DNA of 64,000 nucleotides from Yuukianura sp. NJ FZ-2021 (Eukaryota), in contig CM102287.1 of NCBI GenBank assembly GCA_046563655.1, positions 3,100,001 to 3,164,000 on the forward strand, read 5' to 3'. The position numbers and the translations under genes were made by a program. Each line of letters opens with the position of its first letter. The stretch's first letter is position 1. A model generated the notes under the pieces. The model ran no database searches and was not told where the DNA came from. It saw nothing but the letters and a program-made list of their open reading frames with translations. Positions 1-64,000 of the stretch are shown here, one piece after another.

Positions 1-296
1 CTGTAGCGTTTTTTGGCGACATGACTAAATTTTTTCTTGGGTTCCATTAAAATGATTGATATGTTGAGAAAGTCGATACGAAAAATTATTTTTGAGTTGA
101 AAGCTTCTCAATGTCAAAGATTTAATTATGCAAGAAGCGTTTCGGTAAGTGCATTAGACTATAAGGGATTATGATGAAACGATGACAAGCAGACAAATGA
201 AACAAAATTTTCAGAATTTTGGAAAAATTTTTGCTCAAAATTTCAACATTTCAAATCCAACTCTTGAAATTTTTCTCCGAATTCAGTTTAAATCCT

Positions 297-1559
297 TTAA
301 TTACTTTTTCCTAACTTAAAATATTTATATGGTTTATACCCAAATAATTGGAAATCTCTTTTGTACTTAACATATAACTTTTTTATGTCGCTTAGCGTTA
401 GGTTATTAAAGTATTTGTTAACAATCCACCTCTGTCCGCTTCCAGTGCGATGTGACCAACCTAAATTTGGAGCGTCGATTCCCGCTGATTTGATTGGTCG
501 CTGAATTTGGTCTTGGAAGTGATCCAGCTTCACTACAAAGTCATACCGTGTTGCACATGGAGAACAAAGACGACTCATCGGCATCCAGTGCTCGTCAAAC
601 CTGTAACAAAATCAAGAAATTGACCTTTGACCTTTGACCTTTAAGAAATTGAACTTTGACATTAGATTTATTGCTCACCTTGAAATGGAAGTTTTTAGCA
701 AGTATGAAATGAATTCGGACCAAGTCGGAGCACGTGTCGAATTGAATTCTCGTGCTGGCAACATGAATTTTCCGTAATTTTCGTAGTAGTAGCCATTTCT
801 AAAATGAAAAGAAAAAAGTTTGACCTTTGACCCAGATTTCTTTTCTGCAAGTAAGAACTTTGACCTTTCATCCAGATTTCTCTTATGCAAGTAAAAATTT
901 TGACCTTTGACCTTGTTTTATTTTTGTACCTGAAGCGCATGTCACGCTCTTTGTCTTCCAACTTGTCTCTGTAGGCACTCACGAGTCGTTCGAAGGGGTC
1001 ACGTGACACCATGAACTTCGTTGTGGAGGTCAAAGTCAAAATGTTTAGTAAATTCTTCAAGGTCAACTTGGGATACTTCTCTCTCAGGATTTTGTGAACT
1101 TGAAAAGTAGAATTTGTGGAGTTGGTGGCGACAATGTCGCCATTTTCGTCTTCAGTGACGGCGACAACTCCAGCCAGACGCAGAAACAGTTTGGTCAAGG
1201 TCGTTGACCCCACTTTGGGCACTTTGCACCACAGAAGACCACGCCCACTGAAACTGTTGTTGTAGTGGTAGAAGTATGTTGGATTGATTCTAAAATTTCG
1301 AAATTTCAGCAAAATATAGATTATCCAAATTTTGAAATTTTGAAAATTTCGAGTTTTACCTCTCTCGAACTCTGTAGTTTTGGCAAAGTTTGAGCAAACG
1401 AGCACTGGAATTGTGGTACTGCTTTTGTGGAAAAAATTTAGAAATTTGTGAAATTTCTAAATTCTTGAAAATCAATTTATAGTTAAATCCAAGCAGAAAT
1501 CCAAGTCCAAACAACCAAAAAAGTACAAAGTACTTCATACTCCTTACAAAGTCCATCAC
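297..1559 (-). CDS. Carbohydrate sulfotransferase (Sulfotransfer_2 / CHST8-14-like), type II membrane protein; 4 exons: 1559-1360, 1289-930, 798-679, 600-297
   Basis: N-terminal TM (YFVLFWLFGLGFLLGF), 5'-PAPS motif WCKVPKVGSTT, 3'-PAPS motif SRDPFERLVSAYRDK, DEHWMP..LCSPC and C-terminal LYVKYKRDFQLFGY. GT-AG junctions join the ORF-track fragments in frame. Confidence 0.92.
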
Positions 1560-1859
1560 TACATGAATCTAACGGTTCAAAATTTCAAGAAAATTTCAAA
1601 ATTTGTAACTTTGTGTACTCAAAATTCGAAATTGCTCAATTAGCAACTAATTAACCCCGTTGCAAACTAACCTAAATGCCAACCAAATTTCAAAATTAGC
1701 TTTCAAATCCACTAAAAGTGAACAACAGTTAATTTTAAGTAGTCAATACCAAACTCATACTTAAATATACTTTAACTAAAGTTTATATATTATAATATAT
1801 TATATTATAATACCACATATTTCAATATGTTCATGATGTTGTTATCGGAACCTCCGGCT

Positions 1860-2798
1860 TCAATAAATTGTGGCCCGGTATGACGGAATATCTAAGGAAT
1901 AAAAGAAAAGCTGTAAATTTTTTTGCACAGATTCGTCAAAATTGTTCAGTTTTTGATAAATCTTTCGAAAATAGTTTGAAAATTTTCTGACACTGAAATT
2001 TTTTTGAAGTTACCTTGGATATTTTTTGGTTCCATTGCAATAGTAGTTCCAGGTAAAGAGGCCAATGTACTTTGTGATGAGAAAGTATACGGAGTTCGTA
2101 ATGCGTAATTTGGCAAATGTGAATCTGGGTCAGGATAGTTGAGCACCACAGGCTGATTTCTATACCGAGAAAAGCGTGGGAAAAATGACGCCCGTTGAAT
2201 CGCTCTTCCCACCATGCTTTCTAGAAAAATGAAAATTTGAAACCAAAATTTTGGAAAACCTTCAATTTTTGAAATTAAAATTTTGAAATTTCACCTTCTC
2301 TCCAATTGGTCAACTTGCGTCGCTTGCAGTGTTTCCAAGTGATGACCAGACAAACAATAAAGATGATCAGAAGCACAACGCTTCCGATGGAAATGAACAA
2401 AATGGCGGGAAATTCCAGGCCTTGGGCATTATCAGCTCTAAATAATATATAATTATTATAATGTAGAAACTAATTAATATATAAAATATAAAATGTAATA
2501 TATAAAGTGTACCCTCTTTGTGGTTGTCCTGGACGGAGAGTTGTGATTGGTCGAGAAGTTGTGGTCATGCGTGTAGGTTTTGTCGGAGATTCGGGATACG
2601 TCGGAGGCGGGGCTACGGAGTGGTGGTGGCTTCCATGATGGTAGTAATGGTAGTGGTAGGATTCAGTTTCTTCTATAGTCGTGCTAAAATTTTCAAAGAA
2701 ATGAACTTTTTTAAAAATTTTGATTTTTGATTCACCTTATTTCTGTTTTCAAAATACCTTTCCGTTTGCGTCGATTCCTTTGACGTATGCAGTCCCAT
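1860..2798 (-). CDS. Uncharacterised single-pass membrane protein, ~197 aa; exons 2798-2758, 2683-2513, 2437-2295, 2220-2014, 1891-1860
   Basis: Five GT-AG exons are phase-compatible (594 nt). The product has a His/Tyr-rich then Thr/Pro-rich N-terminus, TM AILFISIGSVVLLIIFIVCLVITW, basic stop-transfer KHCKRRK and a tail with LPNY and IPSY. The first exon is least certain. Confidence 0.6.
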
Positions 2799-4971
2799 TT
2801 GTCAAATGTTCAAAATTTGCAACAATCTTCTGAAAAAACGTCAAAACAGAAAACTTGCGTTTCTTCAGTTTCGTAAAGCAAGAAAAGAAACAAAAAGTTC
2901 GAAAATTTCCAAGTGTTGATAATTTTTGAAAAATTTTCCTCGTTATGATGATTCACTTTTACTTCCTTTTGTTTGCTGCCTACAAAATACGACTCTAAAA
3001 ACAAAAATTTTGAACCCAAAGTTATTTATTTGAGTGGGATTTGGGAAAAACCGCGAATTCATGGCGTCAGTTCCGGTTTTAGTCTGAATCACACCAAATT
3101 TGCAAATAAAAGTTCACGCAGTATGTCATGGTCAACCAAAAATCAGAGTATTAGTCCACGTTTCCAAATTCTAAAAAAAATGTCATTCAAATTTTTTCAA
3201 AACTTACCACAATTGTGTCAAAACATCCGCTAAAAATTTAAGACCCGATGAAATTTGGTGTGAAAAATTGACGAAAATTAGAATTTCGTCAATCAAATTG
3301 ATCGACGAAAACCTAAAATTAGGTTTTACTTTGTTCCAAATCGTTTTAGATTAGGTTAATCACGTTAGGCTAATAGTTTCAGAATGTCATTAGGTTAGTT
3401 AGGTTAGTCACGGAAGACCACGCCCATTTTCGTGTCATTTTCTATCATAACTATTTGAATCTTCTAAGAAAATTGAAGGAATCTTGGTTCCACTTTCTAT
3501 GGAAATGCAAAGCGGAAGTCAAAATTAATGGAAAAGTTATCAACTTTCCGGAAGCTTTCTGCGTCGTATCTCCAAAAAGCTTCCTTTTCTAATTTTTTTT
3601 TTCAAAAACTGCTTTTACCACCTTCTTTGCATTTTTTTTTGAAAAAGAAAAAGCTTTTGTCGCTTCATTCTCAAAATCTGAATGCCCTGGCACGTCTTGT
3701 GACTCAAATCAAAATTTTTATGGGGACATGATTCTGATGAATTTTTTAAAACAATGGAAGAATAGGATCATAACATAACCTAATCTTGTGCTTACCACAG
3801 CGCAAATTTTCAAAATTTCAGTGCTACTGAAGATCAAAATTTTGAACATTTTATAGATGCAATGCTCATACAAATCAAAAAACCTTTAGCTACCATATGT
3901 AAATCTCTCGAGATTTTTGAATTTTAAGCTGCTCTTCTTTTCAAAAAAAAAAAGTTTTCAAAAAATTCGCAAAAAGTTCATTATTTTTCAATTACTTCCA
4001 GGTCAGTGACCTTTGAGCTTTCTCTAGCAAATGAATTTGGCTTACTTTGAAGCAAAAGCGGCTTCAACTTTCAGTTTTCATCAACTTTTTGGAGAAAGTT
4101 GATGAAATTTTATAAAAACTACGAAACAAGCAAAAATTTATGAACGACATGAGTCAAGCCTGTTCCAGATCATGTTTTTGCGTGGACCAAAAAAATGATG
4201 AGACGCACAATTTTTTTTTTGGTTTTAGTTAGGTTTCTCTTTCTTCTTCTTGTTCCTTGACAGTTATTGTCCATTTCTCCCGGGTTTTACGGACGATGGG
4301 AACAATTTGTTCAGAGTTGGAGCAAAGATCCAAAGTTTGTTACATAATAAATGCCTTCTGGACATTTGCTCCAGTTAAACGCACAAAGTCAATTACAGAG
4401 CACAAAGTTCTTGTTCATGAGATGACAACTTACAGCCTCCTCAATCAAACTTAGAAGAAAGTAGGAACAAATGAAAAGAATAACTTTTTTATTTACCAAC
4501 TTTCTCTTTCGTTCCAAAAAAAAACTTTTGAATTTGGAGACATTTTTGGGAGTGCGGCTGACACAGACGCGTGCTTTCATAAATTCAAAATGCGTTAAAA
4601 GTTTTTTTTAGGTTTCTGTTTTCTATAAAGAATACACTGCTGCTTAGTTCCGCTGTGCGGAGCATTTCTGCCATTTTTGTCCAAGAGTGGCCGAAACTAT
4701 ATTCGTCCGGCCAGCAGTTTCTGCCGGTCAACGATTTACGGTCAAAATTTCAATTTCTCCCCACATTTTTTCATGATTCAAACTGTTTTTGTATTTCAAA
4801 ATTCTTGTGTTGGTCATTTTTGTTGTAGAAGATATGAGTCACTTTCGCTGTTTTCAATCAGCTGTTTTCCATACATCGAGAATTTCTTTGCAGTTTTTCG
4901 TTAAAACTCTTCAGAATATTTTTCATCACGTGTAGTCCTTCTTGAAAACTCTTTTTGAAACTTTAGAAGTA

Positions 4972-7900
4972 TCACCACCACTGGCAAAATCCAGTTATTC
5001 CTGCATCAGACATGACACTAATGGCGGCAATTGCAGAAATCAGGAAGTTGGAGATGTGGAGACCCCAGGGAGGCCGTGAGTGACTGCCACCGCTGTGCTG
5101 CATGGCAGCAGGAACTTCTCCTGAAATTCAAATTCAAAACTTCAGGAGAGAAAGTAAAGAGAGTTTGAAAATATTGCCTTTCACTTTATCACAACTCTCA
5201 ACTCCGGTTGAAAGTCAAAGTGGCTGAAACTGGCTGAAATCAAAAGTGGTCAAATACTGCTGCAACAAAGTGGCTGAAACCAAAAGTGGTCAAAACCGGC
5301 CGAAACACAAAGTGGATATAAAGTCTAAAGAGATCTAAAGTCTTAAGTTATCAGAGGAAATGGGCCATTTACTATTTGAATTTCTTGGGATTCAGCATAA
5401 TGAAAATGATCATATTGCCAACTGGCAACTTCCGCAACACTAAATCCTCTCCAACAATAATTCAAGTGCTGCTGGAACTCTATTTCACAGAAAAAAAAAG
5501 TCTCAAGCTTCGGAAAATCTGGGAAATTTCAAATTTACTGGAACAATACTCCTTGCACACATGAATTACACTTTTTTCTTAGTAAAGAAAGCGAGGAAAA
5601 GTAGCATTTTATTTGCAAAACACAAAAAATGTGCAACTAAATCCTCATTTTTACTCCATTCCGAAATCCACTTTCGGCAAAAACGAAAAAAAGGCTTGAA
5701 TTAAACAAACATAAACAACAGCGACAGTTGGAGAAAAAAAAAACAGGAAAAAATGGGACCATAAACAATGAAAATGGCGACAGGACAAAAAACACCACTT
5801 AATACAAAGTTCAAACAAAGATATCAAAATTTTGAAAAAAAACTAAACTTTTTGAAAACTATTTCGAAATTTCTTACCGTTGATAACATGAACGTAGACG
5901 ACATTCTGAGTTAAATTTCCGAGAGAACAGACGTATGGACCAGAATCGTTTTTCTTTGCATTCGCAATGGCTAAAACGCTCACAACTCGTTCCTTGTAGG
6001 TAGTCGTTTTCACACTAAAAAGTAAACAACAAAAGTCAAAACGTGAAATTCCGCACCGAGGGCGCGTTATTTTCGCACAGAAGGCGCGAATAAAAATGGG
6101 AATCGTAACATGTCAATATCCTTTCGATGCACCGTCGCGAGGAAACAAAGAAAGTAGAACGTGTTATAGTAATGGTGGAGCTGTGAAATCGTGCTGACAC
6201 AAACAAAAAGAGAAAGTTGCAGCAGATCAAAAGATCTTCATGCGATTTCCTCTTATATTATTATTCTTGACAATACAATCAATTCAAAACTAATCAAAAT
6301 GTGATCTCTGAAGATGAAAAAAGAAAAGGATGCAGGAAGATGAATAAGTGAAAGCACGCAAGGATGGAGAACTATGCGAGTATTGTGACAAAATAGAATT
6401 CTCGCTCCAAAAGAGCGAATTTTTCTAGACTCCTCATCTTTTCATAAAAAACGGAAAAGAATGCTTTCTCTTTTTTTCCGAACAAGAATGTTTGGGAAAA
6501 AAAATTCTTAGCGTTTCTCCCACTTTCTGCAACGAGTGATGCACAGTTTCAGCCATCCTAGTTTCATCCACTTCCATAGTTTATGCAATATATCTGCAGT
6601 TGTCCATGTTTTTAAAACATTATATTTTTTCCACTTCTTGCCATACACTTCGCGTTTCTCCCACTTTTATCCAAGTTTGGCCTACTTTTCCGGTCTCTGC
6701 CACTTTTGTCCACTTTTCGCCATACGTGTCAAGTTTCTCCTACTTTTGTCCACTTTTTGCATATTGTTCATGTTTCTCCCACTTTTGTCCATCTTTGGCA
6801 TGCTTTTCCAGTTTCTCCCACTTTCGTCCACTTTTCACCATACAGTTTGTTTTTAGTTTCTGCCAAACTTTTCTCTGATGCATTACTGCCACTTTCTCTG
6901 TCATTGCTCACAATTTTTTTCTCTTCTGAATATTTTCTACGCATTCTAGCGGAAGAACCTCTATTTTTTTTCCAAAAAGGAATCTTTCCTTCCACATATT
7001 GGAAACTGAATATGGAATCAAGGCGGAAAGCAGGAATCGGAATATTTATGCCAGAAAGCGGGAGAAAGCTTGTCTCACTTTCCCCGTTTTAAATCTCTCC
7101 ATAAATTATGGATGTGAAGGAAGAAAGTGTATTAGCTACTCCCCTTTTGTGGGTTTCGGGAGAAATATACTTGACGTAATAGTGGCACTTTCTGACAAGG
7201 AAAACTAGGCATTTCGATGTTTAGAATTGCAGAAAAAGCGCCGGAGAATTCTTCTTTTTTAAAAAAAGGCACCATTTTCTCTGTTTTCATGTTCAAACAA
7301 AGTTAACTTTTGCCAATAAACAATTCTAAACAACGACACACCACAAAAAACACAAAAGTTTCACCTGAACGCGTACTGGCGGTATTTAAAATTATACAAA
7401 AAGCGAGCCAAAAACATTTCGTTTTAAAGATCCCGCTATTCCTTTGATGCGAACTTTGAACTTTTACAAAGTCTTACTTTTTAAAACACTCATCAAAGTG
7501 AGCTCAACTGTAAAAAAAATTATCTCTGTTTTTCCGCTGTTTTTAAAAAGTGAGTTACGTTTTGACCTGCTTTTGTTGTTTTGTTTAAAAAAACTTTGTC
7601 CAAGCGTAGTTCTTTTTAGGTGTTTTTTAAATTGAGTCTCCTTTCGCGCTCAGAAGGCGGAAATAAAGTCCTGATTATTTAGTATTCATGTAATTTCTTT
7701 AGAAAAGTGGCGCGCTTTAAACTTTGCGTTCTTTGCTTTTTACGCTCCTTCCGCGCGTTCAAGAATTAACATAATTCCAAAGGAGAAAGCCTCTGACAGT
7801 CCGGGGAAAGTAATCCGACGCTAACCGCTGCTACGTGCCGTCATTAAACTCAAAAAGTCGTTTTTGAACAATTTTGAAAAGAAAATTTTAAAAGTAAAGT

Positions 7901-10900
7901 TTTAAACTTGGCGTTGTTTGAAGTGTGATCTTCATTAAGTTAATTCAAGTCATAAAACTTAAAGAACTACGTGACCTTTGACCTCAAATTAAGAAAAACT
8001 TCATTGGTGAACCACAAAACTTGAACAACTTTGTACGTTTTTTGAAAAATCCCAAAATTTTACCAACGTTTAAAAATTTTCAAACTAATCCCGCCAAAAT
8101 CTTAGTTTCTGAGATGATTTACGCCCAAGTTTTTAACATGTCAAAGGCTAGGTTATTTCAGAACATTTATTTTTAGGCGCGTAACAATTTTGGAACAGAA
8201 AAAGTTCGGATGCGCTCCATGAATCAAAATGTGGCACTTTATTTTAAATGACAGCATTTGTATTTTGGTGTGTTTTTTTTTAGTTTTTAGTGACCAACTT
8301 TTCAATAATGGATGATTACTATAAGGAATAAAGGAGGGACTTTATGGGCGGGAATGTTCAAAACATAAAAGGCCAAGAAAAGCTATAAAACTGCCTCCAC
8401 TCCTCTCCTGATCATAAATGACTTCCAAATTGCTTTCCCGACGCTCCAAAACAGCGCTGCAGCGCTATTTTCAAAATTTCAGCGATTCGAGAAAACGGTT
8501 CTCGCCTGGACTCATTTTCTTTTGTATCAAAATCAATACCAATTTCAAAGTTTTTTGAAGCGTAAACTAAATCACACTATTCAACAGTAATGAGATTAGT
8601 GAAAAAAAAGTGAAGTTTTTCACGAAACTTTTTTTTTGGAAAAAAAAAAGGGAAAGTAAATCCTTTACAAGCCAGATTTTCTTAAAACAGGTTGTTCACG
8701 GGGCTTTCACCTCTTCAAATTTGTTAGTATGCTAAGCTCCAAACTTTTTCAAAATTTTAAACCAAGCCTGACACAATTTTTTCGAAATTTGAAATTTGAA
8801 AACCGCTTTTCCCTGCCAGTGCATAGTGGTTCGTAAGATAAGTGCAGACTTTGGTTCAAGCACCAATGAAAAACCGCTTTCTCCTTGAATTTTAATCGAC
8901 ACTTTTCTACTTCACTGCTCATTCTTCCACGTACATTGCTGTTCACTTTTTATAAAAAAAAAAGTACAGCATGATTCAAAATTTTCCAGTTTTTGAAAAA
9001 ATATTCAAAAATTTCATCAAAAATTAACTTTTTTGAAAGATCATATGCATTACTCTATGTAACTTTTTAAATTCTCAAGTTTGATGAAAATCTAAAAGTA
9101 ACTCTGAAAACTTTAGAAAATTACGAAACATTTTGAAAAGTTAATCAGCACTGAGGAAGGGAAGTTTCAAATTATGAAAAGAGTGATATGTCATGGACAG
9201 TAAATTAAGATGAAAGCAAAGTTAATTAGTTGATTGACTAAAGTTAATTAGCAATAATTATCACTTTCCTTTGATCTCTGAGCTCCAGCCCAATTAGATC
9301 CTAAACAGCATAACTTTCAATAGCAGCAATGAAAAACTTGTTCTAAACAACTCACTTGTGCTTAATATTTAAAAACTGCCACTTTTACTTAGTTTAGAAA
9401 TTAAAATACATACTTCAATCTTTTGAAATATGAAAATGAAAATCTAGTTTTGAAAAAAGGAAAAGTTATAAAAATAGACGCGAGGGATTCTACAAGAGCT
9501 TTAAAATGTCTATTTTTAAACTATTTACTTTCAACTCCTTCCGGTTTCTGTTTGAGAATAAGCGTTTTTTTTTTAGATTATTTGAAGTTAAGCGGTTGGC
9601 AATTTTTAAAAATAGACTTAGAAAGGGCGTTGATTTGAACAAATTTGGACAAAGTGATTGGACCATGTGAAACCTAAATGCAAATTTATGGACGGAATTT
9701 GTTAGGCTTCAGCAAGCCTAACAAATTTGGGAAAAGCGGAAGAGAAAGTGGAGAAAGTAATGGACCGAACAGAAGAAAAAGTGGAGGGACCAACTACTGA
9801 AAAATTCAACAAACAATCAATTCAAACACAGCAAATTGCACTCCTCTCACACTCAAACGGAGACACTATATGTCCAGTGTCACTTTTTCAAAAGTTCAAA
9901 TTTTTTAAAAGATTCTAACTCCAGTTTCCCAAAATTTCAAAATTCCTCACACGATAGAATGAATCTTGAGAAATTTTGAAATTGACAAACTCTTAAATTC
10001 AAAACTTTTTTTCTCATTTTTTTTGTGTGTAATTTCACTCTCAAGATCGCTCTGGTACACAGGGATGGGTAGGGATCCATTCCAAAGCGGTTTGGAATTA
10101 GTTGTAATTAAAAGTAATTAAGTAATTACAATTAATTCAGTAATTACAATTAATTAAGTAATTACAATTAAAGTGTTCTCACCTGATGCCACCTCTGGAA
10201 GTGTCAAAATTGAGTGTCTTGTTCCCTTGTTTCCATAAAATTGTATAAATAATTGGGAAGTGAGTGATGATACATCGCAGCTCAAGTGTAGATCCTGCGT
10301 TGTAGAACTTGTCTGTGATCGGTTTTCCCAAATCATCAACAATTGAAATTTTCGGTACTGAAATTTCAAAAAATTCAAAATTTTATTTTCATTTTTTGAG
10401 CTTTTCAAACCCGCACTCTCCTTCTACCATTTCTGCGATTTTCAACCTTGAAAAAGAAAGTACGAAAACAACAAAAGTTTTACTGTTTTCCTTTTTCTGG
10501 ATTTTTGTGAAACACTTTTCACGTTTTTTAAAGCTTTTTCCTTTCTAAAAATTCAAGTTTCAAGTTTCTAGTGCATTTTTCAAGTGTTCTAGTATAGTTT
10601 CAAGTGCTCCAGTTTCTAGCCCATACTTTTTATTATCTTCCACCTCTGGAAAAAAAATGTAGACAAAAAGCGCGGGAATTTGTGAGAAAAGCTGGAAATA
10701 AGTCGAAATAACTCCGAAGCAATTTCTCCGCTTTCTCCTTCTCTTAAGCCTAACCTTAGTAAAATGTAGTCGGGGAGGCGGGAAGTCACTAAAGTATTAG
10801 TCAACCTACTCCAAAAACCTAACTTTAGCCTAACCATAACCTAACATTAGCCTAACCATAACCTAACGTTAGCCTAACTTCCTCCTAGACCACTTTGGTT

Positions 10901-13900
10901 CTAAAAAATACGTTCGTCTGGCTTTGACTTATAAATCTACTTTCTCTTTCCAGAATTATTGTGGACCTCATTTATCTTGGGAGCTTTAAAAAACTTCCGC
11001 GCCACCACAGTCTCCCATTAAACCTGTCTTCAAAAAATCCCACCCTGGTTGCCCCACTTTCTTTTTCAAAATGCCCCACCTTGGGAAGTGTCCCACCTTG
11101 TATGATTTAGTGGCCCCACCAGCCACAACTTAACTTTTTGAATAAAGTTAGGTGGGTCCATGGTGGGAAAAGACAAAGTGGAGATTTGGGACCCACCGCT
11201 TTCTCCAGCACTAATCTCCCGTAGATCATAATCATCTTCTGCTTAAATGTCTCTCCCAAATGACTATTTAGAACATCAATTCTAATAATCTTTTAGGCGA
11301 CTAACATCTAGACGGTCTATAAAGCCTAACATAGAAGTGTCTATAAAGCCTAAATCTAGCGACTATAACTTATAGTCTATGACTTAACTGCTGACTAGTA
11401 AAAGACTAACGACCTTAGGCGGGTGTCAGACGGAAAAAGATATGTTAGACTCAAGTCAAAATTATTTTTAATTGAAATTGGTCTGCAAAGCGGAAACAGT
11501 TTGAGAAAAGTCGCAACAATTTTGCTGCACTGCGTGGTGAAAGCACATCCATCTTCATTTTTTTGACAGATTTAAAAAAAAAACAGGGTTTTCAAAATTT
11601 TGAAAAACAGGTCAATCTTTTTCCGAAACTTTTGTTATGTGCAACTCTTCGTTGAAAACTTCAAAAATTTCCAAAACTTCAATTTTTTTGATTTTGGAGA
11701 AAGTAGAAAGTTTGAGCGTCTCCTGGCAAAATTTTACACAAAATGGAGCAACTTTGTGCAAAAAACGTACGTACCAAGTTCGAAACTTTTTTTTTGACTT
11801 TTTTTTTGAAATGCTCTGTACTTTTTTTTTTTTTTCGTTTTTCCCCCTGTAAATCATGTGACTCTCGAGGGATTGTGAAGAGACAGTGCAAGTGCCCGAC
11901 TTTACTTGATTGGTTTGGAGGTCAAAGGTTGACAAGCCCATTGAATGTGATTTGGACCAACATTTTTCTGTTGGAGACAGAGACAAACAAACCAGATTTT
12001 CATTAAGTGACAACCGCCACTTTTTAAACAAAAGCCAGCCGAAAGCGTCTTCCTTTCAAGCCTTTCTCCTGCTTTCACCCGGTTTTGTTTTAGTATTCAG
12101 TCGGTATAACTTGGAGGAGAGCCCTTCACCAAGGGTATACAAGAGCCCTTAATTTATCCCACGCTGCTCAAGGGCCCACGCGCACACTAAAACTCACCAA
12201 TAACACTAAGCGTGACTTGAAGGACAATCGGCGGATGAGAAGAGACCTGCAAAGCATACAATCAACCTCATAATCTGTCTTACTCATGTTTTCAAACAAA
12301 AACAAGATTTTCATAATTTTAAATTTCAATGTGAAAAGTGCAAAGTTGACCTTTGACCTTTCTGCTTACTTGACATTGGTAGAGCCCCTCGTGATCCACT
12401 TTATTCACGTACTTGATTCTTAACTTCCAGTCATTCGGCTGCTCAAAGTTGATACTCAGCCGCTCATCTCCTGAATATGTAGTGAGTCCTGCAAAAATCA
12501 AAATTTCAAATTTTGAAACCAAGATAAAAAATTTTTAGAAAAAAAAACAGAAATCTGAGAACAACATTTGAATTTATGGTTTTACGAAACGTATTCAAAG
12601 ACGCAAAAACTGTGAATTCTTTCACAAAATTTTGGCAATTCGAAACCTGAAATTTTTTTTCTGGCGTTTTTCACCTGGAAAGCTTCCTTTTTCATTTCAA
12701 GTGTACTTTTTTTTTTTTTTCCGTTTTTTCTCAAATTGCCTGTGTTATGTCCTGTATGACTTGACGTGACAAGTTAAACTTGTCAGATGTCAATCTTTTG
12801 GACAATAGACTTGAATTATTTTGGTGTTCAGGCAGGAATTCCTTTTTGTTCTTGGACTTCTCCACTGAATTCAGGAAAAAACCAAAAAAATGGAAAGGAA
12901 AAGGAAAAATAACAAAGAAAAACGTGAAATGGAAGTCTGTGTGACAGTGACATTGGATTGCATGGTCGGAGGGAACGCACGAACTGATTTCCCTGTGTCA
13001 GCAATATTCCTGATTCCACTTTTGTTCTATGCACGAATTCACTCGTAACACTTTATAGTTTCACAAAAAGTCAAATTCGAAATTTCAAAATTTTCAAAAT
13101 TTTGGCAATTTCAAGTAACAACTTAACTCAAAACCCTTAGCACAACAACTCAAGTCCAAAAAATAAAAAGTCGTTTGCAAAATTTCAACAAATTTTCCGC
13201 AAAGAAGCAAATGTGAACTGAAAGTTGCGATTCTTTTTCACAAGCTTTGAGTCTTAAACCGTACTTTTCGAAATTTCAGTTTTCAAAAAAGTATGAACTT
13301 TTGAAATTTTTTTGTTAAGAAAAAGCAGAGGGAGTAACTATTTTGAAACCTTAACGCAGCATAGAAGTGGGTGAAGTGAGTGAAAGTGTTACGCTGAAAA
13401 ATATTTGGCGGAACAAGTGAGATGGATTTCCTTTTTTATTTGTTTTTCTCCATCTCTATTTTCTCTTTTTTCCATTTCTTTTTTTTCTACTGCCATTTTT
13501 TCGCCAAAATTTCGCTACAAAAATACAAAAAGCCATAAAATCCATGTGCGATTCTTTGCTTTCTTTTTGGCTTTCTCGTTTCGTAACTTCACACGTAAGG
13601 CACCGATTTCCTTTCTACTTTTATCAAAAAAGTTACAACACAAAAACAAAATTAGTTTCTGGGCATCTTCAACAGCTTTTTCTTTTCATAAAAAGTAAAA
13701 AATGAAAAAAAAAGTAGAGTCAAGTGGGATATTATGTGAAGAAAGGAGAAAAGGCAGTTGGGAGAAGGTGGTTAGGTGGTAAGGTGGTTAAGTAAAGGAG
13801 CAATTTAAGTGGATCTGAGAAGGTAGAGTAATAAGGATTCCTTTTCAGTCGACTTCTTTCTGAAGAGATTCAACCAAAATCAACAATCCACTTTCAACTG

Positions 13901-16900
13901 AAAGTGAAAGTGGGGCTGGAAAAGTAGAGAAAGACTTTGAGACAAACTCACATGATTTGAAAAGGAAAATTTCGAAGAAAAGAGAAAATTGTGAAAGAAA
14001 AAGAAAGAATCCAAAGAAAAGAGTTTTTATGATTGTCTTGTGCACAATGTCGCAATCTCGTACTCAATTCAACCATTTTCCGTTTTCTTCCAAAATTTCA
14101 TTTTTAGTGGTTTGGAATCCTAAAAATATGGTATAGTGCATAAAAAGAAAAGATACTGCTCAACTACAACTAATTTTCTACATTACTTTATTAATTTTTC
14201 TAATTTCTTGTCGATGGAATTTGTCGATTTTTTGATGGAATTAAATTTCAAATTGAAAAGTCTTCTCCCTACACAATTCGTTGCAAAACGCAAAAGTTTG
14301 GAGTGACCAAATTTTTTTGTTTCAGTTTTTAAATCATGAAATATTGACCAAAAATTTCTTGATCTTTTTTGAGCATTACTTTTCTGAAAAATTGTTGCTA
14401 AAAAAGTACTTTTTCCTTACCAAAAGTGAGTAAGCCAAGTCCTCCTATATTATCTTTTTTCATCCAAGAAACCTGTAAAAAGAGAGCCAAAAAAGAGAAA
14501 GAACATAAATCACTTTGAGTTTCCCATTGGAGTAAGACAGGGGCAGAAGGAATTGTCAGTTCCCCGCCCCCAACCTCCTTTCTCCCTCCTCTGTCCATAA
14601 GGACGGACTTCCTCCCCCTCCTCCCTCCTCCTGTCTTCACTCCTAACTTCCTCCTCAAGAGGAATGAGTGATCTCCTTATCTCGATCTTAAAACAGAAGA
14701 TGACTTGAATCTTTGCTTTTCAAGATGAGAGATTATCATCATCTCAAATTAGCTTCAACAACTTTTTGGACACATAAAGATTTCCAGAGTTGATGAGAAT
14801 CTACCTGGAAAAAGTGGGGGAAATAAAAATGAAAAATGCCAAGAGAATAAAACATCAGAAAAAGCGAGTAACTGGAGAAGTGCTAAAAAATAAAAAATTG
14901 TGCAAAAAAAAAGCAGAGATTTGAGACAGAATGGAGTAAATTAGGCCAAGAGATAATTTTGTAAAAAGATTTTTTTTCGAAATGAGCCAAAGTTGAAAAG
15001 ATTTAAAAACTTCTGTTCGCATTAGCGCCGTTTCTCCCCTCATGATTCCTCAATTACTTCACATTTGTTTTCGTGTAACTTTTTTTTCCTAAAAACTTCA
15101 CTCACTTTACATTTGTAAACTTTCTTTCAAAAAAAAAAACTTTGAAAAAACGTACAAATGTTAGTTATGCTTTCACCGCCTGCGAAAGTTTTCGCTCATA
15201 ATGTTTTCGCCTCAGCAGAAGCAAAAATCAGACTTTTTTAAAAAAAAGGAAGAATTTCAAGATTTTTTTTTCACTGTCTCAGTTTTGTTCTTGTCAAATC
15301 CGAGTGGAAACTTTAGTTCCCTGTCCTTGTAAATGGAGAAAGTGTCAAAATTTTGAGTCCAAATGAGTGGCTAGTACTTTCGAAATTCCGGGTAACTTTG
15401 AGAATTGGCGGGTATTTGTGGAGAGAGTGGAAAGTTGGAGTATTAGTGGAAGTGACAGGACTAATTCCTGTGCTCCGTTACTCATTTCCTGTCAAAGGAC
15501 TTCAGACAGCTCCACAAATGCTCTTCCGGTTCAAAATATTGGACAAAAGCGATGACTTTTGGACACGACGAGCCACTCCGAGCGGAAAACGCAAGGAACA
15601 GGCACCAATCCAGAATAATTCCACGTCCATGTAATCAAAGTGACTACAGGTTTGACACGCGAGAGGTACAAACCCGCTAAAGTCAAAATCAGCGAAAGTA
15701 CATACTCGCTAAACTCAAAAACGGCAAAACATAACTGCCTAAAATCGACAATCAATTGTAAACGTATATAACAAAGTAGCAACAGTAGCTCTCGCTACTC
15801 ACATTTCAAGAAAAAAGAAAGCAATTTCATTTACAGAAATTAAAAAAAAAACATATTCTGAAACGAATTCAAAATTTGAAACTAACTTTAGAAGGATTCA
15901 CTAGTTTGGTGAAGTTCATTAAACTGTAGCACTGTAGGTCGCGTTGTGGTGTTTTTTGTTGCTAGTTTTGTTGTTGCCAGTTTGACCTGGTGACAAATTG
16001 TCCCCGGAGGGACAGCTGACCTGACTGAAGTTACAACTTTGAAGGTTTCCACTTCATCGCTCTTTTGCAATCGCTACGACCACAGTTTTTCTGGAACTAC
16101 TAAACACTAACTACTGAGACTTTTGACCTTTGACCTTTCTTTCTGTTTTTCAAAATTGAAAGTTTAGTGTTAAAAAGTAGGAGGAAACTTGATTTAAGAT
16201 TTTATTGTGCGTGTGTCTCACTGCCACTGGCATTCCCAACTCCAAAATGACATTATTTCCAGAAACTTCGAAACTACAATGTCAGTTTCGCCCTCCGAAA
16301 GCCCTAAAAAGAAAGTTGATTTGAGGAAAGTGCGGGAAAATTTGAATTTGACTTTGGCTCCATGCCTAGGTTCTGAACTCATTTTAGAAGTTAAGCTGCA
16401 CTACACAACAGCATATTCCCTAGGATAAAGTTTAAATCTTGTTTGTTCCAAAAGTGCGCCAAATTTTAAACGTCTGGTTCCCTCAACTTTTCCAGGGTAA
16501 AAAGTAAAACGGGTGAAAGCTCATTTTCTCTCAAAAGTTTTTCCCCCTACTTGTTTTTCAAAATTTCGAAAATCCAAAATCTGAGCCTTCCAGATGTCGT
16601 TTTCCAAAAATTTTCAGTAAAGCTTGTTTGAATGAAAACGAAAAAGTGACGCTACTTTTCATTGCTTTTGTTTTTTTCAAAATTTCAATATTCAAAAGTT
16701 GAAGTGATGCTCGAACTGGAGTAAAGTACAAAACAGTCAAAAAGGTCAACAGCAAAATGGTAAACAAAAATGTTAATGTATCTACGGTATGTGTTGTAGC
16801 TAAGGTAAAACACTTGTATAATTTTGTTTCCCTTTTTGCCGTTGACAGTTTTGGTTTGACAAAATGGTTTTAGTGAAACAAGTCTGGTGGCAAATTGCGA

Positions 16901-19900
16901 CATATGTCGCTCCTGGCGACATCAAATTCCAGTGGAAACTCAACACACACGCAACGTACTCATCATCATCAACATCGTCGTCACCATACAACCCAGAGTC
17001 CACTTGAACACGAACCAAGTCAGAAAACACTGAAAATCGAAACACACTAGAAAACACAATAACACTTGAAAACCGTAAAACACTTGAAAACACAATCAAC
17101 ACACTTGAAAACCCTAAACTGAGCTGGTTTGCTTTCCTTCGGCGTTTTTGGTTTACGCGGCCGAGGCGCGGAGATTCAAGTGAAAGCTAAACAGGCCGAC
17201 TGTCACTGAGCTCCTGAATTCCAGTCATGTTCCACTTTGTTCTAAAACTTTTTTTTTTCAAACTTTGTTGAAATTTCGAATTCGAGAATTCGAAATTTCG
17301 AAAAACAGGCACAAGCTGAGAGAAAAGTGAAAGGAAATTTCAAACAAATTAAAAGCGCGAAAACCACTCATTTCCTTTTACCCAAAATTTGAATTCTTCT
17401 GTTCTTTGTCTTTTTAGAACAAAAACTTTCAAGAGCGGAAGAATTTCGTGTTGGAAATTTTAGAAATTGAAGGACTGAACAAAAGTCATTGTTCAATTGG
17501 TCGTAGCTGCTGTTTTGCTGTTGAAAATGTAAACGGAAGCTTTGCATTTGAAGAAAATTTTCCCGCCAAAGAGAAAGTTCATTTGGATTTACATTTTCGC
17601 GAAAAGAAGAATTCTATTTAAAAAGCTGTAAAAACGCTTTATAAACTTCATAAACTGAAATTTCAGCTTAAATTTACTAAGCATTTCAGTTTGTGTTGTT
17701 CAAACGAAGCTTTTTAAACTTTTTTTGAAAAGGAGATTCAAATTTAAATCTGCTTTGGGCTTGCCGCTTTCACTTTCTGAGAGAATTATTTTCCAATTTA
17801 CTTTCACTTTGACATTTTTTGAAAAGATTAATTTCGCATTTATAGTTTGTTTATTGCATCAAATTTTTTTACACATGAATTCAAAATTTGAAAATTCAAA
17901 AGGAAATTTGAAATTTCCTGCCTTAATTCACACTTTGAGTGGTGAAGTTTGCAGTTTCGAGTTTTTCATGCATGAGTTCAAAAGTTCACGCACCCACAAA
18001 TAAATAATATAAATGCAAATGGGAATTTGATGAAAATTTTGTTACAATTTCCATAATTTTGACACTTTCATTATTATTTTCTCGTTTTCAACACGAAAGC
18101 CATGTTTAGCCTAAATTGTTAATGTGTCAGGAACTACAAAAGTTGGTACCCAAAATTTCAAAATTTTGAAACATTTGAGGTATTCATAAAATCCTGTTTT
18201 CAAAACCCAGTTTTCGAAATTCTCGGTTACAAATGAAGTGTCAACTTCAGTGAAAACCACTTTCATTTCCTTAGAACATGCAACTTTAAATCCCACTTCT
18301 TTTCCCGCCAAAAGGAAACCCGGAGACTGAAGAAAGTCAAAGTCAACAGCTCATAAAAGGGCGCGGCGGTGGCCCTCAAAGTACAAAATCTTACCGAAAC
18401 TAAAGCTTTCTCTTGGCATCGTTCTCATAAATCCCATTTCACAACGAAGGACTTTCTCTTTCAACCTTTCAAGCTTTCAGGATTTTCAGGAAAGAGTTTC
18501 GTAAATGAGTTTCACTCCAATTCTGCCAAGGAAGGTTCAGGATTGACGAGTTTCGGTTTCAGGAAATTTGAAAAGAAGATTATTATCTTCATTTCAGTAA
18601 TTTCGAAAAATGAAGGTGATTCTTTTTTCAGGAAGTTCATCTTAGATTTCGCAAAGATGTTCAAAGAGTTTGAGGATTCAGGAATCAGGATTTTCAGGTT
18701 GAAGGAGTTTCAGGAATCATGACCCTATTCCTGAAGAATTTTGAAACTGAGAATTTCACAACCAAGGAGTTTCAGAATATGAATTTCCACCGCCAATGAG
18801 TTTCCGCAATAATGATTTTCAGGAATCGCGATTTTCAAAAATCCCAATTTTCAGGAATCGTGATTATGTATTCCTAAAGAGATTTGAAATTGGGGATTTT
18901 CACAGCTCGAGTGTTTCAGGAGTGGTAATTTTCATCAGCAAAGAGTGTCCGATGATTTTCAAAAATCACGATTTTCAGGAATAACGATTTTCTGATTTTT
19001 TGTAGACTTTGATGATAGTTTAAACTGGACAAAAGTTTCACCTTTGAGTTTCAGGAATGAAAAAGTTTACTTTTGGTGAGTTTGCCAAACGAGAAGTTTT
19101 TTCTTCTTTTTTGGTGAGTTTTTGTGGGGAGAAGAAAGATTTTCGCTCTGGAGAAGAGTTACAGAAAGTCATTGACTAAACGAGGGAGGAGGAAGAAGTC
19201 CGGTTTTTCTTCCAACTTTTCCAACTTTTTTTTTCTCCAAAACCCTTCTAGGATTCGAACGCCCGGATTCGAGAAGAAGAAGTTTAGTTGTGTAGGGGGA
19301 GGGTGAAAGTGCAATGGAAACAATGCAATGTGACACATCACAAAACTTTCACTTAAGCCAAAGTTTCATTTCCAAAACTTTTAGTTTAATTCGGCAGAAG
19401 GGTGAGTTTAGCTTACCCAAACTTACAAATACTGCATAGACATAGCTAAGTTTTACTGGCAAAATAGTCAACAGCAAAAGAGTCAGGTGAATTTGGGCAA
19501 CAAAATTAAAAATTAAAAAATTCCTCTACTATTTGTTCAACTTTGCTTCAAAATTCTTGAACCTGTTGAATTTTGACTGTTGAACCTTTTGCTCTGTTGA
19601 TCAAATGTTTCCCAGGGATGTGAAAACTCGCTGCTTTAAACTGTTTTGACTCGTAATTGAACTTTTTACACCACCAGAAAGTTAAACCTTGCGGTCTAAC
19701 TTTCCCGCACTTTCACTTTTGCTTTCACTGGCAAAACCATTTGCTGCAATCTGGTTCCTCCAATCCCCCGAGGAAACAGAAATGAGAGTCAATTGGATCC
19801 TAATGTTAGAATCCTAAGGCCCCACGGTCCCTTACCAATGTTAGCCTAAGTTAGGCTACGTTTTTGGCCTCATCCAAATTCAGAGTCTCTCGTGTCTTAT

Positions 19901-22900
19901 GCCTCCTGCGTCCAAATTTACCCCCCCCCCCATCTATACCCTTCTCCTCTTTATCCATATGTGGCCTACGCTAACAAAACCCTATCACAAACAAATCGCT
20001 TTTCTTCCGTCGACAAATCAATACTGGAGGCTCCAGAGAGACAAAAAGTGCCTGGAACACTGGAAGATAGCGTGAGTAAAAGCAACTCACACATTAATAA
20101 TAGGAAAACATTAGCCTTTTTTTTAGTCTTTTCAAAAAAGACACAAAATTATAATTCCATTGTCTTTTTGTCCCACGACTCTTTTTCAACTGGAATTTAC
20201 ATAGTGTTTACTCATTCCGGAAGAGGATGACAAAAGACGGGTTTTCCCTCTCCTCACAAATCATTTTGAAAGTTCTTGTTTTCCTTATTCAAAGTCATAG
20301 TAAATTGTAGTCGGGACTATAGGTTTTCCTAATTGAGCACAAGGCGCGGGAAGGAAGTCGTTTGAAGTCGGGGGACTATAAAAACCGAAACTCCAAGTTG
20401 AATGAACTTCCGCTTTTCTCTTGAGGAGAGAAGTGGAGCTGGTTGTTGTTACTCAAGAATTTCCGGGAATTTTGAAAAAAAAAAAGTTTTTTGGAAAAAA
20501 AAAAGCGGGAGTGGTGTGGCTTTTGAAATTTGGAGGAAATTGATTAAATGAACCGCAGAAGATCAGAAGGAATTCCCGTTTTTCCCAATTTCTTTAGTCT
20601 CTCTTTTAGTCTTTTATAAAAGTACTAAAACCAAAAGAGATTTCATTTAAAAGATCCTTCCGAAGAATTAGAGACTCTTTTTTTCGTTTTTCGAGAAAAA
20701 CGGTAGATTTTGTGTGCTGGAGGAAGAGAAAATTTTTGGAGAAAGAGAGAAAATTAAATCAGGGACAAATCTAAAGCTTCTAATAAAGTTCTTCATTGCA
20801 ACTGCTCTTAATGGTTACTTGAACCTATAAATAGTACTTTAGGAAAGGATTTCACCAATTTTTTTTTCGTTTTTTGAAAAAACTTTTTTTAGAAATCGTA
20901 AAAAATAGACATCAAGAGACGCAGAGTGAAAGCATCGCACTTCCTGCCAAAATTTAAAAAAAAGTTCAGCCGTTTCAAGATTTCAAATTCAATTGTCGGA
21001 AATTGAGAAATTTCCTGTCTTTCCTAACTTACTTTCCAAAAGACAGGAAAAAGTGCTCCACTTTCACCTTAACCCACATTTTTTTTCTTTCAAAATTTGG
21101 TAGTTCTGTGACCTTTGACCTTCGAAATTGTTCAAGGTTTGATTGAGTAAGGTTTGTTAGGTGAATTTAAGGTTAGGCCATGCTTGTTAAACTAAGTTAA
21201 AATTAGGGAAGTGACAGAAATCGGACAATAGCGTGGCTTTAGAGAGCCTTAACGACTTTCCATTGAGTGAAAGGCTTGACAAGGGCGGATTTGGGATGAA
21301 GTGAAGAAGGTTCTAGAGTGCAATTTGTGAAGATTGAGGGGTCAGAGGTCATTTGGATTGTGGTTGTGTGGTTGGAGTGTCTGTAATGAATTATGGGATC
21401 AGGATAAGCCTTTCCTGGAGTGTACATGTTCCAGATTTGTGAGAATCCAAGAGAAAGAGCCAGGGAGTCGTTAGATTGTGGAGGGAGACAATGGAGAAAG
21501 CTAACGACTTTCCACATGTCTCCATTGACTAAATTAAGTTCCCTTCAACTACCAACTCTCTCCTCAATTACATTCTCCATTTGGACTCTACAAATATTCC
21601 AATTACGACCAACTCCTGTCCTCACTTGCACAAAAAACAGCAAAACCTGTCCACACTTTCACAAAAATGTCTAAAATCTGTCCACACTTTTACTAAAATT
21701 GTCTAAAATCTGTCCAAGAGGCCAATTTCTGTCCAAATATGTCAAACATCCGTCCATCCTTCTAGACTCGCCTGTCAAAACAAGTTTTTCTGTCCAAACT
21801 TTCTCTAAAACTGTTCTAAAAAAAGTTAAACCCCCAAATTCCCGGTTTCAGCTAAGCCAAAAAGTTGCGGTTTAGAATTTTTTCGCGGTTTAGGAATAAG
21901 AAGAGATTGGGATTAGATTAGGGTCAAGTTCTGGTTTGAGATAAGTTTGTGAACTGTGTTATGCTTTCACTGGATTTTGGTTATGATTAACTTTGTTTAT
22001 GTTATGTTTGTTTGGCTCAGATTAGTTTTAGAAGCGGTGAAAGTTATTTTTAGGTTAGGCTATTGTTGCAGTATGGTGAATTGGGTCCCAGTTTAAGCTT
22101 TTAGGAAGTGATTTCGTTTCTATGATTTTGTGTTTTTGTTTAGACTGCAGCAGTGGGTGCTTGTGACACAATTACGGCTTTAGGATATTGGTTTTGCACA
22201 GACAAAAGCCTAAACTGAGCCAAGAATACAAAATATCCTGAAAAATATTAGGAAATGGGGACAGATTTCTAGCTATAGGCGCTGGAATCGCTTGCAGCGA
22301 TCTAGTAAGTTATAGACGCTGAAAGCGACTAGTCGCAGCGACAAGCCAGCTCGTCGTCATCCTACTTCCTATTGAGGGAACTTTTGAATAGAAAGCACAA
22401 GAGATCATCATCGGCTTTCCTTTCACTTGAGCAGACCATGAGGGGGACTGTGGCCCATTTCTAACTTTTTTTTTACCATGAGGGGAAAAACTTTGCAAAA
22501 AAAAATGAAAAAAGCATAATGTTCTGTCATCCAGTTGGACAGTTTCACAAATGGATTTTTAGGACCCAAAGTATGTTATTAAAGTTCTCAATGGAAGTCC
22601 ATACGGGTTTCCTTATTGTTACTCAAAAAGCTAACCAAAACCCATTACGTTATGCTTAGCTTTTTCAGTAACAAGAATCATAACGTAATGGTTTTTAGCC
22701 ATTTTTGAAAATCTAAAGTGAAATGTCAGTCATGTTCTGTTCTCAAATGCACTTTCTCCGTCGTTGTCATTTCAACGCACTTTTTCTCAAAATTTGTCTT
22801 TTCAAAAGATTTCAACAATAGCATTTTCCTAAGTTGCCAAAAAATGAAGCAATCCGTCATAAAATTACGATGGTTTGACCTAAATTTTTTTGCGACTTTT

Positions 22901-25900
22901 TTCTCCTCATGAGACAATTTTTTTTTCATGTGAACAATAGGACGTTGATTTTTCGTCACTTGAGAATTGGAGCTTACTTTTTTTTAAAAGTTTTATTTAA
23001 ATTTTGAGCCAAAGATGTGAATTTTTGTGAAAAACTTTTTTTTATGCATTTTTTCTTGGTTTTCTTACAGTTTTGTCTTGGAGGAGGTTGACTTTGCAGT
23101 GGAGAAAGACTGTGGATCCCAGTGGAGCAGTTATGTTCGTCAAGTTGGTATGATCATCAAAAAATGGAAGTGGCTCTGCTGGTGGAGTACTTTTCTCCAG
23201 AAACATTTCCTCTGAGTCCAATTCGTAATCTAAAAGAAATTAAGAACACGAAATGAGAGGCGAAAGAAAAAATTTTAGACAAAAAGAGGAAAAAATTTTT
23301 GACAAAAAAAATTCGTTCTCAGTTTTCTCCTCTTTTCTTTCAGATTTAATCAAAAAATAATCTTCAACTTTCTCTCAAAAAAAAAAGCTTGAGAAAAAAA
23401 AATGGACGTGAATCAAGGACTGGGAAAGAAATCAGCTGTTAGCTAAAGAATTTCGACTTTTTCAAAATTTTCAGAAATTTCAAGAATTTGGAATAGATTG
23501 TTCAAAATTTTGAAAGTTTTTAACTTCTCTGGTTTGCTTGCAACTTTGCAGCTTGAATGATTTAAATTAAAACTTGGAGAAATCAAAATTGGAGTTTGGA
23601 TTGTCCGTGTTTGTAACTTTTTAGAGCGAAAATTTTGAAAACGAGAAAGATTAGTAAAGAAAATAAGAAAAGTTAAATTTTTTTTCTTTTCAAATTACTT
23701 TTTTTTCTTGTTTTACTAAAAGTTGTAAAGATTTCTCACTTCGATTAACTCCAGCCCTCGCTTTCTCCCAATTTCTAATTAACACAAAAAAAAAGCGTGC
23801 TCCATTTTTTCTCATTTTTGAAAGATTGGCGCTCCTTCTCGTTTTCATTGGATTTTTGAAAGCCAATTTCCTCCTAGTTCATGTTTGATTTAACACAAGG
23901 CCCCCGCAGGACTTGGTGAGTGATGGAGAAAAACGCTGTTTTTTCTCACTTTTCAAAAAACAGCGTTTTCCGCTTTTCCAAAAAAGTTCATCATTCTCAA
24001 AAGGTCTTCATTTAGATTCAAGAAGCGACGCGGGAGAGGCCAAAAGGCGTGTAAATTAAACTCAACAGCGACTAGACGTTTTCTAATCTCAAAATTTCAA
24101 ATTTAAAAGAGACTAATTTTCAAAATTTGTCCCAATTGTCATTTAAAAAGTTCAAAGTTAAAATTCTCTTTTAGAACTTAACAAGATTCAAAATCCAGAG
24201 ACGAATCTGTCACTTTCCAGACCCTTTTTTCAAAAAACTTTTTTCTTTGCTATGCAATTTCAAAAAAAAAGTTTTAAAAAGAAGCGGGAAAAAATTTCCA
24301 AAAAGAAAGTTATACAAAGTGCAGCAGCAGTTTTAATTTGGTGAATTTGAATTTGAAAATAAGCCAAAACTTTAGAAAGAATTTTCGAAATCCTTTGGAA
24401 TTAAAAGTTTTAAATTTTCTCGGGAGAGGAGTAAAAGTTTTTATTAAGAGAAAGCGAGGCGGAGAACTTTCAAAATTTTACTTTTCTGTTGCACAAAATG
24501 TAAAATCTGTTGCCAAAATTTTGGTTTCAAAATAAATACTAAGCTCCTGCTGTCCTTCTAAAAGATTATGGAGGAACTTTCACTTTTAAGAAAGAAGACG
24601 GTGACCCGTGTATCAATTTGCTTAATGAGGTCATTCACCCGCCAGAATCTTGTTTAAGATTTTCTAAAAAATGAAAAACTTGTTGAAAAACGAGTTTTTT
24701 GAAAAATTCAAACATGCTGCGAGTAAGTTTTTGAGTGGGGAGGAAGATGATGATGTGTAGAATTAAGGAGTCATTAGGAACTACTGTGAGACTTTCACTT
24801 ATAATCCTCTGGCGCTTCATAAAGAATTAATTGAACCTTCCAGACCCGTTTCCTCCGTTTCCTCAGTTTCGTTTCCTCCGTTTCCTCTAAAGGAAAGTCG
24901 TTTCATGTCGGAGGCTGTCAGAGACAGGTCTCTTTCCATGCCAGAATTGGCACATTTCCTTTCACAGTTATTGTCAGAATTTGGAACAACCTAAAAACTT
25001 CCCCCCGAGTCACATTTCTTCATTAGTGCTCGTCATCTCTCTGCTTACTTTCACTTTATTAGTAGTTACAAACGACACAAAAACCAATTTCAGCCTCTAA
25101 CTTTCAAAATTTTGAAGTAAAGCCAAGAAATTCCACTTTTTAAAATTTTACATTTTAGGGATTCTACTCTCTCCTTTGAAGAATTTGTCAAAAACAAGAC
25201 AGGAAGAGGGAAATCAGCGGCGGGTAGAGGAGCTTCCGAAGAATTAAATTTAGAAAAGTGAGTGAAATTTGAAATTTCAGACCGAAAAGGTTTCAAAATT
25301 TCTAAAAAACAAACCACTCCGAAAGTAGCCAGTCCGGGAACTGTGATTCAATTGAACTAAAATTTTTAAGCAAGTTTTTTTTAGGTTTTACCCACACGGA
25401 TTTTAGAAACTTCAAAAAAAGCAAGAAAAAAAAATAATTTTTTTCGTTCCTTTCCATGCGATTGCCTGAAATGCGAGAATTAAATTTCACAGATTCGTGC
25501 TGCGATCAAGAAATGTTAGGCTAAGCAATTACGTTGAGAAGATTTTTTTTGTGTTAGGTTAGTATTAGGTTGCGTTGTTTTTGTGTTAGGTTAGTATTAG
25601 GTTAAGGGTTGATTGAAAAAGGCGTTGCTTTTTGGTTGCTTGATGTCAGTTGTGGTGGGTTTGGCACTAATGGGGATTTGATTAGTCTCCCATTACACTT
25701 CAACGTAGTCAGAAAAAAAGTTAGAGAAAGTTGGGCTAGAAAAAAGGAAAATCGACTGAGATTTTTGGCAAAAGCGACCTTTGACATCATTCTGCACAAT
25801 TCCGAGTCAAGATATGAACCGATTGTGCAAATGTGAAAACTGTTTTGTGCTAAAGAAAAGAAAGTTTTTTGAGTTCAGGCAAAAATGGTGACGAAAAACA

Positions 25901-28900
25901 ACAGCCGCGAGAGAACTTTCTCCAAAAAAGCAAGTTTTTTTGTCTTCTTTTGAAGTGGAGGAAGATCTTTGGCGAACTTTTTAAAAGTGCTGACATCAGT
26001 CTGTTTGGAAACAAAATGAAAAAAGAAAGTTTTCTCATCATCTCGAACTTAGCACCAAACACTTCACATCATCATTAGCCATCGCTCCACTTTCCACATT
26101 CATTACTTCCCAACTTATTTTCAAAATTTCAAAAAAAAAAATCGAAATTTTTAAAGAAATTTTGAATTCTTAAAAAGCCGTTCGTAAAATAAAAAATTTC
26201 AGGGTCCTAACTTTCTCCAACAAAAAACGTAGAGAAAGCTTGCACAAATTAACAAACTTTTTTTAAAGAATTTTTTTTCACACTTTTTTTTCAAAAATAT
26301 TTTCAGCAGAGCTTCAAAATTTGAGCTAATCAAAACATTCCATTGTAAACCCTTAATTAAAAAGATTTTGAACTCTCCCGCTTATAAATTAATTAAAAAT
26401 TATGCACACTACTAATCATCGCATATCACAATCAACTTCCTTTGAACTTTCTCTCAACTCTAAAAGTAAAAGTTAGCTTTTTAAGCTCAAAAACCCAAAA
26501 GTTAAAACGAAGCGAGGAACCTTTTGAAATTGAAATTTTGGCGGCGGAATTGAAATTTTTGGAATATCTTTGGTTTGACTTTGGCTCCTTTTAAGCGTAT
26601 TCCATCTTCGGAGAAAGTTGATTTCGGAGAGAATGATTCTCCCTCTCAGTATTTCCCTTAAGGAACTTTCTCTTGCTCTTGAAAATGTTAGCCTAACATT
26701 TTAAAACCTAACATTTGTTGGTTAGAGTTCCAAGGAGCGTATTTCCTATTCAAAATCCCCCTTTCTCCACCCGACTTCAAATTCAGTGAGGCATGAATAG
26801 TAGATTAAGGTTCTAGTGTACAAAACCAACCTAACCTAAAAACCTAGCTTGCTTTTCCATAATTTTGGCGAGTCAGGGATTAAGGTCGCTCGAAGTTAGG
26901 TTAGTAGCCTAAGTTAGGCTAGAAGCCTAAGTTAGGCTAGTAGCCTAACGTAGTCATGAGAAGAAAGTCTCTAGGCACTACTAACGTTAGAGACACAAGA
27001 CAAAGGAGATTAGGGTTGATGGGAATAGGGATTGACTATTGTTAAATTAGGAAATTAGGATAGAAAGTTAGGCTAACTTTAGGTTTTGGTTAGGTTTTGG
27101 TTAAAGTCAATACCCTATGGACAAACTCCGCACATTGCCAAATCCAAAGAGCTCTTGACAATAATGAAGTTTGAGGTAAGGACAAGACTTGGGATTTGGT
27201 GGGATTAGAAGATTTGGAGAGTCTAACCTGAAGTAAAGCAAAGTTCGCTTTCACTCTATGTTGTCATGTTTTCAAAATTTTGAAAACAGAATTCAAAAAA
27301 AGTTGAAAAGAAGACTTTAACAAACGTGACTCAACTTTTAGCACAATGCAAGGCTAATAACAAGCGAAATGTTTGATCAATCGGGCTGTGAAATGCAAAA
27401 ATCCGAATTTCGGAACTTAAAAAATTTTCTCATCCAGTAAAAATGTGTTAAATTCCAAAAACCTTCCATTTTTTATGAATTGTGCACCTTATGGAATTCG
27501 GGATTAGTCTCAAAATTGAAATTTAAAAAAAAATGCAAAATTTTGAAAACCGGAATCTTTTGCCTAAACTAATTGAGTTTTCTATGATACAGAAAACAAT
27601 GAGTTTAGTCTTCCCACTGCCAAAATCTAATTAAGTCTCTTCCAGATTAATTTGGGTATTAGCGTTCCATGTAACTAGGATCCAGCTAGGATGCTGGATG
27701 CTGGATGCTGAATGCTGGATGGGTTTCGAAGAATACAGACAATGGACAGTATCCAGGACATTGGAAAACAATAGATTTCCAAATCCAGCAGTAGATAGGA
27801 TTAGCGTCCATGCCCAAATGTGGTTTCCCTTCAGAATCCACAAGCAATGCTCCCCACCACCCAATTTTGAACCTCTCTGTCCAATTTCCTAAAGGAATCA
27901 TTGGCTTTTCATCAGTACTACTGAAAGTATATACTGGAATACTGGAATACTGGCAGTATATCCTGGAATACTGGGAGTTGGAGCTTCAAATGGTTGAATT
28001 TGGATCAGTGTAACAGTGGAAGTTGGAAGAAGTAGACAATGGATAATTTAAAGGAGAAAGTATAATGGAAGTTGGCACACTGCTGGAGCTCTGCTTTCTC
28101 CATCAACGAAAGTTGTAAGTTCCTGGAGAAGTGGAGTGGTGGTTCTGAATGTTAATTAATGAGAATTAATTCCCATGCTCCCTCTGCCTATCGGCTCCAA
28201 TAAGACTAATGTAATTGACACATAATTCTAAATCCGCTTGATTAAACACTCACTCACATGCGTGTGAGAGAGAGAAAAGAGGAGAGAAAAAGAGGAGAAA
28301 GAGACAGAAAAAGAGGAGAGAAAATCAGCAAGAGAGAAAAAACAATGAAAAAGAGACGAAGAGAAAAAGAGTAGTGGCAAACAGCATGAGAGAAAAAAGA
28401 GTTGAGAGAGAAAGAGAAGCGGAGAAAACAAAGGAAAAGAGAAAAGGCGACAAATGAAATTGATTTTTTTGAAATTTTATTACTTACTACTACTGCAAGT
28501 CAATAAAGTTTAGAGAGTTAATAAAATTAAGGTTTTGAAGTTTTGTGAAAGTTTTATTAGCAGTGTTAAAAAACTATTTATAACTGCTTTTCAAATCGAT
28601 TTCTACTTAAGAATTTTAGGAAAGAGCATATTGCTTTCTCATTCTCCTGTTTTTTTTTTTTTCAAAAAAGTGAAAATTTAGATAATTTAAAAGTCTGGGA
28701 GCGTGAGAATTTGAGTGTTCGGAAGACGGTTGGTTTGGAGTTGGAGAAAGTTGGTGAAAGTGAATTAATTGGGCATGATTGGAGTGACAGCGTTTAATTG
28801 CCCATTAAAAAACACGTTCTCAACCAAGAGGTCCTTTTTCCATAGTCAAGGGCTCCTTAGGGACACTTTCGAAAATTAAAATTTAAAAAAATTTTAAATT

Positions 28901-30201
28901 ACAAACTTTATTTTTTAAGTAGCAAAACCTACTTTATGGGACCATTTTGTCTGTCTGTCAGACCGGCTGTTTCTGCGTTTTGATTTAGTGTTGGATAATG
29001 CTTTGTCCCTTTTGGTTTAGTTTTTTTTTTCTAAAAAGTTAGGTTCTGATTAGCTATTTTTTTGGAACATAAATTATTGTTGAAAGGACAGAACATGTTA
29101 TTGTTGTCATTGTTGACGTGAGTTATGAAGGGAGTCAATAGGCTCATTCATCTTCCAGATAATTTATTGTCCACTTTCCCACGTCCTAAGGTAAATCGAA
29201 AGATTCTTTTAGTTAGCTTAACCTAACCTTTGACCTTTTGATCTCTTTTTTTTGAAAAACTTTTTCCAAATCAAACATTAAAGCCAAAACCAAACCAAAG
29301 ACGGTACTTTCTGCTTAAGTAAGACTGAAAATGTTACGTTAGCAACCTAACTTAATCTTCTAACCAAGTTCCTTTGGGATTCTTCCACTTCAAATCCCAA
29401 TCAACTTAATTAACTTCGTACAACTCTCTCTTCAAAACCAAAAAAAAAAACTCCCCGTTGTAAGAGACTTAGAGAAATTTTTAGAAAAAGTACACTTGAG
29501 TTTAATTTTTAGAAAAAATGTTGAATTTAGGGTTTGGAAAAGAGAAAAGATTGAAGTAGAACTGAAGCGGAAGGAGGACTGCTTTAGGTTGAGTGATTTT
29601 GTTCGTACCAGCAGAACACAGTCTCAAGATGGAGAGCTTTGGCTTAAGAGCAATTTCACTACTTTAAAAAAAACTCGTTTTTTAAAAAAGAAGTAAAATT
29701 GAAAAGTTTAGTCAAGTGAAATTGTATTCTGATTTAATGTGGGAGGGAGAAAGGGAGGGGTACTGGCTTATTTCTTAAAAAAAAACGAAAGCCTTTCAAC
29801 AAAATCGTTCCGCAAGTTACTCCCTTTGTCCCTTTCACTCTTAAAAATGTGTTGCTTTTTTTTTGAAATTTTTTTTTTAACTTTGCAAATGCAAATCTAG
29901 TCAAATCCTTCAAAGTTTTGAGAATTTCGATAAACCTAGAAACACTAAAAAAAAACAACAAAAATACGGCATCTTTGGTTTTGGTAGAATAAAAAAAGTA
30001 GCTTTCGCTACTTAATAAAGGCCTCATTGCACTTTTAATGCAGTTAAATTTTTTGAAAAGCAAAGAATCAAAATTTTTAGAAAAAAAAATGTAACGTGAT
30101 ACGTGATACAAAAGATTAAAAGTTTTTTAATTACCAATGTCAGAGAGACTGTGATGAAAGCAGAGAAAGATTAAAATTAGACGCAGCACAAAATCTTCCA
30201 T
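4972..30201 (-). CDS. Dpr-family (defective proboscis extension response / zig-8-like) two-Ig-domain cell-surface protein, ~302 aa; exons 30201-30135, 23229-23069, 14472-14421, 12488-12370, 12246-12198, 10357-10183, 6014-5878, 5120-4972
   Basis: Exons splice in frame (909 nt): signal peptide MEDFVLRLILIFLCFHHSLS; Ig1 NITAPLGSTVFLHCKVNLLQDKT-VSWMKK..LLTFGLTTYSGDER..DWKLRIKYV..EGLYQCQVSSHPP; Ig2 GSTLELRC..LNFDTSRGGISVKT..DSGPYVCSL..VHVING; Dpr hallmark GEVPAAMQH; hydrophobic tail. The first exon is inferred from phase and signal peptide. Confidence 0.88.
6600..6840. repeat. Degenerate intronic minisatellite (tttctcccacttttgtccac-like units)
   Basis: Recurrent CCACTTTTGTCCA/TTTCTCCCACTTT units explain the repetitive SPTFVH ORFs in the track. 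Confidence 0.7.
26826..27105. repeat. Degenerate TTAGG/CCTAA tract with tandem 18-bp palindromic units (TAGCCTAAGTTAGGCTAG)
   Basis: Palindrome AGCCTAA-G-TTAGGCT repeats with an 18-bp period from 26905; an isolated copy is at 19842-19858. Confidence 0.6.
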
Positions 30202-30968
30202 TTTCCTCGCTTTGTTCAAATAAACAAATTTTTGTCAAATTTTTAGAAAAATTTTAATGCAGCACTTGGAAATCTCTCAAACATTTGAAAATTCTGTCCA
30301 AACTGTAACGAATCCGAACTCAAAAAAGCTCACTCTCACTTTTGTAACAACTGTAAAAGTTAAATTAATCTAATGACTGTACAATGTCAAAGGTCAAACT
30401 TTATCTATTGGAATAGCCACACTAACTTGACTAACTTATTTAAAAAATAGGTTAGTTTTTTTTTAAATCACTTGTGCAGCAAGATTTAGGTGACTTTAGT
30501 TTAGGCGTTGATAAGATGTTGTTCCGGTGCGAGAAAGAAAGCGAATGAGGGAGAAAATCTTGCAGTGGAGAAAATATGAACGTTTTCTCCCTCCAAACTT
30601 GGAAACTTTCTCCCCTTTACACCGTTACACCTTCCTGTTTTTGCAAATTCCACAAAACAGAAAATGTTGGCATAAAACTGTAGTTTACTAAGAATTACTC
30701 AGGCAAATAACTTTTAGAATTGAATTAAGCTAGGTAAGAGGTACTCTTGAATACTAAAGTTGCATAAATGTTTGTACAAATGTGAAAATTATCAGGAATT
30801 CTATAAGCAAAACCTATTTTGAGTGACTACGATAACTAAAAGCAGAAAAATATAGTAAAGGCATAGTACCTCGAAGAAGAAAGTTACAAATAATACTTTG
30901 TTACATAACATACTGGAAAATACTTGATGTTATAACGAAAACTTCTGAGAAGTGAAGCGATGCAGATA

Positions 30969-32129
30969 CTATTGTCGCTGTGTACGGGCGTTCTTGCGAC
31001 ATTGATGTTCGTGTTCCAACAAAGTACGGAAGCACATTGCGGCTTCTTGTACTGGCATACTGGCATACGAATTGATCAGTGCCTCCATGGATCCTTTCTT
31101 CAAGTTGCGAAAGAAGATGGCTTCAATAGCTTTGGCATTGATGGTGCTAAACAGTAAGGACGAAGTTGTTAACGTCGTTAAAGTTAACCCAAGTATTATA
31201 TTGATTACTTACCGAAGCATAGGCAAAAGCAAAAGGACATCAAGAATTCGACGACCTAATTGCTGACGAATCATTGCCCCAATAGGATTTGGAACTCCGA
31301 CAGGAATGCTGTACTTGTGCAGTTGGTCCAGTACGGCCTTATGAAAACTATTGACGATCGTAATAGTGTCCGGACCAAATTCGGCTACACGATCTGTAAC
31401 ATAAAAATACCAAATGTCTACTGTTGTTTCGTAATTAGAAGTTTAAGTTAACTTTTGTGGTCGTGAACGTTGGTTTACCGGAACTGGTTAGAGCCAACAG
31501 CTTCAAGGCTTCGTATTCATAGGTGTCCAGATTGAATTGTTGCAGAGTAAAACAAATCATTGTGAACTTGCTAATTAGTTCATCCAGCTTCGAACCTTTG
31601 CCTGGACCAAGAGCTTTCTCAACCTTCGAGCCGTAGCGGAACTGCGAGGAGCGCATGAGATGTTCAGCTGAGACGGAACTGTGGGAATATTCGGCAAATG
31701 AAACGATGAACAAATCACTCCAGGCGGAACCAATCAACGAAGTCTGGATGTCTGGTCTGAAAATGTCAAATCAAGTTCACGACTTTGTTTAAAAGTAATG
31801 AACGAAGTGGTAATCGATGTCCAACGTTACCTGAGTTGGCTAAGGGACGAAATGGCGCGTGTCCAGTGTACTGCGAATTGGAGGATGGTTATGCCTCCTG
31901 AGTTGACTGCTGCCATGTAGTCAGGTACGATGATAGCTACTGGCAACTGTGCCGCAACCAGTGGTGACATTGTTTCGTCCAAACCCGAACAATGTTGACC
32001 GGGACGCGGAGGCTGTGGACGAGGTGGACGAGCTTCGTTGTCATCACCATAAACTACCCGGCACATCCGTGTTTCGTCCGCTTCCACTTCTTCGACGAAT
32101 TCAACTTCCGAGTCTGACTCGATCTCCAT
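30969..32129 (-). CDS. Nuclear receptor ligand-binding-domain protein lacking a zinc-finger DBD (NR2E/NR2F-like LBD, NR0B-like architecture), 311 aa; exons 32129-31831, 31756-31479, 31393-31213, 31146-30969
   Basis: Four GT-AG exons total 936 nt in frame. H3-H5 signature AVHWTRAISSLSQLRPDIQTSLIGSAWSDLF, H8 LQQFNLDTYEYEALKLLAL, H10-H12 LLLLPMLRTINAKAIEAIFFRNL..SMEALINSY. Start context AAAAC-ATG with an in-frame TAA two codons upstream. Confidence 0.85.
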
Positions 32130-32804
32130 GTTTTACTATCGTCGTTACTTAATTGTTAATTACTAATTAATCAATTTAAACCGTAAGTTTGGTAAAAATC
32201 CGTGCCAACAGTTCTGACAAAAGTAACGGTGTCCGCAAATTACTCCAAAAAAAAGACCACACACGGTCTGTATCCGTCGAAATGCAAAAATAAAAAAATC
32301 CAAGACAAAGGAATTCGCAACTGCGCATGATTGGCGCAAAGATCGGCATCTGAACAGAACAAATGGTTTTTCTTTGTTTGTGGTTGACAAAAACAAAATG
32401 TAGATCCATTGTAACAGTAGGGTTTTGACGTAAACGGGGAAGCAAATTTTGAACATATCACGAGCCATCACGCTTTTGTTTTAATTTGTGTCGTTTAATT
32501 ACTTTGCAACACATTAGAAATTAAATAATATGTATTATATTTCTGTGAGATTGTACAACTTTTCAACACATTCTACATTACATTACTTTGTACATTGTAC
32601 TTTCCTGTACCGCACACTACGCTATATTCAACTTGCAATAAATTGTTGCAGTTGCATAATTTTTAAAATTAAACTGACATTGGCAATGGCAATAGTATCG
32701 TAAAACATTTGTAAACACTAAACAGCAATGGGTTAGTAATAAAACGGGTTGGCTTTTTATGTGGCAACAATAATGGAATGCCTGCCTCACTCCAACCAAA
32801 TCAA

Positions 32805-32895
32805 AATGGTCACGTGACCGGTGACGTAATATAGCGGCAACTAATAGTAATTTATCAAGGTCAACTGCGTCAGCTGATGAAGGTCAATCGTCAGT
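32805..32895. promoter_or_regulatory. Motif cluster in a probable bidirectional promoter
   Basis: Palindrome GGTCACGTGACC (~32808), CRE-like TGACGTAA, TCAAGGTCA (32855-32863) and TGAAGGTCA (32878-32886), lying between the divergent NR-LBD gene and + strand spliced exons. Confidence 0.35.
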
Positions 32896-35724
32896 ACAGT
32901 GGGGTGGGACTGGGACAGGGACAGCGGCAACGGCAAGTATTTTTATCTTTGCGATGATCTTCGGACATTTACAATTACAAATGGAGTCCGTCATGGCAGC
33001 TTATCTACTGAACAGCAGCGGTGTCTCCCTCTCGACTCGAGGAGATGTCGAGAAGGACGATTAATCCAGTTCTACTTGAAGGAGTAAGTAAGTTACGGTA
33101 ATTCATTCGTTTTGCAACAATAATCGATGTAACATTTGTACTCCAGGTTTCAAGAATTTGGACCCTACGCTTGGAATTGACTGATCGATCATCCCTTATG
33201 TACAACGTTCTTTATCTAATGCATTCAAATCGAGGCCAAGGCCAATTCCTGTTTGTATGAAATGTGATCCTGAGACGGCAAATTTTGGGTATGACGTTAA
33301 TCGAATTCCCAACAGTTTGTAAAATATCGTTTTGATCTAGTCACGAGATGAACTAGAAAGATTCATTTCTACAGAAGGGAGTGTGTAGGGGGTGTCAATA
33401 GTTTGACATGGTGCCTAAATTATAGTCTTCCTCAAATTGAAGTTCGAACAGGACCATAATACTTTTCTGTGTTTTCAGCACAATGGAGAAACGAAAGTAG
33501 TTCATATTCTGAAGATCTTCCAGTGACAGTAATTGAGCTCAAATGTCCCGGACAGCATTTCTCATGCTTGGTTCAAGTACATCTACCTTCCTAATCTTCC
33601 ACAAGAACCAGTATGTTCCAAACCATTCAAGTCAATGGCTCAAAAGACCAAGAGTCCAAAATGCTCACTTGTCTCTGAATTCTTCTCAGGTTTGGGCCAT
33701 CCATTTTTGTTGATGTTGTTGAAGTGATGCTTGAAAAGTGTGGAGTTACTAGGGAAGGGGAGGATGCTGGATACGACTGGACCAAAATAATTCGAAATAT
33801 GGTCATGACATTTCCGTTGTGCTCCTAAACCTGAATGGAGGGGACTTGGGAGGTAAGTGAGCCACGAAATAGGCTACACGTCCAACGACTTTCTTCAATT
33901 CAGGACTTAAAACACAACAACATTGGGCAAAGGGCCCTCCAGCGCCTGCTGTCGTCATCGTCCACGGTTCTTGTAAAAATACTAAAGTTTTGCTGTTCTG
34001 TTTTCAGAAATTCGGGAAATCTGTCATCTTGAGGACGTTTTGGCCTAAAACCGTCCAGGATTGTCCAGAACTCTTGAACGGTAGAACTGATGGAGCCCTT
34101 GAAGGCCCCTTGCCCAAGTAAGTCGGAACAAGAGTTATAAAGTTATGAAGGAAAGCAAGGAATTGGAATTGTGAGGTGAAAGTTTCAGAGGAAAGTTTAA
34201 TGGAATGGAATGCCTAGAAATTGAGTATCTCTCCCCCTTACCACTTTTCCTTTATACTTCCCAAAAGGAAACCTCAACTGCTTTTTTCCTCAAAAAGTTT
34301 GAATTATTTTCTGGTTTCAGAAATGTAACAAAATTTTCTCTTGTAAAAAGGATTCAGTTTTTCGGAAAAGTTGGTCCAGAAGTTTTTTAGTTTTCAGTTT
34401 GCGGAAGAAGTTGCTTTAAAAAAAGTTTACTTTGCTGCGTAGAGTAATCTTTGGGAATCAAAAATAAAGTGACTGTCCACTACTTCCCTCCTTTCAAGTC
34501 ACGAGTTACTCCAGGAAACGATAAGAAAGGAAAGTGAATCCAGGAAATGGAGAAACCCAAAATGTGAATTCCTCTACTAAAACGTATTCTCACACTTTCG
34601 TAGATCTTGGATATCAAAACTGGAAATGAGTTTTCACTTCCAAGAAGTGAGCATTGGGAAATGCAAAAGTTTGAAAAGTTTGTTCTGAAAACCAAGAAAG
34701 GTCACGGGGTCACTGGCTCATAAGTATTGTCAAGCACTGTTTATAGAATTTATTGAATTTTACAAAAAACAATTTTTTTTGGTCATTCCTTCATTCCCAT
34801 TTTGATATTTTTGTTTACTTATTATAACATCTTTTTTTTTGCAGATTCTCTTCTCGTGACTTTAAATTGTGTTGCTCCGAATATCCAATCAGAAGTCGAC
34901 GAATCTGGTGGTGGCTGGCGTTTTTGTTTCCTAAACCAAAGAAATCTGGACACATAAGCAACACCTACCGGGAGCGATGCAGAGTCGAGCTAGCTCTGAT
35001 TTACCATCATTGTAACCGCCTAACCTCCAACGACTTTTGACGACCATTTTTCCGGAAGTTTGATCTTACCAGAACCAGCGTCTCCAATCTTACTAAAGGT
35101 CGCACCGCGAGCGTACTCCTGCAAAGACTTGACAAGGTTCGTGAGTATTTTAAAGTCTTACACTTATAGAAGTTTCTTGTACCTAACTTTGCATTAATTC
35201 AACCAGAAATGCTGATTCAGATTTGCGTCATCTCTACAAACACAAATCACAATTCGACTCTTAACCAAAACAAGCAGTCATCTGTGTAAAAGTGCCACTG
35301 ACTCTGTTGTTGCACTCCAAATACCAATACAGTAGGGGGAAGAATCCACAAAGGACAAAGAGAGGACACGGAACACAGCAGTTTCAAATCATAACACTCC
35401 ACTACTCCACAAAGAAACATTGTTAATTGAAGTTTCAAGATAAGTTTCAAGCATAATAAGCCACTTTCTGGACTTGGAAGGTCGTCTCTTCACTGTGGAC
35501 GTTCTCTAATGTGACCTTGGACTTTGCATTTTAAGTGCTCAATTGCAGCCTACTACGCTTGTTTGGAAATCAAAAACTGTCAGCTGATCTAAGGTAACAA
35601 TCACCATTCACCACTATCAATTTATACTTTTTAGAACAGAAATATATTTATTGATCAATCGATTAATGCTTGAAGTAAACAATTGATTTATGAACTAATA
35701 GTTACTTTGTCATTTCAGTACATC

Positions 35725-37856
35725 ATGGATAACGACAGAGGTCAAGGTGGTGCCAATCCGGATAGCCCTGAACCTGATGCTGAAAACAAAGTGGATACTG
35801 CCAATACTACTGGAAGTGAGGCTGATGCTGAGAACAAAGGCGATACTGCTGATACTACTGGAAGTGAGGAAAATCCTAGCGGCAAATCGTCAACAGCTGA
35901 TGAATCGAGTATCGAAGCCCTGAACTGGAGCGACTTTGAAGAAGACGAACTACAACTATCAGCCGCTGACGCTGCTTTATTGCAGAGCATTCACTCGGTT
36001 TTGTCAGATGACGGTGGAAGTGGAGCTGATGATGTGGTCAAGAACATGTCAGCTTCCGTTTCTTCCGATATCACAACAGTTCTGGCTGATGGTGTGGCAG
36101 ATGAGGATGAGTTTGAAGAAAACGACGTGGAAATTGAATTCGGCAGGGTTGACAGTGCTGAATTGATGGATACGCCGCCGACGAAATCAAATATAAATTT
36201 TGGCACCAAGAGGAAACGTGAAGAGAGTCCTGTCATGTGGAACACGTTACTCGTTCCACCAAGCTTTGCAAACAATGAGCCCATCAGCGGCGATTTATCT
36301 TCAAATGCAGCAGTCCTGGATGATGGTGTAAGTCACTCAACATTCTCAAGATTGATTAATCGTGCTAATTTCTTAGTTTATAAACTGTTATTTTTTTATA
36401 GCCAATATGGGCCAAAGGAAGCAAAAGATACAAATTCGAAGAGAATCGTCGTGTGAATCAAAAACTAACCTTCGGTGTTCTTCTTTCTGTCGTTCTTGCC
36501 TTGGGCCTTGGACTTGGGAATCTTGTGGCATACAATGAATGTGAAGCTGAGCATAAAGCTACAGAAGTACCCTGTCCAATGACATCTAAAGTCTCATCTC
36601 CTGGAATTATCACTCCAACACTTCCACCAATACTTCCAACTTCTGTAGAACCGGATGCTGCCAGGCCTTTGCCAGTTCCAGCATCATCGATTCCTCCAAG
36701 TACAACTACTGCCATTCCAGAAGTTACCATTCCAGCATCAGACCCAGTAAAACCAATGGTTGATCCCAAGTATTCTCAACATGCCGAAGAGCTTTCCAAA
36801 GTCCTCAAGATGCTGGACGAGTTGTCCAGGAAGATTGACCGATTTGAGAATACTACGAGACAGTTGAGCGGAATTGTGATGATGCGGGACGAAATTAAGA
36901 TTGAAGAGGATGATCCGCCGGTAAAGAAAACAAAGTTCACACAAGTACTGTCTGAGGTGATGATGGCCAAGAAAGTCAAGAAAGCATCGGAGGTCACCTC
37001 GGGCCAAGTCAAAACTTGGAGGGACAAGAAGGAAGAGGTGCTGGAGGATATTGCCGGAGCTGTGTTGGAGGCAATGCAAGCGGAGGAGGAACCGGAACAA
37101 AGTACCTTGCTGGAGAGTAGTCAAGTGTTTTCAGTAGATGAAGTCCATACACCACCACTGGAGGTCCAACAATTCCCACAGTCTTCATCAAAATCTGAAG
37201 ATTTTCTGGAAGTATCGTCAACTTTCGACGAACGTGACCTGCAGGATTCTGAAGATGATATTGTCAGTTCAGAGCCTGAAGAACTTTTCTCGGAACAGGA
37301 AGATCAGAATGCTGAAGACGATCAGCTGATCCGCAAACCGAAGTTGAAGCGTGAAACAGCGATTGATCTGGAAGACGAAGACTTGGAGTTGAAACTGGAA
37401 CCAGTACAGCAGAATCCTACAAATTTTGAGATTCCAGAGCACAAGTCCAGCAAGAAGACGAAAGAGGATTGGAAAAAAGAAAAGAATTTGGAAAAAGAGA
37501 AACGAAGGCTGGAAAAAGAGCAATTTCGAAAACAGAAGGAGCAGGGAAGAGAGCAATTTCGAAAACAGAAGGAGCAGGAAAAATTGGAACGGAAGAAAGC
37601 AAAATACGAAAATTCCAAGCACCACAAAAACCGAAACGATGAAGAGATGCTGTACAAGCAGAAGCAGAGGTCAGACAAGGTCGTAGCAAAATCAAACTCT
37701 GACTGGGTCACTGCTAGAGCACAGAATCGCGAATCGAGTCGGCGAGCTTCCGAAGAATACGACCGGAAACACAAGAATTGGCAGACGGAAAGAAGCCGGC
37801 TCCGTGAAGAGTTTCGAATTGTTTCGGCTATTACTAACAACAATAGAGAGATTTAG
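35725..37856 (+). CDS. Single-pass membrane protein, CCPG1/PBXIP1-like architecture, ~685 aa; exons 35725-36327, 36402-37856
   Basis: A 74-bp intron (gtaagt...tttatag) joins the 257-aa and 467-aa track ORFs in frame. Acidic disordered N-terminus, TM NQKLTFGVLLSVVLALGLGLG, coiled coil, K/E-rich region and two W-x3-R-x3-RE repeats (DWVTARAQNRE, NWQTERSRLRE). The family call rests on architecture only. Confidence 0.6.
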
Positions 37857-38629
37857 TTACACAAAAGTTTGAAAAACCTTTGACCTCGTTGACCTTTGGG
37901 TTTATTCTTCCTGTTGTCTTTGAAAATGGTAAGTTTTAAAAATTCATCTCTACATTCTTGTAATCCTTGACTTGTGTGATGTTCGATATTTTTCAAAATC
38001 TGAAATTGTTTTCAAGTTTTCAGTGTTTAATATATCGTTGACTTCAAATTCTAGAATAGACATTTCGAAAATGTAAATTTGGAAATTTTCGATTTTGAAA
38101 TTTGAATTTGTTAAAAGTGATTTAATGTTCTCCGATGTAACTATTTAAGGCATTGTCTTTCGTGTTGTGGATTATTATGATAAATGACGTAACTAGAAAG
38201 TTACCACTTCCTAAAGTATAATTTTAAGTGTGTCAACATAACTACTCGATGTCAATTACAATTAACACAACAAAAATGAATCTAGGGTGTTTTGCTTTTC
38301 AGTGTAAGATGTGTCATGAATCCAGTAAGTTTGCAAAGAAATTAAATGTAGGAATATTTTACTCTTGAATTGAATCGGAATCGCTGCGCAAGAAAAAAAA
38401 CTATAATTATTTAAGTAATTAAGTGTTTACAGTTAATTTGTCAAGGCCATTTGATTATAAGGGGCAATTTAATTGGTTATTGTGTGTTAAGAGAGTGATT
38501 TGATTAGCGATTAAGATTACTAAAAATGTAGCGAAATTGTACCTTGTACCTAATAAATTACAACTGTGGTAATAAACATACGCAATTATAAATTATGGAA
38601 TTAATCGTAGAATTTGTCTAATTAATTCT

Positions 38630-40248
38630 AATTAACTAATTACTGGAAGTAGGGATATCTATCATCTTGCTGATACTTCGGCAAGATGAAACCGTTCTAT
38701 TCTCCTCCGAGACCAAGACGAAAGTGAGCGGGAATAATTTGGGGAGCTTCGCTTTTATATGAAAAAGGAAGGAGTTACTGGTTACTCTTTCGAGGAGTAA
38801 GATTCTACGAAATCCTACTCTTTTGGAGTTAGAATGGGAGCCGCCCCCTTCCAGGACCAAGACGAGAATGAATGAGAACAATTTGGTGCGGGTTCCTTTT
38901 ATATGGAAACAAAAGGAGTAACAGTTAACTCTTTTTTGCGTTTTGCTTTTCCGCTGGAGGTCCGCACTCGTGAACTACACCTGGCGCCTCTTTTGTCCAC
39001 TTCGGATGTCCGCACTCCGAACCTACCCCCGACCCTTTTTCTGTTTTTTGCAAAAAATGTGAATTTTTTTTATCTAGAAAATAAAGGGGTAGCTGGTAAC
39101 TCTTTTGGAGTAACGTGTTACTCTCTTGCAGATTTCTGATTGGTTGGCAGATTGCCATCGGCCGGCTCACATGTCAAAACAACATCATGTCAAATGATGC
39201 AAAAATTAATTTTCAAAATTTCGTCTTTAGAAAAAAAAAGCTTACTTCTCCTAGTCCATTTTTTTTTCAAGAATCGATCGCAAACTTTTTGGCAGTTTTT
39301 GAACTTTTAAAATTAAAAAAAATACTTTAGGTGATTCTGAATTCGGTTGTGAAGAGATTTTCCCTCCAACGCATTCCATTGCTGAGACGCGAATTTTTAA
39401 ATTTTATGAATTTTTGAATTTTTTGGAAAAGATTTTACACAAACACAGTGAAGTTAAAGCGTCTGCTAGAAAACTGTCCGGAGCTATGCGGGGATCGTAC
39501 AGTCCAGAAAGGCTCCTCGCCTTCCTCAACTTTTTTTCTCCGCCGGCGGACTTCCCATACAAAAGTAAGGCAGAGACAGCTCCCCTATCCACCTCTTCGC
39601 TCCGTATAGTATCCTATCTCAATTCTACCAAATTCATAGCTACACTTTATAATTCCTAGGATCACAAATTTCTAAAAATTGCAACTTTGTGGCGATTTCT
39701 GCAACTTCATCGGCCGGCTCAAGTTGCAGAACACAAATTCACATAATTAATGCTAATTAATTATTGGAAGAATTAATGCTAATTAATTAATGGTAATTAT
39801 TGGAAGTGTGGAAATTTGCTTGCTGATTTTATTTTTCAAAATGAATCCGTGCTCTTCCCTTCCAAGACCAAGCCGAGGAGAGTAAACGAGAAAAATTTGG
39901 TGAGTTTTCTTTAAACGAAGGAGTTACTGGTTACTCTTTTGAGGAGTAAGATCTTACGGAATCGTACTCTTTTGGAGTTAGATTGGGAACCGCCCCCTGC
40001 CAGCACCAAGACGAGAGTGAAGGAGAACAATTTGGCGAGCTTTCCTTTTATATCGACAAAGAAGGAGTAACTGGTAACTCTTTTTTTGCGTTTTGTTGTT
40101 CCGCCGGAGGTCCGCGCTCCTGAACTACACCTGGCACCATTTTTGTTTCCTTTTAAATGTCCGCACTCTGAGACTACCCCCGTCTTTTTTTCAAAAAATG
40201 TCTGGTAATTCTTTTGAGGAGTAACATGTTAACTCTTTTGCAGATTTA
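38630..40248. repeat. Two diverged direct copies (~38630-39135 and ~39790-40248) of a palindrome-rich non-coding module
   Basis: Collinear shared blocks ACCAAG.CGA, AATTTGG, GGAGTTACTGGTTACTCTTT, CCGCCCCCT, GGAGGTCCGC..TGAACTACACCTGGC and TTGCAGATTT in both copies. Confidence 0.85.
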
Positions 40249-40508
40249 TGTGAAAAAGAAAAACGCGAAGTTTTAATGAGTTTTCTTGTCAGCATATTCA
40301 AAATTAAAATTACACGTAAAGTTCGTGACAAACATAACTTAACCTTAGAATTAAAACCAAACTTATTGCTTTCACAAAACTTTATGACTTAGGGAGTACA
40401 ATGTGTTGTAAGGGTCGAGTTAGCAGTTATTATTTACAATTCACCGAGTTGTCATCAATCACAGTTTCAATTAACTAAAAACTTAACTTTTAGTCAGAAT
40501 TGACTTAA

Positions 40509-43500
40509 CTATGGTTTAGTTTTCCGAAACATGGCCAAGTATCCATTGATTTCCATTGGTTTCAAAACTACTCCTTCACTGGCAGATCGTTTCCTCCTTG
40601 GTTCTGAGTTATCCTCAACAAACGTCAGTTTTCTCTCCTCCACTTCTGATTCTATGAGATCACCCAACAACGCCTTTGGTTTGAACTAATTGAACAGAGT
40701 AATTAGTTAATTACTTTTAGTTAAGATTGATGTTAATTTAAAACTTACTTCTCCCAGGACTCCTCCGTTGGTGGAACATTCTGGAAGCGGAAGACTTCGG
40801 AGGAACTGTCCGTCGTACCCGAGTCTTCGGACCAGCACACCAGAGAAGTCATTGGCCTCAAAACTATGGTCATCCAAGTGATTTTCATAGGAGGGCAGAG
40901 GGGACAGATCCACCAGTTGGACATCGCAGGCCAGTGACCTTGACCCTGACGGGACGCTGTAGTCACTCAACGCTGAAAGCGATTCGTCCGGAGCCTCAGG
41001 TTGGCCTACAAATGTTTGTAGAGGGTGAAGCAAGTCTTCTAAAAGTATTTGTGATTGGAGGCTGAGCATTGGTGGAGATTCGTCACGATTCTTGTCCTAA
41101 AAGTTAAAAGTTTTTTAAAATCAGTTCAAAGTTTAGAAAATCCAACCGTGACCTTTGACCCAGTGCTTACCTGACAGTGAGGCACTTCGAAGACGATTCT
41201 AAACACATTTTCAGTTTCAAGGTTATCCTGGTCGCCTTGTCCCGCACCTCGGTTGTCATCTTGGTTCAACCTTCGGTCCATTATAACCTGAACAAATTAG
41301 TTTTAGAATTTTTTAAAATTTTTTCAAAATTGAAAACAAGTACTTTTGGAGAAAGCTTACTTCAAATTCCCCGGAAGCCAAACTGGAAGCTCCCAAAGGC
41401 TGGCCACTGAGAACAGTAAACCGCAGCGTAGGTTCTTCAATGTAGGCAGCAGTTGGAAGTGGGTAGTAATTTCCTTGCAGCGGTATTTTCTCAAATCGCT
41501 TCCGTTTGATCATCTAAAAGTACAAAAACTCGTTTTTAGAAAATTTCGAAATTTCAACAAAATTGTACGTCAGCATCTCACCTGAAACCCGTTCAAGTCC
41601 GTGTAGAAGATATTTCCGGAAGCAACGTTCGTTTCAAACTTCATCATCAGCTCAAAGTTGTCCTTCTCCCGACGAATGTCCACCACGTTTTTAACTTCAA
41701 TTGCATTCTTTTCATAACCTAAAAAAAGTGAAGGTTAAGTTATTTTTTGAAAAAGTAGTTAAGTAGTAAAAATCACTTTTTTTTTGAAACAGTAATTCTA
41801 CATTCCAACTAAACTAACTTCATTTTGACGTTAGTTAATTAACTTTTCCCTTAATTAAATCTCACCGGCGTGGTTGTACAGCGTAACACGATGTTTGACC
41901 TGCTCTAACCAAACTTCCACAAACTGCTGAAACTTCCCTTTGACTATTCGCACAAATTGTTTTCCCAGGGGAATCTTTTTCGCTGGTCCACCAGGCAGGA
42001 AGAGGTACAGACCGGAAGTTTCTCTCGTACGACGAGCACCGTAACTAGATTAATCGTAAACTAGAACAGTCAAATAACAATTACTAATTAAAGTTCAAGT
42101 TAAATCTTACTGGTTCATGGATATCCGAATGGGATGTGTAGCTCCATCAACCGTGACTGACTTGGTGAATCCGTTTTTGTCAAAGCTCAACTTGAGTCGA
42201 TCATTTGAAATCTCTACTTCATCTTCTTCAGTTATAATTTTAATTGGAAATTCGTCATGTGCTAAAATATTAGCTGTAGCTGGGTTCATCACCAACAGTT
42301 CCGGACGAGTCCGATCGCTTAAAAAAAGACGAAATAAACGAAATTTTCGCAATTTCGTAAAAAATATTTATAATATTTATATTTATAAAAATTAACTTTT
42401 GGGTAAACATACTCATTCCTTTCAAATTTGAGTAAAAAGTTGGCGACATTGAGTGAGTTCAGTTCTGCAACAAAGTTCAATTCGAAAACGTTTCTCCTCA
42501 TGGTAGTCCTGTCTTCAAAGACTGGCAGTACATCTGAGTCGATTAGTTTGCCAGAGTGATCATAAACCTGAAAAATTCAACAAAATGTAGATTTTTGACC
42601 ACGAAAATTCAAAAATTTCGAAAATTGAGGCTGCATTGCATACCTTGACGTGATAAGTTGAAACATAAAGACGAATTAGCTGCGATCTTCTTCTTCCTAC
42701 GGAATTGAAGACAACAACTAAACGTTTGTTCATTTGGTCATCCAGTACAATCAAGTTGTACTGCGGAAGTGTATCTTGTGTATCTCTGGACTCAGCAGCT
42801 TCAAAGTAAACAGCATCTGATTTGATACTGTCGATGTCAAAGCTTTTGTCGTCCAAATGTGTCAATACTTGCAGCGATTGCTGCAGTACATGGTCGCAGG
42901 AAGCCAGCGATGAGAGTAACCTAGGTTCAAACAAAAAGATGTAAAAGGCAAACTAACAGAATTTTCAAAAACTTAAAAAAATTTTGTAGTTCATTTTGCG
43001 TTCTAAAATTTAAATACTTTTTTCCATAGTCCACCATGACATGGTCCTTAGAAGTGCCAGTGATACCGTCATGGTGCTGAAAGAGGCTCAACATTCTACG
43101 CGCCTGAATCAAGTGGCCAAGCATTTCCTTCACAAATGGCAGCGTCAATCGATTTTCCTGCCGTCTGTAAATCTCAGCGGCCATGAGCGTATAAGCGATG
43201 TGAGCCGATCTAGAAAATTACAAAAATCGCACAAACTTCACCATACTAAACTTAGTTCGTCAAAACGTCAATGGGTAAAAATATTTGATACTTTTTAACA
43301 AAGTGGGTGGTCGGAAATGCTGTAAGTGGTCGGAAAAATTGCAAGTGCTCAGAGAAGATGGTCGGAAATTGTTAGGTGGTCTTACTTGTAAGTGATCGGA
43401 AGTTGTAAGGTGGTCGGAAAAGCTGTATATTTAGTTTTACCTCAAGTTACTGATAAGTTGTCTGTCCATGGCCTTGTGGAATGGTCGTGACGTGAAGTAC

Positions 43501-45671
43501 CCACTCCAGTAATGATCGTCTCGATCAGCATAAGTAAAAAAGTCACCAGAGAGAGCTTTGGGTGCAAATCGTTTTTGCTCAATTTCTTTCTCCAGTGCTG
43601 CAAAGTAGTCTTCGAGCGTAGCGAATTTGATCTAAACATCGAAATTTTGAAAAAAAAAACATTTTCAGTCAAAACTGTGTTTTGTTACCTCAACGTGGAG
43701 TTCTGGTCTAGCGTTGAGAGTGTCCATAATTCGTTTGTAATTTTCTGTTTGCGCTGCCCATTCCTTGGAGTCTTCCCACCGGAAGTCATCGCCAAGTGGA
43801 ACCAACAGCACATTCGTCTGATAAAGTTCTGCTTTCTTCCGGTACTGATCCAGAAGTGGCAATGATCTACAAAAAACTCAACATTGTTAAGTTAAATTCT
43901 TCAGTTGGTAGCGTTATTCAAAATCTTTGTGTATCGCTGCTGATTTTGGTCTAATCGTTTTACCTCTCCAGCGTCTGTGTTCTGCCCTCGGCTGTTTTTG
44001 CATGCGTGATGGGGATTGGTTTTGGTTGGATTCCCCATGGGCAGCTCATGTGTGACACTGACGACATCCTTTTGAAGTCGTACTGACAACAAACTTTAGG
44101 TTCTGGCCCACACTGGAACAATGTAGTCAAAATCATCAACAGTCAAAAATGTTCATCAAAATTGTCAAAAGCTTGTAAAGAATCACAGAATTTTCAAAAA
44201 AGAATTACCGTGTGTGGAATATCGTAGCTGTAGAAAGGCATCATGTGACAGAGGATGTCGGAAGCACCTTCGCTATCTACAATTACAATTAATTGACCTT
44301 TGACTTGTTTAATTGAATTGAAGAAGATGTTCAACTAATTTACCCCAAATTTGTCTCCACTTGAACTCCAACCCTTTAACTCTGGCCAACTCCTTCTTTA
44401 CAGCATAGTGGGTCCTCTGAATCAACATGTTTTTCACTCCAGAATGCTTTATCAAGTAGGCATTGGTCGGAGACATTCCAAACGGATCAATTGACCAACC
44501 ATTCCTTCAAACAAACAGCACAAATTACAAATTAACGAAAAATTAGTTACTAATTGTCAAAATTTCATGATTACCTTGGAATGTACTTCAAGTGGTGGTA
44601 GAGCCACTGGTGCCCTTCGATCAGCTGACTCAACATTGCATAGTAGTGAGCGTTGGCTTCATCCGGCATGACCCACCCTCCAGTAACGAATTCCAGTCTT
44701 CCTTCGTTCGTTAGCCTGGAAAATTTAAGTTTTTTTAATTTCGGACATTTTTTAAAAGCTGTCTGAACAAAAATGACTTTTACCCCTTGACCTCTGCCTT
44801 TTCAGATGAGTCCAAACCGTCCCACCAAAGACTAAAGTAAGAGATTTCTGCCCAAATGAACTTCACTTCCAGATTTTCACGCATTTCTCTCAGCATTGAA
44901 TCCAGAATGTGTTTAGTCTGGTCCATAAAGTATCGTTCGAACGTCTTGATCCAACCTACAATTAATCGATCAATCAATTAATCAACTGTTGATTAATTGA
45001 TTTTGACTAAATGTTGACATCAAAAGTACCTGGATCATTATGAGAATGAGGAATGACGAAAACTTTAAGTTTGTTTTCGGCAGTGAAGCGAGTCAAGTTG
45101 GCCTCAACATTCCAACCCTGTTTCCAGGCACCGCCATCCGGATTATCGAATTCGAGCAGATCGTAAACATTGAGCATCTAAAAATGAGAAATTAACATAA
45201 CAATTAACAAGAAACACTAATCGTTAAGTTTTGAATCAATTACATTAACGTCAGATTTGGCCAGTCGAATCCCAACAGCAGAAGAACAGGGTCCTTGCTG
45301 GACTGGAGCTGGCCCAGTTCGGACTTTTTCTTCACCAGTGGTCTTGTCCCCACCCCACACACCACCGAGAAAACTGTTCTCATTGTCTTCAACAATTAGT
45401 CGATTAATGTCGTCTAGAGACTTCCGATGTGTCTTGACTGCTTCCTCCAAATGTTTCAGTTTAGATTCTAACTCTGCATACTCAACCTGTATTAAATTAA
45501 TCCATTAGTTCACAGACCTTCAATTCAATCTGATACTTCAAGTCTTACTTTGCTTTCACGTTCTAGTAATGATCTTGAGGTAATAGAAGATGTAAGGATG
45601 TAGAAAAGCAATAAGCAAACTACAATGAATCCGAACGTTCCAAGCACAAACACTTTTTTGAGGTCCAACAT
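40509..45671 (-). CDS. Golgi alpha-mannosidase II (GH38; MAN2A1/MAN2A2-like), multi-exon
   Basis: Type II anchor [77 protein letters not shown] nucleophile motif; [38 protein letters not shown]-terminal PMEINGY; stop at 40509-40511. Confidence 0.95.
43305..43427. repeat. Intronic minisatellite (GGTGGTCGGAAA..TGTAA, ~20-bp units)
   Basis: About 5-6 degenerate copies inside a mannosidase intron. Confidence 0.7.
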
Positions 45672-46397
45672 TCTTAAATTTCAGTCGATTAACGCTACGC
45701 CAACTTCTGGACTAGAGAGGCTTCAAAAATCAACGATGGTACTCCAGCAGCATGTGTGAAGTTCCGCTGTTAGTGGTTTTTGTTATCCTGTGAAATTGAA
45801 ACAAATCGAAATTAATAACTCATCCACTCCAACTGGGTCAATTTTAAGTAAACACTGATAAATTAGCCTAGTACACATGACATATGAGCGCAATTTAAAC
45901 GCTTCACTTCTACAATCCGCAAGCACTGACAAACATCAACATCTGTTTGATATGCGATTGATTAATCTTAAGATTAAATTGATCAATTGATTAGAATGAG
46001 ATGACAAACATTACCTCACCTGTTCTACTCTACTGCGCAAAGGACGACGTGGAATGCCAATGTCACCGGAATTTTGACCTCGCTTGACCTTGTTAATTAG
46101 AAATTAAATAAATGACTCACACAGTAATTGACGCATTTGAAAAACTCCGACAGATTCCAGATTCCAGAAAAACTGTTTTTCTAAAAAAAAACCCGAAGTG
46201 TCATTTTCCCTCCTTATGGTAGATGACAGAGTAGGAGTTGAGACCTTAATTTAATTGTTAGGCCAATTAACCGTAGTTCAACACAATCGAATAGAATTTA
46301 TTAACAACTCAATTAACGATGTCTCAAGTAACCTTATACGCCAATTAGTTAAGTCTTAAAAGCAAGCTTGACGCCAACATTTTTTATATAACATACC

Positions 46398-47095
46398 GGT
46401 TGGAGAGTAGATCCGCAGTCTGTTTTTCTTAGTCGTTTTTTCGACATGGACATGCTCCATGATAATCGCCAAAATGACCTCTACAAAAGTTGTTCCTCTT
46501 GAAAAAATATGCAACTTCTTTTAGTACCACTTTTTCCTGTGACCTTTCGTTGAGGTCACAGGTCAAGGTCAAGTGTTGGTTCCCTTACAACCGCTAAAAT
46601 GACCTATACAAAAGTTGTTCATCTTGAAAAAATATGCAACTTTTTTTAGTACCACTTTTTCCTGTGACCTTTCGTTGAGGTCACAGGTCAAGGTCAAGTG
46701 TTGGTTCCCTTACAACCGCTAAAATGACCTATACAAAAGTTGTTCCTCTTGAAAAAATATGCAACTTTTTTTAATACCATTTTTTTCTGTGACCTTTCGT
46801 TGGGGTCACAGGTCAAGGTCAAGTGTTGGTTCCCTTACAACCGCCAAAATGACCTCTACAAAAGTTGTTCCTCTTGAAAAAATATGCAACTTTTTTTAGT
46901 ACCACTTTTTCCTGTGACCTTTCGTTGAGGTCACAGGTCAAGGTCAAGTGTTGGTTCCCTTACAACCGCTAAAATGACCTATACAAAAGTTGTTCCTCTT
47001 GAAAAAATATACAACTTTTTTTAGTACCATTTTTTTCTGTGACCTTTCGTTGGGGTCACAGGTCAAGGTCAAGTGTTGGTTCCCTTACAACCGCC
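46398..47095 (+). repeat. Left TIR: 73-bp terminal segment plus five 125-bp tandem units
   Basis: Units start AAAATGACCT at 46471, 46596, 46721, 46846 and 46971. Confidence 0.95.
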
Positions 47096-47622
47096 AAAAT
47101 TTTCCCGCCAAATTTAATTTTCCCGCCAAAATTTTCCCGCCAAATTTAATTTTCCCGCCAAAAGTTTCCCGCCAAATTTAATTTTCCCGCCAAAATTTTC
47201 CCGCCAAATTTAATTTTCCCGCCAAAAATTCCCGCCAAAATTTTCCCGCCAAAAATTCCCGCCAAAATTTTCCCGCCAAAAATTCCCGCCAAAATTTTCC
47301 CGCCAAATTTAATTTTCCCGCCAAAATTTTCCCGCCAAATTTAATTTTCCCGCCAAAAATTCCCGCCAAAATTTTCCCGCCAAAAATTCCCGCCAAAATT
47401 TTCCCGCCAAAAATTCCCGCCAAAATTTTCCCGCCAAAATTTTCCCGCCAAAATTTTCCCGCCAAATTTAATTTTCCCGCCAAAATTTTCCCGCCAAATT
47501 TAATTTTCCCGCCAAAAATTCCCGCCAAAATTTTCCCGCCAAAAATTCCCGCCAAAATTTTCCCGCCAAAATTTTCCCGCAATTCCCGCCAGAATTTAAA
47601 ATTCCCGCCAAATATTCCCGCT
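47096..47622 (+). repeat. Array of ~35 TT(T)CCCGCCAAA motifs (E2F-consensus-like), 13-18-bp spacing
   Basis: Hand count of TCCCGC(C) cores. It ends ~140 bp before the transposase ATG and has no counterpart at the right end. Confidence 0.93.
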
Positions 47623-47759
47623 AAAAACAAAAATATGTGTATGGTCGCTGACAAAAAGTCCGCATCAGGTGGCTATGGCAATATAAATATTAGTTCTAAA
47701 AGCAGGTAAAATAACCGCAAGTAACCCTTGCAAGCTAATGCCCCCATTTCTCAGGTAAA

Positions 47760-49142
47760 ATGAACGAGGACGAGGACGACGTTCTTATTGAACGCTTGGA
47801 CGATCTCTTGGTAGGTGGCAATTGCACCATATTTACCTTCAGCCAAACCATTGTAGACGAGGCCACTGCTTTTAAAGCTGCTGTTTGCTGGGGCCTTCTG
47901 CCAACTGAAATCAAATGCGATCGGCATCCGCACCGCAAATTAATGAAGATGTACACCCAGCAAAATAACAAGTTGGGGTTTGTGTGGCGGTGTCAAAGAA
48001 GACCGTGTTCCGGTAGGCGTTTATCCCCATTAGAAAACACATTCTTCGAGAAAAGCCGCCTCAGCTTTAAGGAAGTACTGTCCCTGATCGTTTGTTTCTT
48101 GCTTAAATTTACAGTGAAATTCACTGCTATGCATTGTGGGATTACGAGAAAGACAGTCGTGGAATTCTTTCACTTCTGTAGAGAAGTGTGCGAAGTAATC
48201 GATGCACACGACAGCAGACAGGTCGGAGGCCCTCGTGATGTAGTTGAAATAGACGAAACGCATCTGTTCACGAGAAAATATGGCAGGGGAAGGCAGCTCA
48301 AAAGACATGTTTGGGTGTTTGGAATGATGAGCCGATTCACCAAGAAAATAATCGTACGCCAGGTTGAGAATAGAACCCGAGCTACCTTAGACCCCATAAT
48401 TCAAGCTCATGTAGTTCCAGGATCTTGGATTATGAGCGACTATTGGCGAGCCTACCTGCGTTGCGATTATAGACTTGGAATGAGGGGCCATGCACGTGTC
48501 AACCACAAGAGGAGGTTTGTTGAAGGCACGGTAGACATTCCCCGTGTAAGTCCACGATTGGGGCGGGTTAGAATTGGCACAAATACTGTACGTGTCAAGG
48601 TGCACACCAATACCCTCGAAAGGCAATGGAGAGAAGTGAAGAAGGCAATTAGAAGTTGCAGAAGTGAAGAAAAGATTCCTTGGTATATTGGCGAGTACCT
48701 GTACCGCAAAAACTTCTTGAGCCAACACAAAGAGATGTTGGGCCCCATGCTAAGGCAATTCATGGACAGTATTATTAGAGTGTATCCTGGACCAGCTATG
48801 ATTGGCAGGGGAGTTAATGAGGCGATTTACAGATTCGCTTATACGCAATTTCCCATAAGACTTAAGGTGCATCGCGTCTATGACTGGTTAGGCGCTCAAA
48901 AAACTACGACCACACTTTTCGCATTAGCATACACTGCTCCACAACGCAAAACTTTGCGATCTGACGAAAACAGGACCCTTCGTCCAGAAAACATAGGTTT
49001 TCTGGAAGACGTTTCAGAAATCCTCGGATTTCTGCCTTCTTTTGCTTTTAACGGCGAAACAGTCGAAGATTCGTTAGATCGCAAACTTTTGCGATGTGGA
49101 GCAGCGTATGCTAATGCGAAAAGTGTGGTCGTAGCTTTTTGA
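47760..49142 (+). CDS. Merlin/ISXO2-like DDE transposase (460-aa ORF; last ~90 aa derive from a foldback)
   Basis: Zn-ribbon CDRH..WRCQRRPC, HTH-like region, VVEIDETHL, RKYGRGR..VWVFG, IMSDYWRAY, VNH, HTNTLERQW, YIGEYLYR, IIRVYP. Confidence 0.92.
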   Translation: MNEDEDDVLIERLDDLLVGGNCTIFTFSQTIVDEATAFKAAVCWGLLPTEIKCDRHPHRKLMKMYTQQNNKLGFVWRCQRRPCSGRRLSPLENTFFEKSRLSFKEVLSLIVCFLLKFTVKFTAMHCGITRKTVVEFFHFCREVCEVIDAHDSRQVGGPRDVVEIDETHLFTRKYGRGRQLKRHVWVFGMMSRFTKKIIVRQVENRTRATLDPIIQAHVVPGSWIMSDYWRAYLRCDYRLGMRGHARVNHKRRFVEGTVDIPRVSPRLGRVRIGTNTVRVKVHTNTLERQWREVKKAIRSCRSEEKIPWYIGEYLYRKNFLSQHKEMLGPMLRQFMDSIIRVYPGPAMIGRGVNEAIYRFAYTQFPIRLKVHRVYDWLGAQKTTTTLFALAYTAPQRKTLRSDENRTLRPENIGFLEDVSEILGFLPSFAFNGETVEDSLDRKLLRCGAAYANAKSVVVAF

Positions 49143-49173
49143 GCGCCTAACCAATCATACAGGCGATGCACCT
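48865..49173. mobile_element. 309-bp foldback (putative MITE flanked by TA) nested in the Merlin ORF
   Basis: Arms of ~105 bp (48863-48968 and ~49070-49175) are inverted complements with 8 mismatches by hand alignment. TA flanks at 48863-48864 and 49174-49175. Confidence 0.6.
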
Positions 49174-49701
49174 TACGATTGGGTCAGAGTTCACGAATTT
49201 CGTGTTTACAAATTACAATTTCGTATTACGTCACTAAGAGTTGGGGCGACTTGAGAATTGAGTATCAGAAGTGGCTCATCCACTTCGCCATGTTCATTGA
49301 GAAAAACCCGCGAATGATCCACAAATTTGAAATCCAACGCAGTGATTCGCGAGTTAGCATGAGTTTCAAGCAAATTTCAATCGTAGAGAATCCACCCGTT
49401 CGGGGTTTTGTATGATTGCGTAATGTGTTAATTCTCAATTCTCAGCCGTTGCTATGTCTACAGAGCGTTTTTTAGCGTTATTTTTATTGACCTGATGTCT
49501 CACCTTAAGGCAAATCGTGCAGATTGCCAGTGTCCAGAATGCCATCCATGAAAAATAGCAACTTAGAATTTAATGAATTAAAGGGTTACTAATGGTTACT
49601 TCAATGTTGGTTGGTCGAGACTTAATGAACTGATCTCCCAACCAACAAATTTTTTTTATCCATTTATTCTAACTTTTCGACTTCCTGTCATGTTGCCATA
49701 A

Positions 49702-50245
49702 TTGACCTATGACCTCAACGAAAGGTCACAGAAAAAAATGGTACTAAAAAAAGTTGTATATTTTTTCAAGAGGAACAACTTTTGTATAGGTCATTTTAGC
49801 GGTTGTAAGGGAACCAACACTTGACCTTGACCTGTGACCTCAACGAAAGGTCACAGGAAAAAGTGGTATTAAAAAAAGTTGCATATTTTTTCAAGAGGAA
49901 CAACTTTTGTATAGGTCATTTTGGCGGTTGTAAGGGAACCAACACTTGACCTTGACCTGTGACCCCAACGAAAGGTCACAGAAAAAAATGGTATTAAAAA
50001 AAGTTGCATATTTTTTCAAGATGAACAACTTTTGTATAGGTCATTTTAGCGGTTGTAAGGGAACCAACACTTGACCTTGACCTGTGACCTCAACGAAAGG
50101 TCACAGGAAAAAGTGGTACTAAAAGAAGTTGCATATTTTTTCAAGAGGAACAACTTTTGTAGAGGTCATTTTGGCGATTATCATGGAGCATGTCCATGTC
50201 GAAAAAACGACTAAGAAAAACAGACTGCGGATCTACTCTCCAACC
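49702..50245 (-). repeat. Right TIR: ~3.8 inverted 125-bp units plus 73-bp terminal segment
   Basis: Inverted units end GGTCATTTT at 49797, 49922, 50047 and 50172. Confidence 0.95.
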
Positions 50246-50532
50246 AACATACCTCACGAAAAAAACTGCGGCATGTTTACGGAGAAAGTCATATCCGGGG
50301 ACTTTCCTACCCCCCGCACTTGCCTACTTTCCCCCGAAATTCGGATAAACACTTTGGATCTGCGTTCCAGTTCAGTCAGTCGGTCACGAAACGTCGCCGT
50401 GGACATTCTACTCCTAAAAGTTAGTCCGAAAGAACAACATTCCGAGACACACAAGTTTGATACATAACAACATAACTAACGGAATTCTGCTAAGTTTAGG
50501 AAATCTTCCAGCTCCAGCTGACCTTCGACCTA

Positions 50533-53500
50533 ATGGCAGATTCCGTCAAGATCGAAGTTCATCGTCGAATGGACAGCGAGGACAACGGAAGTGACGGTGG
50601 GCTGGACTACTACGAACCATTTGAAGACGACCAGGAAGGTCACGGTTCATCTGAACTCGAGTCCGAACCGGAACCGGAACAGGGTGACGGTACAGTTGCA
50701 GAAGAAGATGTTGAGCAGCGACAGTTGTCATATCCACCCATACCGGTTTACAAGTCGCCCATGCCGTCACCAGCTAAAGATCGAATTGGTTTGCTAACCC
50801 CGACCGAAGAACTGTCCGAAGGTGAACAGAGTGTTGTTGCATCAGCTAGGAGACACAGTTTGCGACAACGTTCCGGAATCGAAATCGCTGACACATCAGA
50901 GCTAGTATCGGACGAGCAGGTCAGGAGGTCAAGATCGTCAGAACTGCCAGCTCGAAGAGTTTCGTTCAACCCAGCTGATCCTCATCCTTTCGAGGCAGTA
51001 CGTTCTATACCGCGAAATTCGCCGGACTTGCTGGAGGAAGATGATGCGGAGCAGGCTGACCTTGACATTCTTGACCTAAATGAAGACATGGAAGACTTGA
51101 TATCGCTGCAATCCAGACAAGAACTGGTGCTAAATTGGCAGGAGAAGCATCTCCAGCATCATTTGTCGCACGAAGACCTGTCTGACATCCTCCAATCATC
51201 AGCTGAGGTAAGCCAACACTCTCAGCTGTTTACATTAGGTTAGGATTAGCACAATTCTTGACCTTGACCTTTCAAAATTTCAATTCTTGAACAACTATTT
51301 TCGAGAATTTGAAGGTTAAGCGGAAAAAGCTGTCGCCATTATCATTAATCAATGAAAATCCGAACAAAGATTATGAAAACCGGTTCATATCAGGAGCTTC
51401 CGGTTATGAACGGTGACATTTCGGCCCACCAATTTCCGCTTTTTTGTCCGAAAAGTGAAGAAAACGTTATGCTAACGTTAATTTTAGTATTTTGGCTAAC
51501 GAAAAGTAATGGTGATGATTTTTGAACAAGATTTCATGCGAAATATTGTGCAAAGCTTTTACGACGGGAGTAAATGAAAAGTTAATGGACAAATGGCATG
51601 TTCTGTAACTATTCTCCACTTTCTTTTGTTCTCCTTGCACACTTTCTTTTGTCTACTCAAGAAATCTGCAAGTTTGCAAAAAATTTTGCAAACTTGGACT
51701 TGCAAAAAACTGCTCATGTCGTTGTGCAAAGAAAGAACAATGGGAATCAGCACAGCAGGTGGAATTTACTTATGACATTGATTTTTGTTGCAATGTTTTT
51801 CAAAAAAGAAAGAAAAGATGAAGGAATTGGGCTATTTTTTACGGTTTTCTCCAAACTTTGGAAAAAATAAAGAATTTCGCAATTTGCAAACGTGACATCT
51901 TGACGTTGACATAATAAAGTTGACAAACCGTCGTCGCGAAAAGCTCTACATTCAACTTGTTTTGTTTTTCCGTGCGAAAAAAAAATGACGAAAATACTGC
52001 GCTGTGAGTTGAAAAGACTGCTGGATACAACTGTGTAAGTTTTTATTGTCTTTCTTTAAATATTTGTTAAAAAATTAAATATGAACTGTTTTTTTTTCTC
52101 GCCAATTTCGGAAATGAAATGGAAAAATCAATCGTGTTAAAAGTTTCACGTTATAAACGCCAACTTTGATTGGCAAAAGAGAAAGTGCTAAGAGATATCG
52201 TTTTTACGTCAGCATTCTTCAACGTTATTGTAATTGACGTTAGAGACGGGAGCGGGAGTAATAGCGAAAGTTTTTAATGCATTGTTTCCATTGCGTCGCA
52301 AGCGTCGTACTAAAAATTTCGAGTTTTAATCGTGCTTGTCACGTCGTCGTCGCGTCGTCATCGTCCCAATTTCAAGATTTGCGTACATAACTTAGTGTTC
52401 CCATGGTAACTTAGTGATTTAGTTATGCGTTAACATAGCGTTGATTAGTTATTTATCGAAATTCGAAATTCTACAAGCAAAAAGGAATTTCGATTTCGAA
52501 TTTTCCCACTCACGCGAAAATGTGATTCAAACTTTACGCGGCAAAGTCACTATCCACTCCTTTTCTTTGTCTTTTGTTGAATAATCGCTTTAATTCTTCC
52601 TATCACCTCTTCGTAAACGTGAAATTTTAGTAGATTAACTAGAAAAATCGCGTAATACGTGAAATTTTTCCACCTATTTTTATGTAGTAACAGCGAAAGC
52701 GACGACATTTCGCCATAAAAGTAAATTTTAATCAAAGGAGTTTTGATGTCAAAGGACCTTGAGGATCCAGAAATCGATCTCTGAACGTAAGCACAAAGGC
52801 GCCAGTTGTTGCCCGACTGCTCCATTGTTCCTTCTACTGTAATTATTGAACCACTTTTAATTAAAAACGGCTCGATCCCGCCACGCCCTTGGTAGGGCTA
52901 CGAACTAAAACTAGTATTTCTTAGTTCCGTGGTGAATTTCTATGATCCAGCTATGAATTACTACAAAGGATCCATTTAGTCCGCTTAACGTAAAGTTGCA
53001 AAAATTGTTGCTGATTCGATTACTTTTCGTTTCAGATGGATCCATCGTCGATAATGAAGTCACTGAGGACTGTTGCGCCGTCGAACTTTGCTCCCGTGGT
53101 TCAGCAAATGACTGACTCCCTGTCGGCGTACCAGTCACATTTGACGATCCTCAACACAATTAGTTTATTCGGTGACAGACTACGAGAGCTACAACCGTTC
53201 GAATACAACCTTGACCTCTTGCCACTTCTCAAGAAGCTTTGTACCCTAGTTGGAGAGACCCGCTCAACATCAGCTGATCTCTCGGCTGCTGTTACGCTGA
53301 GTAAGCTTATCCGTGGAGCCGGTCCGGCTCTGGTCACAGCTGATCTACTGTACATCATCAATGGGTCTAACATGAAACGCAAACCAGCAGCCATGGACGG
53401 ATTGACCTTTGCCCTCCTCACCTTCCCCCGCGATGACTTTGACATTGAGAAGATTGCTGAAGCAGTAAGTCAGCTTGTTACATCATTTTTTGTTACAAAA

Positions 53501-56500
53501 GGTCCATATATTTCGCATATTTTCGAAATACCGGAATCAGGAGCTGTATTTTCAGTTTTTCGGTTCTCTCGAAACATTTTTGATTTTTCACGTTTTTTGT
53601 TTTTGTTTCAGTTTGTGTATTTTTGGAGTTTTTGCAAATTGAGTTCCGAGTGTCCTTTGGTCGACTTATTGACGAATTGATTAACTTGTTTTGTTCTTTT
53701 TCCGCAAGTCCAGAGACAAAAAGTGTTACTTGTCATGTGACAAGTCGACATGTCAAATAACATTTTTACCAATAACTAAAACTCAATAACAAAAGCGAAA
53801 CAGATATAACATTTGACCTTTGCAAAGCATGCTTGACCTTTGACCTTGGAAGTTTCCTTGACCTTTGATTTTGTCCTTAGGTGTCCCATTGCCTCTGGAA
53901 TCCGAAACGACGAATTCGTCAAGCAGCCTTGGAGTGCCTAGCTGTCGTGGCCCACGTTCTGGGTCCTGGAATTGCAATGCCTTTTTTACGAGAATTAATT
54001 GAACAAAATAGGTAAACTAATACCAATAACTAATTGAATAAAATCCGTAATTGAGAACCTCAACTAATTTAATTGTGTTGTTGCAATTTTTTGTAGACCG
54101 ATGGATACTTCTGAGAATCCGAGCAGTGCTGTATCAGCCAGAGTATCGCGTCGACTCCTTCCGTCGGCATCTCCTATGGGTTTAATTGAATATGGACTGC
54201 CGCTTCCGTCAAAACAATTTTCAAAACAGAGTTTAGAACAACTGGAAACAGGAGGACTGGATCCGATTTTGTCCAAGTCGGACTATGGTCCAGACATCCT
54301 CTGGATTCTACATGGAGCAGATCAGTCCAAAATGAATTCTGCAAGGTACAACTTGACCTTTGACCTCTAAATTAATTCAACACAGCACTAAATTCTAAAT
54401 TCTCTTTTACTTTCAGATCAAGTCTCACTAGTCGAGATGGACCGAAGTCTTCTAAATCCAGTTCTGCAGTAAGCCGCTTTTTTTTTTAAATAAGAGAACA
54501 AATTTTTGGCGATTTTTTTTTTTTGATACCCGGCAGATTTAGTTAATTTTTTTTGAAAAATGGCAGAAACGGCTCATTCGATTTCTTTAAGAGTGTCAGA
54601 ACTGGCTATTTTTTTTTTTTTTTTTTGGAAAAGTGGCAGGATTGGCACATTATTTTTAGAAGTGGCAGAAAAAGTTTGAAAATGGTGGAAATTGGGTCAA
54701 TTTGAGGGCGGAACATTTCTCCCGGCGGAGAGTTTGACCTGAGCCTGACCTGGATTTTTGATAAGCCATTTTTGAAGAGTTTGAACATGCAAAGGAGGGA
54801 GAAAGTGGCTCAAATACTCCCTCTTTTCTTTCAGTTTCTCCACTTTTGAAAACAACTTTCCCTTGTTCAAATAGAACAACACTTGACATTTCCACTTCCA
54901 TTTCTCTCATTCTGTTTATAAGCAATAGTTTCCACTTTAACCTAATTCATGAAACACTTTCTCTTCTGTCAATAACAACGCGTGACTAGGGAATGCAAGT
55001 CCGGTCCACTTTTTTAAAGTCCGGACTTCGAACCTCGACGGACTTGAGTCCAAAAAGTCCGGACGCGTCCGGACTCGAACTCAATTTTCAAAGAATCCGA
55101 TTAATCAACTTATTTGTACGCCCGCCAGCAGTAATTAGAAGTCAGAAGGGTTTTTTAATACAGTTCAATTGTAAGCTAAAATATGTTAACAATCATGTAG
55201 CTGCAGGTAGGAGCGAAGAAACGATAAGTTGTCAAGACTTTCATCATTCAACTTAGACCTCACCTTACTGCATATGTACCCAGAAGATGAAAATACTCTT
55301 TCAGATTCGACGCTGGTTGGTGGTACCGACTTGAGGTAGCGATAGGCTAAGCTGAGATGTAAGCCTCGAACCGCTCCAGCTTTAAACATTGTCATTTCCT
55401 TTTTGATCGTCTGGAGTAAATTTGAATCAACTTGCGGTTTTTCTTTGTAAGCCGAATCTTCAACCGAACTGAGAACGCTGTTTAATTCGTTTTGAAGATC
55501 TGTCGGTCGCTGCTTCTTGGGAACAGGTTCCTCCAGAAGAATAATTTCAGGAGTTTCGTTTGCATTTTGAGTTTGGGGTACAACAGGAGAGCTACTACGA
55601 AGCCGCCTGAGAAGTTGCTCAATTTCTGTAGCAATTTTGGTTTTTGTAGGAGATTTAAACAAGTCTTCCAAATCGTTATCAAGCTTTCCGGAATGTAGAT
55701 ACTGCAGGATTCCAGATTGATCTGTTCTGCGTTGTGTGATCCGGTGTTTAAGTGCTTCGTACAGTTCTAGTGAGATTGGTGTGTTAGAGTCGTCGAGCTT
55801 TTCCAAACAAAAGTTTAAAGCTGCGTCAGCCGTTAGCAGCGTTGAATCTCTACGACAAAGTGTTTCGACAGTGACTTTTAGTGGTTGAAGAGCAGAAACC
55901 AAATCCTGTAGTCGGTCAAATTCCCAGCTTTCGAATACCGTAGTCGATTCCACATCAATTAGAGATTTCATGATCGACGTTTTTAAGAACGTAAACCTTT
56001 CAACCATGTCCAACAAACTGTTCCATCTAAATTTTACAAAAGAAGTCAGTTAATTTTGAAATGAAATGTATGAGACATATGCACACTGAGAATGTTCCCC
56101 AGTTGAACTAGCACTGTGTCTAAATTAATTTGAACCCAAAAAAATTTGAATTTTTTCTATATTTTATAACCTTGTTTTTGAGTCCAATATCAAAGATAGT
56201 TCCTTTTTCTGATCAGAAACCAAGTGACCCTTGAGGTTTTCGGATTTTAGTGGTGACCGTTTGTACATCTTCACTACTTTACGAACTTTGTCGATAAGTG
56301 GTTTGAAATGGACATGTTCCACTGACGCCTTAGTAAGAATTACAGAAGTTGCAAATCCAGAGTTTAATTCGTCCTCATCTTCACTGTCGTCTGAAGCTGA
56401 ATTTTCAATTAGAGCTGAATTTATGTTCCCGGTTTCATTCTCAACCTCGAGCACATTAGTCAACACTGAATTATTTTTTGGGTAGAGCACGTCGGTAACT

Positions 56501-59500
56501 GCGAGCTGAATTGCATGTGCAAAGCATTGCTGGTGAATGGTAGGAGACAGTTTTCCGGCGCAAGTCATGACTGAGGCTCCGTCACTTAGAACAGCTACAA
56601 CATCATTTTCTAGTGAAATTTCAAACTGCATAAGCCGTTCTTCCAAACGTTCAATTAGTTTTCGAGCTGTAAGTGAGCCTTTGATTGGAACTAATCCTAA
56701 GTTCCACAGATCTTCCCGGTTCTGATCACAAACAACTGTCACGTTTAAGTACCTTCGAGGTCGTGACGAAGTCCATTCATCTAGAATAACGGAGAACTTG
56801 GAACCGGACGACTTGAGCTTCAGTAGTTTCAATTTCTGTTCTTCCTTTACTGATTTGGCATAATTCATCACCATTTCGCGAATTGTATGAGGTGATTTGG
56901 GTAACGGGTCGTCCCTGCATGCAGTTGTAATCATCCGTCGTAAGTCAGTAGATGTACAAAATACCGCGAACGGAATCCCATCTTTTGCAGCCATCCGACC
57001 CACAATTCGCGAGATTCCGCCATATTTTTTTAGAAATTGGGTAATCCGCCGCTGCTCCGGAACTAGAATGAGATTCATTCCACTTATATTTCTCAATCTT
57101 ATGTTTTGTTCCAATTTACTTATTAATCGCTAACCTGTATCAGTTGATTTGTGCTCCTGTGCAGTTGATTCTAATTGTGATGGCGTAGCGACAACAATGT
57201 TATGAATCTGTTTCAAATGCCGATGTAAAGTAGAAGTGGACCCTCCATGATTTAGAACTTTGGTACACAATATGCATTTAGCCTGTCTTCCTGTGGTTGC
57301 CTCACGCAGAAAATGCTTCCAAAGTTGATTGTCGGGTTTAAAAGCTTCGAATCTGGTTCCCATTGTTTATACTTTTAACTTTAATTTTAATTTTCGAAAA
57401 GAATTGGGATTGGGACGTAGGTCATGCTGTCTCTAAACAACACGCTCGCCCATAGTAAGTTAAAGTACAAAGAATCTCTCACAAACAAGAATTTGAAAGT
57501 TGGGTTCCCACACTTTTTATTTTCACTATCTTGTCTCAAAGTCACAAGATCCTATTCGCATCATTTTTTAACCTTCAGTCCGGACTCCAGTTCTAATAAA
57601 GTCCGGTTTCGGACCCAAAACTCAGTGTAAAAAGTCCGGACCTGTTCGGACTTGAAGTCCGGACTTGCATTCCCTACGCGTGACTACTTTTTCAAAGTTT
57701 TTCATAAACAGGTTTTAGGCCAGAGTCATTTTTGAAAAAGTTTGGAGAAGCAATAATTTTGAATGCAAGGTCGCTCATTTTTAGAAAAACCGAAGAAACA
57801 AATTTCAAATTCCCGAGTTTTTACGTTTTCGGGTTAATTTTCCGGAAATTATTTCTTCAGGTCATTGCACTGTACGCGAAAAAACTTCTTTTCAAAAGAT
57901 AAAATCTGTATCCATTTTTCGAAAAACGGGATAATTTTTGTCACACTTTTCGAAAAAGTGTTTTGGGACTTTGGGGGAGCGAGAGATCGATTTTGTTATA
58001 AAAACTAGAAATTGTTAGAATTGCATGGAAAATTTCCGGTCATTCATCTTTTTTTGTAAGAATCAATACGAGAGACGAGGATTTTTTGGCAATTACTACA
58101 AAAAAAAAATGTGGAAATGTTAAATTGATTGGCAAAATGTGAAAATTTGATAAGTCCATCTCTCGTTTTTCGTCTTTTTTTTTAATTCTTAAAAATTGGA
58201 GTTTTTAGTTTAATTTAAAGTGAAAGACGAAAGTTCGTACCCACAAACTTTGTTTTGAATTTTCCAGGTTCGTGTGGGACGAGTTGAAATTCAGGAACAA
58301 CATGGAGAAAGTAAAAACAAAATTTTTTAAATAATTCAGTTTTTTTATGACCTTTCGTTTTCAAAAAGTCAGTCGTCATAACTTTTGTTTGTTTAGTTTT
58401 TAATTACCAGTTACTTCTTTAAACTGCATGTTATGTTCTTACGACCACTTACTTATGTACGATGTTTCATGTGCTTTGAAAAACTTTTCAAAACAAGTCT
58501 TTTGACATTGCCTTTTCTAAAAATTTGTTCTAAAATGTATACCACTTTGGTAGTTTTGAGACAGAAGCATCGTGAGTGCTTGGCATTCGTGGAGGAAGAA
58601 ACAATGAAAGAAAAAGTGGAATTCCGGGACGATTTGGGAGAAACATACGACGACGATTTGAATTCGAACAGCATCGCCGTGAAAACGACACCGCGGGACC
58701 GTGACTCCGGAGTCAGCAGTCTCAAAAGTGTTAGAGTGAGTTATTAAAAACAAATTTTTCAAAAAAAGTACACATTTTTATCAAAAATCAAAAACTTTGT
58801 TGTGCCTTCTAGATTGCGTCACCAACTGAAAGCATTTCCTCTTCCAAGAGTCTTGTGCCGGATGAGGGCGGGCCAGCAGGCGGGCCGTTTTCGTCTCCAC
58901 CGTCGACGGGCCAAAGTGACGACCTCGACGACCCCTTCGTCATTCGACGGCCCGTCATGGCCCGCTCCTCTCGTCCGTCTATCACTTCTCTAACGAGTCA
59001 AACAGGCAGAGTGCAACACAGCCCGCCGTTGACACCGCGGAGGTCAGAAAGTCCACCGTTGACACCGCGGAGAGCAGACAGTCTGCCGCTGACACCGCGG
59101 AGGACTGGGGACGAAGAAAACCGCGGCGGTGGGGATGAAGCTCACGTGATGAGCCCAATGACGGAACAAGCTCATTGGCTCAAGAAATCCTGCCCCACCA
59201 AAATCCCACCGAGGAAGTCCAAGTCGAAGCCACGCGATGGTGGGGCCACGGGACGATTGGTCCCGCCTCTAAAAAGTCCCCATGACTCTCTTCCGCCGAA
59301 AACATCAAGATCGAACGATTCACCTAAACATTTGTTGGCACAGGCGCTTACGCAGCTCAACTCTCCAGAATGGTAATTTCATAAAAAAAAATTTCAAAAT
59401 TTTGACTTTTAATTTTGAAACTTTTTTTTTGTTAACGTTAGGGAAGTTACTGTAGATGGATTTGGAATGTTGACGCGACTGCTGCGAACGCATCCAGAAT

Positions 59501-60333
59501 TTTTGCGATCAGAACTTCCCACGGTAAATCGAGCAGCGTTGCTGCATTTGTCAAATTTGAGGTCACAGGTCACTCGAGCTGCTTGTCACTTTTTTGAAGA
59601 CTTGTTTGTTACTTACGGAAAATCTATGGAACAGGTATCCAATCTACAAAATTTTGATTTTGAACTTTTTTAAAATTTAAAATTTTTGAAAAATTTAGGA
59701 CTGTGAGAAAATCGCTGAGAAGTTGTTAGACAAAACAGCAGATACGAATAAATTCATCCGTGAAGCGAGCACTTCAGCACTGGAGTCCATGGCCATGCAC
59801 CTTCCACCTCCAAAGACAATTATTTGCCTAGAGAATTATGGATCCCGGTAAGGTCAAGGTCAAACTTTTTGAGGTCAAAGGTCAACATTTTTTGAAATTT
59901 TTAGACATCGGAACACAATTGTTCGATCCACGACGGCTCACGTGACGCGACTCCTTGTTCAGCAGTTGGGAGCAGAAAAGATACTAAATCACAATACGAA
60001 TGCGCAGAAGGTGCTACCGATGCTAGTCAAGTTCCTACAAGAAGGCAGTTTGGAAACGAGGTACGAACAAACAACATTTTTCAAAAAACGTTTTTTAAAC
60101 GTTTTTGTTTCAATTTTTTAGAACACATGCAAAACACGGGCTGGCTTGTCTCGTCGTCCACGGCAGTTTTGAATCGGCTTTGAAGCGCTACATTCCGTCC
60201 AGCACGTTAAAACAAGTTGAAAAATCCATCAGCTCTATTAAGCATGACGTGAGTTAAAATATTTAAATCTGTAATTAAAACATTAATTTATATTTACTTT
60301 AATTTGATTTTGAAGGTAATTCGAAAGGGTTGA
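50533..60333 (+). CDS. TOG array regulator of axonemal microtubules (TOGARAM/FAM179/crescerin-like); exons 50533-51207, 53036-53464, 53881-54011, 54097-54345, 54417-54468, 58268-58310, 58554-58735, 58813-59372, 59442-59634, 59699-59847, 59905-60060, 60122-60248, 60316-60333 (or unspliced stop at 60257)
   Basis: FALLTFPRDDFD, PKRRIRQAALECLAV, AVSARVSRRLLP..GLIEYG, NLRSQVTRAAC and KTADTNKFIRE are HEAT/TOG motifs of this family. Exons are phase-compatible; linkage of exon 1 is inferred. Confidence 0.82.
54987..57676 (-). mobile_element. hAT-superfamily DNA transposon, 2690 bp, 18-bp perfect TIR, 8-bp TSD CGCGTGAC, in a TOGARAM intron
   Basis: TAGGGAATGCAAGTCCGG...CCGGACTTGCATTCCCTA; TSD at 54979-54986 and 57677-57684; subterminal AGTCCGGAC repeats at both ends. 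Confidence 0.96.
55186..57363 (-). CDS. hAT transposase, 653 aa; exons 57363-57135, 57062-56171, 56026-55186
   Basis: BED finger (LWKHF..AKCILC..STSTLHRHLKQIH), ILDEWTS, SDGAS, CFAHAIQLAV, TRWNS formed across intron 2, and PPTSVESERVFS; 1962 nt with no stops. Confidence 0.93.
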
Positions 60334-61474
60334 AAAGCTGACGAAGAGAGAAAAGCGGATTTAGGTGAAACGGAGGAAAACTCGGGCTTTTTTAGATCCT
60401 GGGTGCTAATTGTGACTTACATTTAACTCTAATGATGTTTATCATTAAAGAAATGTCAAATCCTACACTTCAAGTCTTAATTAGCTTGAATAAATCTTAC
60501 AATTAAAAAGCCGTTGGAGCGGATTTGAGAGAAAAGAGATACAAAGAGAGAGAGAAAAAAAACCCAAATCTAACCCTGCTGATGGCAATTTAACAGTACA
60601 TTCTCGGTGCTTATTTACTTATAAGCTTACTTATTGTATAAATTATTAAATACTTATATAAATTAATAAAAACATAATAAAATACTTTATGGAATACTAA
60701 AAAGTACAGTACAGTACACTTTTCTGTTTGGAAAGTAGTGCGTTACTTTCTTTTCCGGTGAAAGACGCAGCAAGTTGCTTTCTCGGAGAGTGAAAAGTTA
60801 ACGGGACTTTGGATTTGAATTTCGCGCCTTTTTTGGCTCCTGACTTTTTTGAAAACTGTCAATTTTGCGGATCTCTCTATACATTTTTTTGTTTTGCGTG
60901 AGTTGAGTGTAGGAGTTCCGCCCTTTTCCCTTGTAACTCTACTAAAGATTACAAGTAAAGTAGGTGGAGAGTGATTTTAATTCGATTAAGTACTAATTAA
61001 CACTAAATTAACTAATTTACAACTCATAGTGTGCGTCAAAACTAAGCCAGGTAAGTTACTGTTCACTCAGCTGATTCTGGTTGAAGCTAAAGTGCTTTTA
61101 CTTCTAACTCCCCTCGTTGATTAATGAAACTTTAATCTTAAGCAAGTAATTAGTGATTCTTGATTGATTCAACTTGACCTGTAACGTTAGAGACTAAATA
61201 CCTTCCGGGTTTTTAGCGATTTTCATGTTAGACGTAAAGGCTAAGCATTGCCACGCCCACGTATTGACAGAGAGGGCGTTTTATATCGCCGGGCCTCTAA
61301 TACTAGCAACAGTTTGACAGTTATCTGACCATGGTGGAAAGTAATCGATTAATGATAATCAAAATCACAAGGACAGTGTGTTTAATTACGAAACGAGGCT
61401 ACATAGTTTAGTGGTTTTGTGGTACGGAGTAAATTAATAAGTTTGTTGTGAATTTCAGGTCAGAAAGGGACAAA

Positions 61475-64000
61475 ATGGATCCTTGGATAGTGACTCCAGT
61501 TGAGCGTGCAAGGCATGCAGAACAGTTCAAAAGCCTTGGACCGATTGGTGGATTCGTCACTGGAGAACAAGCTAAAGGATTCTTACTTCAATCCCAGTTA
61601 CCGCCTGCAATCTTAGGGCAAATATGGTAATTTAAAGCTATGATAAAACGTTTTCTAGAGATTTCGATTTCAGTTTTTAAGTTTTCGTTTTTGATTGTCC
61701 TTTGTAGGGGTCTCGCCGATATGAATTGTGATGGTAAAATGGATATCAACGAATTCAGTGTTGCCTGTAAGTTGATCACAATGAAACTCAAAGGGTTTGA
61801 AGTTCCACCAGCCTTGCCGCCGACTTTGAAAAACGTACTTTCCGGAACCGGCTCCAACACAACTCCAGTTCTATCTCCAACGAATACCGGAATCATGTCA
61901 CCAGTTCAGCAGATGATGCCGATTAGACCAATTGTTCCAGTAGTGCCTCAGTCATCGTCGGGAGTTCCTTTGGCAGGGGCTGGAATGATGCTGGGAGGCA
62001 GTACTCCGCCGCTCATGCCCAGCACAGTTCCTCAGATCCCTCAGCAAGTCATGATGGCGGCTACTACCGGCATGTACTCTTCCGCTATGCCTACCGCACC
62101 ACACCCTACAACGTTACCACTCGGTTACGATCCTAATGGTAAGCGTTAAAGCGTTTAGAACAAAACGATTTGAAAAACAAACGTTCTAGAAACGTCAACT
62201 AAAGCGGAAAACGTTCTCATAATTTTAGCAATGATGCAGCCACAACAGCCGACAATAGCTCAAGTTCAAGGAATTCCATCAATTCCAAGTCAGAGTCGGT
62301 CGATGTCAATTACTAGTCAAGAATCAGTGTAAGTGGATCCTTATTCTCACCACCGTAACCACTCTCTATTGTCTCTATGTATAACCACCGTAACCACTTT
62401 CTGTGTATAACCACCGTAACCACTTTTTGTATGTTTTTAGCGTGTCGCCACTCATGGAATGGGCGGTTCCAAATCCTTCACGTCTCAAATATACGCAATT
62501 GTTCAATCAAAACGATCGATCAAAGTCTGGGTTTCTCTCGGGAGTGCAAGCTAGAAATATTTTAATGGGAACGCAGCTACCGCAGCAAATTTTAGCAACA
62601 GTTTGGGCCCTATCTGACTTGGATGCTGACGGACGTCTCTCCTGTGAAGAGTTCATTCTGTCAATGCACTTGTGTGATGTAGCTCGGCAGGTTGGTCAAA
62701 ATTCGTCATTTTCAAGAAAGTTCTAAGAACATTCAAACTCATAACAAAGTCTTTATGTTTTAGACTGGGCGTTTACCACCTAAACTTCCTGCAGAACTGA
62801 TTCCGCCTTCTTTCCGTTCCGGCGGAAGTAGAAAGCAGTCAATAAAAAGTGGAACTGGTTCTATTGTTCAAAGTGGACACAACACAGGGTCCAACACGCC
62901 CACTTCCATGATTGAGCCGGAGCCTCTACTTTCTCCAGGTAACCAAAAAAACGGAATTTATACTCATTTTTTCATAAACTTTGATTCTTTGTGTTGAAAA
63001 TGTTTTTTTTTGTACAAAGGTGGAACTTCATTTGAAGACAAACGAAAAATGAACTACGACAAAGGTCAAGCCGAACTTGATCGACGTAGAAGAGTTCTCG
63101 AAGAAATTGCTGCTCGTGAACGTGAAGAGCGCGAAAGAAAAGAGCGTGAAGAATTTGAGAAACGTGAGAAACAGAGGTAAAATTGGTTCAAGATTTTTCA
63201 GTTTTGAGTTTGTTTTGATAATTTTTTAAATATTTTTGAAAGATTGGAGCAAGAGAGAAGAAAACAAGAGGAAATTGAGCGTCAGATGGCAATGCAACGA
63301 GAAATGGAAGAGCGGAGGATAGAAGAACTACGAAAAGCAGAGGAGCAGAAAGAAGCCGCTAGAAAGGAAATGGAGCGACAGCGGAGGCTGGAAATGGAAG
63401 AAAATAAGCGCTTGGAGCTACTCGCTCGGAGACAAAAAGAGCAGGACGAAGTGCTGCGTCTCAAGGGTGTCAATCATGGACTTGGACTAGAGTTGTCACA
63501 ATTGGTAATTAACTAATTAGTTGTTAATCATGATTAATCAAACACCTTAATCAATGATTAATCTGACTTGTTCTGTGATTTAGACCGAGAAGGTGAAAGA
63601 CTTGTCTGGAAAAATAACGGAGACGCGTGTGGGTGTGTCTACAGTCAAATCAGAGATTGATGGAATGCGAGCCAAACGGGATGGATTTATGAGTGAAAGT
63701 GGATCGCTAAAGAATCAACTCAAAGAACAAAATGCAAGGATGTTGCATGCTGCTCAAGAGAAAACACGACTTGAGCGACTTGCTACCGAAAGTGAAGTGA
63801 AACAGATAAGTCTGAAACAACTTCGTGAAAAGTTGCAGAATTTGAAAGAGGAAGTGAGTTATCATAATCAAAAAGTCATTTTTTTTTCAGTGAAACTCAT
63901 TTGATTTGAACTCTTTTTGTTCGTTTTAGCTCGCAAAGAAGCAGGGCGATGCGGATGTTGCTGTTGGTGAATTGAATGAACTGAAATCCACTTTATCCAC
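61475..64000 (+). CDS. Dap160: Intersectin / Dap160, 5' part (two EH domains and coiled coil), runs off the window end
   Basis: EH1 [51 protein letters not shown]2 [76 protein letters not shown]-type coiled coil. Probable 5'UTR donor near 61051. Confidence 0.93.
62349..62427. repeat. Short intronic tandem repeat (ACCACCGTAACCACT x3)
   Basis: Three copies, the last two with a 26-bp period, in an intersectin intron. Confidence 0.8.

Follow-up and report, generated by a model that had tools for sequence, protein, structure and literature searches.

The 64-kb stretch of DNA analysed here (hereafter the window) carries on its minus strand a four-exon gene, probably from an arthropod, the predicted product of which has a core resembling the ligand-binding domain (LBD) of nuclear receptors. 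A divergently oriented gene and an alpha-mannosidase gene lie upstream of it. The features on which the argument is built are as follows.

32129-31831, minus strand: exon 1 (299 nt), starting at the ATG and encoding an acidic/Pro-rich leader, then the presumed H1-H3 by position
31830-31757, minus strand: intron 1 (74 nt, GT..AG, GC 0.35)
31756-31479, minus strand: exon 2 (278 nt), encoding the LBD-like part, about H4-H8
31478-31394, minus strand: intron 2 (85 nt, GT..AG, GC 0.32)
31393-31213, minus strand: exon 3 (181 nt), with the C-terminal motif LLLLPMLR
31212-31147, minus strand: intron 3 (66 nt, GT..AG, GC 0.32)
31146-30969, minus strand: exon 4 (178 nt), encoding the presumed H11-H12 by position and a tail of about 25 residues, and ending in TAG
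32130-32135, minus strand: the hexamer ahead of the ATG, consisting of an in-frame TAA (-6 to -4) and then AAC, with TAG next upstream
33787-33884, plus strand: conserved block, 74% identical over 98 nt (blastn) to the metagenome contig L001, with GAG/GTAAGTG at 33850-33859
35674-37856, plus strand: large exons of the divergent neighbour gene, with open pieces of 260 and 484 aa
40.5-45.7 kb, minus strand: complete, multi-exon GH38 alpha-mannosidase gene (Glyco_hydro_38N, Alpha-mann_mid and Glyco_hydro_38C)

Joined by three GT-AG introns, the four minus-strand exons amount to 936 nt, giving 311 aa plus a stop codon, from the ATG at 32129-32127 to the TAG at 30971-30969. The donors of exons 1, 2 and 3 read AG/GTAACG, CG/GTAAAC and CG/GTAAGT (the slash marking the exon boundary) and the acceptors, in order, TTTTCAG/A, GTTACAG/A and TGTTTAG/C, with intron 1 placed just ahead of D-I-Q-T-S-L-I in the LBD signature region. 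The first-pass annotation of this DNA had proposed four in-frame exons encoding 311 aa and visible only as fragments among the listed open reading frames (ORFs). The coordinates, splice sites and length were all reproduced in our analysis, and the fragments correspond to four ORF pieces of 101, 111, 77 and 79 aa. The ATG stands in the context AAAAC-ATG, the in-frame TAA that had been reported 6 nt ahead of it is present, and the GC content changes abruptly at the start codon, being 0.33 over the preceding 117 nt and 0.52 over the 117 nt with which the coding sequence (CDS) opens. Given the in-frame TAA and TAG ahead of the ATG and this GC step, the coding region begins at 32129. Any exon further upstream would contribute protein only if spliced into exon 1.

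The stop-free frame of 311 codons is not a product of chance. A random sequence composed like the CDS should contain 14.7 stops over 311 codons, the probability of finding none being 3e-7, and shuffling never gave a stop-free frame (0/200,000). The GC content of exons 1 to 4 is 0.53, 0.47, 0.45 and 0.47, as against 0.32-0.35 for the introns, and the values of 0.56/0.40/0.49 for GC1/2/3 of the CDS represent a coding-like composition. The gene had been described as intact, and we indeed found no stop inside the frame and all six splice dinucleotides in place. Deep divergence without a stop, a frameshift or a lost splice site suggests that the coding capacity has been under selection.

The divergent neighbour gene encodes an acidic, K/E-rich product that matches no Pfam family, is fast-evolving and has no assigned function. 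The best database relative of its ORF at 36402-37856 is 40% identical, the others being 30-40% identical. This best relative (P0003) leads to two metagenome contigs, L001 and L002, both syntenic with the window over 35.8-45.7 kb, and the alpha-mannosidase exons are 60-90% identical (protein) to both of them. The conserved block at 33787-33884 is probably a non-coding first exon, with its donor, of the divergent plus-strand gene, a reading that would leave an upstream region of about 1.7 kb shared between the two divergent genes. A second non-coding block, at 34191-34231, is 93% identical to L001 over 41 nt and is unexplained. These conserved non-coding blocks stand out, the neighbour protein being only 40% identical between the same pair. 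On L002, the more distantly related of the two contigs, Cys-rich open frames (1494-2223, plus strand) occur within 3.5 kb on the upstream side of the neighbour gene; they have no counterpart in the window, so that gene content on that side of the neighbour is not conserved. Neither contig reaches as far as the receptor-like gene, the first base of L001 corresponding to about 33.05 kb in the window, and a tblastn search of them with the 311-aa model returned chance rows only (E 0.5 or worse).

Protein databases were searched with exon 2. Among 5.8 billion clustered proteins, 186 candidates were scored and none reached E<=0.01, and a narrower search for near relatives gave 2 candidates, neither of which passed. 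The 1.84 billion representatives yielded 2 matches, both rejected as long repetitive proteins with 8-9 summed stretches. No relative of exon 2 occurred in contigs of viral or prokaryote genomes, and no second copy of the gene was found within the 64-kb window. Because the best relative of the neighbour is only 40% identical, the databases are without close relatives of this species, and blank searches for the receptor-like gene are thus weak evidence of absence.

These blanks would fit a relic: an open frame left over from a partial receptor-gene copy that is unexpressed or has died recently. No orthologue or paralogue was found in the protein databases or in the window, and three of the four exons are without detectable family likeness (see below). 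Moreover, the 369 nt 3' of the stop contain no canonical poly(A) signal (AATAAA/ATTAAA), and the promoter scan found no TATA box and no nearby Inr, the nearest Inr match lying about 550 nt or more upstream of the ATG. However, a neutral copy as diverged as this one should carry about 15 stops and we observed 0, the splice dinucleotides are all retained (6/6), the composition changes sharply at the exon/intron boundaries and at the ATG, and the lack of an orthologue weighs little when the best database relative of the neighbour is itself so distant. We therefore consider a relic unlikely. Capture of the gene by a transposon was rejected, as no terminal repeats flank it and the flanks hold only A/T-rich low-complexity repeats. 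A single Rfam row in the 30-36 kb region, MIR2606, was also rejected (27.9 bits, the gathering score being 139.7).

Strict patterns for either C4 finger or the P-box gave 0 matches in the six frames of the 64-kb window. Loose finger patterns matched twice (plus strand 30295-30354, and 5624-5559), with stops in context and no P-box, and these matches are distant from the gene or on its other flank. The zinc-finger family PF00105 was detected by Pfam in 0 of 86 upstream minus-strand ORFs; these were drawn from 413 upstream ORFs and comprise all those of at least 25 aa between 32130 and 36000, together with upstream ORFs having at least 4 Cys. The 311-aa product itself contains only 5 Cys. The first-pass annotation had stated that the product has no C4 zinc finger and that no zinc-finger exon lies upstream, and both statements are borne out, the second across 32 kb. 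The short acidic/Pro-rich leader that it had placed ahead of the LBD is likewise found, at about residues 1-45 and with a pI of 4.15. The leader contains no LxxLL motif, the only one in the whole product being LDVLL at residue 243, within what is presumed to be helix 10, and the product shows no basic cluster of NLS type.

Another explanation could be that a larger canonical receptor gene (e.g. HR78) has its finger exons beyond the window, and that the four exons described here form its 3' part or an LBD-only isoform made from an alternative promoter. Canonical insect receptors do have LBD-only isoforms, as reported for Drosophila HR3(LBD) (PMC13199448), and the best match of the receptor-like gene falls in the TR4/HR78 branch. 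In addition, the best internal AG of exon 1 would give an exon start at 32012 in phase 0, a weak acceptor candidate. However, the tract of this candidate is C-rich, whereas all three real acceptors have T-rich ones, and the 39 codons ahead of it are open, have a GC of 0.52 and begin with ATG after in-frame stops. The 32 kb upstream hold no zinc finger, and since the neighbour gene and the same-strand alpha-mannosidase gene are both syntenic, any zinc-finger exon would be separated from this locus by two conserved genes, which splicing would need to skip. A canonical receptor should also have found a match among the 1.84 billion representatives and none was obtained, although this argument is weakened by the 92-aa query. 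A larger gene of this kind appears to us distinctly improbable.

Exon 2 (about H4-H8) is the only part of the product that is statistically LBD-like. In a phmmer search of the PDB with a cut-off of E<=10, its 92 aa matched human TR4/NR2C2 chains, 3p0u_A (E 0.0043) and 7xva_A (E 0.0044), which were the only distinct sequences matched (2/2). Residues 2-90 of exon 2 align in register to residues 66-154 of the 249 of 3p0u_A, with no long gap and a score of 20.9 bits over 89 of the 92 residues. In the ESM Atlas, 21 of the 30 matches of exon 2 fell in PF00104-bearing clusters, mostly from arthropods, and the best score was 0.95, with 200 of 256 features in common, a score that shuffled proteins reach about once in 100. 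Together, the TR4 and ESM Atlas matches uphold, for this intact and intron-bearing gene, the earlier claim of a nuclear-receptor LBD-like core. The predicted fold of the exon 2 fragment comprises six helices at low confidence (pLDDT 65.7). A Foldseek search of the PDB with this model returned 7 rows at E>6, with 0 receptors and 0 rows at E<=0.001; coming from a low-confidence fragment model, this blank carries little weight and was dismissed as a fragment artefact.

As for the remainder of the domain, the TR4 register requires about 65 LBD residues ahead of exon 2 and about 95 behind it. Of the 99 residues that exon 1 supplies, about 45 belong to the leader, and exons 3 and 4 supply about 119, lengths that fit the remaining LBD. 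By eye, we take the end of exon 1 (W-T-R...L..L) to recall helix 3 of NR2 receptors, and the LLLLPMLR that ends exon 3 presumably recalls their helix 10. Nevertheless, none of the four single exons matched any Pfam family at E<=10, PF00104 included (0/4), and the read-through of exon 3, intron 3 and exon 4 (with X at its single stop) gave 0 matches in Pfam and 0 in the PDB. No receptor was matched in the PDB by exons 1, 3 and 4, nor by the sub-pieces covering residues 45-99 of exon 1 and residues 1-32 of exon 4. In the ESM Atlas, exon 3 was not recognised as a receptor, its matches being bacterial hypothetical proteins with a best score of 0.85, which we set aside as uninformative. By comparison, the single-exon Pfam search recognised the neighbouring alpha-mannosidase gene in 8 of 16 pieces, indicating that the receptor-like gene is far more divergent from its own family than this neighbour is from GH38. 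Of the full H3-H12 LBD signature described in the first-pass annotation, the part carried by exon 2 (about H4-H8) has statistical support, and the parts assigned to exons 1, 3 and 4 gave 0 receptor matches in Pfam and the PDB. The core is LBD-like with support and a complete H3-H12 domain is plausible, judged by length and by motifs read by eye; we infer that exons 1, 3 and 4 would complete the predicted LBD fold. That the product has no receptor domain and is an unrelated helical protein, exon 2 of which resembles TR4 by chance, is very unlikely: PF00104 was never matched by single exons or by the exon 3-4 read-through, the TR4 score is low and Foldseek returned no receptor, but two methods agree, phmmer at E 0.004 over 89 residues in register without large gaps and the ESM Atlas through language-model features at a score rarely attained by shuffled proteins, and the Foldseek blank has little weight at the pLDDT of the fragment.

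The nearest match suggests an NR2 origin on the NR2C/D side and not on that of NR2E/F or NR0B, TR4 being the only PDB match, at about 21 bits on one exon. The derivation from NR2E/NR2F favoured earlier is therefore not supported, TR4/NR2C2 being the only solved receptor that exon 2 matched. NR2E/NR2F chains, which presumably exist in the PDB searched as do NR0B chains, are absent from the matches of any exon at E<=10. TR2/TR4 (NR2C) and HR78 (NR2D) offer the only statistically supported likeness (exon 2 to the TR4 LBD, E 0.004), but they are full receptors with a conserved zinc finger, whereas this product is predicted to be without one. HR78/NR2D is given as the arthropod counterpart of TR4 in PMC2774871.

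In build, the predicted product is comparable to the NR0B proteins (DAX-1/NR0B1, SHP/NR0B2 and the spiralian orthologue), which also consist of a receptor LBD without a C4 zinc finger; with no finger in either, any action must go through other proteins. NR0B proteins dock on their partners via LxxLL-type boxes, whereas the leader of this product has none, and its sole LxxLL lies buried within presumed helix 10, so that the SHP/DAX1 route is unlikely to be copied exactly. NR0B also differs by the lack of sequence affinity, exon 2 matching only TR4 at E<=10. Judged from its sequence, the receptor-like gene resembles NR0B in build and is not a member of it. NR0B is known in vertebrates and spiralians and is reported to have been lost from arthropods and nematodes (PMC13012086), and another report states that it was not found in Daphnia pulex (PMC2774871). 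Because of this reported loss (PMC13012086), an NR0B-like architecture would here be independently evolved, which agrees with the possibility of independent evolution raised in the first-pass annotation.

Two other known systems can be compared. Like this product, Drosophila HR3(LBD) is an LBD without a DNA-binding domain, and this LBD-only isoform is reported to act without DNA binding via TOR signalling (PMC13199448). However, it is one of the products of a canonical NR1F gene, a full-length receptor being another, whereas no finger exon occurs here within 32 kb, and it belongs to NR1F while the likeness here is to NR2C. The NR0A proteins (knirps, knirps-like and eagle) are likewise atypical arthropod receptors without one hallmark domain, but they keep the opposite half, with a retained zinc finger and a missing LBD (PMC2774871).

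The reading that we favour, with a probability of roughly 55%, is that the gene stands alone, encodes an LBD-only receptor-like protein, derives from NR2 and is evolving fast. It would most likely have arisen when an NR2-group receptor was partly duplicated or truncated at the DNA level, and have evolved fast since then. The product would consist of the short acidic/Pro-rich leader and a very divergent LBD, with no DNA-binding domain, and, having neither a zinc finger nor a basic NLS-like cluster, it would be unable to read DNA itself. If active, it would work through protein contacts, and its NR2-type core would make dimerisation of its LBD with that of a full-length NR2 partner (HR78, USP or SVP) the likeliest of these. 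A dimer short of one DNA-binding domain could leave the partner damped or redirected, a dominant-negative or modulating effect the outcome of which would resemble that of SHP/DAX1 by a different route. We infer this dominant-negative role, as we do the transcription, dimerisation and repressive effect of the predicted product. A role outside the nucleus, comparable to that outlined for Drosophila HR3(LBD) (PMC13199448), is also possible, as the product shows no NLS-like cluster. Tentatively, and with clearly less confidence than in the stand-alone gene itself, one may picture a lineage-restricted, LBD-only receptor re-invented from the HR78/TR4 (NR2C/D) branch in an NR0B-less arthropod lineage, pairing with HR78, USP and SVP to tune hormone-dependent transcription, or acting outside the nucleus like HR3(LBD).

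An LBD-only receptor gene would be unusual for an arthropod. The DNA-binding-free insect form that we found in the literature, HR3(LBD), is presented as an isoform of a canonical gene (PMC13199448). At the level of titles and abstract beginnings, and with subscription journals outside the coverage, the literature gave no description of a stand-alone LBD-only insect receptor gene. If the favoured reading is true, a separate gene of this build would represent convergent evolution of a receptor 'decoy' and would provide a new handle on HR78/USP-type signalling; once confirmed, it would be a notable convergent re-invention of an LBD-only receptor.

Further features were observed elsewhere in the window. 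Beyond the alpha-mannosidase gene, an intact 467-aa frame (47739-49142, plus strand) carries an ISXO2-like (IS1595-type DDE) transposase domain (E 7e-15), and a 530-nt tandem repeat is located just before it, at 47178-47709. Two adjacent minus-strand frames of 321 and 287 aa (55186-57129), with DUF659 and a hAT C-terminal dimerisation domain, look like a hAT-type transposase that is split or intron-bearing. Finally, at the left end of the window lies a Sulfotransfer_2 (carbohydrate sulfotransferase-type) exon (695-1456, minus strand), and at the right end are EH-domain/EF-hand exons of an Eps15/intersectin-like gene (61631-62726, plus strand).

Follow-up and report, generated by a model that had tools for sequence, protein, structure and literature searches.

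A DNA transposon with the termini of a Merlin element (GG at its start, CC at its end) spans positions 46398-50245 of the window, that is, of the whole 64,000-nucleotide stretch of DNA analysed here (Table 1). Its terminal inverted repeats (TIRs) are 97% alike over 544 bp and identical in the outer 194 of 194 letters, which points to a recent insertion. The element lies between two divergent host frames and thus may affect host genes: the ATG of a family-38 mannosidase (45671) is ~730 bp to its left, and that of an uncharacterised ORF (50533) is ~290 bp to its right. Each 125-bp TIR unit (e.g. 46467-46591) holds five AGGTCA/TGACCT half-sites, which we take to be of the nuclear-receptor type; similar words occur in host introns.

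By the sequence of its GG..CC termini, its 8-bp target-site duplication, its TIRs and its DDE_Tnp_IS1595 domain, the element is a member of the Merlin superfamily (definition in PMC8101967). An autonomous copy would also need an uninterrupted transposase ORF, and in the window copy that ORF is broken near its 3' end by a 691-bp insert, which the earlier note on this DNA does not mention; the 460-residue frame seen in this copy is a read-through into the insert. In an alignment of 12 sequences, D165, D227 and E287 of the transposase are invariant. The protein is 43-50% identical to its ten near relatives, the nearest named proteins being moth Merlins (44-49%), and the transposase DNA is single-copy in the assembly.

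The insert belongs to a multi-copy family: its left end has matches at 21 or more other genomic sites, and two copies elsewhere are 99.7-99.9% identical to it. It is flanked by TTAA, its two ends differ, and it contains an internal inverted repeat of 106 bp. One copy (L008) lies within a non-autonomous relative of the window Merlin TIR.

Table 1. Features of the Merlin element and its promoter region, in window coordinates.
Feature	Position	Strand	Basis or remark
Left target-site duplication AACATACC, 8 bp	46390..46397	+	Identical to 50246-50253
Left TIR, starting with GG: outer part of 69 bp, then five 125-bp units and the opening 9-10 letters of unit six	46398..47100	+	TRF, period 125 x5.1
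E2F-type word array, 36 units (13, 14, 18 bp)	47091..~47627	+	Tandem-repeat and word counts
TTTAAA-N4-CCGCC composite, single	47595..47609	+	Spacing taken as CDE/CHR-like
TATAAATA, candidate TATA box	47682..47689	+	Sequence
Candidate 49-bp 5'UTR intron, GT..AG	47706..47754	+	Branch-like CTAAT at 47735; CAGGTAAAAT at both ends
Merlin transposase, main part, DDE_Tnp_IS1595	47760..48813	+	PF12762, E 6.6e-15
691-bp non-autonomous insert at a TTAA site inside the transposase	48814..49504 (to 49508 with flank)	.	Multi-copy family
Transposase end past the insert: cysteine-rich C-terminal tail, stop codon	49505..49551	+	Similar CxCxxC tail in relatives
Right TIR, ending in CC: 3.8 of the 125-bp units, array absent	49702..50245	-	Inverted-arm and tandem-repeat detection
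Right target-site duplication AACATACC	50246..50253	+	Identical to left copy

The array and the promoter region

An earlier note on this DNA had described about 35 tandem E2F-consensus sites in one orientation directly upstream of the transposase, on one end of the element only. Our counts bear this out: all 36 units lie on the plus strand, each with one TTCCCGC, and the right TIR, inspected at the other end of the element, carries no array. Units of 14 bp (16), 18 bp (8) and 13 bp (8) are joined by 4 variants. Besides the 36 copies of TTCCCGC, the array holds 34 of TTCCCGCC, 25 of the strict consensus TTTSSCGC, 24 of TTTCCCGCCAAA and 16 full copies of TTTTCCCGCCAAAA. This density is far beyond chance, since the rest of the window, with 27 TTSSCGC sites, never has more than 3 in any 540 bp. 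The units are organised in higher-order blocks, a pattern typical of slippage, and the changes from unit to unit sit in A/T runs; such variation is what neutral slippage gives, so the intact cores are no sign of selection. The sites are spaced at 13-18 bp, out of phase with the helical repeat, and the final site lies 145 bp from the ATG.

The eight 18-bp units read TTTAAT-N4-CCGCC, with the same spacing as the single TTTAAA-N4-CCGCC composite, which we take to be a candidate for the CDE/CHR-like spacing of a DREAM element. TTTGAA and TTCAAA words do not occur within the array. A reading of the array as Sp1/KLF boxes was dropped: the consensus of that box is CCGCCC, and the array reads CCCGCC.

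The positions given earlier for the TATA-like word TATAAATA (47682) and for the ATG (47760) are both correct. The 50-bp 5'UTR intron proposed at 47705-47754 fared less well: a GT..AG candidate is present, but its true span is 49 bp (47706-47754) and it fits the TATA box badly. Its donor lies only 24 bp past the first T of the box, upstream of the start expected at ~+28 to +34 for TATA-directed transcription, so the two are unlikely both to be right. Splicing of the candidate would remove an out-of-frame ATG at 47738 (a 6-codon uORF). A perfect 10-bp direct repeat, CAGGTAAAAT, bounds it (47703-47761), as expected if the intron arose by tandem duplication of an AGGT site. The first T of TATAAATA is replaced by A in variant contigs of two public sequencing runs (X3 and X4, described below).

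Distribution and origin of the array

Is the array a generic satellite that happens to lie beside a transposase, as the earlier note had allowed? In the 98.7-Mb assembly, all 14 matches to the 25-letter double unit, and 31 of the 32 matches to a looser paired-site pattern, fall inside the array, which is thus unique in the assembly and not a generic satellite. Viral contigs contained no match to the paired array word, and none of their 96 pattern matches was accompanied by a transposase relative.

The stretch was also found in four public DNA runs (X1-X4) from two studies, one of them possibly the source; no RNA runs were listed. In X2, from the other study, one contig of 1487 letters runs from the end of the array through the promoter and the ORF, which there lacks the insert, and so links the array to an insert-free transposase. 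It differs from the window by 4 letters and 15 gap letters, all gaps being at the array end, and retains the 18-bp unit. Its depth (238, vs 5-70 for the listed insert-family pieces) is not a copy number. An insert-free form of the transposase occurs in X1 and X3 as well, both of which skip the 691 bp. Because of these insert-free forms, the array can be assigned to a family with intact members, in which the arrangement of units varies. Fragments of a sister sequence, ~90% alike, occur in X1 and X3, as does a form of the array, absent from the assembly, in which one unit is inverted and its core altered (GGAGGG between units). In X4, from the same sample as the possible source (share 0.08), the array end and a variant promoter are covered and most of the ORF is not. 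This pattern may reflect a sister or a deleted derivative with the array, gaps in contigs being no proof of absence.

Beyond this family the array was not seen in the relatives compared. The earlier note had suggested comparing other copies of the element, and conservation of the array in relatives is not supported: we found no E2F-word cluster in the 7 metagenome Merlin loci with upstream DNA (nine loci examined), no array in 3 host Merlin paralogues, and no CCCGCC in 5 parsed non-autonomous relatives, whose TIR ends are ~88% similar. The last group derives from 77 candidates, 40 of which were scored; 13 loci were inspected and the ends could be parsed in 5. In one host paralogue (L066) the TIRs have similar 125-bp units, and the stretch from TIR to gene is free of E2F words. 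Five of the 9 metagenome loci carry arrays of different words (8 to 42 bp), and in a second host paralogue (L067, 952-1260) each TIR contains a 12-bp array with a TATA-like word behind it. As read from these sequences, the array is a family-specific feature in an array-prone superfamily. One non-autonomous TIR relative (L144 / L158, G000:C3 ~6517372-6518250) was seen ~2.1 kb upstream of an MCM_N match.

How the array arose is partly legible at its edges. Its beginning is in register with a junction between TIR units, CCGCCAAAAT, and its last letters are those of the second variant of that junction, CCGCTAAAA. The claim that the array core also forms some TIR-unit junctions is right for 3 of the 8 junctions (CCGCCAAAAT, one of them the array start); the other 5 read CCGCTAAAAT, and the TTTC flank is missing. 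A junction supplies only the right 10 of the 14 unit letters, and the TTTC that makes an E2F site is not in the TIR, which argues against the proposal that the array is a plain expansion of the junction. When 10-20-bp windows of two TIR units were set in tandem, an E2F-type word appeared in 1 of 2420, and it differed from the array word. We infer that slippage multiplied a host-type word, or a small cluster, lying beside the TIR, with the crossover at the ten letters that both share. Small host clusters of the same style do exist, one in an intron and one after a stop codon (L190, L191). Among random host 13-, 14- and 18-mers set in tandem, TTTSSCGC arises in 0.18% and TTSSCGSSAA in 0.02%.

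An array of this origin might be a neutral subterminal minisatellite, amplified from a host-type E2F word by the TIR junction via slippage and unequal exchange; E2F might bind it, with no benefit to the element. The block structure and the A/T-run changes would suit such a history, as would the 15 gap letters at the array end in X2, the unrelated-word arrays of the metagenome relatives and of L067, and the tandem repeats already published inside Merlin (PMC8101967); with natural clusters and a word common in the host, seeds were at hand. It is less easily squared with the chance of an E2F site, ~0.2% per array (though many factors could have matched), with the rarity of such words among TIR-window duplications, or with the placing of the array on one side, next to the promoter. 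Because many factors could match, the word is common in the host and Merlins often make arrays, we regard a neutral array as a serious possibility, if one well short of even odds. It would then be one more case of Merlin ends breeding minisatellites.

The two junction variants at the array edges would also be compatible with a set of binding sites for the transposase, or for another element or host factor, taken from the TIR junction for autoregulation, with the E2F match incidental. However, the CGCC/CGCT letters of the junction are not conserved in the TIR relatives or L066, the neighbouring AAAATGACC..ACAAAAGTTG is conserved in both yet missing from the array, and the array unit equals a host-wide word in unique DNA. 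We therefore give autoregulation very little weight.

The array word in the host genome

In crystal structures and binding selections of E2F proteins, the site crystallised with E2F8 is TTTTGGCGGGAAAA, and TTGGCGGGAA is favoured by E2F2/DP1 over both GGCGCC, the homodimer site, and the older site GCGCGC (PMC4686757). The word TTTTCCCGCCAAAA, present in 16 array units, is the complement of the E2F8 crystal site and of the E2F2/DP1-preferred SELEX / ChIP-exo site, A/T flanks included (PMC4686757). With 25 strict TTTSSCGC matches and 16 full copies of this E2F/DP-preferred word, the identification of the array word as an E2F/DP consensus word holds. The host has the corresponding proteins: all four candidates have intact recognition helices, and they represent three genes, two E2F and one DP. 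The two E2Fs are presumably E2F1-3-like and E2F4/5-like. No two-domain E2F7/8 was seen among the host candidates, where exon-split genes may escape detection; flies are without E2F7/8 (PMC4362205).

The word is also prominent in the host. The 12-mer TTTCCCGCCAAA occurs 441 times in the genome, compared with 6 times for a reversed control, and 24 of these copies are in the array and ~417 dispersed. It makes up 441 of the 1374 host TTT-S6-AAA sites and is the commonest E2F-type word of the host. In a hand count of the first 74 such sites listed, 58 fit TTTSSCGC, where 19% of the possible cores do, and the cores seen most often were the heterodimer SELEX word (30) and the homodimer SELEX word GGCGCC (15). 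The flanks of 90 of the 441 sites are mostly unique DNA, with 17 further E2F words where 5.3 were expected and a 2.5-fold excess of TTCAAA. These observations favour the view that the host 12-mer is a real DNA-binding site of E2F type.

Two other readings of the dispersed word were rejected. As an intronic RNA motif it should be flanked by splice sites on its own strand, and of 90 sites, 7 had both a donor and an acceptor on the strand of the motif and 3 on the opposite strand, with backgrounds of 3.3 and 4.5. As copies of one repeat the sites should resemble each other, and 30 loci yielded one paralogous pair and one 23-bp match.

In the samples taken, the genes near the dispersed word did not tie it to the cell cycle. 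A Pfam scan of 29 motif loci covered 124 of 309 ORFs; selection of the five longest in each locus with GC >= 0.40 gave 128, and four of L115 that overlap L114 were dropped. Matches were obtained in 11 of the 29 loci, and a recognisable cell-cycle gene beside the word in none; an Rb_C match (E 2e-4) was taken as spurious, being weak and inside a carboxylesterase gene. Sites of the word were found in introns and after stop codons. In small samples treated without gene models, TTCCCGCC was present upstream of 0 of 5 MCM and 1 of 7 proteasome genes, and the looser TTSSCGC (2 of 5 vs 3 of 7) did not discriminate between them. In 140 kb of random host DNA the 8-mer TTCCCGCC was not enriched (3, vs 4, 3, 1 and 4 in permutations). 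Along G000:C1, TTTCCCGCCAAA is unevenly distributed, with 30 sites at 0.4-2.9 Mb, 3 at 2.9-6.1 Mb and 34 at 6.1-9.9 Mb.

E2F-type words also recur in other mobile DNA of this genome. A gene-less long-TIR (foldback-like) family with ends TATGGAGGG (loci L174-L181, L183 and L184; e.g. L175:927-3049, L183:1080-2306) has 2-6 TTTSSCGC words per end, counted in 8 copies, and two short members contain 22-bp tandem units with a TTTSSCGC word. The word pair TTTCGCGC..TTTCGCGC was found at five places (L185-L189). In L185 it follows CAGTGTTGCCAA, which to us looks like a hAT-type end.

Words of this kind at the ends of a family that has no gene to regulate raise the question of whether the array acts on DNA rather than on transcription. 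Bound E2F, or the A/T-tract DNA itself, could keep the left end nucleosome-poor or recruit replication and repair factors, and so aid excision or gap repair. The array does abut the TIR directly, and a role of this sort has been proposed for plant E2F-bearing transposons in a review (PMC7329337) that cites a paper now marked as retracted; PMC6268010, from the plant E2F/transposon literature, is so marked. However, synapsis needs both ends whereas the array is one-sided, the parsed non-autonomous TIR relatives spread without it (0/5), and the 13-18 bp spacings are not helically phased. A role at the DNA level thus appears improbable, although somewhat less so than autoregulation.

Possible cell-cycle gating of the transposase

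Given the conserved specificity of these proteins, the host E2F/DP probably binds the array. The likeliest effect of the array would be on transcription of the transposase, because it is one-sided and next to the promoter, and our preferred reading is that it forms an E2F/DP platform that gates this transcription (probability roughly 0.45). The platform would be a slippage-expanded cluster of the host's high-affinity E2F/DP word in the promoter of one Merlin family. At a spacing of 13-18 bp, not all sites could be filled at once, yet the cluster would still be a strong platform. In resting somatic cells, pocket-protein- or DREAM-bound E2F would keep transposase transcription low, and in cycling cells release, or an activator E2F, would raise it. 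Whether the array activates or represses cannot be told from its letters. Several observations weigh against gating: the array is confined to one family among the Merlins compared (0/7, 0/3 and 0/5), the host word stands without a recognisable cell-cycle gene in 29 loci and is missing upstream of all five MCM matches, and the TATA box is not kept in the variant contigs.

Why such a platform would persist is a separate matter. For a cut-and-paste element, copy number rises only through moves made around DNA replication or in the germline. The array may have been kept because transposing around S phase, or in the proliferating germline, gains copies, an idea we consider rather less likely than not. 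We would be similarly reserved about the fuller proposal that a host motif was turned by a Merlin family into a multi-site E2F/DP enhancer, kept by selection for restricting transposase to cells in S phase or of the proliferating germline. If selected cell-cycle gating is true, the E2F-type words in the ends of the unrelated long-TIR family would be convergent. Titration of E2F, which the earlier note had offered as an alternative, is implausible, since a single locus offers 24 sites beside ~417 dispersed 12-mers; a far greater number of copies in other individuals would change this. With ~35 optimal E2F words, a public insert-free allele and array-less relatives in the same genome, the idea of gating is directly testable.

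Some features of the element are those of published Merlins. The superfamily is related to IS1016/IS1595 and has GG termini, target-site duplications of 8 or 9 bp and TIRs of 24-462 bp (Feschotte, 2004, via PMC8101967). GG termini, an 8-bp duplication, DDE_Tnp_IS1595 and internal tandem repeats are common to these elements and to ours (PMC8101967), whereas the TIRs of the window element are longer (>=544 bp), the excess coming from the 125-bp units. For the published repeats, the consulted parts of that paper propose no factor-binding role, and its supplements hold 2 isolated matches to the 11-mer. Within the mainly open literature searched, with Repbase outside its scope, we found no description of an array of E2F sites at the promoter of a DNA transposase gene in an animal, or of a cell-cycle-gated promoter in an animal cut-and-paste transposon.

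The closest parallels lie outside the Merlins. Ac/Ds gains copies by moving during replication, and Ac senses replication through hemimethylated transposase sites (PMC5371812); it shows why S-phase timing pays a cut-and-paste element but, unlike the arrangement proposed here, involves no cell-cycle promoter. In Caenorhabditis, the MITE-derived germline promoters CERP2/CELE2 contain motif pairs bound by HIM-17 (bioRxiv 10.1101/2022.01.21.477252). They too are transposon-borne motifs, and they drive germline transcription in an animal; unlike the Merlin array, they have been co-opted by host genes, and E2F has 0 occurrences in the parts of that preprint consulted. In worms, DREAM binds to repeats in addition to promoters (PMC8552245).

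In Brassicaceae, MITEs and other transposons amplified E2F sites (Henaff et al., 2014, via PMC5950925 and PMC7329337), and E2F/RBR is bound in vivo at transposon sites with seemingly little regulatory effect on genes (PMC7329337). As in the Merlin element, E2F words were multiplied inside DNA transposons and one word variant is dominant. In contrast, the Brassicaceae cases concern plants and mostly non-autonomous elements that hold >70% of genomic E2F sites, while the Merlin is an animal, coding element with a promoter array and 24 of 441 genomic 12-mers.

Finally, Helitron1_CE has 14 HSEs upstream of its transposase and Helitron7_CB of C. briggsae has 85, and both HSF-1 binding and HSF-1-dependent induction of the transposase have been demonstrated for Helitrons (Garrigues et al., 2019; PMC6927752). 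Like these, the window element is an animal DNA transposon with a dense cluster of sites for one factor before its own transposase gene; unlike the Helitrons, with their many site-bearing copies and demonstrated binding, it is a cut-and-paste element with E2F words, one assembly copy and a case made from sequence. E2F sites in plant transposons were already known, and what appears new here, within the literature searched, is an animal cut-and-paste transposon with an E2F-word array at its promoter.
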